Source: Rickettsiales bacterium (GTDB taxonomy: Bacteria; Pseudomonadota; Alphaproteobacteria; Rickettsiales; JABSSG01). Taken from it: DNA of 64,000 nucleotides. Position numbers and translations under genes: made by a program. The notes under the pieces were generated by a model. It was given only the letters and a program-made list of their open reading frames with translations. It did not search any database and was not told the origin of the DNA. Within the stretch, counting starts at the first letter, position 1; the number at the start of each line of letters is the position of its first letter. The stretch is taken from assembly GCA_020049805.1 (NCBI GenBank), contig JAGVLN010000006.1, forward strand, positions 1,002 to 65,001. Reading direction: 5' to 3'. Positions 1-64,000 of the stretch are shown piece by piece.

Positions 1-36
1 ATAGTATTATTTTAGTTACATATTAAAGAGGTTCTT

Positions 37-1440
37 ATGAGTCGCTTACGCAAAACTTTAAAAGACAAAAAATTTGGATCATTTCCTGCAAATTTTAATC
101 TAGCCACTGATCTAAATAGTAATACAGGTTATTTTTTTGATATTACAAATAACAATCTTCAAGGAGAACACCCTGGAATGATTTTAGGGTTTACACTTAA
201 TGGTAGACCGGCAGTAGTAATAGGTAATGTACACGCAAATGATTATGCTGGACAAAGTTATTTTTATTATACCGATGCACAACTTCCTTTTATTATTAAT
301 CCAACTACCTATCTAAATGGCCAAACCGGTTTTACTTTTAACGGTACTAATATTGATGGAACCAGCGGCGTAGGGACTTCATTTACATATATTCCTAACT
401 TTAGCGGTGGCAGACCAGTTCTTGTTATTGGTGCTGCTAACCAACTTTTTTGCCTATATACTGACAACGGAAATTTCCCTCAATATATCACAGAAGATTT
501 TTTCGATGGCACAAATGGTTTTGTTTTAACTAATTTAGGTTGTGGTAGCGATACTCAAGTTATTACTTCTGATATAAATAATGATGGTAAGCCAGATCTA
601 ATCGTTGGTGGTGGTAGAAATACATTAGTTACTTATGCAAGTTCAACAGCATTTGCAGCAAGTACTAATATAAATGAATTATTAAATGGAATTGCTGGTT
701 TTGCTATCTTTATTCCTGACGGTCCTAATGATCCTGCATTGGGAAGTAGAAATTGTAATGGAGCTGAATTATTAATTGGAAATCCTTTAGCTTTAGATGG
801 TAATGGGCAAGTTTATGGCCTTCTTGCGCAACCAAACTTTCCAGCTAATTTTTATGTGCCTGATAATATAACAGCTTTAAATGGATATATAATTAATGGC
901 ACTACTAATTCTCAAGCTGGTGGAGTAGTGGCAGGAATACCAAATTTAGCTGCTAATGATAATTGCGATGCTATTGCTATAGCTGTAGATGGCCAAGATA
1001 ATGAATTATTATTTTTAGTATTTGGCCCGGCACCATTCGTAGCTAATATTTTAAATAACCCAGATGGAACAAACTCAGCTGTAGTATTAGGTAACGCTAT
1101 GGGTGCTTTTTCTTTTTGCGCTGTTCCAGGTAACCCAAATAACAATGGTTATAATTCCTTGTTTTTTGGACTTCCAGATGGTCCGTTTAGCCTTCAGGGT
1201 GGTATATTATATGGTCAACAAGATGCCTTTAATGGTACTATTTATGTAAATAACTTTAATGGCCAAAATGGTGCTATTATTAGCGGTAATCAAACTATCA
1301 GTGAATGTGGTGTAGCAGTAGCTAGCGTTATGACTGATACCACACCTACCCTTGCTATTAGTAACCCTGAAGGTGGATTTTATTTCTTATATTTCCCAAC
1401 TTTACCAGGTGAAGTTGCAGATCAAACAGATGTAGCCTAA
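37..1440 (+). CDS. FG-GAP/VCBS-type repeat beta-propeller protein (integrin-alpha-like), probable surface or secreted protein
   Basis: 467-aa ORF with an AAAGAGG Shine-Dalgarno-like element 5 nt before the ATG. Six reiterations of an (L/F/P)-(N/D)-G-x-(N/T/A)-(G/S) module: LNGQTGFTFNG, FDGTNGFVLTN, LNGIAGFAIF, LNGYIINGT, PDGTNSAVVLGN, FNGQNGAIISGN. Also a Ca-binding-type DINNDGKPDLIVGG motif typical of FG-GAP repeats. No clear Sec signal peptide. Confidence 0.6.
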   Translation: MSRLRKTLKDKKFGSFPANFNLATDLNSNTGYFFDITNNNLQGEHPGMILGFTLNGRPAVVIGNVHANDYAGQSYFYYTDAQLPFIINPTTYLNGQTGFTFNGTNIDGTSGVGTSFTYIPNFSGGRPVLVIGAANQLFCLYTDNGNFPQYITEDFFDGTNGFVLTNLGCGSDTQVITSDINNDGKPDLIVGGGRNTLVTYASSTAFAASTNINELLNGIAGFAIFIPDGPNDPALGSRNCNGAELLIGNPLALDGNGQVYGLLAQPNFPANFYVPDNITALNGYIINGTTNSQAGGVVAGIPNLAANDNCDAIAIAVDGQDNELLFLVFGPAPFVANILNNPDGTNSAVVLGNAMGAFSFCAVPGNPNNNGYNSLFFGLPDGPFSLQGGILYGQQDAFNGTIYVNNFNGQNGAIISGNQTISECGVAVASVMTDTTPTLAISNPEGGFYFLYFPTLPGEVADQTDVA

Positions 1441-1455
1441 TAACCCAACCTCTTC

Positions 1456-1493
1456 AAAAGCCCCGGTTTGCCTAGTGCAGCTGGGGCTTTTCT
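1456..1493 (+). terminator. Rho-independent terminator of the FG-GAP gene
   Basis: GC-rich hairpin AAAAGCCCCGG-N14-CTGGGGCTTTT followed by a T-rich tract, 16 nt after the stop at 1440. Confidence 0.6.
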
Positions 1494-1524
1494 ATTTATA
1501 TTTAAAATAATTATCAATTTATGC

Positions 1525-1553
1525 TTGATTCCATTTCCATATAGTCCTACTAT
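1525..1553 (+). promoter_or_regulatory. Candidate sigma70-type promoter for the 1602 gene
   Basis: TTGATT-N17-TACTAT hexamers about 50 nt upstream of the 1602 ATG. AT-rich background makes chance matches likely. Confidence 0.3.
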
Positions 1554-1601
1554 TAAACTGTTAAACAGAAGTTAACTTAACTTAAGAAAGGGAGGTTTAC
1601 T

Positions 1602-2096
1602 ATGACTACAATCAATAAAGAAATCCAAGAATTCGTACAAGAAACTTTAAAAATCAACGGTTTAATAGCCGCTGAACAACTTTCTGCCCTTGCTACACAA
1701 GCATTTGGAGAAAAAGGAGAGGTTCTTAATATCCCCCAAGATAAAAAAGAACATTTCACCGAGTTATTAAACGAATTAAATAAAGAATTAACAGCTGCAA
1801 GAGAAGCTCACGAAGCATATACTGAAGAAGCAGAAGGCTACAAAACCTTAACCAAACCATTCACAAATATATTTAATTATATATCAGAAAATATGCATAG
1901 TAATCGTGCCAAAGAGCTAGCTACTGAAGCAGCAAAATTATTTTTGAAAACAGAAGCTACTCAATTAATAAAAGCTGCTTTCACTGAAGAAGGAGCTAAA
2001 AAAATTAAAAATTTAGCTTCAGCAGCCAAAGATAAATTATCTAACACAGCACATGATGCTAAAAAGAAAACTCATAAATTAAAAGAGTTAGCTTAA
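1602..2096 (+). CDS. Hypothetical all-helical Lys/Glu/Ala-rich protein
   Basis: 164-aa ORF preceded by the strongest SD in the window (GGGAGG, 6 nt before the ATG). No family recognised. Amphipathic, low-complexity helical composition with a lysine-rich C-terminus (AKKKTHKLKELA). Confidence 0.55.
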   Translation: MTTINKEIQEFVQETLKINGLIAAEQLSALATQAFGEKGEVLNIPQDKKEHFTELLNELNKELTAAREAHEAYTEEAEGYKTLTKPFTNIFNYISENMHSNRAKELATEAAKLFLKTEATQLIKAAFTEEGAKKIKNLASAAKDKLSNTAHDAKKKTHKLKELA

Positions 2097-2105
2097 ATTA
2101 TATTG

Positions 2106-2187
2106 AAATTGATAGTTAAAATTATTGTAGCTTATTAGTACTTGGTTATGATATAAAATAAGCCACTAATATTTTAACTATCAATTT
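2106..2187. repeat. Long inverted repeat / extended hairpin between two genes
   Basis: A perfect 17-bp arm, AAATTGATAGTTAAAAT (2106-2122), pairs with ATTTTAACTATCAATTT (2171-2187). An inner 7-bp pair is GCTTATT (2130-2136) / AATAAGC (2157-2163). The 3' arm runs into a T-tract that ends 3 nt before the ATG at 2190. Confidence 0.6.
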
Positions 2188-2189
2188 TT

Positions 2190-2486
2190 ATGAACAGCTT
2201 GAAAAATAACTATTACAAAACCCATATCTTTATTTGCACAAATGTAAAAGAGAGCGGTAAATGTTGTGGTAAAGAGCCTATTGCTAAACAAACCGTCTCC
2301 CAGCTCAAAAAACAAGTTAAAGAATTAGATGTAGGTGGTGAAGGCAATATTCGTATTTCATCTTCAGGATGTATGGGCAGATGCAGCGAAGGCCCAGTTG
2401 CTGTATCTTATCCAACCGCAACCTGGTATAATCTACTTTCTTCGGATGATTTAAAAAATTTATTTAACTTAATTACACCTAAATAA
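2190..2486 (+). CDS. Thioredoxin-like [2Fe-2S] ferredoxin domain protein
   Basis: 98 aa. HIFICTN...GKCCG and SSGCMGRCSEGPVAVSYP cysteine motifs are characteristic of the small thioredoxin-fold 2Fe-2S ferredoxin family. Confidence 0.7.
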   Translation: MNSLKNNYYKTHIFICTNVKESGKCCGKEPIAKQTVSQLKKQVKELDVGGEGNIRISSSGCMGRCSEGPVAVSYPTATWYNLLSSDDLKNLFNLITPK

Positions 2487-3363
2487 CTTTCTTATTTTTC
2501 TTATCAAACTGAATTAATAAAGCGCCACCTAGAATAATAACTGCCCCTACTAACTGACATAAAGTCAATTTTTCATCTAACAATATTACTCCAAAAATTA
2601 CTACACCAACTGGCTCTAATACTGATAAAATCGATGCCTTGGTAGGAGAAATAAATTTCAAAGCTTCTAATAAAAACAATATTGGTAGAGCTGTCGAAAC
2701 TAATCCTATGCCAATTACAAACCAAATATTTTGTTCAACTGGTAAAGCAACAGTTTGATTAAATAATGAAATAATAAAAAATAATAAACAACTGCCACTC
2801 GTAACTAATAAAGAAGAAACCAAAGGTGGCAAATCATTTTTTTGTTTACGATTTATAAAAATATAAAACGCATAGCTTAAAGCTGAAACTGTAGCCCAAA
2901 ATATCCCAAAGAAATTAAAATTTAACTTTTGATCATCATTTAATATAGCCATACCAATTATGATTATAAATATCGATATGTAGCAAATTTTAGTAATTTT
3001 TTGTTTTCCAAAATACCAATCTAATAAAACTACTGCTACAGGATAGGTAAAACATATTACCATAGCTAAGCCAGTGCTAATATACTGAACAGCTAAAAAA
3101 TATGTACCAGCAGAACCACTATAAAAAATTGAATTAATAATTGAAACCCTGATTAAGTCTTTTTCTAGCTTTATATTTCTTAAAACAAATATTGATATTG
3201 CAACCAAGAAAATTGTTGCAATGAGAAAACGCCAAAAAAGCATATTTGAAATTGAGAAGTCAAACTCCATTATATTTTTACCAAAATATCCTAACAAACC
3301 GTAAAGTAAGCCAGAAGTAATTGCGTAAAACCCCCCTTTTCCCTCCTTTGACAAAATTTTCAT
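2479..3363 (-). CDS. EamA/DMT-superfamily transporter
   Basis: 294 aa with about ten hydrophobic segments in two similar halves, the typical EamA architecture. Last gene of a co-oriented string with pip and the DAO-like gene. Confidence 0.75.
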   Translation of the reverse strand: MKILSKEGKGGFYAITSGLLYGLLGYFGKNIMEFDFSISNMLFWRFLIATIFLVAISIFVLRNIKLEKDLIRVSIINSIFYSGSAGTYFLAVQYISTGLAMVICFTYPVAVVLLDWYFGKQKITKICYISIFIIIIGMAILNDDQKLNFNFFGIFWATVSALSYAFYIFINRKQKNDLPPLVSSLLVTSGSCLLFFIISLFNQTVALPVEQNIWFVIGIGLVSTALPILFLLEALKFISPTKASILSVLEPVGVVIFGVILLDEKLTLCQLVGAVIILGGALLIQFDKKNKKVI

Positions 3364-3380
3364 TTAACTTCCTTAAATAT

Positions 3381-4391
3381 TTAATTTTTCAGCTTTTCTG
3401 TAGCAACAACCAAAGCTTTAGCAATTCCATGGTCCACAGATGAATGACCTGCATCTGGTACTAAAATGAATTCTGATCCAGACCAATTTTTGTGTAGTTC
3501 ATAAGCTGAACTTACTCTAAGGATTACATCATACCTACCATGCACAATAATTGCTGGCAAATGTTTAATTTTAGCTAAATTATCTAGAATTTGGTTTTCC
3601 TCAAAAAAGAACTTATGCATGCTATAATGAGCAAATAATCGCGCACAACCTAGTACTAATATATCATTTTTCAAAATTTGTTCTATAATTTGAGCATTAG
3701 GTAATAAAAATGATGCAGTAAAATCATATTTTATAAAAGCACGAGCCGCCGCCATATGAATTTCTGCATTAGGATCCATAAGGCGCTTATAATATGATTT
3801 TATTAAATCTCTTCTTTCATTTAATGGCAGAAAGCAGGAAAATTCATCCCAAACTTCTGGAAAAATATCTTTCATACCATACCAAACTTGCTGAAACTCA
3901 CTTTCTTTCCCTAAGAATATCCCACGTAAAATAAATCCTAAACAACTATTCGGGTACGCTTCACCATAAGTCATCGCAAGCGCACTGCCCCATGATCCTC
4001 CAAAAATTAGCCATTTATCAATTTTTAGATGTTCACGTAAATTTTCTATGTCCTCGATTAAATCTTGGGTAGTATTTCCTTCAACCTCACCGAATGGTTT
4101 TGAACGACCACAACCTCTTTGATCAAAAAGTATAATTCTATAATGCTCAGGATCAAAAAATCTTGCACTATCAGGACTACACCCCCCTCCTGGCCCTCCA
4201 TGCAGGAAAACTACAGGCTTACCACTAGGATTACCATATTCACTATACCATATCTCATGTAACTCGGATACTCTTAGATAGCCTTCATTATAGGCCTCTA
4301 ATTTTGGAAATAAAATTTGATCTAATGTAAACTTAAGCTCATAAACTGAGTCTTGAATAATCATAAAATAATTATCTGTAATATTAGACAT
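3381..4391 (-). CDS. pip: Proline iminopeptidase (prolyl aminopeptidase, alpha/beta hydrolase)
   Basis: VVFLHGGPGGG oxyanion motif, GGSWGS nucleophile elbow, IVHGRYDV and GHS catalytic His context. Collinear with bacterial Pip over the full length. Confidence 0.88.
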   Translation of the reverse strand: MSNITDNYFMIIQDSVYELKFTLDQILFPKLEAYNEGYLRVSELHEIWYSEYGNPSGKPVVFLHGGPGGGCSPDSARFFDPEHYRIILFDQRGCGRSKPFGEVEGNTTQDLIEDIENLREHLKIDKWLIFGGSWGSALAMTYGEAYPNSCLGFILRGIFLGKESEFQQVWYGMKDIFPEVWDEFSCFLPLNERRDLIKSYYKRLMDPNAEIHMAAARAFIKYDFTASFLLPNAQIIEQILKNDILVLGCARLFAHYSMHKFFFEENQILDNLAKIKHLPAIIVHGRYDVILRVSSAYELHKNWSGSEFILVPDAGHSSVDHGIAKALVVATEKLKN

Positions 4392-4426
4392 AACTCTCCT
4401 CTTAATAAAACCAATATCAAAATTAG

Positions 4427-5527
4427 TTAAATTCCATAAAATTTTTTTGCATTATCAATAATATTATCAAACTCCTCTTCATTAGGAGTTGTATCATTTG
4501 CTCCCCAAATAAATGTGCCTCCTATAACACCTATATCGTTCCCACACTCTTTATTATTTTTTTTAGGAAAAATATAAAAAGCGCGTTTACATTTTTGATT
4601 ATGTTTATTTTCTTCTTCATTCAAATAAACTAACAAGGTGTAATTAAGATCTTTAGGCTTTTGGTTTTTCAAAGTAATCAAATGACCTTGCACTGGAATT
4701 AGCTTTTCATCGTTGTTTAATAAATGAGAGCCAAAACCACTACAGTTAATAATAAATTTTGAATCAACATCTTTAAAACTTGTAACTTTTTTCTTAGAGA
4801 ATTTTATTCGAGATTTTAAATATTTAGTTAAAGCTTTAATCATATATGATGTATTCAAAAAGATACTATCATCATAGACAACCATTTGTCTAGTCGTACC
4901 ATTACCGAAATCTAAAATAACATCTCTAGCTGGTTTAAGAACGATATCTACATATGATTCTAATTGAGACTCTTGACGCGATCTAAAGTAAGCAGGTAAA
5001 ACCACTACTCCTTCCTTAAAAATTGGATATTTATTTTCAGCAATATCCAAATAAAACTTGTAACTATCAATGCCAATCTTATTAATTATTTTTTGAAGGG
5101 ATTGATCATTATTCATTGAAATTGGACAAAGCAGGCCTCCTGCATTCAAAGATGCTATATCCTTAAATCGTTCTGCTAAAATGATAACATTTTCATAACC
5201 ACGTTGAACAAGTTTATATGCAATAAATAATCCTATAATGCCTGCTCCAATAATAGTAATTGAAGATTTTTTATTTAGATTTTTAGAATAAGAAGCAGAT
5301 TCTAATAAATCAATAACATACACGGCAGACCCTGGTGCAAGAGTCCACCCCCCTCCTCCATGACCATAATTATGAGCTATAACCTTATCACCTATTTCTT
5401 CAATACTCATATTGGGTGAACCACGCCTTAAAGGACGGTAACATATAATTTTCTTGTCTAAATGAATATCATTTAATTTAGGAGGAGTAATTTTTATTCG
5501 TTCGTGTTTTGACTTATTTTCTATCAT
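4427..5527 (-). CDS. FAD-dependent oxidoreductase of the D-amino-acid oxidase (DAO) family, circularly permuted
   Basis: 366 aa. The [10 protein letters not shown] motif, normally C-terminal, lies at about aa 52-61 and precedes the Rossmann [15 protein letters not shown] at about aa 92. NCSGFGS and PVQGHLI motifs follow. The protein ends at the IGGTFIWG...[12 protein letters not shown] segment. Confidence 0.7.
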   Translation of the reverse strand: [366 protein letters not shown]

Positions 5528-5681
5528 AAGATTAGACTTATTTAGTATTAATCACTTAAATAAGTCTTTAACCATTATTTTAAATATCATCAACATAAAA
5601 ATGGCAATACATCAAAAATAAAGAGGCATTAGTATCAATGTCCCATTATGGAAAATAGCACGTATAAAATCTTATTTTTTA

Positions 5682-6365
5682 TTAATTTTCTATTTTAGCA
5701 ATCAAAGATGTGGGCTGGAGATTATCGAATATAGCGTGGTTATAAGCATCATTCCAAAAATGCCACTCAAGACATGTGCTTCTATAAAATGCTTCAATCA
5801 TTTTTTCTTTTATCTTGTCAGTTGCATCCTTAGCTAAAGCATCAAAAATATTAATACATTCATCAACAGTAGCACAAAAATCTTTACTAGAATAAGTCTC
5901 AATCCATCGCTCATAAGGATTATACCTTATTGATCTCTCGTTTATAAATAAACCCACCTCTCTATAAACCCAAAAACATGGTAAAATCGCTGCAACTCCT
6001 ATCTCTACCTGTTCAATCAAACAAATCCGTGCTAAATAACTAGTATAACTTAATGTTGCCGGCGTAATTAGCTTAGTTTCTTGGAAATTAAAAATTTGTT
6101 TGAAAAATTGATGCACCACTTCCTGTTCTTGATAAGCAGATTCGGAATAACATAAAAATTTTTTTGCATAATTAGGTGATATCTTAGCAGCTATAATAGC
6201 GAGACACCTTGCAAAATCTTGCAAATAAATGTAATCCTGTTCAATATAATAAGCAAATTTACTTCGATCCAAAGTTCCTTTCATTAACTGCTGATTAAAT
6301 GCATGACTTTTGATCTCATTTATGATCCTAGATGAAAACTCCCAAGCTGTAACAGATAATTTCAT
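5682..6365 (-). CDS. tenA: Thiaminase II / aminopyrimidine aminohydrolase (TenA family)
   Basis: 227 aa helical-bundle family signature (FAYYIEQDYIYLQDF) with a conserved Cys context (LPCFWVYREVG). Last gene of the thi operon. Confidence 0.85.
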   Translation of the reverse strand: MKLSVTAWEFSSRIINEIKSHAFNQQLMKGTLDRSKFAYYIEQDYIYLQDFARCLAIIAAKISPNYAKKFLCYSESAYQEQEVVHQFFKQIFNFQETKLITPATLSYTSYLARICLIEQVEIGVAAILPCFWVYREVGLFINERSIRYNPYERWIETYSSKDFCATVDECINIFDALAKDATDKIKEKMIEAFYRSTCLEWHFWNDAYNHAIFDNLQPTSLIAKIEN

Positions 6366-6369
6366 ATAT

Positions 6370-7185
6370 TTAATCTTCCATTATTTTATTTATTGTTGGC
6401 CAAATATGGTAAAAATGATTAACCGGACCTTTACCTCTCCCCACTGATATCTCTTGCGTTGCCTTCATTGCATTCCATAAATAACTTTTAGCAATCTGGC
6501 ATGATTTAATCAGAGGAAAGCCTAGAGCAATAGATGAGCAAATGGCTGCAGATAATGTACATCCTGTACCATGGGTATTTTTAGAATTAATGCGCTCTGC
6601 TTTTAGCCAAATTTTATTACCATCATTATCTAAAAAGAAATCATTTGAATATGCACTATTTGCATGACCTCCTTTAAGTAGCACCGCCTTAGACCCTAAC
6701 TTTAGAAGTAATTCTCCAAGTTTTTCAACATCACTTAAAGTTGTTGTAAGTCTATAAGCTTCTGGAAGGTTTGGAGTTATTATAGTTGTAATAGGAATAA
6801 GCTTATTTTTTAAAGTTTCAATAGCACCAGGCAAAAGTAATGGATCACCACTTTTGGCAACCATTACAGGATCAAGGATAATAGGTATGTTATAAGCATA
6901 TTTTTCTAGAAAATTTGCCACTAACTTTATAATTGGAGCTGAGAACAACATGCCAATTTTAATAGAATCTGGAATAATATCATCGAAAATTGTTTCTAAT
7001 TGTTCTTCGATGCATTTTAAAGGAATATCATAACAACTTCTAACACCGCATGTATTTTGTACTGGAATTGCAGTAAGCACTGACATACCATAACACCCAA
7101 ATGCTGAGAATGTTTTGAGATCAGCTTGAATTCCCGCCCCACCCGAACCATCAAATCCTGCAATAGATAAACATTTATGCTTCAT
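6370..7185 (-). CDS. thiD: Hydroxymethylpyrimidine/phosphomethylpyrimidine kinase
   Basis: GFDGSGGAGIQADLKT, DPVMVAKSGD and HGTGCTLSAAI motifs of ThiD. 4-nt overlap with thiM. Confidence 0.9.
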   Translation of the reverse strand: MKHKCLSIAGFDGSGGAGIQADLKTFSAFGCYGMSVLTAIPVQNTCGVRSCYDIPLKCIEEQLETIFDDIIPDSIKIGMLFSAPIIKLVANFLEKYAYNIPIILDPVMVAKSGDPLLLPGAIETLKNKLIPITTIITPNLPEAYRLTTTLSDVEKLGELLLKLGSKAVLLKGGHANSAYSNDFFLDNDGNKIWLKAERINSKNTHGTGCTLSAAICSSIALGFPLIKSCQIAKSYLWNAMKATQEISVGRGKGPVNHFYHIWPTINKIMED

Positions 7186-7970
7186 TGTAACTCCTTCATC
7201 TTTTCAAAATCTGGACTATATAATTCGTCAATGAAGTTAAGCCGAAATGTTCCTGGCTTATTAGTTTTTAAATGCGTTAAATTTCCGCATAATCCAAAAT
7301 AAGATGTGGCAAGCATAGCTGAGCTAAACGAATCTGAAGTAACAGCTCTAAATGCAGCAATTACAGCAGTTAAAGAGCAGCCCATACCAGTAATTAGAGG
7401 CATAACAGATGAGCCAAATTTTAAACATTTATGTTTAAACTCATCTACAATAAAATCTATTTCACCACTTATTACTACGGTGCATTGAAGAGATTTTGCA
7501 ATACTACATGCCGTATCTTTTGCATTATCTACAGAATGGGTTGATTCAACACCAAGTGTACGAGACTCTTTTTCTAAAAGCGCTATGATTTCACTAGCGT
7601 TTCCTCTTATAATATCTGCAAACATCATTAAATCTTTTGCAGTTTTAGTACGCACTAAGCTTGCACCAGCACCTACTGGATCAAGAATTATAGGCTTATT
7701 ATATTGTTGTGCTAAGTTAGCTGCTATTTGACATTTTTCAATAAAAGGATAATCTAATGTACCAATATTTAAGTATAAGGCGCTACTGATTTTTATCAAT
7801 TCTTCAATTTCACTTGCTTCACAAGACATTATTGGTGCAGCACCAATGGCAAGTAAACTATTTGCTACAAAATCCATTGTAACATAATTTGTAAGACAAA
7901 AAATAACTGGTTTAGATTTCCTAATCTGTATCAATACTTGTTCTATTTGATCAATCATAATTTTTACCAT
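7182..7970 (-). CDS. thiM: Hydroxyethylthiazole kinase
   Basis: LTNYVTMDFVANSLLAIGAAPIMS, ILDPVGAGAS, IRGNASEI and TGMGCSLTAVIAAF motifs of ThiM. The start may be the internal Met at 7958. Confidence 0.9.
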   Translation of the reverse strand: MVKIMIDQIEQVLIQIRKSKPVIFCLTNYVTMDFVANSLLAIGAAPIMSCEASEIEELIKISSALYLNIGTLDYPFIEKCQIAANLAQQYNKPIILDPVGAGASLVRTKTAKDLMMFADIIRGNASEIIALLEKESRTLGVESTHSVDNAKDTACSIAKSLQCTVVISGEIDFIVDEFKHKCLKFGSSVMPLITGMGCSLTAVIAAFRAVTSDSFSSAMLATSYFGLCGNLTHLKTNKPGTFRLNFIDELYSPDFEKMKELQ

Positions 7971-8604
7971 CTATAATTTTACGAAATTGTTTTACAGTTA
8001 AATTTGGATTAGTAGCTTCATGAATTGCACCTATTGTAGCTATACCATTCGCACCAGCTGACATAACACTCATCAGATTAGATTCATTAATTCCACCTAT
8101 TGCAATAATCGGGTGTTTTGCTATTGCCGATAAATCTCTTAAACCATCTATACCCCAGATCGTTGCGACATCAGGTTTACTAAAAGTTGGAAAAACAGCA
8201 CCAACACCAATATAATCTATCGGCAATTCATTTGCTGTATAAAGATCTGCAAGCGTTTCAATAGAAACACCAATAATTTTATCTGATCCTAAAATTTCTC
8301 GTGCCACTTTAGGATTACCATCAGATTGGCCCAAATGCACCCCTTCTGTATCTAACTTTAAGGCTAAATCAACATTATCATTAACAATAAGAGGAATATT
8401 GTAAGGATCTAAAATTTTCTTAAGTTTTATTCCAAACTGGAAAAGAGATTCATGAGAAGTGTTTTTTTCACGTAACTGTACAGAGGTAATGCCTGAATTA
8501 GCGCAAACTTTAATGAATTGGAGATATTGTTCTAAAGGAACATCGCCCCTATTGGTAACCAGCATAAATTTATAAAACTGATTCTTTAACGATTTATCAA
8601 GCAT
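7951..8604 (-). CDS. thiE: Thiamine-phosphate synthase
   Basis: VQLREK, GVHLGQSD and IAIGGI motifs on a TIM-barrel ThiE-length protein of 217 aa. Confidence 0.9.
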   Translation of the reverse strand: MLDKSLKNQFYKFMLVTNRGDVPLEQYLQFIKVCANSGITSVQLREKNTSHESLFQFGIKLKKILDPYNIPLIVNDNVDLALKLDTEGVHLGQSDGNPKVAREILGSDKIIGVSIETLADLYTANELPIDYIGVGAVFPTFSKPDVATIWGIDGLRDLSAIAKHPIIAIGGINESNLMSVMSAGANGIATIGAIHEATNPNLTVKQFRKIIDGKNYD

Positions 8605-8854
8605 GGTAATATCTCTTTTGAAATAAAGATATTAAGCTGCTTATTACACCGACTATATTACTATACACCACAAAACTAGAAGAGGTGTACGTACCATAAC
8701 CGATCCAGGCTATAGAACATACAAGATAATTCCATAACATAAGTATAGATATGTCATGAGCTGATTTTATTTTATAAGTTTTGTAAATTTGGGGCGTTAG
8801 CCCAATAAATGAAGTAATAGAGGCAATAATGCCAAATAGATCAACAACGCTCAC
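8597..8854 (-). CDS. SemiSWEET / PQ-loop family 3-TM membrane protein (first cistron of the thi operon)
   Basis: 85 aa with three hydrophobic helices and the PQ-loop motif LTPQIYKTYKIKSAHDIS after TM1. Size and layout match bacterial SemiSWEETs. GTG start directly after the riboswitch; 8-nt overlap with thiE. Confidence 0.75.
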   Translation of the reverse strand: MSVVDLFGIIASITSFIGLTPQIYKTYKIKSAHDISILMLWNYLVCSIAWIGYGTYTSSSFVVYSNIVGVISSLISLFQKRYYHA

Positions 8855-8940
8855 ATCTTCCTCCGCTAGTACTAACTAGATCAGGTTATAAGGGTATTTC
8901 TCAGCCAATTAAGCAAATGATAACTAGCACCCCTGGTGAA
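8855..8940 (-). promoter_or_regulatory. TPP (THI-box) riboswitch
   Basis: The minus strand reads UUCACCAGGGGUGCUAGUUAUCAUUUGCUUAAUUGGCUGAGAAAUACCCUUAUAACCUGAUCUAGUUAGUACUAGCGGAGGAAGAU, followed by GUG. All conserved THI-box blocks are present (GGGGUGC, CUGAGA, ACCC, AACCUGAUCU..AGCG, AGGAA). The SD GGAGGAA sits in the 3' strand of P1. Confidence 0.9.
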
Positions 8941-8955
8941 TAAATTTCAAAATGA

Positions 8956-8984
8956 AAATTAATATAGTAATATTACAATGTCAA
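8956..8984 (-). promoter_or_regulatory. Candidate sigma70 promoter of the thi operon
   Basis: On the minus strand, TTGACA (8984-8979) - N17 - TAATTT (8961-8956), about 15-20 nt upstream of the riboswitch 5' end. Confidence 0.35.
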
Positions 8985-9270
8985 GTTGGTACTGCTAAAA
9001 AATTTATATTTTTGTTAATATTATACTTGATGTTTAAATTATTATATGTTATTTTCGTTAAAAATAATTAATTAGAAAATCTTAAAAATGACTAACACTG
9101 TCACTTTACATTTTTGTTTTCTCCTCTACCGCCTTGTGTGGGCGATTACATCTCATATTGCACGCTAAGCGTGTACATAAAATTTAAATAAATCAAATTT
9201 ACATAACAATCTTAGCGCAAACGTCAATAATGACTTTTGTATTATAAAAATTTAAATATAGAGACGAACC

Positions 9271-9999
9271 ATGAGTAGAAAAAAATTTAATAAAGATCCT
9301 ATCGATACTAATCCTAGAAAAGTAAGTATAAACACTGTTACACCTTTTGCAAAGGTTGAAGAAACACCGAGCAAACAATGCTCCCTGGAGGATATTGGCA
9401 ATATCTTAGTTAGCAGTGCAGAAAAAGCCGGATTAATCGAAGGAGTTGCTACTATCGGCATTATGGTTGTATTAGGTTTACCTAATATTGCCTCTTCTAC
9501 TGCTACAGGTGTAGGAGCAGCTTTTGTAAGTTTTGCTATAAGAGAGTATGCCACAAAGTGTCAAGTTAATACACAATATTTAGGCGGGATAGTGGGAGGT
9601 GCTGTAAAATATTCAATAAAAGGTGGAAATCCTATAATTGGCTCGATAAATAATTTGGGTTATGAAGTATGTAATTATTATAACCTAAATCCTTACGGAT
9701 GCGCCTATACAGTAGAAATAGGGGAAGAATTATTAAAAGTTTCTTTATCACAAAATGCTAATTTATATGCAGCTTCTAAAGTAGGCCTTGTAGTAGGTAC
9801 CGCCCTTAGTTTTGCAGTCGGTTTTGTATATGTGCCATATAAAACTTATACGTCTAATGCAGTTAATTCTACTACACCAGATGGAGATTTACAGTCTAGT
9901 AACAATAATAGCGCCAGCGTGCATCCTATAAACGATAATGTTCCAAACCAAATGGACATTGTGGGAGTAAACGAGACACTAGTAGATCAACATGATTAA
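9271..9999 (+). CDS. Hypothetical membrane protein with paired Gly/Ala-rich hydrophobic segments
   Basis: 242-aa ORF, long for an AT-rich (stop-rich) genome. Paired hydrophobic segments GVATIGIMVVLGL-PNIASS-TATGVGAAFVSFAI, plus VGLVVGTALSFAVGFVYV. Hydrophilic N- and C-termini. No family recognised. Confidence 0.5.
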   Translation: MSRKKFNKDPIDTNPRKVSINTVTPFAKVEETPSKQCSLEDIGNILVSSAEKAGLIEGVATIGIMVVLGLPNIASSTATGVGAAFVSFAIREYATKCQVNTQYLGGIVGGAVKYSIKGGNPIIGSINNLGYEVCNYYNLNPYGCAYTVEIGEELLKVSLSQNANLYAASKVGLVVGTALSFAVGFVYVPYKTYTSNAVNSTTPDGDLQSSNNNSASVHPINDNVPNQMDIVGVNETLVDQHD

Positions 10000-10014
10000 A
10001 TTAAGGAGAAAAAA

Positions 10015-10893
10015 ATGGCAAATTCCTACCCAACTTTTAACTCATTAGCTTGGTCCCTGCAAGTGGTAGCAATATCATCTACTATTGGCACATTAAGTAC
10101 GTGGTATTATAGAGCAAGAAATGTACATGTTATACCACAATTCTGTAATGGTTTAAAAAATTCTACAGATGTTAGCTTTATTTCTAATTTTCTTTGTGAA
10201 CCTTTAAATTCACTAACCGAATTTTTTTATAACTCAACAGAGAATAGCACTGCTATGACAACATTAGATTTAGTTACGCATGTCAATGTAGTAAGAACTG
10301 TAGATGTTGTAGCAACTTCTGCTGCTTGCTTAGCTGATGTTGTAACTATTGGACCGGTTATATCATCACCAATTCATATTGTTGGAAAAATAGAAGCTGT
10401 TGAAAAAAGTATTGTTCATAGTTTCCTTTCGTGCAGTGTGGCTGGATATAGTATAGTCACAAGCGCTATAGGAGCATTTTATTTAGATACTGCCCTAGAG
10501 GAAGAAGTCCATGCGCTACATGGCACAGTACAAAACTGCCAAGAAAATGGATGCACTAGAGAAGGAAAAGCTATAGTTATTAATAACGGACCAAATCCTT
10601 CCCATAGTCCTATAATTTATTACGGTTTTGAAACAGGATTTAGAACGGCTATAGATAACGCTATAGATATACTTAAAAATGGTGTTACTGCCAATTTATT
10701 TAGCTTAGATAACATAGCTGAATGGTTTAAGTTTTCAGTAATTGCTGACCTAGTAGCAATTGATGTAAATAATACAATATCACAAAAACAAGATTTGCTC
10801 GATAAACTATCGTCAATGCCCTCTTCATTAGGAGATGTACCTCAAACACTCCCATTAGGGGTAACTACCGAGTACGAAAAAACCGAACTCTGA
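10015..10893 (+). CDS. Hypothetical protein (orphan), co-transcribed with 9271..9999
   Basis: 292-aa ORF 15 nt after the previous stop with an AAGGAGAA SD. Several hydrophobic stretches (LQVVAISSTIGTL, FLSCSVAGYSIVTSAIGAFYL). No recognisable motifs. Confidence 0.5.
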   Translation: MANSYPTFNSLAWSLQVVAISSTIGTLSTWYYRARNVHVIPQFCNGLKNSTDVSFISNFLCEPLNSLTEFFYNSTENSTAMTTLDLVTHVNVVRTVDVVATSAACLADVVTIGPVISSPIHIVGKIEAVEKSIVHSFLSCSVAGYSIVTSAIGAFYLDTALEEEVHALHGTVQNCQENGCTREGKAIVINNGPNPSHSPIIYYGFETGFRTAIDNAIDILKNGVTANLFSLDNIAEWFKFSVIADLVAIDVNNTISQKQDLLDKLSSMPSSLGDVPQTLPLGVTTEYEKTEL

Positions 10894-10906
10894 ATTCTAT
10901 GTATTT

Positions 10907-10939
10907 GATAAATAAGGATCATTATGATCCTTATTTATC
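10907..10939 (+). terminator. Hairpin terminator candidate after the orphan pair
   Basis: Perfect 15-bp palindrome GATAAATAAGGATCA-TTA-TGATCCTTATTTATC, 14 nt after the stop. AT-rich stem with no separate T-tract. Confidence 0.45.
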
Positions 10940-11041
10940 ACTATGATATATATTAATATCTTTATTTACTTAAAAATATTATTAACTAATTGAATATTGA
11001 ATAATATAATTAGGTATATAAATTAAAAACTTTTTAATATC

Positions 11042-11566
11042 ATGGTCAAAGTAGTAATTGAAAAATTAGACAGCCTCGATTCAAAAGATCTTATCGATTT
11101 ATGTGATGTGACAGAAGCCACTATGATCGATACTTTTGGCTTTACAATTGGTTTTAAACAATGGCAACCTCCTTTAAGGCATGATATGGAAGCCTATTTT
11201 AAAGGCATAATGATCGTACCGGAACGTCAATTAATTGTAGCAAGACTCGATAACACCATTGTTGGCTCACTTCAGCTATTATTTTCTCCTAAAAATAACA
11301 CTTCATTCTTTGCTGTTACAGTGGACAATCATTTTGTTGTACCATGGGCAAGAAATTTTGGTATAGCTAAAAAGTTATTAGAGTTTTCTGAAAGCTACGC
11401 ACGCGAAAAAGGTTTCAAACTTATAAAACTTAGCGTAAGGTCAGACTTAGATGCAGCTATCAATTTATATGAGCGAGCAGGATATAAACGCTGGGGTACA
11501 TTAAAAAAATATCAAATGCTCGGTAATCAATTTATTAGCGGTTTTTTTTACTGTAAAGACTTATAA
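11042..11566 (+). CDS. GNAT-family N-acetyltransferase
   Basis: 174 aa. Acetyl-CoA binding region VVPWARNFGIAKKLLEFSESYAREKGF and a C-terminal YERAGYKRWG-type motif. Confidence 0.8.
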   Translation: MVKVVIEKLDSLDSKDLIDLCDVTEATMIDTFGFTIGFKQWQPPLRHDMEAYFKGIMIVPERQLIVARLDNTIVGSLQLLFSPKNNTSFFAVTVDNHFVVPWARNFGIAKKLLEFSESYAREKGFKLIKLSVRSDLDAAINLYERAGYKRWGTLKKYQMLGNQFISGFFYCKDL

Positions 11567-11578
11567 ATACTATTACTA

Positions 11579-11914
11579 TTAAAATTTAATAATCAAATAT
11601 TTTGTAAGCTCTTTGTTCAGCAAATCCCTTAATTCATTACCACGTCCATTTAACCAACGTTGCTGGTTTTTATCATAATCAAAATGATAAGCTCCTGTTT
11701 CTGGAGAAGATAACCAAATCTGTTGTACATAACCATGTTTATTAATAACGTATTGTTTATTATTAGGTAAAGTTATAGTTAAAATTTCATCAAGAATATC
11801 CGCATCCAAAATCATCCCTTTATCCTGGTCTTCAATTATCGAAAATAAATAATTAATTTCGTTATCTGCTAGTTTATGGAATTCAGTTTTATTCATTTCA
11901 CTTCTCATTACCAA
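11579..11914 (-). CDS. cyaY: Frataxin homolog CyaY (iron-sulfur cluster assembly)
   Basis: 111 aa. EFHKLADNEINYLFSIIE N-terminal helix, ILTITLPNNKQYVINKH, QIWLSSPETGAYHFDY motif. Confidence 0.8.
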   Translation of the reverse strand: MVMRSEMNKTEFHKLADNEINYLFSIIEDQDKGMILDADILDEILTITLPNNKQYVINKHGYVQQIWLSSPETGAYHFDYDKNQQRWLNGRGNELRDLLNKELTKYLIIKF

Positions 11915-11958
11915 TAATATACTCTATAATATATCGCATTGAAGCTTAATATATATTT

Positions 11959-13791
11959 ATGGAAAATACCAATAATACTCAAGGCGAAAATAAAATTACT
12001 TTTGCCCCTCTCATATTTTTAAAATGGCTGATAGTCATAGGACTTTGGTCAAGCACGATCTTTGCTGGATATTTATTGTATATATTTCACGATTTACCTG
12101 ACATTAGTAAACTTGAAGAAGTAAGAACGGCTCATAAGGTAATTATTTTAGATGATAAAGGATCTGTATTAGCTACTTATGGGGATGTTTATGGTAAATA
12201 CATAGATTATCATCAAATTCCTCGTAACTTACGTAATGCAGTTATTGCTACTGAAGATAAAAGATTTTTTGACCATTTCGGAGTTGATGTATGGGGCATA
12301 ATAAGAGCTGCCTATGCTAACTTAAAAGCCGGGCATACAGTGCAAGGTGGCAGCACGATAACACAACAATTAGCAAAAATCGTCTTCTTAAGCCCTACTC
12401 GTACCTTAAAAAGAAAGATTCAAGAAGCAATGCTTGCAATTCAATTAGAACAGAAATATTCAAAACAACAAATTTTAGCTATTTATTTAAATAGGGTATA
12501 TCTTGGTTCAGGAATTTATGGGATAGATGCTGCTGCTAAATACTACTTCGGAAAAAATATTAAAGATCTAAATCTCTATGAAGCTGCTATTATCGCAGGA
12601 TTGCTTAAAGCTCCAACAAAATTTTCTCCCACTAATAATATGAAATTATCTGGAGAAAGAGCCTATCAAATTCTTCTTAATATGTATGAAGATGGCTACA
12701 TTAATAAACAAGAACTAAATGAAGCAAGCAAAAAGCCTGTACGCTTAGAAACCAGTATGATGGGCAGCATGCGTCATCATTATTTCACTGACTGGATCTA
12801 TGAGCAGGTAGAACAATATGTAGGAAATAAAACTTATGATTTAATAGTAAAAACTTCTCTAAATTTACCAATCCAGCGATTATCTGAAGGGGTTTTCAAA
12901 CATTACATAGACCAAATTCACGAAACAAGAAAAGTAGGTCAAGGAGCAATAATAGTGATGACTCCTAGTGGAGAAATATTAGCTATGGTCGGAGGTAGAA
13001 ACTTTAATACAAGTCCTTTTAACAGAGCTACACAAGCATTTAGACCTACTGGTTCTGCTTTTAAATTATTCGTTTATGCAGCAGCTATGCAGACCGAACG
13101 TACTCCTCAAGATCTGATTAAAGATGCACCTGTAAATTATAATGGATGGAGTCCAAGAAACTTTAATCGTAACTTCTTAGGATTAATAAGTATCCAGGAA
13201 GCTTTTGCAAAATCGATTAATACAATATCTGTAAAATTAACTGATGAAATTGGTGTAAAAAATATTATTAATTTAGCTCACGATCTAGGTATCCAAACAG
13301 CTCTAGAACCAAATTTAAGTTTGGCTTTAGGTACAGCTTCATTAACATTATTAGAAATGACTTCTGCCTATGCGAGCATAGCAAATCATGGTTATGTTTC
13401 TAACCCACACGCTATTCAATATATTCGTAATGCACATACTGGGGAATTTTTATATGTCAGACCTCATACCACTCCTAAACAAGTTATGAATGAAGAAGCT
13501 ATTGTAAAAATGGATCAATTATTATCTTATGCGGTAGAGACAGGTACTGCTAAAGGTGCTAAAAATAAGAAAGTTAAAATTAGTGGTAAAACCGGCACCT
13601 CACAAGATTTTAGAGATGCTTGGTTTTTTGGTTATACTAATAATTACGTTGTTGGAGTATGGCTTGGCAATGATGATTACTCACCTATGAAATTCGTCAG
13701 TGGTGGAACTTATCCGACCTTAATCGGTAGAGATATTTTAATAAAACTACCTAATAATCTAAAGAATGCGTGGGAAAATCAAAAAAACTGA
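11959..13791 (+). CDS. Bifunctional class A penicillin-binding protein (PBP1A family, short form)
   Basis: N-terminal TM segment. GT51 motifs EDKRFFDHFGVD, GGSTITQQLAK and RKIQEA. Transpeptidase motifs TGSAFK (SxxK), a SIN-type SxN and KTGTS. Confidence 0.88.
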   Translation: MENTNNTQGENKITFAPLIFLKWLIVIGLWSSTIFAGYLLYIFHDLPDISKLEEVRTAHKVIILDDKGSVLATYGDVYGKYIDYHQIPRNLRNAVIATEDKRFFDHFGVDVWGIIRAAYANLKAGHTVQGGSTITQQLAKIVFLSPTRTLKRKIQEAMLAIQLEQKYSKQQILAIYLNRVYLGSGIYGIDAAAKYYFGKNIKDLNLYEAAIIAGLLKAPTKFSPTNNMKLSGERAYQILLNMYEDGYINKQELNEASKKPVRLETSMMGSMRHHYFTDWIYEQVEQYVGNKTYDLIVKTSLNLPIQRLSEGVFKHYIDQIHETRKVGQGAIIVMTPSGEILAMVGGRNFNTSPFNRATQAFRPTGSAFKLFVYAAAMQTERTPQDLIKDAPVNYNGWSPRNFNRNFLGLISIQEAFAKSINTISVKLTDEIGVKNIINLAHDLGIQTALEPNLSLALGTASLTLLEMTSAYASIANHGYVSNPHAIQYIRNAHTGEFLYVRPHTTPKQVMNEEAIVKMDQLLSYAVETGTAKGAKNKKVKISGKTGTSQDFRDAWFFGYTNNYVVGVWLGNDDYSPMKFVSGGTYPTLIGRDILIKLPNNLKNAWENQKN

Positions 13792-14188
13792 ATCTTTGAT
13801 TCTAAGTGGTAAAACATACTTACAAGACCATGATAGCTATACACCTAAGAATGGCGATGTCTTGCTTGCTCCTTACATAGAGAATAAAAATAATTTTCTT
13901 TTTACTGCAGAAACATATTACCAATCAGGGAATAAAGGATATTTCAGAGCATATGTTTATGATGGTAAAAATTGGGGTCACCTAAACCAAGTGGAAGTTT
14001 TTCCGAATAAAGAAAATCACTTTTTAAAATCAGAATTAGCGATCGATACTTTTAATTTATGCTTAGAATCCATCAATAAACTTGCTGGCACTATTTTATA
14101 TCGAACTTATCGAGGCCACTATACTATTCACCAATACATTGCAGCACCCTTTAAAGGAAAAAAGGGACATTATAAAACTAAATTATGA
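13766..14188 (+). CDS. Hypothetical protein
   Basis: 140-aa uninterrupted ORF in a stop-rich genome. Overlaps the PBP 3' end by 26 nt. No SD and no recognisable family. Confidence 0.4.
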   Translation: MRGKIKKTESLILSGKTYLQDHDSYTPKNGDVLLAPYIENKNNFLFTAETYYQSGNKGYFRAYVYDGKNWGHLNQVEVFPNKENHFLKSELAIDTFNLCLESINKLAGTILYRTYRGHYTIHQYIAAPFKGKKGHYKTKL

Positions 14189-14214
14189 ATTCTAATATAA
14201 TAAAAAGGTAGGAA

Positions 14215-14628
14215 ATGGGTCAAAAAAACGCAAAAAATTTAATGAGTGAATTCTATAAATTTTTTAATGAAGCTGATTTAGAAAATTTATTTTCATTAAT
14301 TAGCGATGATATTATACACGAAATGAATTTCGATAAAACTGAAGGTAAAAAAGCATTTATAGAATATATAAAATATGCTACTAAACATTACCATGAATTA
14401 GTTTGCGACCCAATAATTATGATGAGTGAAGATGGCAAACATGGTGCTGCATTAATCACTGTAAAAGGTAAATATATAAAAACTGATAAATCAGGGATTA
14501 AAGCACAAAATCAACCATATATTCTTTCAGTAATAAATTATTGTGAAGTTGAAAATGGATTAATAACCAAAGCCAGAGCTTACTTTAATGAAAGTAGCTG
14601 GCTTGATCAAATTAATTCTTTTAGATAA
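14215..14628 (+). CDS. NTF2-like / SnoaL-like fold protein
   Basis: 137 aa. N-terminal helix pattern EFYKFFNEADLENLFSLISDDIIHE is typical of SnoaL/ketosteroid-isomerase-like proteins. AAAGGTAGGA SD. Confidence 0.55.
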   Translation: MGQKNAKNLMSEFYKFFNEADLENLFSLISDDIIHEMNFDKTEGKKAFIEYIKYATKHYHELVCDPIIMMSEDGKHGAALITVKGKYIKTDKSGIKAQNQPYILSVINYCEVENGLITKARAYFNESSWLDQINSFR

Positions 14629-15333
14629 TTACTTTTTTATTCTATTTATCAATCTAAGCCAAGCTTCCCAATCTCGTTGTCCAAGATCTGACTCAAACGA
14701 CAGCAAATCTCGTACTGATCTCTGACAAATTTCATGGTCAGGAATAATGATCTCTCTATTCATAGCTAAAGTTTGACATTGGGCCTTACATGCTAATGAT
14801 AGATGATAGGTATAAAACATTGCTTCATGGATCGTACGTCCACAGGTAATTGATCCATGATTACGTAATAACATAACTAATTTTTGTCCTAAGTCCTTAA
14901 TCAAATCCTGTCCTTGTTGCTTTACTAACGCTAGAGAATTATAAGCATGATAAGCAATGCCTTGATAAAAATGTAGCGCCCATTGGTTAATTGGTAATAA
15001 ACCTTCTCTTAATGAGGAAACCGCTACAATCTCGGGAGTATGTAAATGAAAAACTGCTTGAATGTCAGGACGAGCTTGATAAATGTTGCCATGAATAATA
15101 TAACCAGTATTATTATATTGATATTCCTTACCTTCTATCACTTTGCCTTCTAACGATATTTTCATTAAATTATCAGCAGTTACTTCCTCAAAGCGCAAAC
15201 CAAAAGGATAAATATAAAATGCCTCCGGATCTTCTGACCGAGCTGATAGGTGAGTATAAGTATGATCATCTAACTCAAGATATGCTAGAATTTGATAAGC
15301 AGCTGCTAAATCTTGTTTTATTTTATTGGTCAC
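14629..15333 (-). CDS. Class II aldolase/adducin family protein
   Basis: 234 aa. Metal-binding His context [13 protein letters not shown], plus [17 protein letters not shown], typical of the family. Confidence 0.8.
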
Positions 15334-15449
15334 TTTCTAATTAACGCTTCATTATTATTAACACATTTATCTGATTAAATAATTTATTTATAAATAACAT
15401 AATTTACAATTATAAAAGTTAATGTTACAGCTTAAATTACAAAACTTAA

Positions 15450-16112
15450 TTGAAGGTACATATGAATAATATTGAAAATTTACATACTGCTCTAGATAAG
15501 CTTCATCTTTTAAAACATGAGTTTTATCAAGCTTGGTCAGAAGGAAAACTATCTAAAGAAACCCTTCAAGAATATGCCAAACAATATTATCATCACGTAG
15601 AAGCCTTTCCTCGTTATATAAGTACTATCCATTCTCAATGCGATGATATTTCTTCTAGGCAAGTATTACTTGGAAACTTAACCGAAGAAGAAAAAGGTGA
15701 AGAAAATCATCCGGAACTTTGGTTACGTTTTTCTGAAAGCCTTGGTGTTACAAGAGAAGAAGTAAAAAATGTAACTAAGCTTGATAATACCAATAACTTA
15801 ATAGAAGGTTTTTTCCAATTAGCTAGAACATCTTATGCAAAAGGACTTGGAGCTTTATATGCTTATGAGAGACAAGTACCTGAAATAGCTAAATCGAAAA
15901 TTGCTGGTTTAAAGGAATTTTATAACATAATCAGCACAGAAGGATTAAAATTCTTTAATGTCCATATAACCGCAGATGAATGGCATTCGGAAGAATGCTT
16001 AGGTTTAATTGAAAAATTATCTCCTGAAGATCAGGAAGAAGCCTTTGATGGCGCCATAGAAGGCGCCAGGCTACTTTGGAAGTTTTTAGATGGTGTTCAT
16101 ACAAACTGCTAG
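15450..16112 (+). CDS. CADD-family dimetal oxygenase (heme-oxygenase-like fold; CT610-type pABA synthase family)
   Basis: Collinear with Chlamydia CADD/CT610 as recalled: HEFYQAWSEGKLSKETLQEYAKQYYHHVEAFPRYISTIHSQCDD, EEEKGEENHPELWLRF, ALYAYERQVPEIA and an ADEWHSEE metal-ligand block. TTG at 15450 or ATG at 15462 as the start. Confidence 0.78.
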   Translation: MKVHMNNIENLHTALDKLHLLKHEFYQAWSEGKLSKETLQEYAKQYYHHVEAFPRYISTIHSQCDDISSRQVLLGNLTEEEKGEENHPELWLRFSESLGVTREEVKNVTKLDNTNNLIEGFFQLARTSYAKGLGALYAYERQVPEIAKSKIAGLKEFYNIISTEGLKFFNVHITADEWHSEECLGLIEKLSPEDQEEAFDGAIEGARLLWKFLDGVHTNC

Positions 16113-16138
16113 AAATTACTATTTATTTTTTATAGCAA

Positions 16139-36678: not shown

Positions 36679-37176
36679 ATGAAACAGCTTTATAATTTAT
36701 TAATTATACTATTATTTTGTTATACTAGCGCTGCAGAAGTTCCTACTCAAACAGTAATTGATTCTGATAAGTTACTAGTAAATTACGAAACTAACATTGC
36801 TAATTTTATAGGAAATGTAAAGATTACTAAAAAGGATACGGTAATAACGTGTGATAAAGCTGTAATATATAGTGAAAAACAAAATTTAAATGCTTCACCT
36901 GCACAAGGTCAACGAGATATACAAAAGATAGAGTTTTTTGATAATATTGTAATACATCAAGCTAATAAATTAGCAAAAGGTGAACTTGGAGAGTATAACG
37001 CTAAAGAAGAAATAATTACACTCCTAAAAAACGTATCATTAACAGAAGATGGAAGTTATCTAGAAGGAGATAAATTAATTTATAATTTAAAAACTAAAAC
37101 TGCTAAGGTGGTTACATATAATAAAAATAATTCATTAATAGAGGATAGGGTGAAAGTATTCATTCCTGATAATTAG
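36679..37176 (+). CDS. lptA: LPS transport periplasmic protein LptA (OstA N-terminal fold)
   Basis: Signal peptide, F-x-G-N-V motif (ANFIGNVKITKKDTVITCDKAVIY), conserved position upstream of lptB. Confidence 0.75.
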   Translation: MKQLYNLLIILLFCYTSAAEVPTQTVIDSDKLLVNYETNIANFIGNVKITKKDTVITCDKAVIYSEKQNLNASPAQGQRDIQKIEFFDNIVIHQANKLAKGELGEYNAKEEIITLLKNVSLTEDGSYLEGDKLIYNLKTKTAKVVTYNKNNSLIEDRVKVFIPDN

Positions 37177-37182
37177 AAAATC

Positions 37183-37926
37183 ATGAAAGAAAAAAAAATT
37201 AAAAAACAATACTTAGAAGCAAAAAACTTAGAAAAATTCTATGAAAATAGACCGGTAGTAAGAGATATTAATATTAATATACAATCTGGTGAAATAGTGG
37301 GACTACTCGGCCCAAATGGCGCTGGAAAAACTACCTGTTTTTATATTATTAGCGGGCTCATTAAACCAAATCTTGGGCAAATATTCCTTAATAACCAAGA
37401 TATTACCAGATTACCTATGTATAAAAGGGCACGGCTGGGCATAGGATATCTACCTCAAGAAGCTTCAATTTTCAGAGGACTAACTGTTGAAGATAATATT
37501 ATGGCAATATTAGAAGTTATTGAACCTAACCGAGATCAACGTAGTCAAAAGTTAAATGAACTATTAGCTGAATTCTCTATTACTCATTTACGCACAGCAT
37601 TATCCACCACTTTATCTGGGGGAGAGCGCCGCAGGTTAGAAATTGCTAGGGCTATAGCTTCCAATCCCGCATTTATATTATTAGATGAACCATTAGCTGG
37701 TGTTGACCCGATAGCTATAACAGATATTAAACACTTGATTTCTCATTTAAAAGATAAAGGTATTGGAGTATTAATTACCGATCACAATGTTAGAGAAGTA
37801 TTAGATATTGTAGATCGAGGATATATAATTAGTGACGGTGCAGTAATTATGGAAGGCACCCCTAAAGAAATCATTGAGAATGAAATGGTTAGAAGTGTGT
37901 ATTTAGGAAGTTATTTTAAACTATAA
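37183..37926 (+). CDS. lptB: LPS export ABC transporter ATPase LptB
   Basis: Walker [10 protein letters not shown], signature LSGGERRR, Walker B ILLDEP, H-loop TDHNV. Confidence 0.92.
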
Positions 37927-37966
37927 ATAAATTTGTCATTTCAAAAACAGTGTTTAGATCAAAGAA

Positions 37967-38491
37967 ATGAATAAAACTGACAATAGAAATTTAGCCTTAG
38001 CTTTAATTATGTTAATTATTGGCATGGTTATGCTAGCCTATGCTTCGGTGCCATTATATAATTTATTCTGTAAAGTTACTGGCTACGGTGGAACCACACA
38101 AGTCACAAAAAGTGGAGCTGAGACAAAAGGAAATCGCAAGCTTAAAATAAAATTTGATGCTAATGTCGAACCTAATCTGCCTTGGATATTTAAACCAGAG
38201 CAAAGTGAAGTCAGTATTAGTACAGGTGAAAATACATTAGTTTTTTATTTCGCTCATAATAAATCAACAACTCCAATAATAGGTACCGCTGTTTATAATG
38301 TGACACCACATAAGGCAGGTAAATATTTCAACAAAATCCAGTGTTTTTGCTTTTCAGAACAATTATTGACTCCTAATCAACAAGTACATATGCCCGTATC
38401 ATTTTTTATTGATCCCAACTTTGATAATGATTTAGAAATGAAAGACGTAAATGCTATTACTTTATCTTATACTTTTTATAAGGTTAAATAA
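37967..38491 (+). CDS. ctaG: Cytochrome c oxidase assembly protein CtaG/Cox11
   Basis: N-terminal TM, VPLYNLFCKVTGYGGT, copper-binding CFCF motif (KIQCFCFSEQ). Confidence 0.9.
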   Translation: MNKTDNRNLALALIMLIIGMVMLAYASVPLYNLFCKVTGYGGTTQVTKSGAETKGNRKLKIKFDANVEPNLPWIFKPEQSEVSISTGENTLVFYFAHNKSTTPIIGTAVYNVTPHKAGKYFNKIQCFCFSEQLLTPNQQVHMPVSFFIDPNFDNDLEMKDVNAITLSYTFYKVK

Positions 38492-38501
38492 TAACTACCC
38501 A

Positions 38502-41500
38502 TTATTCTATTTGTTCAATAAATGATACTCCTTCTGGTAGGTTATTATTAGAAAAATTAGTAAAATCAGGATAATATATTTCCGGTAACTTCATATCAAT
38601 TATTTTATCATCAAGTTGAACTCTGAGCGTAATGGTAGCTTTTCCCAAACCACTATTCTCATTCATAAGCCATTTCTTAACTATATCAATTGATTTAAGG
38701 TCATTAATTCCTATTCTCCAATTCATTTGTTGAGTAGATAAATAATCTTTTAATTTAGATATGGATGTTGCCATTAATCTTGCCCCACCAGCATCTTTTC
38801 TTACATCTGCCGTAACAAACAATGGTGTTTTTGTGTATAATACATCTCGATTTTTTTCTAATAATTCATCATCAAAAATTGATAATTCAAACGTACCTGT
38901 AGAGTCTGACATCAATACCGATACATATCTTCCTCGAGGAGATACTCTAGTGCGAACACTAATTGGTATTGCAGCTATTTTAATTTTTGATACACCATCT
39001 GGTAGGTCATTCAATATGTAATTAATATTCACTATATTATTTTTAGCGAATAATTTGCTATAAATATCAAGAGGATGAGATGATAAATAGAAACCAATGG
39101 CACTGCATTCATGCTCTAAAAGTTCACTATTACTCCAATTATTGGTTGGTACCAAATCCGGTAATTTTGTTACTACATTTTCAGTAGCAAAAAGGCTAAT
39201 CTGCTTTGAATCTTTATCTTGATTATTAATGGCATTATGTTTAGTTAAAATATCTATTGATTCGAATAATTGTTTACGGTTGGGGTTTAAGCTATCTAAT
39301 GCACCTGCTTTAATTAAATTTTCTAATTGTCGTTTATTCATAACTTTTGGGTCACAACGAAAAACAAAATCAAATATATCTTTGAACTCTCCACCTTCGT
39401 TTCTTATATCACATAATAATTGCATAGCATTCAAACCAACATTTTTGATTGCTGCCAAACCATATAAAATCATTCCAATGCCTTTTTCATCATAATTTAT
39501 AGTAAAAAAAGGCTGAGATTTATTAATGTCAGCTGAGATAATTTTAATACCTAGATTTTTGGCCTCTTGAATAAAAATATTAATTTTATCAGTATCATCT
39601 ATTTCCATATTCATTAGCGCTACTAACATTTCCACAGGGTAATTGGCTTTCAAATATGCCGTTTGATAAGAAATTAAAGCATAAGCCACTGCGTGTGATT
39701 TATTAAATCCATAACCAGCAAATTTGGCTACTAAATCAAAAATATAGGTTGCTTGTTGTTTATCGACCCCGTTTTTTACTGCTCCATCAACAAATAATTC
39801 CCTTTGCGCTTTCATCTCTTGGATAATTTTTTTACCCATTGCGCGCCTCAGTAAATCAGCTGCACCCAAAGTATATCCAGATAAAACTTGGGCTATTTCC
39901 ATTACCTGTTCTTGATAAATTATTACTCCAAAAGTTTTATTTAGAATAGGCTCAAGGCTAGGATGCAAATAATCAGGTTTAAGTAAACCATGTTTGCATC
40001 CTATATATGTTGGTATGTTATCCATAGGCCCCGGGCGGTACAAAGCGCCAAGGGCAATCAAATCTTCAAATGAATCTGGCTTTAGCTTGCGCAATGCATC
40101 TCTCATACCAGAACTTTCAAACTGGAATACACCAACCGATTCCCCTTTTGACAACATTTTAAAAACTAGTTCATCATCTAGAGGAATTTTTTCTAATTCG
40201 AAATCTGGAAACCTGGATTTAATTAATTTAGTGCATTTAGATAAAACGGTTAAAGTTTTAAGTCCTAGAAAGTCAAATTTTATTAAACCAGCTGCTTCTA
40301 CATACTTCATTGAATATTGTGTAACCAGCATATCAGATTTGAGGTCATTATAAAGCGGTACACATTCTATAAGATCTTGCTTAGATATAACTATACCTGC
40401 AGCATGAGTTGAAGCATGTCGGTTTAATCCTTCTAGTTTTAAAGCTATATCAAGTAAATGTGCAACTTCTTCATCACTTTCTTTGGCTTGCTTTAACTGA
40501 GGTTCCATTTCTATTGCTTGAGATAATGATACTGGATTTACTGGATTAAAAGGTACCATCTTAGAGATACGATCAACTTGATTGTAAGGCATATGCAACA
40601 CTCGCCCTACATCACGAATTACAGCTCTTGCTTGTAATTTTCCGAAAGTAATGATTTGCGCTACTCGACTTATTCCATATTTTTGTTTTACATAATTAAT
40701 TACTTCATCCCTTCTTTCCTGGCAAAAATCTATATCGAAATCTGGCATTGAAACTCGATCAGGATTTAAAAAACGTTCAAATAACAATCCAAATTTAATA
40801 GGATCTAAATCAGTAATTTCTAAGCTCCAAGCCACAATAGAACCAGCACCTGAACCTCTTCCAGGCCCAACTGGAATATCGTTTCTTTTACTCCAACGAA
40901 TAAAATCAGAAACAATTAAAAAATAACCCGCAAATTGCATTCTTATGATTAATTCAAGCTCATACTCTAATCTTTGGTAATATGCTTGCTTATTTGCAGG
41001 ATCCATATCTCCAATACTATTTAATCTTTTCTCTAAGCCATTCCTAGCTAAAATTCTTAACTCTTCTTTTTCATCCTTGCCAATTGATACTTCATATTCA
41101 GGAAACATTGTTGGCATTTCTTCAGCCTTGACCACACACCGTTTGGCAATAGCAATAGTATTTTCTATAGCTTCTGGAATATCTGCAAACAGCTCTATCA
41201 TTTGCTTTGATGATTTAAAATAATGTTCTTTTGTAGACTTTCTACGGTTTGCCTCACTAATATATTTTCCCTCAGCAATACATAATAATACCTCATGAGC
41301 TTCGTGCATATCTTCTGATAAAAAGAAAACATCATTAGTAGCAACAAATGGTATATTATGCTTTAAGCCTAAGTCTATAAAGCGAGGTTCCGTTGTATCT
41401 TCCTCAAGTAATCCATGACGCATCAATTCTATATATAGGCGATCACCAAAAATTTTTTTTAATTCTAATAAAAACTGTTCAGCCGCATGAAGTTTATCAG

Positions 41501-41951
41501 TTAAAATTAATCTTCCTATAGTGCCATGTATTCCCCCAGTCAAAGCAATAATACCTTCTGAATGTTGCTCGAGCCAATCCCAGGTAATGTACTGCCCTTG
41601 ATTATCTTTGGCATGCAAAAAAGAATTACTAACTAACCACAAAAGATTCTTATATCCTGTTTGATCTTTAGCTATTAAAACTATTTGATCATAAAAGAAT
41701 TCGTTACCCTGTTTAATTTGGAGTTTTAAGACCGAGCCAATAATAGCCTGTACACCATTTTTAGTAGCTTCTAACGAAAATTCCAAAGCTGCAAATAAAT
41801 TACCACTATCTGTAATAGCAACAGCAGGCATTTTATTTTTGCGACAAGCATTAATTAAGTCTGGAATTTTAATAGCGCCTTCAGCTAAAGAATAAGAACT
41901 ATGTACTCGTAAATGAATAAACCTATCCATCTGAGTGGCATTGCTATGCAT
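38502..41951 (-). CDS. dnaE: DNA polymerase III alpha subunit
   Basis: 1149 aa. PHP domain HLRVHSSYSLAEGA, palm PDFDIDF, GLIKFDFLGLKTL, OB fold near the C-terminus. Confidence 0.95.
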   Translation of the reverse strand: MHSNATQMDRFIHLRVHSSYSLAEGAIKIPDLINACRKNKMPAVAITDSGNLFAALEFSLEATKNGVQAIIGSVLKLQIKQGNEFFYDQIVLIAKDQTGYKNLLWLVSNSFLHAKDNQGQYITWDWLEQHSEGIIALTGGIHGTIGRLILTDKLHAAEQFLLELKKIFGDRLYIELMRHGLLEEDTTEPRFIDLGLKHNIPFVATNDVFFLSEDMHEAHEVLLCIAEGKYISEANRRKSTKEHYFKSSKQMIELFADIPEAIENTIAIAKRCVVKAEEMPTMFPEYEVSIGKDEKEELRILARNGLEKRLNSIGDMDPANKQAYYQRLEYELELIIRMQFAGYFLIVSDFIRWSKRNDIPVGPGRGSGAGSIVAWSLEITDLDPIKFGLLFERFLNPDRVSMPDFDIDFCQERRDEVINYVKQKYGISRVAQIITFGKLQARAVIRDVGRVLHMPYNQVDRISKMVPFNPVNPVSLSQAIEMEPQLKQAKESDEEVAHLLDIALKLEGLNRHASTHAAGIVISKQDLIECVPLYNDLKSDMLVTQYSMKYVEAAGLIKFDFLGLKTLTVLSKCTKLIKSRFPDFELEKIPLDDELVFKMLSKGESVGVFQFESSGMRDALRKLKPDSFEDLIALGALYRPGPMDNIPTYIGCKHGLLKPDYLHPSLEPILNKTFGVIIYQEQVMEIAQVLSGYTLGAADLLRRAMGKKIIQEMKAQRELFVDGAVKNGVDKQQATYIFDLVAKFAGYGFNKSHAVAYALISYQTAYLKANYPVEMLVALMNMEIDDTDKINIFIQEAKNLGIKIISADINKSQPFFTINYDEKGIGMILYGLAAIKNVGLNAMQLLCDIRNEGGEFKDIFDFVFRCDPKVMNKRQLENLIKAGALDSLNPNRKQLFESIDILTKHNAINNQDKDSKQISLFATENVVTKLPDLVPTNNWSNSELLEHECSAIGFYLSSHPLDIYSKLFAKNNIVNINYILNDLPDGVSKIKIAAIPISVRTRVSPRGRYVSVLMSDSTGTFELSIFDDELLEKNRDVLYTKTPLFVTADVRKDAGGARLMATSISKLKDYLSTQQMNWRIGINDLKSIDIVKKWLMNENSGLGKATITLRVQLDDKIIDMKLPEIYYPDFTNFSNNNLPEGVSFIEQIE

Positions 41952-43248
41952 TACTATAACCTAATTTATATAATTTAATCTCAGACTCTAACTGCGCTTT
42001 ATCAATTACGTTTCTGAGATCATATATAATAGGGTTAATCATGAGTTGTTTTAATTTTTTATAATTAATACTTCTAAACTGTTCCCACTCTGTAAGAATA
42101 ACAGCTAAGCTTGAATCCTCTAAAGCTGAGTATAGGTCTTCGGTAAATGTTACATCTTTAGGCCAAACCTTCTTCGCTCCAGATGCACCTTGAGGATCAT
42201 ACGCTTTAATTATGGCACCATGTGCTAATAAAAGATTAATTATGTCAATCGCAGGACTAGAACGCACATCATCAGTGTTAGCCTTATAAGTTAAACCAAG
42301 GATAGTAATAACTTTATCAGTAACAGAATTACCGCAAAATTTTATAATATTTTTAACTATACTAACTTTATGCTGCTCATTAGAAATAGTAATAGCTTTA
42401 ATTAAATTACCTTCAACTCCTGTTTCGTCAGCAATCTGAATTAATGCCTTAACATCCTTAGGAAAGCAAGAACCACCGAAACCTGGACCAGGAGATAAAA
42501 ATTTATTACCTATTCTATTATCTAGCCCTACACCATATACTACCTGATTTATATCACCACCAACCCTTTCACAAATATTAGCAACTTCATTAATTAAGGC
42601 TACTTTACAAGCTAAAGCTGTATTAGAAGCATATTTTATTAATTCTGCAGTTTCATAGTTAGTGAACAGAATTGGGATTTGACGTTGAATATGGTTATTG
42701 TATAAATTCTCTATCTCTTTCTCGATAGGTTCTATAGAACCAATAACGATACGATCTGGATTCATAAAATCATTAATAGCATGACCTTCTCGTAAGAATT
42801 CAGGATTAGAGATCACTTTACATTTATATTCACTATCCTCATTAAGTAGATGACTTATTTTCTGGCAAGTCCCTACTGGCACTGTAGATTTAATTATTAC
42901 TGTTAGATTATTGCTTAAAGACTGTTTTATTTGGAGAGCAACATTGTTAATATAAGATAAATCAACCTTAAGAGTTGTAGAGTCGGTGGGTGTACCAACA
43001 GCAATTATGACCATTTCTACTTCTTTTAGGATATCCGGTAAATCCGTAGTAAACTTCAGACGCCCGTTATGATGGTTTTTAAGTATTAACTCTTCTAAAC
43101 CAGGTTCATAAATTGGTACAATACCAAGATTTAAATCAGAAATCTTTTTAACATTATTATCTACACAAATAACCTCATGCCCCATATCAGAAAAACATGT
43201 TCCCGACACTAAACCAACATATCCTGAACCAATAACCGCAATTTTCAT
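41944..43248 (-). CDS. ugd: UDP-glucose 6-dehydrogenase
   Basis: MKIAVIGSGYVGLV Rossmann motif, catalytic GGSCFPKD, NPEFLREG. Confidence 0.9.
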   Translation of the reverse strand: MKIAVIGSGYVGLVSGTCFSDMGHEVICVDNNVKKISDLNLGIVPIYEPGLEELILKNHHNGRLKFTTDLPDILKEVEMVIIAVGTPTDSTTLKVDLSYINNVALQIKQSLSNNLTVIIKSTVPVGTCQKISHLLNEDSEYKCKVISNPEFLREGHAINDFMNPDRIVIGSIEPIEKEIENLYNNHIQRQIPILFTNYETAELIKYASNTALACKVALINEVANICERVGGDINQVVYGVGLDNRIGNKFLSPGPGFGGSCFPKDVKALIQIADETGVEGNLIKAITISNEQHKVSIVKNIIKFCGNSVTDKVITILGLTYKANTDDVRSSPAIDIINLLLAHGAIIKAYDPQGASGAKKVWPKDVTFTEDLYSALEDSSLAVILTEWEQFRSINYKKLKQLMINPIIYDLRNVIDKAQLESEIKLYKLGYSNA

Positions 43249-44135
43249 AAATTATTACAATAAGTTTTTAATATTTTTTTTACCTCTGAGCTAATATTAT
43301 CATCAGCTAATGCATAAGATATATTCGCTGCCAAAAATCCTACCCGATTACCGCAATCAAAGCGCGGGCCTTTAAATTCTAAAGCATTAAATATATTCCC
43401 ATTATTCAACATTTGCCTCATAGCATCAGTTAGTTGAATTTCGCCATTCTTACTTGGTTTAGTTTTCTTTATATAATTAAATATCTCTGGCTGTAGAATA
43501 TATCTACCTACAATAGACAGATTAGATGGAGCCGTTCCTATCTCAGGTTTTTCTACCATATCAGCTACATTTATTGTACCATCTGTAGTTTCTCCAACTC
43601 TTATTATGCCATAATTTTTAGTTTGAGAAGGCTCTACCTCGGCAACCCCAATAATATTATTTCCATGTTGTTGATATTTTTCCTGCATTTGTGACAAAAA
43701 TCCATTTTTACATTGCAGCATTTCATCCGCAAGTATAACCGCAAAAGGTTCGTTCCCTATAATATCTTTTGCACAAAAAATTGCATGACCTAAGCCTAAT
43801 GCTTCCTGTTGGCGCACGAAAACTATTTTTCCTGCTTCTGGAATCCAATCCCTTGTCATATTTAATTCTAGTTTTTTATCCTGTTCGGATAAAATATTTT
43901 GCAACTCATAAGAATGATCAAAATGATTGGCAATGGCATTTTTATTACGGCCTGTTATAAAAATAAATTGTTCAATACCAGCATCCCTAGCTTCTTCAAA
44001 TGCATATTGAATCAATGGCTTGCTTGTTACTGGCAGCATCTCTTTAGGAATGGATTTAGTAGCTGGAAGAAATCTAGTACCTAATCCTCCTACCGGAAAT
44101 ACTACTTTTCTTATCTTATTGTATTTCATGGTCAC
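43245..44135 (-). CDS. galU: UTP--glucose-1-phosphate uridylyltransferase
   Basis: KVVFPVGGLGTRFLPATKSIPKEMLPV signature. ATGA overlap with ugd. Confidence 0.9.
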   Translation of the reverse strand: MTMKYNKIRKVVFPVGGLGTRFLPATKSIPKEMLPVTSKPLIQYAFEEARDAGIEQFIFITGRNKNAIANHFDHSYELQNILSEQDKKLELNMTRDWIPEAGKIVFVRQQEALGLGHAIFCAKDIIGNEPFAVILADEMLQCKNGFLSQMQEKYQQHGNNIIGVAEVEPSQTKNYGIIRVGETTDGTINVADMVEKPEIGTAPSNLSIVGRYILQPEIFNYIKKTKPSKNGEIQLTDAMRQMLNNGNIFNALEFKGPRFDCGNRVGFLAANISYALADDNISSEVKKILKTYCNNL

Positions 44136-44217
44136 AAGATCTAAATTTATGTGTTATTATCGAAATATATATAATATTACTAATAAAGAATAAACAACTT
44201 TATAATGAAAAATAAAA

Positions 44218-45216
44218 ATGTTCAATTGCCATAAAAGGATATACCAATTTTTGCTAATCAGCTTACTATCTTTAAACTCTTATGCAAATGAGTACGTAAT
44301 TAGAATCGCTGGATCTTCAACTGCTTACCCTTTCGTCACTACCGTGGCTCAAATGTTTTCTCTTGCTAATGAACAATATACAGTTATTGTAGAATCTACC
44401 GGCACAGGTAATGGACTACAATTGTTCTGTTCTGGAAATTCTGCAAAATACCCAGATCTAGCAAGTGCTTCAAGAATTATAAAACCATCTGAAATAAAAT
44501 TATGTAATGATAATGGTATAAATAATATATTAGAAATAAAATATGGGTATGATGGCATCATTCTAGCTCACTCAGAAACAGATAACAACATTAATATTTC
44601 GCGTAAAGATTTATTTCTAGCCCTAGTAGAAATGGTACCATTTGAAGGAAAATTAATCGCAAACCCTTACCAAAAATGGTCAGATATTAATCCTGAATTA
44701 CCAAATATGAATATTGAACTCTATGGCCCTGCTAGCACTTCTGGCACTAGAGACGAGTTAAACCAAATTGTTATGGAAGATTCATGTAAAGTCTTTCCAG
44801 AATATAAAAGTAACTTAAGCAAATGCCAAAACATCAGAAATGATGGTAAGTATATTGAAATAGGTAATAATGAAAATCTCATTATTCAAAAATTAAAGAA
44901 AAATAGCCATGCTTTAGGCATTATTGGTTATAATTTTTATGAAAATAACCTAGATTCCCTACAAGCCGTTACTATTGACAATGCAATTCCTACAATTAAT
45001 AATATTAGAAATGGTAAGTATCCATTATCTCGAGCATTATTTATTTATGCAAAAACCGATAAAAATGATAAAGTTAGTGATGGGATCAAATTGTTTTTAG
45101 AAACTCTTACTTCAAAAGATATGATTGGAAAGGATAGTTATTTAAGCACTAAAGGCTTAGTCTCTTTAAAAGAAGTAGAATTGAGTAAAATACAAAATAT
45201 AGTCGCAATGCATTAA
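44218..45216 (+). CDS. PstS-family periplasmic (phosphate-type) substrate-binding protein, orphan
   Basis: Signal peptide, IRIAGSSTAYPF and STGTGNG motifs of PBP-like_2/PstS proteins. No pstCAB adjacent. Confidence 0.72.
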   Translation: MFNCHKRIYQFLLISLLSLNSYANEYVIRIAGSSTAYPFVTTVAQMFSLANEQYTVIVESTGTGNGLQLFCSGNSAKYPDLASASRIIKPSEIKLCNDNGINNILEIKYGYDGIILAHSETDNNINISRKDLFLALVEMVPFEGKLIANPYQKWSDINPELPNMNIELYGPASTSGTRDELNQIVMEDSCKVFPEYKSNLSKCQNIRNDGKYIEIGNNENLIIQKLKKNSHALGIIGYNFYENNLDSLQAVTIDNAIPTINNIRNGKYPLSRALFIYAKTDKNDKVSDGIKLFLETLTSKDMIGKDSYLSTKGLVSLKEVELSKIQNIVAMH

Positions 45217-45251
45217 TAGAATTAGGCCATTATTTAAGTAAGTGAAAACAG

Positions 45252-48200
45252 GTGAAAATTTTTAAAAAAACGCTAAAAATTTTATTGTACTTTTTACTAG
45301 TACTAACCATCTTTATTTCTGTTGGTAGTTCATATATATATTATCGACTGGTTTTTCAGAATATACCTATTACTCTGAATTCTATACATCTAAAACACAG
45401 AATTTCTGATAACGTAATTGACATTGGTCTAGATGACCTTTTAATCTCTGTAGATAAAACCCAGAAAAGTGTCATAATTTCAGGAGTTGGGTCTTTAGAT
45501 ACATATGATAACAAGCTTCCTATTTATAAAACCGGCTTTTTTGAAATGAATGCTGATTTCAGCAACTTTTTCTCATCTTTTCATATACCTCTCAATATTA
45601 CAATTAAGGCTCCTAAACTATTTCCAAATAATATTTTGGCTTTAAACAAAAAAAGTAGAAAATATTCAGGAACAAGTGATCTATTTAACCAAATTTATTC
45701 TTCCTTAGATGACTTTTCGAAACAAAAATTTATTTTCATTCAAAACTTGAATATCAGTGAAGCTCAAATAATTTATAAAGATTGTAATTACAAACTAGCC
45801 CTAGATAGCACTCTTACAGCTGAAAATAAATTAAATGGCATATTAACCTTAGATGATTCTATTACTGTATCAAAAATGCAATTATCTATAGATAATACAA
45901 AACAACAAATAGCCACTGAACTCCAATTTAAACAATTTCCTATAAAAATGTTTACAGATTTTATACCAGAAGAATATAGCACTTCTGGCTTAATCAATGT
46001 AGATCGTAATTTAGTTTCAACTGGCACAATCCAATATCTCATTAACAAAAACAACAATCAAAATGATTTAGTTATTAGAATAGAAGATCAATCATCTAAA
46101 GAAATTAAAAATCTCAACCCTAACTCTCTTAACTTGTTAAGCTTCAATATCAGTGCAGATAATAATTTAAATAATGTTTCGATAAATAAGTTTATAGTAA
46201 AATTAAATAACAATGCTCAACTTGATATTCAAGCACAACTGACAAAATTATCCAAGATCTTTTCGGATGCATTTAAAATAAAAGGTAATATCACTGCCCA
46301 AAATATTCCAATAAATAGCGTAGAGTCATTATGGCCTCTAGATACCCTTCCCCCAGCAAGAGAATGGCTCATAGAAAGTATGAAAAATGGCGTAATAAAT
46401 AGCGCTTCTTGCGAGCTTAATATAAAGGATACCAACCATATAGATTCCCAGGATATTATAGCCAATTTGCAGTTTAGTGGAATTGATTTAAAATACGATG
46501 AAGAATATGACGAGCTCACTAATCTTAATGGCACAGCATCATTTAACGCTAATAATGCTAAAATTATTATTCAATCTGGTACTTTATTATCTTCTAAAAT
46601 AACAGAGGCTACTGTAGAGATTATATATGATGATCCAATGTTACCTCTAATTATATCAGCCACAACTAAAGGTATTGGCAAAGATTATTTAAATTTTATT
46701 GGAAAGGAAAATTTACAGAACATTCAGGATCAGGGATTAGATTTAACAAATATCAGTAGTACACTTGAGGGTAAAGTTTTTATTAAAATACCTCTAGAAA
46801 AAGAGATCTCGTTAGAAAATACTACATTAGATATAAATGCTACTCTAAAAGACACCAAAGTAAATTTTCGTAATATTAAAATAACTGAAGGTAATCTCCT
46901 GTTACTTATAGATAATAAGACAGTAAAATTATCAGGGCCAGCTAATATTAATAATCAACCTGGTACAATAAATTGGGTAAGCAATTTTGATAATGAAGAT
47001 GATGCAGTTTTTGATCATAAATTAAACCTTAGTATAGCAATAAGTCCACAATCTGATTTTGAAAATATGACTAACAAAAATTTTCAAATTATTAAAGGTG
47101 TAGCTAAAGCTAAGATAGAGTATATGAGCTATCCAAAATATGAACTAGCTAATGCAGTTGTAGACCTAAGCAATGCAAGCTTTACCATCCCTATTATTAA
47201 TTTAGTTAAAGATGAATCTGCTAACTGTTCATTTAATCTAGCTATGAAGAATGAAGAAAATAAAATATGGCAGACGACCCAATTAGAATTAATCTCTAAC
47301 AATGGTATAGATATAAAAGGTTATGCAGAATTTAATAATGATCTAAGTAACATACTAGTACTTAATAGCGATCTTAAATTCAAAGAAAATAATATTTCCA
47401 TTCAATATAAAAATTCTGATAATCAAATAATTTTGATATTAAATGGAGAAAAAATTGATTTAAGCAAGTCCAGCCCTTTAGATTTATTAAAACAGGGCGC
47501 AAATCCTAATTATGACAAATTAATGCTTGATATGAAAATAAGAACCTTGGTAATGGCTAATGATATTATTTTCCAAAATGTAATAGGAAATTTCAACTGT
47601 ATTAAAGATAATTGCACTAAAGGATCCTTGACCCTAGGTATGAATACTGGAGGGCAAGCTTCTATGAAACTAACTAAAAATAATGATCGATCTCAATGGG
47701 TGCTTAAATCAGATGATGCCTCATCCCTATTTAAAGCTTTATCTATTTATAAGAATATCAAAGGTGGTGAATTAACCTTAACTTTAACTAGTGTTGATAA
47801 GAATAAAACCAATATTCAATCAGTTTATGAAGGAGAAGTAAATTTAACTAATTTCACAGCAACTAAAACCCCTATCTTGGCAAAATTAATTTCTTTTAGT
47901 TCATTTAGAGGTATTTTATCTATATTACAAAATTATCACTCCATACCGTTCCAAAAAATGTATGGTAAGTTTATTTTTTCTAATAGCATAATAAGGATTA
48001 ATCAAACTTACTTTACTGGAAACTTCTTAACCCTTTCTTTAAATGGCACTATTGATCTAAACAAGGAATATATTAACTTTTATGGTAAAGTTATACCTCC
48101 AGTATATGGCTTCAATCATATCTTAGCTTTAATTCCATTTATTGGTCACCCATTAGCTGGTTCGCCTAATGAAAAAGGCTTAATATCTGCAAATTACACT

Positions 48201-48290
48201 ATTAAAGGTAAATTCGATAATACTACGGTATATGTTAATCCTATGGGTTTATTTTTACCTGAAGGGTTAGTAAATATGTTTGCCCCGTGA
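45252..48290 (+). CDS. AsmA-like / YhdP-family large envelope protein (DUF3971-type)
   Basis: 1012 aa. GTG start, single N-terminal TM, long Asn/Ile-rich beta-rich body, C-terminal block (LSLNGTIDL..., GKVIPPVYGFNHILALIPFIG, ISANYTIKG) resembling the AsmA-like C-terminus. Confidence 0.6.
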   Translation: MKIFKKTLKILLYFLLVLTIFISVGSSYIYYRLVFQNIPITLNSIHLKHRISDNVIDIGLDDLLISVDKTQKSVIISGVGSLDTYDNKLPIYKTGFFEMNADFSNFFSSFHIPLNITIKAPKLFPNNILALNKKSRKYSGTSDLFNQIYSSLDDFSKQKFIFIQNLNISEAQIIYKDCNYKLALDSTLTAENKLNGILTLDDSITVSKMQLSIDNTKQQIATELQFKQFPIKMFTDFIPEEYSTSGLINVDRNLVSTGTIQYLINKNNNQNDLVIRIEDQSSKEIKNLNPNSLNLLSFNISADNNLNNVSINKFIVKLNNNAQLDIQAQLTKLSKIFSDAFKIKGNITAQNIPINSVESLWPLDTLPPAREWLIESMKNGVINSASCELNIKDTNHIDSQDIIANLQFSGIDLKYDEEYDELTNLNGTASFNANNAKIIIQSGTLLSSKITEATVEIIYDDPMLPLIISATTKGIGKDYLNFIGKENLQNIQDQGLDLTNISSTLEGKVFIKIPLEKEISLENTTLDINATLKDTKVNFRNIKITEGNLLLLIDNKTVKLSGPANINNQPGTINWVSNFDNEDDAVFDHKLNLSIAISPQSDFENMTNKNFQIIKGVAKAKIEYMSYPKYELANAVVDLSNASFTIPIINLVKDESANCSFNLAMKNEENKIWQTTQLELISNNGIDIKGYAEFNNDLSNILVLNSDLKFKENNISIQYKNSDNQIILILNGEKIDLSKSSPLDLLKQGANPNYDKLMLDMKIRTLVMANDIIFQNVIGNFNCIKDNCTKGSLTLGMNTGGQASMKLTKNNDRSQWVLKSDDASSLFKALSIYKNIKGGELTLTLTSVDKNKTNIQSVYEGEVNLTNFTATKTPILAKLISFSSFRGILSILQNYHSIPFQKMYGKFIFSNSIIRINQTYFTGNFLTLSLNGTIDLNKEYINFYGKVIPPVYGFNHILALIPFIGHPLAGSPNEKGLISANYTIKGKFDNTTVYVNPMGLFLPEGLVNMFAP

Positions 48291-48602
48291 TTACGAAGCG
48301 CGAATTTTTCTATAAAATTTAAGAGCATAATTAAGAATACAGCACCAGAATATACCACCAAAAATAGCATAAAATAAAAACATTAAAAGAAAGTTATATA
48401 AGCCTAGATTAAATTGCTCAATAAAACTATCAATCCAGACCCATATTAGCGTTATTGGAAAGTCTATAATGGCAACAATAGGCCAAGTAGCATAATAAAG
48501 TTGATAAGAATGATAAGGATGTGCAAAGTTTAATAAAAAATATAGCATTATAAGGTGGCAAAAAAATATTAAAACATTTTTTAATGTACTAATTCTTTGC
48601 AT
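48291..48602 (-). CDS. Hypothetical small membrane protein
   Basis: Three or four hydrophobic segments. The track start at 48656 would overlap tRNA-Ile, so the internal Met at 48602 is used. No family recognised. Confidence 0.3.
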   Translation of the reverse strand: MQRISTLKNVLIFFCHLIMLYFLLNFAHPYHSYQLYYATWPIVAIIDFPITLIWVWIDSFIEQFNLGLYNFLLMFLFYAIFGGIFWCCILNYALKFYRKIRAS

Positions 48603-48620
48603 AAATAGGTATATAATAAA

Positions 48621-48697
48621 TGGTGGGCTTGGGGGGACTTGAACCACCGACCTCACGCTTATCAGGCGTGTGCTCTAACCAACTGAGCTACAAGCCC
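48621..48697 (-). tRNA. tRNA-Ile (anticodon GAU), CCA encoded
   Basis: The minus strand reads GGGCTTGTAGCTCAGTTGGTTAGAGCACACGCCTGATAAGCGTGAGGTCGGTGGTTCAAGTCCCCCCAAGCCCACCA. All four arms fold. There is one U-C mismatch in the T stem. Confidence 0.9.
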
Positions 48698-48785
48698 CCT
48701 AACAGGGCAAAACAAAACTTGATAATTAAATCTTTAGGGTTTAAAAGTCAAGATATTTAAAAACATATTATAATATTTTATAGTT

Positions 48786-49862
48786 ATGAACAAGGTCACT
48801 AACAAAAAAATTATTACTTTAGATATAGCTCAACAAAAATTATCTGAGCTATTAAATACTCTGCAAGCTCAACTCAATAGTAACATTCCATCAAAAATAG
48901 CCGGCTTTTTTAGAAAAAAAAACAATATTAATATTAAAGGAATATACATATATGGGCCAGTCGGTAGCGGCAAATCAACTCTAATGGAAGAGTTTTTCCA
49001 AAAGCTCAACACAAAGAGAAAACTCCTTATTCATTTCCATGAATTTATGCAAAACATACATACTGAAGTTTTTCATATAAGGGCACGAAAGGTATCATCA
49101 CCAATAAAAATAATTGCTAGAAAATTGGCAAAAGACTTTAAAATTATTTGCTTAGATGAATTAGAGATAAATGATATTGCTGATGCAATGATAATCGGTA
49201 AGTTGTTTCAACAACTGTTAGAAAATGAAGTTATTATAGTAATTACTTCAAATAAGCATCCAGACGACCTCTATACCGAAGGACTTCAGCGTGCTAAATT
49301 TTTAGAATTTATAGCTCTTATTAAAAACGAACTCACATTATTTTATTTAGATAATGAAATAGACTACAGGTTAAATAAAATAAATTCTAACCAACAGATA
49401 TTTTTTATTCCTAATAATCTTACCTCTCAAAAACAGATCGATAAGTTATTTAAGACTCTATCTGCAAATAATCTACCTTATCCACATATAATTGAGCTAA
49501 AAGGACGAACTTTAGTTTGTAAAATTAGTTATAAAAACATAGTAAAATTTACCTTTAATGAATTATGTAAAGAAAACTTAGGTCCCGCAGATTATATTGC
49601 GATATGTAAAAACTTTAGGGTAATTATATTGACAGATATCCCAAAACTGTCATGGGAGCATAGTAATGAGGTAGTACGTTTTATTAATTTAATTGACGAA
49701 ATATACAAACATAATATATTACTAATATTAAGTTGCGAAACACCTCTAAACCAAGTATACACTCAAGGTAAGTTAATTGATAAATTCCAAAGAACATTAT
49801 CTAGACTGATTGAAATGCAATCAGAGGAATACATCAACAAAGCAAAAAAGTTTGTTTTATGA
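48786..49862 (+). CDS. zapE: AFG1-like ATPase ZapE
   Basis: Walker A GPVGSGKST, Walker B region ICLDELEINDIADAM, length and layout of ZapE/AFG1. Confidence 0.85.
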   Translation: MNKVTNKKIITLDIAQQKLSELLNTLQAQLNSNIPSKIAGFFRKKNNINIKGIYIYGPVGSGKSTLMEEFFQKLNTKRKLLIHFHEFMQNIHTEVFHIRARKVSSPIKIIARKLAKDFKIICLDELEINDIADAMIIGKLFQQLLENEVIIVITSNKHPDDLYTEGLQRAKFLEFIALIKNELTLFYLDNEIDYRLNKINSNQQIFFIPNNLTSQKQIDKLFKTLSANNLPYPHIIELKGRTLVCKISYKNIVKFTFNELCKENLGPADYIAICKNFRVIILTDIPKLSWEHSNEVVRFINLIDEIYKHNILLILSCETPLNQVYTQGKLIDKFQRTLSRLIEMQSEEYINKAKKFVL

Positions 49863-50800
49863 GCAAAAATCAGAAAATTGAAATAATCCTTGCTTCTCCT
49901 CGAGGATTCTGCGCTGGAGTTGAACGTGCCGTTCATATTGTTGAGCAGGCTCTAGAAAAATATGGAGCCCCAGTTTATGTCAGACACGAAATTGTCCATA
50001 ATAAATATGTTGTCGATGATTTAAAACAAAAAGGCACAATCTTTGTTGAGGAATTAGATGAAATACCTAATGATGCTATTACTATTTTTAGCGCACATGG
50101 TGTATCAGATAAAGTAGAAAATGAAGCAAGACATCGTAAATTACTCGTAATAGATGCAACTTGCCCTCTAGTCACTAAGGTGCATCTGGAAGCTAAAAAA
50201 CATGAATCTCTAAATCGTGAAATAATAATGATAGGGCATAAAGGCCATCCAGAAGTTGAAGGTACTTCTGGTAGAGTAAAAAATGAAGTATTATTAGTTT
50301 CCTCTATAGAAGACATAGATAATTTACAGGTCAAAGATCCTAAAAACCTAGCTTATGTAACACAAACCACTCTTAGCGTTGATGATACTATTAAAATCAT
50401 AAATAGACTAAAAGAAAAATTTCCAGAAATAATAGGCCCAGATTTAAAAAATATTTGTTACGCTACTCAAAATAGACAGAATGCAGTAAAAGAACTTGCA
50501 ACTAAAGTTGATATTATTTTAGTTATAGGGGCCAAGAATAGCTCTAATTCAAATAGATTAAGAGATTTAGGCCTTGAGATGAACGTACCTTCTTATTTAA
50601 TTGATACCCCGGATGATATAGATTTAAAATGGTTAGACCAAGTAAATAGCATTGGTGTAACCGCTGGAGCCTCTGCTCCAGAAACTTTGGTAGAAAACGT
50701 AATCAATTATCTAAAAACCTTATACAACCGATCTATAGTAAGGTCATTAGAAGGTATAGAAGAAAATGTTAAATTTAAGTTACCTAAGGAAGTACGTTAG
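49859..50800 (+). CDS. ispH: 4-hydroxy-3-methylbut-2-enyl diphosphate reductase
   Basis: The three cluster Cys contexts PRGFCAGVERA, DATCPLVTKVH and NICYATQNRQ. ATGA overlap with zapE. Confidence 0.95.
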   Translation: MSKNQKIEIILASPRGFCAGVERAVHIVEQALEKYGAPVYVRHEIVHNKYVVDDLKQKGTIFVEELDEIPNDAITIFSAHGVSDKVENEARHRKLLVIDATCPLVTKVHLEAKKHESLNREIIMIGHKGHPEVEGTSGRVKNEVLLVSSIEDIDNLQVKDPKNLAYVTQTTLSVDDTIKIINRLKEKFPEIIGPDLKNICYATQNRQNAVKELATKVDIILVIGAKNSSNSNRLRDLGLEMNVPSYLIDTPDDIDLKWLDQVNSIGVTAGASAPETLVENVINYLKTLYNRSIVRSLEGIEENVKFKLPKEVR

Positions 50801-50811
50801 TTAGTAATTTA

Positions 50812-51543
50812 TTACTTAAGCAGTTGATGTTCTTTTATAAAATACTCTGTTTCAGTGATGGACTCTGGTGTTCCTATATGAAACCAATATCCATCATAAA
50901 CTATTCCATAGATATTTTCATAATTAAATTGTTTATAAATATCAAAAATAGAGCATTTTCTGAGTTTTTCATCTTTTAAAAAATCAGGAGAAATAATTTG
51001 TAATCCCATATAAACAAAAGGCAATTTGCTAGCTAGTGCAGGCTCGATAATTCTATCTTCTTGCAAATCAAAATCCCCTTTACCATCATATCCTATAGAT
51101 TTTGGTTTAGGATATAATAGCAGTAAAGCCTTCATATGTTTACTATCCCATTTAGAATATAGTAACTCGAAAATATTATTATTAGTATCAATCCAATAAT
51201 TATCACCATTTATTAAAAAAAATGGTTTATTATTCATTTCATGCAAGCATTTATTAATAGAGCCCCAAGATTCATGTAATTCCTCTTCAAGAACGAAACA
51301 AATTTTAATTTCGGAATAATGTTTAGTCACATAGTTCTCAACATGGTTCTGAAGAAGCTCAGCCTTATAAAATAAGTTGATGACAATTTTTTCAATTCCA
51401 GCTTTATATAATTCATCAATAATACGTGTAATTAAAGATTGATTACAAACCTCTACCATAGGTTTTGGAATTTTATTAGTAATAGGCCTCATTCTTACAC
51501 CTAGACCAGCTGCCAATATTAATGCTTGATTTATCATATTCAA
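50812..51543 (-). CDS. murU: Nucleotidyltransferase, MurU-like (MurNAc-1-P uridylyltransferase)
   Basis: LILAAGLGVRMRPITNKIPKPMV sugar-nucleotidyltransferase motif. Conserved alphaproteobacterial tsaE-amgK-murU order. Confidence 0.65.
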   Translation of the reverse strand: MNMINQALILAAGLGVRMRPITNKIPKPMVEVCNQSLITRIIDELYKAGIEKIVINLFYKAELLQNHVENYVTKHYSEIKICFVLEEELHESWGSINKCLHEMNNKPFFLINGDNYWIDTNNNIFELLYSKWDSKHMKALLLLYPKPKSIGYDGKGDFDLQEDRIIEPALASKLPFVYMGLQIISPDFLKDEKLRKCSIFDIYKQFNYENIYGIVYDGYWFHIGTPESITETEYFIKEHQLLK

Positions 51544-51546
51544 ATT

Positions 51547-52530
51547 CTATTTAATATTAGATTTCAAAATAGAGACTTTATTGAACCAATTTCTCAGGGG
51601 CAATAATAAAGGGTTGCTTAAACTCTGATGAATATATGACCAAACTCTCGGTAGTAATTTTAAATAACGCACATCATTATCTCGCATTGCCTTACGAGCA
51701 AATACTCCTACAATTTTACAATTCCTTTGTGCACCTAATATTACATAATCAGCTAAAAATTCTTTACGATTATAATTCATCCTTTCAAGATAATAATTGA
51801 TCATTCCATTTGCAATATCATTACCTAAATCTCTTCTAGCATCTTCGAGAAGTGAAACTACATCATAAGCAACTGACCCGATAACTGCATCTTGAAAATC
51901 AAGCAAACCAACTTTTTTATGCCCAACTCTATCTTCTAACCACATTAAATTATCTGCATGATAATCCCTTAAAACTAAACAATTGTCTTGATAATTTAAG
52001 TTATTTAAGAGTTTAGACCAAATTTCTATATATTCTTCTCTCAAAGAAGCAGATAATTCTTCGCCATTTATAGCTTTGAAATACCAATCTACTAATAAAC
52101 AAGCTTCTTGTAAAAGTAATTGAATACTGTAATGGGGCACATCTAAAGTGGGTTCTACATTATGCAATCTAATTAAAACATCGATTGCTTTCCTATATAA
52201 TAAGTTTTCTGAAATTTCTTTATTACTTTCTAATAAAATTTTACTATAGTGATTCTGCCCAAAATCTTCTAACAACAATAGGCCATTTTGAATATCTTGA
52301 TTAAGAATTTGTGGAGCAGAAAATTCATTGTTATACAGAAATTCTCCTACCTTAATAAAAGGTAGCACCTCTTCTTTATCTGGAGGAGCATCCATTAAAA
52401 TATATGTTTGACCATCTAAACTAACTCTTTCATAAGACCTAAATGAAGCATCAGCAGGTAATTTACTAACCTGATATGGCCGCATAAAGTGAGTATTTAA
52501 AAACTTTTCTTTAATATATTCTCTATTCAT
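51547..52530 (-). CDS. amgK: Aminoglycoside-phosphotransferase-fold kinase, AmgK-like (anomeric MurNAc/GlcNAc kinase)
   Basis: APH-fold catalytic loop LRDYHADNLMW and DFQDA metal-binding motif. Synteny with murU and tsaE. Confidence 0.65.
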   Translation of the reverse strand: MNREYIKEKFLNTHFMRPYQVSKLPADASFRSYERVSLDGQTYILMDAPPDKEEVLPFIKVGEFLYNNEFSAPQILNQDIQNGLLLLEDFGQNHYSKILLESNKEISENLLYRKAIDVLIRLHNVEPTLDVPHYSIQLLLQEACLLVDWYFKAINGEELSASLREEYIEIWSKLLNNLNYQDNCLVLRDYHADNLMWLEDRVGHKKVGLLDFQDAVIGSVAYDVVSLLEDARRDLGNDIANGMINYYLERMNYNRKEFLADYVILGAQRNCKIVGVFARKAMRDNDVRYLKLLPRVWSYIHQSLSNPLLLPLRNWFNKVSILKSNIK

Positions 52531-52533
52531 ATT

Positions 52534-52995
52534 CTACTCAGTTATAGAAATGTCTTGTAAATCTCCTTCGGAAACAACTTCTACTATCCTATTATTATTA
52601 CTATAAAAATTCTTAAATTGAATAGTTATTTTATTAGGTATTGTAAGTTGCTTTTCAATTATTTCTGGCCATTCTATTAAAGTCACTCCATATTTTAATG
52701 CATCCTCTAAACCTAGTTCAAATACTTCTTCAACTTTATTTACCCTATATAAATCAAAATGCCAAATATCAAACAAAGTAGATTTATAATTATGTACTAG
52801 ATTAAAAGTAGGGCTTGTTACTTCTTCTTGTTGACCACAAATATATCGAATAAAAAATTGAGCAAATGTAGTCTTTCCAACTCCTAAATCACCTTTTAAT
52901 AATATCACACTACTTGGTTTTACTATCTTCGCTATTACCTTTGCCAAATTTTTTGTTTGCTCAAGATTTGCCAAATTAAAGGTATGTTTTGTCAT
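52534..52995 (-). CDS. tsaE: tRNA t6A37 biosynthesis ATPase TsaE
   Basis: GDLGVGKTTF P-loop, SPTFNLVHNY, HFDLYR motifs. Confidence 0.85.
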   Translation of the reverse strand: MTKHTFNLANLEQTKNLAKVIAKIVKPSSVILLKGDLGVGKTTFAQFFIRYICGQQEEVTSPTFNLVHNYKSTLFDIWHFDLYRVNKVEEVFELGLEDALKYGVTLIEWPEIIEKQLTIPNKITIQFKNFYSNNNRIVEVVSEGDLQDISITE

Positions 52996-53001
52996 AAGTT
53001 T

Positions 53002-55494
53002 TTAACTAGCCGTATTTTTTTTATTTATTTTCTTCTTTTTTTCACTTGGATAAGTAATATCTGGCTCCGGAGAAGTAATAGGAATAATGCATTTAAATTG
53101 GCTACCTTTATTTTTAGCACTTTTTACTATTATTTTTCCTTCATGCAATTCAACAAAACTCTTTACTAAAGAAAGTCCTAAGCCAGCTCCGGATTTTTTT
53201 AGTTTTCCTGGTGTATTAATACGATAAAATTTATCAAAAATATGTTTGGTTTCTGCAATATCCATACCTATTCCTTCATCTTCAATAATAAATATTACTT
53301 CACTGCCGTCTGAGTTTTTACTTACAGATAATTTAACTAAACCTTTCTCCTTAGAATATGCAATTGCGTTGCTAAGCAATTTAAATATTACTTGTTTAAT
53401 TCTCTTTTCATCTCCTATCATAAAGCCAATATCTGGTTTACAATCAAATTCAAATTTTAAATTATGATTTTTAATTCTTTCTTGAGTTAAAGGTATTATA
53501 GATGTAATAGTCTGATAAATATCAAACTTATCTAAATCTAATTTCATATAGCCAGCATCAATAGATGCTAAATCAATAATATCATTAATTAATGACATCA
53601 AGTATTGCGATGAATTATAAATAGACTTTACATAATCTACCTGGTGTTTAGTTAAACCTCCAAAAAACCTTTTATCTAAAGCTTCAGAGAATCCTATTAT
53701 TGATGTTAATGGGGAGCGTAATTCATAAGAAACATTTGCCAAAAATTCTGTTTTAATACGATCTGCTTCCTGTAAAGCTTGATTTCTCTCTCTTAAACTC
53801 CTTTCAACTAACATTGAATCAGTAACATCGTGATAACTTACTAATGTACCACCATCAGGAAGAGGTACAAACAATACATCTATTAGGGATTCATCTATCA
53901 ACTCTATACTAATATTTGAAGTACGTCTGGCACTTATTCTTAATATAAAATCATTCTTGAATTCTTCCCATTTTATCTTAGGGTTGAACAACGAACCCAT
54001 TTTAGATAAAAGCTCAGACACGTGTGGTTTTGAATGAACAAAGTCTTTTTCCTGCTTCCACATTTGTAAGAACTTTGGATTGCTTAGCTCTAATTTACCA
54101 TTCTCACTAAATACGGTTATACCTTCATTTAGATTGTCTATAGTTTCCTTTTGTACTGCACTTAGGGTCTTAAATGATCTTTCTAACTCCAAGCGATCAG
54201 TCATATCTTCATAAGAGAATAATAATCCTCCTAAAGCATGTTGTATCACTATTACTCTTAAATAACGTCCATCTGGCAAGTAAAAAAAGTCATTATGAGT
54301 TGATATTAAATCTGTAAAAAGCTTAATTTGTTCATTTTTGAATCTTTGAAAATCAACTTGCTCAGGCAGCTTACGCTTTTCACGTAGTTTTTCAAGAATT
54401 TGGCTATAAGTTGGACCTGTGACTAACCATCTATCATCCAAATCCCATAATTTAACAAACGCTTGGTTAAAAAATTGTATCCTAGTATCAGAACCATAAA
54501 TTGCTGTAGCACTAGCTGTACTTTCTAATAAATCCGATTGCGCAGAAATATGACGTTCTAATTCTAATTTAATTAATTCTTTACTAGTCATATCATATCC
54601 ACAACCCACCATTATATCAGCAGTTGGAACAGGAATTTCAAAGAATTGATATAAAAATCTTTGTCCATCAACAATAATATGACGTTCTTCTGATCTCTCC
54701 ATGTTGATTTCTTTCGCAAGCTGTGCTAACTGCTTAGACTGCTTATCTAATTCTAGGGAAATAGCATCAGAACGTCCTTCTTCATTATACCCTATCATTT
54801 GGCTAAACTTATTATTAAAATATATAATGTTCAAATCACTATCACGCATCCACACAGGATATGGTAATAGGTTAATCAAGTTATTTTTGGAGGTAAGATC
54901 AGTTTTCAAGACATTATTTTCATAAAGCATATGCTGAATTTTAGACGCTTCTGAAGTAATATCACCAAAAAATATAAAAAATCCTTTATAATTATTTAAC
55001 ACTACATATTGGCAACTAACATGCTTAATGCCTATTGGAGACAATCCATTTTTTATTTCTAATTTTATACTTTTATTAACCTCTTTGCCAATAACTCCGT
55101 TATTAATTTTACTGTTATCAATAACTTTATTGTAACTAGCAGATAATACCTCCTGGTCATTTGATACAAAACAAGTCAATAAATCCTCTATTGAATTTTG
55201 CTTATCTTTTAAATTTAAAATATCTTTTAAGGATCGAGAAATATGCTCTTTTCCTGTTGCTATATCTCGATAATAGAAAGGATTATTTCCTAAAGATTGA
55301 AGAGCAGAAATGCTGTTTTTTGGAGCATTATGTCTAATAAAATAGATCGCTATTATAGCTAAAACTAATATTACAGCTGTTACACTAGAATATAAGACAG
55401 AAGAAGATATAATTACTTCGTCAGCTCTACTATATACAGGATATAATAAACAATAGATTACAAGCAATAAATGCTTTAGATAATGCTCAAGCAC
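53002..55494 (-). CDS. Membrane-anchored multi-PAS sensor histidine kinase
   Basis: GTG start, N-terminal TM segments, several PAS-like modules, H-box FLANVSYELRSPLTSIIGFSE, N-box KLLSNAIAYS, G1 EDEGIGM, G2 GAGLGLSLV. No response regulator adjacent. Confidence 0.85.
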   Translation of the reverse strand: MLEHYLKHLLLVIYCLLYPVYSRADEVIISSSVLYSSVTAVILVLAIIAIYFIRHNAPKNSISALQSLGNNPFYYRDIATGKEHISRSLKDILNLKDKQNSIEDLLTCFVSNDQEVLSASYNKVIDNSKINNGVIGKEVNKSIKLEIKNGLSPIGIKHVSCQYVVLNNYKGFFIFFGDITSEASKIQHMLYENNVLKTDLTSKNNLINLLPYPVWMRDSDLNIIYFNNKFSQMIGYNEEGRSDAISLELDKQSKQLAQLAKEINMERSEERHIIVDGQRFLYQFFEIPVPTADIMVGCGYDMTSKELIKLELERHISAQSDLLESTASATAIYGSDTRIQFFNQAFVKLWDLDDRWLVTGPTYSQILEKLREKRKLPEQVDFQRFKNEQIKLFTDLISTHNDFFYLPDGRYLRVIVIQHALGGLLFSYEDMTDRLELERSFKTLSAVQKETIDNLNEGITVFSENGKLELSNPKFLQMWKQEKDFVHSKPHVSELLSKMGSLFNPKIKWEEFKNDFILRISARRTSNISIELIDESLIDVLFVPLPDGGTLVSYHDVTDSMLVERSLRERNQALQEADRIKTEFLANVSYELRSPLTSIIGFSEALDKRFFGGLTKHQVDYVKSIYNSSQYLMSLINDIIDLASIDAGYMKLDLDKFDIYQTITSIIPLTQERIKNHNLKFEFDCKPDIGFMIGDEKRIKQVIFKLLSNAIAYSKEKGLVKLSVSKNSDGSEVIFIIEDEGIGMDIAETKHIFDKFYRINTPGKLKKSGAGLGLSLVKSFVELHEGKIIVKSAKNKGSQFKCIIPITSPEPDITYPSEKKKKINKKNTAS

Positions 55495-55596
55495 AATTTA
55501 ATACCTCACTCACTAGGAGTTAGACTATAACAAAATATTTGTAATTTCAACCTACTTACGGTATTATTTTCAGATTATTAATCAATAGTTATATAT

Positions 55597-56454
55597 ATGA
55601 ATCATCAAGCATTAAAATCCATTGTTGAAGCAGGTTGGGATGCTTCCGTTAATTCAACAGGAATTGTTTCGAATTCTCAGGAGATAAGTAAAGCTGTAAA
55701 TCAAACATTGGATTTACTAGACAGAGGCGAAATACGTGTTGCAGAAAGAAATCAAGGTACATGGAATGTTAATACTTGGATAAAAAAAGCAATTTTATTA
55801 TCATTTAAAATCAATCAAAACAGCCTAGTAAACAGCTCTATATTCTTTTCAGGAAATAAAACTATAGATTACAAATGGTTTGATAAAATTAAGCTAAAAT
55901 TCAATGGATGGAACGAACAAGATTTTGCTAATGCTTGTGTTAGGGCTGTTCCTGGATCCATAGTAAGACATTCAGCCTTTGTGGGAAAAAATGTGATATT
56001 AATGCCAAGCTTTGTAAATGTTGGAGCATTCATCGATGAAGGTACAATGATTGATACTTGGGCAACAGTCGGAAGCTGTGCTCAAATTGGTAAAAATTGT
56101 CATATCTCGGGCGGAACTGGCATCGGCGGTGTATTAGAGCCATTACAGAATAATCCTGTAATTATTGAAGATAATTGTTTTATAGGCGCAAGATCTGAAA
56201 TTGCTGAAGGTGTTGTAGTAAGAGAAGGAAGTGTGATTTCCATGGGGGTATTTATAAGTTCTTCTACTAAAATTGTGGATAGAGAGTCTGGAGAAATATT
56301 TTATGGAGAGGTGCCTGCATTTTCTGTAGTTGTACCAGGTGTGTTACCAGATAAAGATAAAAATCGTCCTTTATTGAATGTCGCTGTAATAGTTAAAAAA
56401 GTAGACCAAAAAACTCGTAGCAAAACCTCAATCAACGACATCTTAAGATTATAA
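55597..56454 (+). CDS. dapD: 2,3,4,5-tetrahydropyridine-2,6-dicarboxylate N-succinyltransferase
   Basis: Hexapeptide-repeat left-handed beta-helix ([25 protein letters not shown]...[14 protein letters not shown]). Alpha-type DapD N-terminal domain. Confidence 0.9.
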
Positions 56455-56455
56455 A

Positions 56456-57604
56456 ATGGATTTTGATAATCAAATTTCTTTTCTGACTAAACTTATTAAC
56501 TGTGCCTCAGTTACTAATCACGATGATGGAAAATCTATAGATACTATAATAAATATTTTAGAACCCGCAGGTTTTGAATGTCATAAATTACTATTCTCTG
56601 ATGAAAACCATTCAGCTGTTAATTTATATGCCCAATATGGCTCTAGTAATAATAATTTTTGTTTTGCCGGTCATACTGATGTAGTAGAACCAGGCGATTT
56701 AAATTCATGGCATACAAATCCTTTCCAAGCTGAAATCAAAAATGATATTATTTATGGACGTGGTATTGTTGATATGAAAGGAGCTATTTCTTCATTTATT
56801 GCAGCAGCGGTTAACTTTATTAAAACTACTCCTAAGAAAGATTTCTCTATAAGCTTACTTATAGGCGGTGATGAAGAAACAACTTCATTAAACGGTACAA
56901 TCAAGTTACTACATTGGTTAAAAGAAAATCAAAAATCAATTTCTACTTGCATTGTAGGTGAACCAACTAACCCAAAAATACTTGGCGAATCAGTAAAAAT
57001 AGGTAGAAGAGGAAGCATCAACTTTATTTTAAAAATCTATGGCAAACAAGGCCATGCTGCTTATCCTGCTCAAGCTGATAATGCCGCTACTAAAATTGTT
57101 AATGTTCTACATCATCTAAAGTCTATTATCTTAGATAAGGGTACAAAATTATTCGAGCCATCAAATTTGGAAATTACAAATATTACTATTAATAATAACA
57201 CCACTAATATTATTCCTGGAACAGCTCAAGCTAATTTTAACATTAGGTATAATGATGCTTACACTAGCCAATCTTTAATAGCATTTATAAGTAAACATAT
57301 TTCTCAAATTACACAAGATTATGAACTAGAAGCAATTGAATCGGCCGAAGCATTTTATACCAACGATAAATTCCTTCAAAATATAATAGAAGACGCAATT
57401 AAAAAGGTAGTTCAGATAGTGCCAAAATTTAATACTGCAGGTGGAACTTCTGATGCTAGATTTATTCATAAAATTTGCCCAGTCGCAGAATTTGGATTAA
57501 TTAATGAAACTGCTCATAAAGTAAACGAGCATTGTCATTTAAACGATTTAAAAAACTTAACTGAAATATACAAAAATATATTAATAAATTACTTTAATAA
57601 ATAA
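56456..57604 (+). CDS. dapE: Succinyl-diaminopimelate desuccinylase (M20 family)
   Basis: FAGHTDVVEPG, IGGDEE, GEPT metal-ligand contexts. Follows dapD. Confidence 0.9.
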   Translation: MDFDNQISFLTKLINCASVTNHDDGKSIDTIINILEPAGFECHKLLFSDENHSAVNLYAQYGSSNNNFCFAGHTDVVEPGDLNSWHTNPFQAEIKNDIIYGRGIVDMKGAISSFIAAAVNFIKTTPKKDFSISLLIGGDEETTSLNGTIKLLHWLKENQKSISTCIVGEPTNPKILGESVKIGRRGSINFILKIYGKQGHAAYPAQADNAATKIVNVLHHLKSIILDKGTKLFEPSNLEITNITINNNTTNIIPGTAQANFNIRYNDAYTSQSLIAFISKHISQITQDYELEAIESAEAFYTNDKFLQNIIEDAIKKVVQIVPKFNTAGGTSDARFIHKICPVAEFGLINETAHKVNEHCHLNDLKNLTEIYKNILINYFNK

Positions 57605-57607
57605 CTA

Positions 57608-58330
57608 ATGGAATGGTCTGATCAAGGTATTATTCTCGCTATAGAGAAATATAATGAACAATCCGCTGTATTGTCTTGTTTAACTTTAAAACGAGGATTG
57701 TGCAGAGGATTTATTAAAAATATAAAAAGTAAATCCAATCATAAAACTATATTTATAGGAAATATTGTTCATCTATCATGGGTTGCAAGATTGGAACAAC
57801 ATCTTGGTAGCTGGAAAATACTATCTCACGAAACTATAACTCCTTATTTTTTTCATAATAATAAAAAACTTGCTTCTGTCGCTAGCATTTGCGCGTTAAT
57901 GAATACTACATTAACAGAGCAAGAGGCCCAAGCTAGCCTGTTTGAGAACATGATTAAGTTTCTATATTCTATTAAACATGATGACCAATGGCTAAGAAAT
58001 CTGATTTTTTTAGAGCTTAAATTACTGGAATGTATTGGTTTCGGCCTTGATTTAACACAGTGCGCTGCTACTGGAAAAACTAGCGATTTAACCTATATTT
58101 CTCCTAATACAGGTAAAGCTATATCTAGCGATGCTGGAAAAATTTATCATAAAAAATTATTTCTTTTACCTAATTTTCTTATCACTAATTCAGATGAAGA
58201 GCTTCCTACAAGTGATCTACTATATGTTCTTAATGTCACAAAACACTTTTTTGAAAAGTTCCTAACTTCCCAAAAGAACTTATCTGTTCCAAAGATTAGA
58301 ATAATGTTAGAAGATATATTACAGAATTAA
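57608..58330 (+). CDS. recO: DNA repair protein RecO
   Basis: MEWSDQGIILAIEKYNEQSAVLSCLTLKRGLCRGF OB-fold N-terminus typical of alphaproteobacterial RecO. Cys-containing region CAATGK. Confidence 0.8.
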   Translation: MEWSDQGIILAIEKYNEQSAVLSCLTLKRGLCRGFIKNIKSKSNHKTIFIGNIVHLSWVARLEQHLGSWKILSHETITPYFFHNNKKLASVASICALMNTTLTEQEAQASLFENMIKFLYSIKHDDQWLRNLIFLELKLLECIGFGLDLTQCAATGKTSDLTYISPNTGKAISSDAGKIYHKKLFLLPNFLITNSDEELPTSDLLYVLNVTKHFFEKFLTSQKNLSVPKIRIMLEDILQN

Positions 58331-58347
58331 ATAAATTTATAATTACT

Positions 58348-58977
58348 ATGATACTAATATGTGAAAAATGTAGTACCAAATATCTAGTTGATGAAAACTC
58401 CTTAATGCCAGAAGGAAAAAATGTCAAATGCGTAAAATGCGGGTATATCTGGTTTCAAGATGCACCAAAACATCTTCCTATAATTGATAAGCCATTAAAA
58501 TTGGAACCTATACCAAAAGGTTCCTCTTTACCTGTTATTATTGAACATAGTTCTTCAATATGGCTAAAAATCTTACCTTTATTTTTTACCTTCATGATTA
58601 TAGTAACAAGCATATCTATTTTTCGCGACCAAATTACTAAAACTATTCCTTACTCACATAAGTTTTATAATTTAATAAATTTACCAACTACTAACGATAT
58701 TAACTTAAACAACATTTCAATTACGAGAGGGAAAGATTTTATTAATATCAATGGTTTCGTTGTTAATCGCTCTTCCGAAGAAAGGAAGGTTCCTGCTATT
58801 TTACTTACTATATCTGATCAAAATGGAAAGAAACTAACATCCTCATTAATTTCTTCACCAAATCACTATTTGAACACAAATGAAAAATATCCTATCCATA
58901 AACGCATTTTCAATTTACCAACTAATTCTTACTACGTTACTATTGATATAGAAGATTTATTTAATATTTTTGGATAA
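58348..58977 (+). CDS. MJ0042-type zinc-ribbon membrane protein (DUF3426-like)
   Basis: N-terminal CEKC...CVKC zinc ribbon, one TM (ILPLFFTFMIIVTSISIF), beta-rich C-terminal domain. Confidence 0.65.
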   Translation: MILICEKCSTKYLVDENSLMPEGKNVKCVKCGYIWFQDAPKHLPIIDKPLKLEPIPKGSSLPVIIEHSSSIWLKILPLFFTFMIIVTSISIFRDQITKTIPYSHKFYNLINLPTTNDINLNNISITRGKDFININGFVVNRSSEERKVPAILLTISDQNGKKLTSSLISSPNHYLNTNEKYPIHKRIFNLPTNSYYVTIDIEDLFNIFG

Positions 58978-58990
58978 GAAAGGATTAAAT

Positions 58991-59587
58991 ATGACAAATA
59001 CAAATATCGCACCTTTAGCAACATCAATCAAAAACCTTACTGATACTACCCAAGACCCAGATATAGCTAGCTTTAGATCTACATTGACTGCATTTGTAGA
59101 GCAGGAAAAACCAGATCAGACAAAAGCGCAAACTAAAAAAGAAGTAGATGCTGCAATTAGTAAAATTCAACAAATTATAAAAGATCTAAAAGGCCATTCA
59201 CTCACAGCATCACAAGCTGACAACTTAACCAGAGGAATAGTCGAGCAAATTGCGTTCATCCCTGGCCTCAGCGCTGATAGTTTAACACAATTAAGAATGG
59301 CCACTCAAAAAGAACGACAAGAAGAAGATATAGTTGCTAAACAAGAAGTAGAAACACGAACAAATTACTCTGTGACTCCAGAAATAAGAACACAAAACAA
59401 AGATGAAAAAGGTGGATTTAGCGCATTTATGGAATTTATGAATAAATTAACCAAAAGATTTACCGAAAGTTGGAAACGAGACAAAACCCCTGCTACTGCA
59501 GCGCCTCAATTAGGCACCTTACACCCTGATCCTACTCCTGGAAAAGGACCTGCTACAACCAAAGATAAAGCAGTTAAAACCAAGTAA
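58991..59587 (+). CDS. Hypothetical hydrophilic protein (orphan)
   Basis: About 198 aa from the ATG at 58991 (AAAGGA SD-like element upstream; the track start at 58970 is TTG). Polar and predicted to be disordered or helical. Pro/Thr/Lys-rich tail ...PDPTPGKGPATTKDKAVKTK. Confidence 0.45.
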   Translation: MTNTNIAPLATSIKNLTDTTQDPDIASFRSTLTAFVEQEKPDQTKAQTKKEVDAAISKIQQIIKDLKGHSLTASQADNLTRGIVEQIAFIPGLSADSLTQLRMATQKERQEEDIVAKQEVETRTNYSVTPEIRTQNKDEKGGFSAFMEFMNKLTKRFTESWKRDKTPATAAPQLGTLHPDPTPGKGPATTKDKAVKTK

Positions 59588-59589
59588 GA

Positions 59590-60285
59590 TTACTTAGGAA
59601 GTGCAATTAGCTTTTTCTTATCCATTGTTATAGGAGAAAATGCATAAAATTCTATGGCATTAGGCAAATCAACTTCTAAAACTAAATGCTCATTATTTGG
59701 TAGAACCAAAGACTCTTGAGATTTTAGATTATGATTTTCTATTATATTACCTTGGCTATCTTTTATTTTAATAATAACCTCTGCATTAGCAACGACTGCA
59801 ACTAAAGTTTTATTAATACCAGTATTATCGAGATAATATTGATCTCCTGAAATAGATAGAGTAATAACATTACTGCTATAATCAATACTTTGTTCTCCAT
59901 GAGAACTTGGAAAATGCTTTGGTTCTGGTTTTTTATTAAAAATTAATAATGCAATTACAGAAATAATTATACAAGTAATAGAAATGCCTATTATAAGAAG
60001 AGGTGGCTTAGATTCTTCTGATAAAACTTCATTCAAGGGATGAAATTCATTGTTATTTGCTGAATTCGCTACTTCCTTGAAGTAATCTTCTATATCAATA
60101 CCCAGATAATTAGAATACATCCTCAGGTACCCTAATTTATAGACATTGCAAATAGAAGAATTATCTACATCACTCTCTACTTCGACCAGATATTGCAATC
60201 TTATTCTAAGGTCTTTAGCAGCTTTTGATAAAGCAATTCCTTTTTTCTCTCTTGTATGCTTTAATAATACCCCTATGCCTTCCAC
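59590..60285 (-). CDS. RodZ-like HTH membrane protein
   Basis: N-terminal Cro/C1-type HTH (LLKHTREKKGIALSKAAKDLRIRLQYLVEVE), single TM (PPLLIIGISITCIIISVIALLIF), beta-rich C-terminal domain. GTG start. Confidence 0.6.
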   Translation of the reverse strand: MEGIGVLLKHTREKKGIALSKAAKDLRIRLQYLVEVESDVDNSSICNVYKLGYLRMYSNYLGIDIEDYFKEVANSANNNEFHPLNEVLSEESKPPLLIIGISITCIIISVIALLIFNKKPEPKHFPSSHGEQSIDYSSNVITLSISGDQYYLDNTGINKTLVAVVANAEVIIKIKDSQGNIIENHNLKSQESLVLPNNEHLVLEVDLPNAIEFYAFSPITMDKKKLIALPK

Positions 60286-60383
60286 AAATTCTCCTCTAAA
60301 TTATAAAGATATAGTAAAAGGTTAAACCTTACATAAAGTTTTTGCAATATTTTCTTATATTCCGTAAATAAACAAAATAATTT

Positions 60384-63300
60384 TTATTTATTAGTCAGGA
60401 TATCAATTTGCTTGGTTGCCACTACTAACTTATCAGAATCAATTTCGATTATAGATTTTATTGAATTGATAAAATTATCAAAAATTTCTACTTTCTTGGC
60501 ATTAGCCTTAACCCATTCATCAATACTTTTATTAGAAATACTATCTGCAGAAGTAATAATTTTAGCAGCTAATCTTCTTTGATTATCATAAATATCATCT
60601 TTTATGGTTTTGATTAGCATACGTTTCCAATATGTATTAGCTGGTAGTTGATCTGCAGCATTTTTCAACCAATCAAGATGGAATCTATCCCCTACAGCGA
60701 AATATATTAGCGATACTTTAGATGCTGAAATCGAGTGACTTGTAGCTACCACGATAATATCCATAGCTGAATATAACATGTTAAGGCCGGCTAATTGCTG
60801 CCCTAAAGCAGGAGGTAAATTATTATCACAACAATACTTATATTTTTCAAAAAATCTAGTTTTCAATTCTCCAGTTAAAAACTTATCAATATTTTTAATT
60901 AAAGACCTAGTTTCTACAGCAAATTCACTAATAGCTTTCTCAATGTTCAATACTTGTGATTTATTTCGTAAAAACCAATAAATAGCAGTCTGAACAAAGG
61001 ATTGTATCATACCTAATAATTCAGTTTTAATTTTACTTTCTGAGTGATCTACCTCATACCATAATCTTTCTAAATCAAAAATTTCCCAAACAACACAAAA
61101 TGCTCTTGCGATATCACAACCGCTTAAACCTGTATATTCTTGAGCTACATGGAAAAAATAACTGCCAAGATAATTAACTATCTTATTAGCTATAACCGTT
61201 GAGATAATTTCTCTTTTCAATTGATGGTTTAAAATTTCATTCAAGTACTCTTTTTGCATCTTACTTGGAAAATAAGAAATTAGATATTTATTACAATAAG
61301 GGTCATCAGATAATTTTGATTTAAATAAGTTTTTATCAATAACGTTTTTACTATAAGCCATTAATACTGCAATTTCAGGTCTAGTAAATCCTCGTTGCGT
61401 ATTAAGCCTTGTTGTTATTGCTTCATCGCTTGGTAAAAATTCTATTTTACGATCAAGCAATTTATCCTGTTCTAGCTTATGCATAAACCTTACATAAGAC
61501 TCAAACATCTTAACACTATGAGCAGAAGAAATAGATAAAGACTGGTTTTGGATCTTATTGTCATATAATACCAACTCTGCTACTTCGTTAGTCATATCAG
61601 CCAATAATTTATCGCGTGTTTCAAGCTGCAATTTACCACTTTCTACTGCTGGGCTTAAAGCAATTTTAATATTTACTTCATGATCTGAACAGTCCACCCC
61701 TGCAGAATTATCAATGGCGTCTGTATTAATTTTTCCTCCATGAAATTCATATTCAATTCTGGCTAACTGAGTAAAGCCTAAATTACCACCTTCTGCGACT
61801 ACTTTACATCTCAAATCTTTACCATTTACTCTTACTGAATCATTACCTTTATTTCCTATTTGTTCATTAGTTTCAGACTCAGCTTTAACGTATGTTCCTA
61901 TACCCCCATTCCATAATAAATCCACTTTTGCAGTCAAAATATAACGAATCAAACTATCTGGATCGATTGTGTCTTGTTCTATTCCTAGCAGTGATTTAAT
62001 TTGAGGAGATAAATTGATAGATTTCGCCCCTCGCTCAAAAACCCCTCCTCCTTCCGAAATAAGTTTAGAGTTGTAATCAGACCAATTAGAATGAGGCAAG
62101 GAAAATAAACGTCTTCTCTCTTCAAAACTAATTGCTTCATCAGGATCAGGATCAATAAAAATATGAATATGATTAAATGCAGCTACTAATTTTATATGAC
62201 GTGAAAGTAACATGCCATTACCAAAAACATCACCAGACATATCACCGATGCCTACGGTTGTAATAGTATCCTTGTTTGGGTTAATTCCTAAACTCCTAAA
62301 ATGCTCTTCTACTGATACCCAAGCTCCCCTAGCTGTAATACCAATTTTTTTGTGATCATAACCTGCAGAGCCTCCAGAGGCAAATGCGTCTCCTAACCAA
62401 AAATTATATTCCCTAGAAACTTGATTAGCAATATCTGAAAATGTTGCTGTACCTTTGTCAGCGGCAACAACTAAATATGGATCATCTCCATCTAAACAAA
62501 CTACTTGTTTAGGATGTACTACTTTCCTATTAACTATATTATCAGTTATATCAAGCAGACCCCTTAAAAAAGTTTTATAGCATTCTACGCCTTCAGCCAT
62601 ATACTCTTCTTTAGTTGCTAATTGCATAGTATTTTTTACTAAGAACCCACCTTTAGAGCCAACTGGTACTATTATAGAGTTTTTAGTCATTTGTGCTTTC
62701 ATTAAGCCTAAAACTTCTGTTCGATAATCTTCACTACGATCAGACCACCTGATACCTCCACGAGCTACCTTACCTCCTCTCAAATGTATACCTTCCATAC
62801 GAGAAGAATAAATAAATATTTCAACGAAAGGTTTTGGTTGAGGTAAATCTAGAATAGCTGCGGAATTAAACTTAAGAGATATATAATCTTTATGATGATT
62901 ATTAGCACTAGTTTGAAAATAGTTTGTTCTAAGAGTATTATCGACTAGATCTAAAACTTTCCTAATAACTCTATCTTCAACACTATCCAAAATTTTATCT
63001 AATTCATGCTGAATTTTATGTCTTAATTTACTTATATCGGCGTTATTTTTTTCATTAGCATCAAACATCTTGTAAAATAATTCCACTATATGCTTAGGTA
63101 ATGCTGAATGCTTAATTAACACTGAACAAATATAATCTTGGCTATAAGGAAATTTAATTTGTAACATATACTTACAATAAGCACTGAGTAAAAATACTTG
63201 CCGCCAATGTAACCCTGCACTTAAAATTAAACCATTCATTACATAATTTTGAAGTTTGCCGTGATATATAACTTCTATCGCTTCTTCAATATTCGACTTA

Positions 63301-64000
63301 ATCTCATCTAAAGAAAACGTTTTTTTATTAGCTACTGAAAGTGAAAATTCTTGAATGAAAACTGTTAAACCACATTTAGCAACTTCTAAAACAAAGATAT
63401 CTTCTGCTAAACTTTGAAAACCTAAGTTCTCAATAATTGGCATTATCTTAAATAGTTCTATTTTATTTCCGAGAGTGTAGATTTTTAGATTAAAATGATT
63501 TTTTTTAGCATTAGGTTTTTGATATAAATTGAAGAAAATGTCATCGTTACTACTAAATTTCTCAATATATACTATATCTTCAACTGCATCTTCAACAGTA
63601 AAACGCGAATGATAATTAGAAGGAAACGCTTTATTATAAACTGATAATAACGTACTGAGATTATTTTTTCCGAACTTTTTCTCAATAAAAAATCCTAATT
63701 TTTCATTCCATAAACTGGTTGCGTGATCTAGCTCATGCTCAATCTTTAGTATATCAATATGAAGCTTGTTATTATCTCTTACTTTAAGCACAATATAAAC
63801 ATATGCTAAGGCCATGCTTGACATTTTAAGAGTAGAGTTAATAAATTTCCCTGGAATAAATTCCTTAACAACACCACGCACCTTATCAACAACATCTGAT
63901 GTCACTCTTAATTTAGGAAAGAACACTAATAAGTTTAAGAAGTTTTTACATTGAGTTGTTCTAGCAAAAACTAATAACCGGGGATTATTCAAGCAAGACA
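60384..64000 (-). CDS. gdh: NAD-specific glutamate dehydrogenase, large (about 180-kDa class) form; 5' end outside the window
   Basis: HLRGGKVARGGIRWSDRSEDYRTEVLGLMKAQMTKNSIIVPVGSKGGF and GDMSGDVFGNGML catalytic-domain blocks of the Bac_GDH family. The reading frame is still open at position 64000. Confidence 0.9.
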   Translation of the reverse strand, partial: SCLNNPRLLVFARTTQCKNFLNLLVFFPKLRVTSDVVDKVRGVVKEFIPGKFINSTLKMSSMALAYVYIVLKVRDNNKLHIDILKIEHELDHATSLWNEKLGFFIEKKFGKNNLSTLLSVYNKAFPSNYHSRFTVEDAVEDIVYIEKFSSNDDIFFNLYQKPNAKKNHFNLKIYTLGNKIELFKIMPIIENLGFQSLAEDIFVLEVAKCGLTVFIQEFSLSVANKKTFSLDEIKSNIEEAIEVIYHGKLQNYVMNGLILSAGLHWRQVFLLSAYCKYMLQIKFPYSQDYICSVLIKHSALPKHIVELFYKMFDANEKNNADISKLRHKIQHELDKILDSVEDRVIRKVLDLVDNTLRTNYFQTSANNHHKDYISLKFNSAAILDLPQPKPFVEIFIYSSRMEGIHLRGGKVARGGIRWSDRSEDYRTEVLGLMKAQMTKNSIIVPVGSKGGFLVKNTMQLATKEEYMAEGVECYKTFLRGLLDITDNIVNRKVVHPKQVVCLDGDDPYLVVAADKGTATFSDIANQVSREYNFWLGDAFASGGSAGYDHKKIGITARGAWVSVEEHFRSLGINPNKDTITTVGIGDMSGDVFGNGMLLSRHIKLVAAFNHIHIFIDPDPDEAISFEERRRLFSLPHSNWSDYNSKLISEGGGVFERGAKSINLSPQIKSLLGIEQDTIDPDSLIRYILTAKVDLLWNGGIGTYVKAESETNEQIGNKGNDSVRVNGKDLRCKVVAEGGNLGFTQLARIEYEFHGGKINTDAIDNSAGVDCSDHEVNIKIALSPAVESGKLQLETRDKLLADMTNEVAELVLYDNKIQNQSLSISSAHSVKMFESYVRFMHKLEQDKLLDRKIEFLPSDEAITTRLNTQRGFTRPEIAVLMAYSKNVIDKNLFKSKLSDDPYCNKYLISYFPSKMQKEYLNEILNHQLKREIISTVIANKIVNYLGSYFFHVAQEYTGLSGCDIARAFCVVWEIFDLERLWYEVDHSESKIKTELLGMIQSFVQTAIYWFLRNKSQVLNIEKAISEFAVETRSLIKNIDKFLTGELKTRFFEKYKYCCDNNLPPALGQQLAGLNMLYSAMDIIVVATSHSISASKVSLIYFAVGDRFHLDWLKNAADQLPANTYWKRMLIKTIKDDIYDNQRRLAAKIITSADSISNKSIDEWVKANAKKVEIFDNFINSIKSIIEIDSDKLVVATKQIDILTNK

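Follow-up and report, generated by a model that had tools for sequence, protein, structure and literature searches.

The window analysed here is a 64,000-nt stretch of contig JAGVLN010000006.1 from the Rickettsiales bacterium assembly GCA_020049805.1; similarity of a threonyl-tRNA synthetase was used to place the organism. The gene of interest is an ORF at 4427..5527, found as the earlier note had described it and lying on the minus strand, which has an ATG start, a stop codon at 4427-4429 and a product of 366 aa. The earlier reading of the ORF as intact holds, as its 366 codons are uninterrupted, and a protein identical to its product (P0001) is present in public collections. The ORF lies 154 nt downstream of a thiE-thiM-thiD-tenA operon on the same strand, and the interval from tenA to the ORF showed no terminator in a simple scan. 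A prolyl aminopeptidase gene with its own Shine-Dalgarno sequence follows 35 nt downstream, also on the same strand, and is probably co-transcribed with the ORF in this genome; it is not a conserved neighbour at the 87 related loci examined. The features of the locus, with the D-amino acid oxidase (DAAO) counterparts of the protein segments, are as follows.

4427..5527, minus strand: whole ORF, 366 codons plus stop, very likely a circularly permuted DAAO-like FAD enzyme (ORF list, Pfam DAO)
5276..5503, minus strand: N-terminal segment, residues 9-84, equivalent to the C-terminal ~70 residues of DAAO, about 268-338 (Pfam DAO 303-353; pig/human DAAO 272-339)
5435..5437, minus strand: codon of R31, equivalent to DAAO Arg283 ('CYRPLRR' aligned to 'GFRPVRP')
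5345..5374, minus strand: HGG-loop motif, residues 52-61, in which G58 is equivalent to DAAO Gly313 (DAAO alignments)
5261..5296, minus strand: new linker, residues 78-89, from the former C-terminal helix to Rossmann strand beta-1 (AF2, DAAO alignments)
5174..5263, minus strand: Rossmann beta-alpha-beta with GAGIIG (GxGxxG), residues 89-118 (DAAO 3-45, Pfam DAO from position 2)
4430..5260, minus strand: body, residues 90-366, equivalent to DAAO 1 to about 267 (Pfam DAO 2-297 of 353, DAAO 3-45 and 108-205, Foldseek)
4562..4576, minus strand: YIFPK, residues 318-322, with Tyr318 in the active-site hairpin (DAAO alignments)
4436..4477, minus strand: new C-terminal helix, residues 351-364 (AF2 H351-364, junction alignment)
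3381..4391, minus strand: prolyl aminopeptidase gene, context only (TIGR01249, 346.5 bits against a cut-off of 259.75)
8841..8944: TPP riboswitch that controls the thi operon

Canonical DAO-family enzymes carry the Rossmann motif at their extreme N-terminus, whereas in the protein described here it occupies residues 89-118; the GxGxxG begins at residue 94, and no collinear match to Pfam DAO (PF01266) with an N-terminal GxGxxG was obtained. An HMMER search of the native protein against this profile (88.5 bits, above the gathering threshold of 27.9) returned two stretches in swapped order, a check that the earlier note had proposed. The best stretch places residues 90-364 on profile positions 2-297 of 353 and stops about 56 positions before the profile end, and the second places residues 23-74 on positions 303-353, a match that is also found when the N-terminal 84 residues are searched alone (E=2.5e-4). 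When residues 6-84 were shifted to the C-terminus and the sequence was searched again, it gave a single match over profile positions 2-353 of 353, with 95.9 bits and thus again above the gathering threshold. In HMMER alignments to pig DAAO, residues 46-83 of the native protein correspond to DAAO 301-338, residues 90-127 to 3-45 and residues 201-286 to 108-205; the rotated sequence aligns in one stretch with DAAO 108-332, spanning the artificial junction, and the rotated family profile aligns in one stretch with DAAO 108-333 (40.8 bits). The break is clean, in that the native C-terminus, ending in NAKKFYGI, and the native N-terminus align consecutively on DAAO in the rotated alignments. All of the motif correspondences given in the earlier note were reproduced by HMMER, and its proposal that a DAAO-type flavoenzyme has here been cleanly circularly permuted is borne out, since two segments are swapped relative to the parent and rotation restores one full-length collinear alignment.

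The similarity of the N-terminal segment to the C-terminal regions of DAAO and D-aspartate oxidase (DDO) is well beyond chance, as judged by the E values of the family profile as well as that of the DAO profile. The N-terminal piece of the family profile matches fungal DAAO 7ct4 (positions 51-107 to residues 325-381, E=2.4e-12) and yeast DDO 9vpf (positions 50-97 to residues 313-360, E=9.6e-8). An alternative explanation, in which the first 85 residues would be an extension of other origin that resembles DAAO near GHGG by chance and there is no permutation at all, found no support and is refuted by these matches, by the match of the segment alone to the DAO profile, by the premature end of the body match and by the collinear alignment obtained after rotation; we give it practically no weight. 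The window gene is instead very likely a naturally circularly permuted member of the DAAO branch of the DAO (PF01266, GR2-type) FAD enzymes, for which a DAAO-like fold and chemistry would be expected.

The moved segment consists of a long beta-strand with R31, two short strands, the HGG loop and a long helix, which the AlphaFold (AF2) model places at residues 23-34, 42-45 and 48-52 for the strands and 57-77 for the helix, with pLDDT values of 96-98. The helix that follows the HGG-loop motif corresponds to the helix at the C-terminus of DAAO. Both the carboxylate clamp and the Gly313 loop of DAAO are recovered, R31 corresponding to Arg283 and G58 to Gly313 in all alignments; the counterpart of Tyr318 is ambiguous, being Y228 in the rotated-sequence alignment and Y224 in the rotated-profile alignment. 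In DAAO, Arg283 binds the substrate alpha-carboxylate, and the roles of Gly313 and Tyr228/224 have been described together with it (PMC6279847). The linker, which lies between helix 57-77 and strand 89-93 in the AF2 model, has a pLDDT of about 98 and is without a counterpart in the DAAO alignments. The chain stops where the N-terminal segment would follow in DAAO, and FYG(I/L/M) is the C-terminal end of almost all relatives. Across 141 diverse members of 26-60% identity, conservation is at least 90% for each of R31, P32, R34, YGHGG, GxGxxG, Y318 and GG336-337. Y54, G55, H56, G58, G60 and W61 are nearly invariant in the family alignment, as are Y318 and P321, and G94, G96 and G99 of the Rossmann motif are conserved. 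The specificity pocket departs from that of DAAO at Gln53, which is replaced by Ala or Cys, and at Ile230, which is replaced by Phe. The permuted gene is probably functional.

The AF2 model has a pLDDT of 95.5 and a pTM of 0.93. In a Foldseek search against the PDB the best 32 matches were all DAAO or DDO, with E values down to 8.5e-12, and other DAO-family enzymes were at least 100-fold worse. A search of PDB sequences with the family profile gave E values of 3e-15 for DAAO, 1e-11 for DDO and 1e-3 for glycine oxidase, and DAAO and DDO are thus the closest relatives by both sequence and fold, which places the permuted family in their clade. Against these two enzymes the TM score of Foldseek, a sequential aligner, levels off at about 0.52-0.56 over about 270-300 columns, a plateau that a permuted model would be predicted to produce and that is not in itself proof of permutation. 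No solved structure in the PDB matched the whole permuted chain in the Foldseek search.

DAAO (EC 1.4.3.3; 1KIF, 1AN9 and 2DU8, and fungal 7CT4 and 1C0K) is the best match in both sequence and structure, at ~20-22% identity, and shares with the permuted protein the GxGxxG, NCTG and GGTF motifs, the HNYGHGG loop, the carboxylate Arg (R283, here R31) and the active-site Tyr. The permuted chain differs from it in being rotated, with new termini that fall in the loop following the helix at about 252-267 of DAAO, in the longer hairpin after the Tyr and in its pocket residues; the permuted family is bacterial, and most of its members bear export signals, whereas DAAO is peroxisomal or cytosolic. DDO (human DASPO 6RKF; Cryptococcus 9VPF) belongs to the same clade, with E values of about 1e-10 in Foldseek and 1e-11 in HMMER, and unlike the permuted family it has the canonical order. 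The L-amino acid deaminase of Proteus (5HXW, 5I39) is a DAO-family amino-acid-oxidising flavoenzyme that has an N-terminal hydrophobic anchor and acts at the membrane, and it could serve as an analogy for the leader-bearing permuted members. It matches the permuted family weakly, however (E about 6e-3 in sequence and 3e-6 in fold), and it has the canonical order, an extra insertion module and specificity for L-amino acids. Assignment to the D-amino acid dehydrogenase DadA was rejected, as the scores against NF001933 and PRK12409 were 28 and 30 bits with cut-offs of 383 and 494.

The permutation is old and family-wide, being found in hundreds of bacterial species, and is not peculiar to the window locus. 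The relatives form at least 598 clusters at 90% identity, and at least 566 species-representative genomes from many phyla hold one; among 50%-identity representatives, 573 were found at E<=1e-10 and 104 at E<=1e-30, all of them collinear with the query. Whether homologues share the permutation had been raised in the earlier note, and it proved common to all full-length homologues seen: an HMM of the N-terminal segment found it once, and before the Rossmann motif, in 250 of the 270 proteins collected, the other 20 being fragments. The family is highly conserved, with 50-60% identity across genomes of 33-70% GC. The GC content of the gene follows that of its flanks over this whole range (r=0.97), which indicates that it is resident in very different genomes. 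A protein search of a plasmid collection gave one match only, a distant and unannotated one in Nonomuraea. Long variants of 430-550 aa carry an insertion of 150-190 aa in the lid/hairpin region and are without a second segment. In the two proteins of ~770 aa, the added length comes from a fused SufS-like class V PLP domain and not from a tandem DAO domain.

Circular permutation is classically explained by tandem duplication followed by loss of both ends, and by this textbook inference the permuted family would have originated through duplication and then double truncation. Among the 270 collected relatives, none carried the segment twice when searched with the N-segment HMM, and no tandem or part-duplicated intermediate was found; there is no leftover duplicate of either segment, and the rearrangement is common to the homologues. 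In an exploratory covariation analysis (APC-corrected mutual information, Neff about 128), helix 57-77 was paired with the Rossmann helix 97-108 in a helix-helix-like pattern (64-97, 68-97, 65-101 and 72-105); the sample is small and phylogenetically structured, cross-segment pairs, 27 of the top 60, were not clearly enriched in it, and we give the pattern no weight.

We found no description of a permuted DAAO or DAO-family (GR2) enzyme, or of a periplasmic DAAO, in the open-access literature and the full text of bioRxiv, and no curated NCBIfam model that covers the permuted proteins. Domain-based annotation sees in them a truncated DAO match and an unexplained N-terminal extension, and since neither an NCBIfam model nor a structure covers them, hundreds of genomes carry a mis-described enzyme. 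A Rossmann beta-alpha-beta at the N-terminus is the usual start of the DAO/GR2 fold, which evidently tolerates having its C-terminal strand-loop-helix placed first instead. For the engineering of a circularly permuted DAAO, an enzyme with uses in biosensors and as a chemogenetic source of H2O2, the new termini, which lie in a surface loop, offer a natural guide. Circular permutation itself is well known and the chemistry is probably conventional; the system is not new in kind. Natural circular permutants occur in other nucleotide-binding folds, for example the permuted DNA methyltransferases, in which the motif order is rotated and the fold kept; the rearrangement is of the same type as in the DAAO-like family, although the fold and chemistry are different.

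Of 120 close relatives, 92 bear a hydrophobic N-terminal leader, which has an RR motif in 28 of them and is lipobox-like in 15; Polynucleobacter alcilacus and Ca. Tisiphia are examples of hosts of typical leader-bearing members. Across the family the leaders are of the Sec, Tat or lipoprotein type, and most look Sec rather than Tat; a Sec-type leader is unusual for an FAD enzyme. The presence of a leader in most species suggests that the enzyme probably works outside the cytoplasm, and these leaders point to unstudied extracytoplasmic amino-acid oxidation in freshwater bacteria and intracellular Rickettsiales. The window copy has no export signal and would therefore act in the cytoplasm. Tentatively, the permuted proteins may be a class apart, as yet undescribed, of amino-acid-oxidising flavoenzymes that are exported to the periplasm or the surface and have their own physiological role. 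Such a class would be widespread among freshwater bacteria from many phyla as well as in Rickettsiales and Chlamydiae, it would have spread by horizontal transfer, and its permutation would be tied to export or to extracytoplasmic cofactor loading. If so, possible roles would be nitrogen scavenging from D-amino acids or cell-wall fragments, or the production of H2O2, and the permutation would put the substrate-binding strand and the HGG helix immediately behind the leader.

That the order is swapped, that rotation restores collinearity, that the active-site residues are conserved and that the arrangement occurs family-wide are direct observations, on which a mechanism can be proposed. The equivalent of the C-terminal ~70 residues of DAAO, comprising the Arg strand, the flavin-facing HGG loop and the last helix, is encoded first, as residues 9-84; a new linker of ~12 residues joins it to Rossmann strand beta-1, and the chain ends after the helix that precedes the moved segment in DAAO. 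Once folded, the protein would match DAAO in three-dimensional structure and in chemistry. Arg31 and Tyr318 would hold an alpha-amino acid, in all likelihood glycine or a D-amino acid, which would lose a hydride from its alpha-carbon to the FAD; hydrolysis of the imino acid product would yield a 2-oxo acid and ammonia, and O2 or another acceptor would reoxidise the flavin. Both the substrate and the electron acceptor are inferred.

A possible but doubtful variant keeps the permuted DAAO fold and assigns it a substrate other than a free D-amino acid, such as an opine, an N-substituted or peptide-bound amino acid or a cell-wall fragment, perhaps as a dehydrogenase feeding the respiratory chain like the Proteus L-amino acid deaminase. 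It would be consistent with a lid/hairpin unlike that of DAAO, which is also the site of the insertions in the long variants, with the altered pocket residues, with the extracytoplasmic or membrane-anchor-like localisation predicted from the leaders and with the fusion of some members to SufS-like PLP domains. The conserved Arg/Tyr clamp and Gly313-equivalent loop, which position an alpha-amino acid, and the clear proximity to DAAO and DDO nevertheless favour an amino-acid oxidase of the DAAO type. A different question is whether the window copy still has this activity. No other member of its clade is as divergent, and its divergence has been unusually fast: of 116 positions with at least 95% conservation in the clade it has changed 18, among them E341W, H127L and S59G, where the median member has changed 1, so its activity may be altered or weakened. 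These changes, together with the missing leader, would fit a decaying or relaxed gene: an enzyme once exported would have been deprived of its signal peptide in a reduced intracellular genome and would now be on the way to a pseudogene, no longer an oxidase. Just upstream, at 5582-5611, an in-frame hydrophobic stretch broken by stop codons is weakly suggestive of a relic signal peptide; similar hydrophobicity was found in about 2-4% of controls. We consider such decay unlikely, because the 366 codons are uninterrupted in DNA of 30% GC, where stops arise easily, the residues conserved throughout the family (R31, YGHGG, GxGxxG, Y318 and GGTF) are all kept, seven other close relatives are likewise without a leader, and the AF2 fold retains its high pLDDT.

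The genomic context of the window could instead be taken to mean that the protein is a ThiO-like glycine oxidase for thiamine biosynthesis, placed after a thi operon controlled by a TPP riboswitch. Its favourable points are the same-strand position 154 nt from that operon with no terminator found between them, and the fact that ThiO (Bacillus 3IF9/7CYX; Geobacillus 4YSH; TIGR02352), a member of the same Pfam family, is the best NCBIfam match. That match, however, scores 55 bits against a cut-off of 250.8, and its best stretch covers only the Rossmann motif. ThiO has the canonical order, is cytoplasmic and is linked to thiG/thiS, whereas the adjacent genes here (thiE, thiM, thiD and tenA) are all salvage genes with no thiG or thiS adjacent, and most family members are exported, which fits cytoplasmic biosynthesis poorly. 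The closest enzymes in structure and sequence are DAAO and DDO rather than glycine oxidase, the fold E value being about 1e-6 for ThiO and 1e-11 for DAAO. To survey neighbourhoods, the ORFs within +/-5 kb at 87 related loci were compared by all-against-all BLASTP and clustered; none of the 87 had thi neighbours, and a link to the thi operon as a property of the family was rejected. Taken together, a role as ThiO is highly improbable, and the permuted DAAO-like oxidase remains our preferred reading. No neighbour family recurred beyond 4-8 of the 87 loci, so that function is not readable from context; the largest neighbour cluster was a high-GC spurious or ABC-type ORF, and four encoding contigs that were examined showed the same lack of recurrent neighbours. 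In keeping with the DAAO-like reading, a divergent neighbour of the permuted gene in three related genomes encodes a secreted RidA-like imine deaminase.

The gene at 4427-5527 lies on the minus strand and is a single ORF of 366 codons with an ATG start; an in-frame stop nine codons upstream of the ATG makes a longer reading impossible. When the protein was compared with PDB sequences by HMMER, residues 46-83 matched residues 301-338 of pig D-amino-acid oxidase (DAAO), residues 90-127 matched 3-45, and residues 201-286, which include PVQGHLITL, matched 108-205, reproducing each of the motif correspondences to DAAO that the earlier note had given. The Pfam DAO profile (PF01266) scored 88.5 bits (threshold 27.9), split in two stretches, of which the main one pairs residues 90-364 with profile positions 2-297 only, of 353. 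The missing profile end, positions 303-353, is matched by residues 23-74 when the first 84 residues are searched alone (E = 2.5e-4), so that two DAO matches were indeed found in swapped order. A family profile built from 18 sequences placed the same region on the C-terminal regions of two proteins in the PDB: positions 51-107 on residues 325-381 of Rasamsonia DAAO (7CT4, E = 2.4e-12), and positions 50-97 on residues 313-360 of Cryptococcus D-aspartate oxidase (9VPF, E = 9.6e-8). These N-terminal matches, together with that to the profile end, rule out a chance likeness around GHGG.

Placing residues 85-366 ahead of residues 6-84 in silico yields a single Pfam DAO match of 95.9 bits, from profile position 2 to the last (353), and an unbroken phmmer alignment to pig DAAO 108-332 that spans the artificial junction. 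The native family profile gives separate stretches of 25.5 and 15.5 bits to DAAO, in swapped order, and the rotated family profile (A2) gives one stretch of 40.8 bits to DAAO 108-333. The protein differs from canonical DAAO in matching the DAO profile in two swapped pieces, with a collinear match after rotation only. The native C-terminus ends in the loop after DAAO helix ~252-267 and the native N-terminus picks up there. The single collinear alignments after rotation show that the permutation is clean, and the claim of a cleanly permuted DAAO-type enzyme therefore stands. The resulting parts of the chain are as follows.

Residues 9-84: N-terminal segment, with strand 23-34 carrying R31, two short strands, the YGHGGGGW loop and helix 57-77
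Residues 78-89: linker, new and with no DAAO counterpart
After the linker: Rossmann fold with strand beta-1, GAGIIG and helix 97-108, then the remaining DAAO body
Residues 351-364: C-terminal helix, end of the chain

AlphaFold2 with a 141-sequence alignment gave a mean pLDDT of 95.5 and a pTM of 0.93; an 18-sequence alignment gave identical secondary structure at a mean pLDDT of 82.5. The N-terminal segment has a pLDDT of 96-98, so in the model it belongs fully to a single compact domain. In a Foldseek search of the PDB the top 32 matches were all D-amino-acid or D-aspartate oxidases (best E 8.5e-12), followed at E 5e-7 or worse by DMGDH, amadoriases, glycine oxidase, CmiS2 and L-amino acid deaminase. 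Although the model is very confident, the sequential alignments cover only ~270-300 columns at TM 0.52-0.56, and such a plateau with partial coverage is expected if ~80 residues can be matched only out of order. Neither HMMER nor Foldseek found a solved structure in the PDB collinear with the whole chain.

In human DAAO, Arg283 and Tyr228 bind the substrate alpha-carboxylate, and Gly313 and the flavin C4=O bind the alpha-amino group (PMC6279847). All alignments pair R31 with Arg283 and G58 with Gly313. Tyr318 (in YIFPK) aligns with Tyr228 in the rotated sequence and with Tyr224 in the rotated family profile; its position opposite GG336-337 in a predicted hairpin (strands 312-323 and 332-341) would favour Tyr228. 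Among 141 members of 26-60% identity, R31, P32, R34, Y54-G55-H56, G58, G60, W61, the three Rossmann glycines, Y318, P321 and GG336-337 are at least 90% conserved. This Arg/Tyr/Gly-loop triad, with DAAO and D-aspartate oxidase as nearest relatives, argues for a putative FAD-dependent oxidation of alpha-amino acids, most likely D-amino acids or glycine. In the specificity pocket DAAO Leu51 is kept as L132, Gln53 is replaced by Ala in relatives and by Cys in the window copy, and Ile230 is replaced by Phe320; where these positions are unlike DAAO, the substrate range may differ. No NCBIfam model scored above its cut-off, and the best, glycine oxidase (ThiO, TIGR02352), reached 55 bits against 250.8, which sets the permuted enzyme apart from that family. 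Public names of relatives are 'FAD-dependent oxidoreductase', 'D-amino-acid oxidase', 'dadA' and 'hypothetical protein', and no description of such a permuted enzyme was found in open-access papers or bioRxiv. Judged by sequence, the family would be a widespread, unstudied one with conventional chemistry in a rearranged chain.

In a 90%-identity collection at least 598 clusters match at E<=1e-3; the top 120 have 97-100% query coverage and 51-60% identity. An exhaustive search of 50%-identity representatives gave 2005 matches at E<=1e-3, of which 573 reach E<=1e-10 and 104 reach E<=1e-30, and the full-length ones are collinear with the query from residue ~10 on, down to 28% identity. Homologues carry the same permutation: an HMM of the N-terminal segment matches 250 of 270 collected proteins, once each and ahead of the Rossmann motif, and the remaining 20 are fragments. 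The standard model of circular permutation is tandem duplication followed by loss of both outer ends. The origin of this kind proposed in the earlier note fits the clean junction, and no duplication intermediate was found among the 270 proteins by the segment HMM or by inspection of long variants. All variants share their termini and resemble one another far more closely than they do canonical enzymes, which points to one ancient event. Two proteins, P0180 (768 aa) and P0196 (779 aa), were rejected as tandem DAO duplications, since their N-terminal part is a SufS/CsdA-like class V PLP domain (below equivalog cut-offs) fused ahead of a permuted DAO domain whose N-terminal segment starts at residue 424 and 426, respectively.

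Scanning one genome per species gave at least 566 loci, and those listed fall into two clades. The clade at 50-60% identity (loci L009-L056) comes mainly from freshwater-lake MAGs of many phyla, with labels of Actinomycetota, Planctomycetota, Verrucomicrobiota, Bacteroidota, Chloroflexota and others; its hosts include Rickettsiales/Holosporales (Ca. Tisiphia, Cyrtobacter, Finniella) and Polynucleobacter, including a cultured Polynucleobacter. The clade at 25-33% is found in Chlamydiae, Endozoicomonas, Cyclobacteriaceae, Caulobacter, Sphingomonas and others. The GC content of the gene tracks that of its flanks (r=0.97, range 33-70%), which indicates that it is resident in its host genomes rather than a binning artefact. 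The gene may have spread horizontally, given its high identity across phyla, and the L009-L056 pattern suggests frequent transfer among freshwater bacteria. The organism labels of some MAGs, such as 'Rickettsia typhi' and 'uncultured Yersinia sp.', look doubtful. Two copies ~61 kb apart (L038 and L073) on one chromosome of the Ca. Tisiphia endosymbiont of Nemotelus uliginosus (NZ_OZ183485.1) are 100% identical over 363 compared residues, indicating a recent large duplication or repeat. Long variants of ~430-550 aa (among them P0176, P0178, P0193, P0210, P0218, P0221, P0247 and P0267, at ~440-550 aa) keep the order and carry a 150-190-aa insertion in the lid/hairpin region by the active site, between the equivalents of query residues ~292 and 325, which points to another substrate or to a module that binds a partner. 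The partial matches at L069-L072, L076, L077 and L082-L087 (Caulobacter, Sphingomonas, Niveispirillum, others) are probably long variants.

Leaders were called by a heuristic in 120 close relatives: 92 have a hydrophobic N-terminal extension, 28 an RR (Tat-like) motif in the leader and 15 a lipobox-like motif, and 8 have no leader. Most members are thus predicted to be exported or membrane-anchored, and the family is probably extracytoplasmic; many of these leaders look Sec-type despite the FAD cofactor. No conserved gene context was found around the permuted oxidase in 87 related loci and contig look-ups. Only one neighbour hints at function: a leader-bearing protein of the RidA/YjgF family, an imine deaminase family, whose gene adjoins the oxidase gene divergently in three related genomes (L005, L013, L015); two of these genes lie as follows, in positions of their own loci.

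5332-5880, minus: RidA/YjgF-family gene, L005
5277-5942, minus: RidA/YjgF-family gene, L013

The window copy has no leader. Of the 116 positions with 95% conservation or more in its clade, it deviates at 18 (S59G, H127L, G188Q, G194D and E341W among them), and the median member at one. Such divergence is what a decaying gene would show, and this is the main rival reading; we consider it unlikely, as the ORF is intact and all residues conserved family-wide are present. The window copy is probably a cytoplasmic, fast-evolving and still functional enzyme. Upstream, at 5582-5611 on the minus strand, a hydrophobic CIAIFMLMIF lies in frame with the ORF, with two stop codons between. Equal hydrophobicity occurs in 4% of spacer shuffles and 1.6% of arbitrary 40-codon windows; the stretch may be what is left of a signal peptide such as most relatives carry, or a chance product of AT-rich sequence.

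The oxidase gene lies downstream of a TPP riboswitch and a thiE-thiM-thiD-tenA salvage operon, across a 154-nt spacer, and is followed by two further genes.

8841-8944, minus: TPP riboswitch (65.4 bits, above the gathering score)
7951-8604, minus: thiE
7182-7970, minus: thiM
6370-7185, minus: thiD
5682-6365, minus: tenA (TIGR04306 above cut-off)
3381-4391, minus: prolyl aminopeptidase (TIGR01249, 346.5 bits, cut-off 259.75)
2479-3363, minus: EamA-family transporter

De novo genes for thiazole or pyrimidine were not found next to the thi operon, which fits a salvage-only intracellular bacterium. The oxidase and peptidase genes are 35 nt apart and 17 nt precede the EamA gene, with a good Shine-Dalgarno sequence (AAGAGGAGAG) ahead of the peptidase; co-transcription of the three is probable. 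None of these neighbours (thi operon, peptidase, EamA) recurs in the 87 related loci.

The window has ~32% GC. Its threonyl-tRNA synthetase (30930-32831, minus) is 65-70% identical to those of Rickettsia, Ca. Arcanobacter and other Rickettsiales and 84% identical to metagenome proteins, which places the window on the chromosome of an uncultured member of the Rickettsiales. Pfam gave no match at E<=1e-5 for three plus-strand ORFs (37-1440, 1602-2096 and 9271-9999; 164-467 aa); Rickettsiales commonly carry such orphan or effector-like genes. Other genes in the window encode DnaE, AspS, a class A PBP, a YhdP-like protein and a PAS histidine kinase. An NAD-specific glutamate dehydrogenase of the Bac_GDH family (60384-63992, minus; 1202 aa) has ACT2, ACT3, HM3, catalytic and C-terminal domains and starts near the window end; with a usual length of ~1600 aa for this family, it appears to be shorter.

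Follow-up and report, generated by a model that had tools for sequence, protein, structure and literature searches.

A TPP riboswitch-controlled SemiSWEET at the head of a thiamine operon in a Rickettsiales bacterium is a candidate vitamin B1 facilitator

Introduction

On the minus strand of a 64,000-nucleotide stretch of Rickettsiales DNA (the whole of which is here termed the window), the gene of a small SemiSWEET protein lies between a TPP riboswitch and a string of thiamine genes, which raises the question of what such a protein may be transporting under the control of TPP. Among the members of this family, BjSemiSWEET1 transports sucrose. As of 2018, nothing was known of the physiological role of prokaryotic SemiSWEETs (Jia et al., PMC5972207), and no later work settling this role was found in the searched literature, where reports are so far confined to sugar transport in heterologous assays. 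The same authors noted a SemiSWEET located beside a thiamin pyrophosphokinase (TPK) in Legionella cherrii (Jia et al. 2018, PMC5972207), a case which concerns a single genome and comes without riboswitch, fusion, clade definition or substrate proposal. Beyond this passing remark, the searchable literature yielded nothing that links SemiSWEET, PQ-loop or MtN3 proteins to thiamine, riboswitches, Wolbachia or Rickettsiales.

Results

Organisation of the thiamine operon

The gene in question (8597..8854, minus strand, as are the operon genes and leader features described below) starts with GUG, encodes a protein of 85 aa residues with three TM helices and directly adjoins the riboswitch aptamer. 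It is followed by thiE (thiamine-phosphate synthase, 7951..8604; TIGR00693 at 185.9 bits against a cutoff of 145.1; PF02581), thiM (hydroxyethylthiazole kinase, 7182..7970; NF006830, 277.7 against 180 bits; PF02110), thiD (HMP/HMP-P kinase, 6370..7185; TIGR00097, 293.7 against 204.95 bits; PF08543) and, as the last gene of the string, tenA (thiaminase II, aminopyrimidine salvage, 5682..6365; TIGR04306, 140.4 against 130 bits; PF03070), the identity of all four resting on scores above the NCBIfam equivalog cutoffs. The SemiSWEET gene overlaps thiE by 8 nt, thiE overlaps thiM by up to 20 nt and thiM overlaps thiD by 4 nt, while a gap of 4 nt separates thiD from tenA. A previous sequence-only reading of this DNA, which had placed the SemiSWEET as first cistron of thiE-thiM-thiD-tenA with an 8-nt overlap into thiE, was correct on this point.

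Neither TPK nor thiL is found in the operon or elsewhere in the 64 kb window, and the route from imported thiamine, or from thiamine monophosphate made by ThiE, to TPP in this organism is unexplained in their absence. A HAD match was likewise not obtained anywhere in the 64 kb. Two further candidates were rejected: a weak ThiL-like tblastn match at 22997-23287 is PgeF, and the DAO-family gene that follows tenA (4427-5527) was not accepted as ThiO, its score of 55 bits falling short of the 250.8 cutoff and its match being limited to the FAD-binding N-terminus.

The 85-residue protein is a SemiSWEET of a separate clade

The protein is matched by the Pfam models PF04193 (PQ-loop; 45.1 bits, cutoff 22) and PF03083 (MtN3_slv; 32.3 bits, cutoff 23.7), and a PDB sequence search retrieved the solved SemiSWEETs 4rng (E = 2.3e-8), 4x5m, 9kax and 4qnc, in agreement with the SemiSWEET/PQ-loop identity proposed earlier. 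The AlphaFold2 monomer model (pLDDT 83) places helices at residues 3-28, 37-57 and 60-84, and its best Foldseek matches are SemiSWEETs and SWEETs (probability 0.97-1.0, TM 0.5-0.6); given that the protein has three helices only and that the E-values were not significant, the modelled structure is merely consistent with a SemiSWEET fold. The PQ motif (P21-Q22) is positioned on TM1 and is invariant, and W50 on TM2 and N66 on TM3 align with the pocket Trp and Asn of 4x5m, 4rng, 9kax and 5uhs. By the positive-inside rule the C-terminus is predicted to be cytoplasmic, an orientation that fits a C-terminal TPK fusion as described below.

Scans of Pfam and NCBIfam with an E-value limit of 0.01 returned only PQ-loop, MtN3 and SemiSWEET models, with no match to the known families of thiamine or precursor transporters (ThiT, PnuT, ThiBPQ, YkoEDC, CytX, ThiU/V/W, HmpT), and the earlier statement that the protein belongs to no known thiamine-transporter family consequently stands. 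The NCBIfam model SemiSWEET_2 (NF037968) gave 43.9 bits, below its cutoff of 80, and the protein is here taken to represent, on the basis of its sequence, a distinct clade within the broader SemiSWEET family. This clade shares with the characterised SemiSWEETs of Leptospira biflexa (4qnc), E. coli (4x5m), Thermodesulfovibrio (4rng) and Vibrio (4qnd) its family, fold, length, TM1 PQ hinge and W50/N66 pair (E-values to 2e-8), but differs from them in having invariant T14, G18, Y24, N42, C46 and S65 in place of hydrophobic residues or Gly.

Each of three of these residues, T14, N42 and C46, is shared by 124-126 of the 126 clade members. The corresponding residues are I/F/C/L, F/M/V and G in the solved sugar SemiSWEETs, and L/F, I and G/S in the Endomicrobium homologs, which lack a link to thiamine. 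The window protein carries the full signature T14/G18/Y24/N42/C46. On TM2, N42, C46 and W50 are spaced as i, i+4 and i+8.

The leader is a complete TPP riboswitch aptamer

The leader of the operon matches the TPP riboswitch family RF00059 of Rfam at 8841..8944; the score of 65.4 bits exceeds the gathering threshold of 54.3 (E = 1.4e-10), and the match extends over model positions 1-105 and thus the full model. It is the only such match in the 64 kb window. All of the conserved blocks (GGGGUGC, CUGAGA, ACCC, AACCUGAUCUAG...CUAGCG and GAGGAA) are found in the Rfam alignment, as the sequence-only reading had it. The aptamer is without the optional second hairpin after CUGAGA. The ligand-contacting core (CUGAGA in J3-2 and ACCUGA...GCG.AGG in P4/P5) is present and is invariant in 18 homologous leaders.

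The minimum-free-energy fold of the window leader recovers P1, P2/P3 and P4/P5. Across the 18 homologous leaders, 92-93% of cells are paired, compared to 41-58% in a control in which the partners were slid, and compensatory changes occur at 8-9 pairs located in P3, P4 and P5 and at the closing pair of P1.

Approximately 35 nt upstream of the aptamer, the hexamer TTGACA (8979..8984), read directly from the sequence, may represent a -35 element, although this is a weak call: no canonical -10 element was seen at 16-18 nt from it, TATATT lying only 12 nt downstream, and a promoter scan did not report it.

The ribosome-binding site and start codon lie within the aptamer

The Shine-Dalgarno sequence GGAGG (8860..8864) was found by Rfam alignment, folding and covariation to form the P4 3' strand and part of the adjoining junction, its AGG (8862-8860) pairing with CCU at 8885-8883. 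The P1 5' strand UUCACC (8935..8940) pairs through UUCAC with GUGAG (8854-8850) in the minimum-free-energy fold and through C8935 with G8857, the P1 3' strand (8850..8857) thereby including the GUG start codon at 8854-8852. The spacer between GGAGG and the GUG measures 5 nt. It had been claimed earlier that the Shine-Dalgarno sequence is part of the P1 3' strand, which is not so, as that strand holds the start codon instead. The attendant idea, that the ligand-bound aptamer sequesters the ribosome-binding site, is retained as a reading, with the route altered to P4 for the Shine-Dalgarno sequence and P1 for the start codon.

In P4, all cells of alignment columns 95-97 with 118-120 are paired in the 18 leaders (100%), while in the outer part of P1 just 75% are. 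The closing pair of P1, C8935-G8857, is C-G in 10 of the 18 leaders and U-A in the remaining 8, being unpaired in none, and relatives that start with AUG carry CAU instead of CAC in the P1 5' strand (UACAU/AUGUA in L004, L005, L024 and L038). The P1 pairing was specified by hand in this analysis; RNAalifold did not call P1 on the 18 leaders because its 3' strand occupies two registers. As P1 duplex energies did not differ significantly between cognate and non-cognate pairings in a permutation test (p = 0.21), no claim of strong covariation is made for outer P1, and the evidence for this helix rests on one perfectly covarying pair and the folds of the individual sequences. A ligand-free thermodynamic model assigned a pair probability of approximately 0.2 to P1, which is marginal, and of approximately 0.9 to P4, which is stable, in agreement with a P1 that closes over the start codon on ligand binding. 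A GUG start paired with CAC is found in 11/18 relatives, and the location of the start codon inside P1 may explain this use of GUG.

The leader resembles those of E. coli thiM and thiC in its RF00059 aptamer and in the inferred hiding of the ribosome-binding site upon TPP binding. Unlike them, it has no separate anti-Shine-Dalgarno platform, the P4 3' strand being itself the Shine-Dalgarno sequence and P1 holding the start codon.

A riboswitch-SemiSWEET-TPK cassette in related bacteria

Relatives of the SemiSWEET were surveyed in a set of 24 non-redundant clusters from Rickettsiales MAGs, Wolbachia, Holosporaceae and rumen proteobacteria, 22 of which were evaluable for TPK adjacency. RF00059 is located directly upstream of the SemiSWEET gene in 17/24 (70.8 bits in Wolbachia pipientis), and a TPK with both of its Pfam domains lies immediately downstream of, or overlaps, the gene in 20/22, which answers in the affirmative the earlier question of whether homologs elsewhere are riboswitch- or thi-linked. 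The relatives are phylogenetically clustered and these counts are not independent events. TPK adjacency is maintained without a riboswitch in the rumen MAG loci L006-L008, where no aptamer was detected even at E <= 1, and in a Holosporaceae locus (L039), and thiamine is therefore linked to the clade in two independent ways. What flanks the cassette varies by locus (an MFS gene, rpsA, der, Band_7, COX2, an aminopeptidase), so that it is the cassette rather than its neighbourhood that is conserved. No carbohydrate gene adjoins the SemiSWEET in the 24 clusters, all evaluable contexts consisting of thiamine genes.

Two proteins predicted from metagenomes, P0255 (319 aa) and the N-truncated P0352, are SemiSWEET-TPK fusions; both are gene predictions of which the DNA was not inspected. 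The closest relatives are arranged as SemiSWEET-TPK-thiE-thiM-thiL-thiD-tenA (L041) and SemiSWEET-TPK-thiE-thiM (P0022), and their ThiE, ThiM and ThiD are 48-65% identical to those of the window. In loci L018 and L019 the order is SemiSWEET-HAD-TenA without TPK. The window operon, lacking TPK, is hence a rare variant of a widespread cassette and the exception in its clade. Endomicrobium and archaeal homologs (L009-L014) have neither riboswitch nor thiamine context and were used as negative controls, not as members.

Discussion

The genomic context sets this clade apart from the characterised SemiSWEETs, as it is marked by a TPP riboswitch and by pairing or fusion with TPK and by the absence of sugar genes, and the window protein falls under the SemiSWEET_2 cutoff. 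What is directly observed comprises the identity and structure of the RNA, the family to which the protein belongs, the order of the genes and the conserved riboswitch-SemiSWEET-TPK cassette. As their best explanation we favour, with moderate confidence, a thiamine facilitator that operates with phosphorylation trapping and whose translation is switched off by TPP, its transport activity, substrate, dimeric state, direction and coupling all being inferred. The SemiSWEET would act at the inner membrane as a uniporter for vitamin B1, presumably as a homodimer, through which thiamine, and possibly also its pyrimidine and thiazole moieties, would diffuse. A cytoplasmic kinase would then phosphorylate, and so trap, the entering substrate; in nearly all relatives this would be TPK, while in the window operon the kinases at hand are ThiM and ThiD, with ThiE to join the two halves and TenA to recycle damaged pyrimidine. 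Co-localisation of the proposed facilitator with a kinase is seen in the adjacency to TPK and in the two predicted fusions, the window itself having ThiM and ThiD instead. Expression would be set by a TPP riboswitch without a separate expression platform: when TPP is abundant, the folded aptamer is expected to hide both the Shine-Dalgarno sequence and the GUG, halting translation of the first cistron. The downstream genes would probably follow by translational coupling, as they overlap or nearly abut.

A precedent for such a mechanism exists in the Pnu family. TPP riboswitches have been reported upstream of pnuT genes. PnuT of Shewanella woodyi mediates energy-independent facilitated diffusion of thiamine, which is then trapped by a co-encoded kinase (PMC5749112), and facilitated diffusion with kinase trapping is likewise the mechanism proposed here. 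In its fold, PnuC bears a distant resemblance to a full-length SWEET, but a sequence relationship between Pnu proteins and the window protein is undetectable; PnuT has 7-8 TM helices and the Pfam domain NMN_transporter, whereas the window protein has three, within 85 aa and with PQ-loop and MtN3_slv matches only, and would need to dimerise.

The sequence-only reading had listed HMP, hydroxyethylthiazole, thiamine and a degraded pyrimidine as possible substrates. This list is narrowed by the TPK linkage and fusions: as the near-invariable partner in the clade is TPK, and not thiE, thiM or thiD, intact thiamine is the favoured substrate, with precursors not excluded. That the window protein imports precursors or breakdown products (HMP, hydroxyethylthiazole, amino- or formylamino-pyrimidine) and not intact thiamine, with ThiD, ThiM and TenA trapping or converting them, is in our judgement unlikely, although it has real points in its favour. 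The window operon comprises exactly the enzymes that use these compounds while TPK is absent, L018 and L019 have TenA and no TPK, and riboswitch-controlled transporters of thiamine moieties (CytX, ThiV, HmpT) have reportedly been described. However, the window protein is 59-76% identical to its TPK-linked orthologs and retains all clade-invariant residues, with no sign of a substrate shift, and in the closest relatives TPK sits between SemiSWEET and thiE; moreover, the substrate of TPK, with which predicted SemiSWEET fusions exist, is thiamine. A salvage operon of ThiM, ThiD and TenA fits uptake of HMP, thiazole or aminopyrimidine equally well, which counts against the thiamine reading, as does the retention of the canonical sugar-pocket residues W50 and N66 in a pocket that is not obviously remade.

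Conservation of W50 and N66, together with the naming of the family as sugar transporters by Pfam and NCBI, might also suggest an ordinary sugar SemiSWEET that is co-transcribed with thiamine genes by chance. This we consider barely credible in view of the recurrence of riboswitch and/or TPK linkage across 22 or more non-redundant clusters whose neighbourhoods differ, the predicted TPK fusions, the absence of an adjacent sugar-metabolism gene at any locus, the score below the SemiSWEET_2 cutoff (43.9 against 80) and the clade residues T14, N42 and C46, which are missing from sugar SemiSWEETs. The fusions and overlapping genes could, on the other hand, reflect a physical complex in which the SemiSWEET is no importer but serves TPK as membrane anchor or as partner, or the protein could export thiamine, for instance to provision a host, since uniporters are in principle bidirectional and several hosts of the cassette are endosymbionts (Wolbachia). 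Such roles are very improbable. Under a TPP-OFF riboswitch the gene is turned on by a shortage of TPP, as suits uptake rather than export; the SemiSWEET persists in the window and in L018/L019, where TPK is missing; and all the elements of a transporter (PQ hinge, W/N pocket) have been conserved.

Returning to the thiamine facilitator, the parts of this proposal do not all carry the same weight. That the clade moves a thiamine-related compound inward is inferred with good confidence, and that intact thiamine is its main substrate is a somewhat probable inference. Whether this extends to the organism of the window is evenly balanced, and precursor uptake is not excluded there.

Three genomic signals, which we regard as independent (TPP riboswitch, TPK synteny and TPK fusion), tie the clade to thiamine and provide a concrete and cheaply testable hypothesis. 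In the absence of transport data we lean only slightly towards the wider proposition that the T14/N42/C46 SemiSWEETs are an unrecognised family of bacterial vitamin B1 transporters, which at approximately 85 residues would be the smallest known and would include the first SemiSWEET for which a physiological substrate other than a sugar is defined, working by facilitated diffusion and kinase trapping, sometimes fused to TPK, and serving Rickettsiales, some Wolbachia among them, as the entry route for thiamine. The window riboswitch is a compact example of its kind, the aptamer itself carrying the Shine-Dalgarno sequence and the start codon. If the proposition is true, a new family would be added to the vitamin B1 transporters, the SWEET fold would have been recruited twice for vitamins, in Pnu and in SemiSWEET, and the annotation as "sugar transporter" that is spread by metabolic reconstructions would be corrected. 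It would also provide a candidate route by which vitamin B1 passes from the host to obligate intracellular Rickettsiales and some Wolbachia.

Results

Riboswitch and SemiSWEET gene

One full-length TPP riboswitch aptamer, as proposed in the sequence-only reading, was identified on the minus strand at 8841–8944 (RF00059, 65.4 bits versus a gathering threshold of 54.3, E = 1.4e-10), while the RF00059 scan revealed no second TPP riboswitch elsewhere in the 64-kb window. Its 3' end runs into the start of an 85-aa ORF (8597–8854, minus strand, GUG start), and the aptamer was recovered when the leader was folded by itself. The Shine-Dalgarno sequence, which had been placed in the 3' strand of P1, was relocated by this fold: GGAGG (8864–8860, minus strand) lies mostly in the 3' strand of P4, where CCU 8885–8883 pairs with AGG 8862–8860, and it is the GUG start codon that lies within P1 (UUCAC 8940–8936 with GUGAG 8854–8850). 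The inner closing pair of P1 is C8935-G8857, in which G8857 is the last G of GGAGGAAG.

Pair counts on an alignment of 18 distinct homologous leaders revealed that the aptamer structure is 92–93% paired, compared to 41–58% with the partners slid, with compensatory changes in P3, P4 and P5. The P1 closing pair is C-G in ten leaders and U-A in eight, and is never unpaired. The 5' strand of P1 reads CAU in AUG-starting relatives and CAC in GUG-starters, and it is reasonable to infer that the GUG start in 11 of the 18 leaders is due to the P1 pairing requirement. P1 duplex energies did not reach significance in a permutation test (p = 0.21), which leaves only modest support for the outer portion of this helix. 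In the thermodynamic model the ligand-free pair probability was approximately 0.2 for P1 and 0.9 for P4, values that would fit a P1 which closes only with ligand. There is neither a terminator downstream of the window aptamer nor space for a separate expression platform after it; control is inferred to be translational and, by further inference, is probably carried along the gene string by translational coupling. Within RF00059 the riboswitch is unexceptional, its platform being compact and built in. A minimal AUG-UGA start-stop ORF (8850–8855, minus strand) shares bases with the GUG start in another frame (GAUGUGA), and AUGUGA was found again in many homologous leaders (loci L001, L020, L029, L031 and L032); it may be a simple consequence of the P1 sequence or an added layer of initiation control.

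The 85-aa product exceeds both Pfam thresholds defining the SWEET/PQ-loop clan (PQ-loop 45.1 bits, MtN3_slv 32.3 bits), and its sequence matches crystallised SemiSWEETs (4rng at E = 2.3e-8, then 4x5m, 9kax and 4qnc), whose pocket Trp and Asn align with W50 and N66. Based on this Pfam and PDB homology the protein is assigned to the SemiSWEET family, as had been claimed, and, also as claimed, no match to known thiamine-transporter families was obtained in Pfam and NCBIfam scans. It does not reach the NCBIfam SemiSWEET_2 cutoff (43.9 versus 80). Its AlphaFold2 model has three helices (pLDDT 83), and the top Foldseek matches were SemiSWEETs and SWEETs, with E-values that are not significant for such a small fold.

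Operon and neighbourhood

The four genes following the SemiSWEET gene score above NCBIfam equivalog cutoffs as thiE, thiM, thiD and tenA. Along this string, successive neighbours overlap by 8 nt, by up to 20 nt and by 4 nt, and only thiD and tenA are separated, by 4 nt; the gene order and thiE overlap described previously thus hold. No TPK (thiamin pyrophosphokinase), thiL or HAD phosphatase gene was found in the operon or elsewhere in the 64-kb window. The operon yields thiamine monophosphate via ThiE, and the route from there to TPP in this organism is unexplained.

A DAO-family FAD-dependent oxidoreductase gene (4427–5527, minus strand) follows tenA after 154 nt in the same orientation; its identification as ThiO was rejected since only the FAD-binding N-terminus is alike (55 bits versus a cutoff of 250.8). 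It has its own promoter-like site and probably stands outside the thiamine operon. Two neighbouring plus-strand ORFs of 242 and 292 aa (9271–9999 and 10015–10893), divergent from the riboswitch promoter region, match no NCBIfam family. Further away, the similarity of a 282-aa plus-strand ORF (26611–27459) to glutamine synthetase is confined to the C-terminal half of that enzyme (GlnA ~208–418), and the ORF overlaps the preceding 408-aa ORF (25422–26648); the two could represent a split or frameshifted glnA. The window also carries tRNA-Leu(CAG) (34368–34454, plus strand) and an isolated tRNA-Ile(GAU) (48621–48697, minus strand) with no rRNA adjoining in the window. The window IspH is 68–72% identical to IspH of Rickettsiales endosymbionts, Candidatus Jidaibacter, Rickettsiales bacterium Ac37b and a Holosporaceae bacterium, from which the window is assigned to an uncultured Rickettsiales-like alphaproteobacterium, in agreement with the taxa bearing the cassette of SemiSWEET and TPK genes.

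The cassette in relatives

A genome scan, a metagenome scan and exact-protein look-ups yielded 33 loci in 24 clusters at 90% identity, window included, among which the linkage to riboswitch and thiamine genes proposed earlier recurs. In 17 of the 24 clusters an RF00059 aptamer immediately abuts the SemiSWEET start (57.8–72.9 bits), one of them being Wolbachia pipientis (70.8 bits). Sub-threshold matches occupy the same position in the Wolbachia of Atemnus politus (L035, 4930–5012, 25.4 bits, degenerate) and in L021 (1976–2091, 31.1 bits), and may be decaying or divergent aptamers before an intact SemiSWEET-TPK pair; no match was obtained in a Holosporaceae contig or, even at E ≤ 1, in rumen MAGs. 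TPK, holding both catalytic and B1-binding domains, is immediately downstream and usually overlapping in 20 of the 22 clusters whose contig continues, lineages without the riboswitch included. The flanks vary by locus (MFS gene, rpsA, der, Band_7, COX2), indicating linkage beyond inherited synteny, while cluster counts are not independent as the lineages are related. In some loci (L001, L002) the cassette is extended by a HAD phosphatase and TenA, and on contigs of 280–300 kb L018 and L019 (3501–5154) carry a riboswitch-SemiSWEET-HAD-TenA variant without TPK. Wolbachia sRNA 46 (RF02625) matches near the cassette in L035 (2951–3085, 72.1 bits), with weaker repeats just after TPK in L038 (~4967–5258).

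The closest relatives retain TPK in the same operon. P0022, whose SemiSWEET is 76% identical to that of the window, has SemiSWEET-TPK-thiE-thiM, and L041 (71%) has riboswitch-SemiSWEET-TPK-thiE-thiM-thiL-thiD-tenA, thereby retaining both TPK and thiL. ThiE, ThiM and ThiD of L041 are 48%, 58% and 65% identical to those of the window. The window operon corresponds to this long operon minus TPK and thiL. L041 has two tenA copies, of which the one closest to window TenA (10628–11255, 61–64% identical) is split into two frames, probably through pseudogenisation or a frameshift in the assembly. An exhaustive profile search also revealed a 319-aa protein, P0255, in which a complete SemiSWEET is fused to a complete TPK, and a second, N-truncated fusion (P0352); a cytoplasmic SemiSWEET C-terminus, as predicted by the positive-inside rule, is compatible with such fusion.

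Within this thiamine-linked clade (n = 126), T14, G18, Y24, N42, C46 and S65 vary little or not at all. Positions 14, 42 and 46 are I/F/C/L, F/M/V and G in solved sugar SemiSWEETs, and L/F, I and G/S in Endomicrobium homologues, which are 34–41% identical and have neither riboswitch nor thiamine neighbours. The signature is kept in roughly the top 30 of 150 representatives (50% identity), with lower ranks grading into the sugar-type pattern. On TM2, residues N42, C46 and W50 follow an i, i+4, i+8 spacing, from which it is inferred that they share the face of the pocket Trp.

Discussion

The most economical reading is that the clade SemiSWEET would be a thiamine facilitator coupled to trapping by a kinase. 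High TPP would turn the gene off through the riboswitch, which argues that expression serves acquisition, not export. The facilitator and kinase-trapping logic has an experimental precedent in PnuT, and PnuC has a fold with a distant resemblance to SWEET (PMC5749112). We consider thiamine a somewhat better than even prospect as the substrate of the clade, on wholly inferential grounds.

For the window organism the same inference is evenly balanced, given that TPK and thiL are absent from the 64 kb and that ThiM, ThiD, ThiE and TenA use thiazole, HMP and aminopyrimidine. These features would suit uptake of precursors only, which we regard as unlikely; the window protein possesses the full signature (TGYNCWSN), and there is thus no hint of a substrate differing from that of the TPK-linked orthologues. 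The missing TPK and thiL leave three possibilities: another part of the genome may encode TPK or ThiL, the pore may also admit thiamine moieties or, speculatively, TenA (thiaminase II) may split imported thiamine for re-synthesis. Overall, the data support sharpening the interpretation toward thiamine with TPK-type trapping, its function remaining an inference throughout.

The sole literature link found between SemiSWEETs and thiamine genes is one sentence in Jia et al. 2018 (PMC5972207) on a SemiSWEET adjoining TPK; no other work tying SemiSWEET, PQ-loop or MtN3 proteins to thiamin(e), riboswitches, Wolbachia or Rickettsiales was found, subscription-only papers being outside the scope of the search. 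The fold and the regulatory logic are known, and what is new is a predicted substrate class for the SemiSWEET family.
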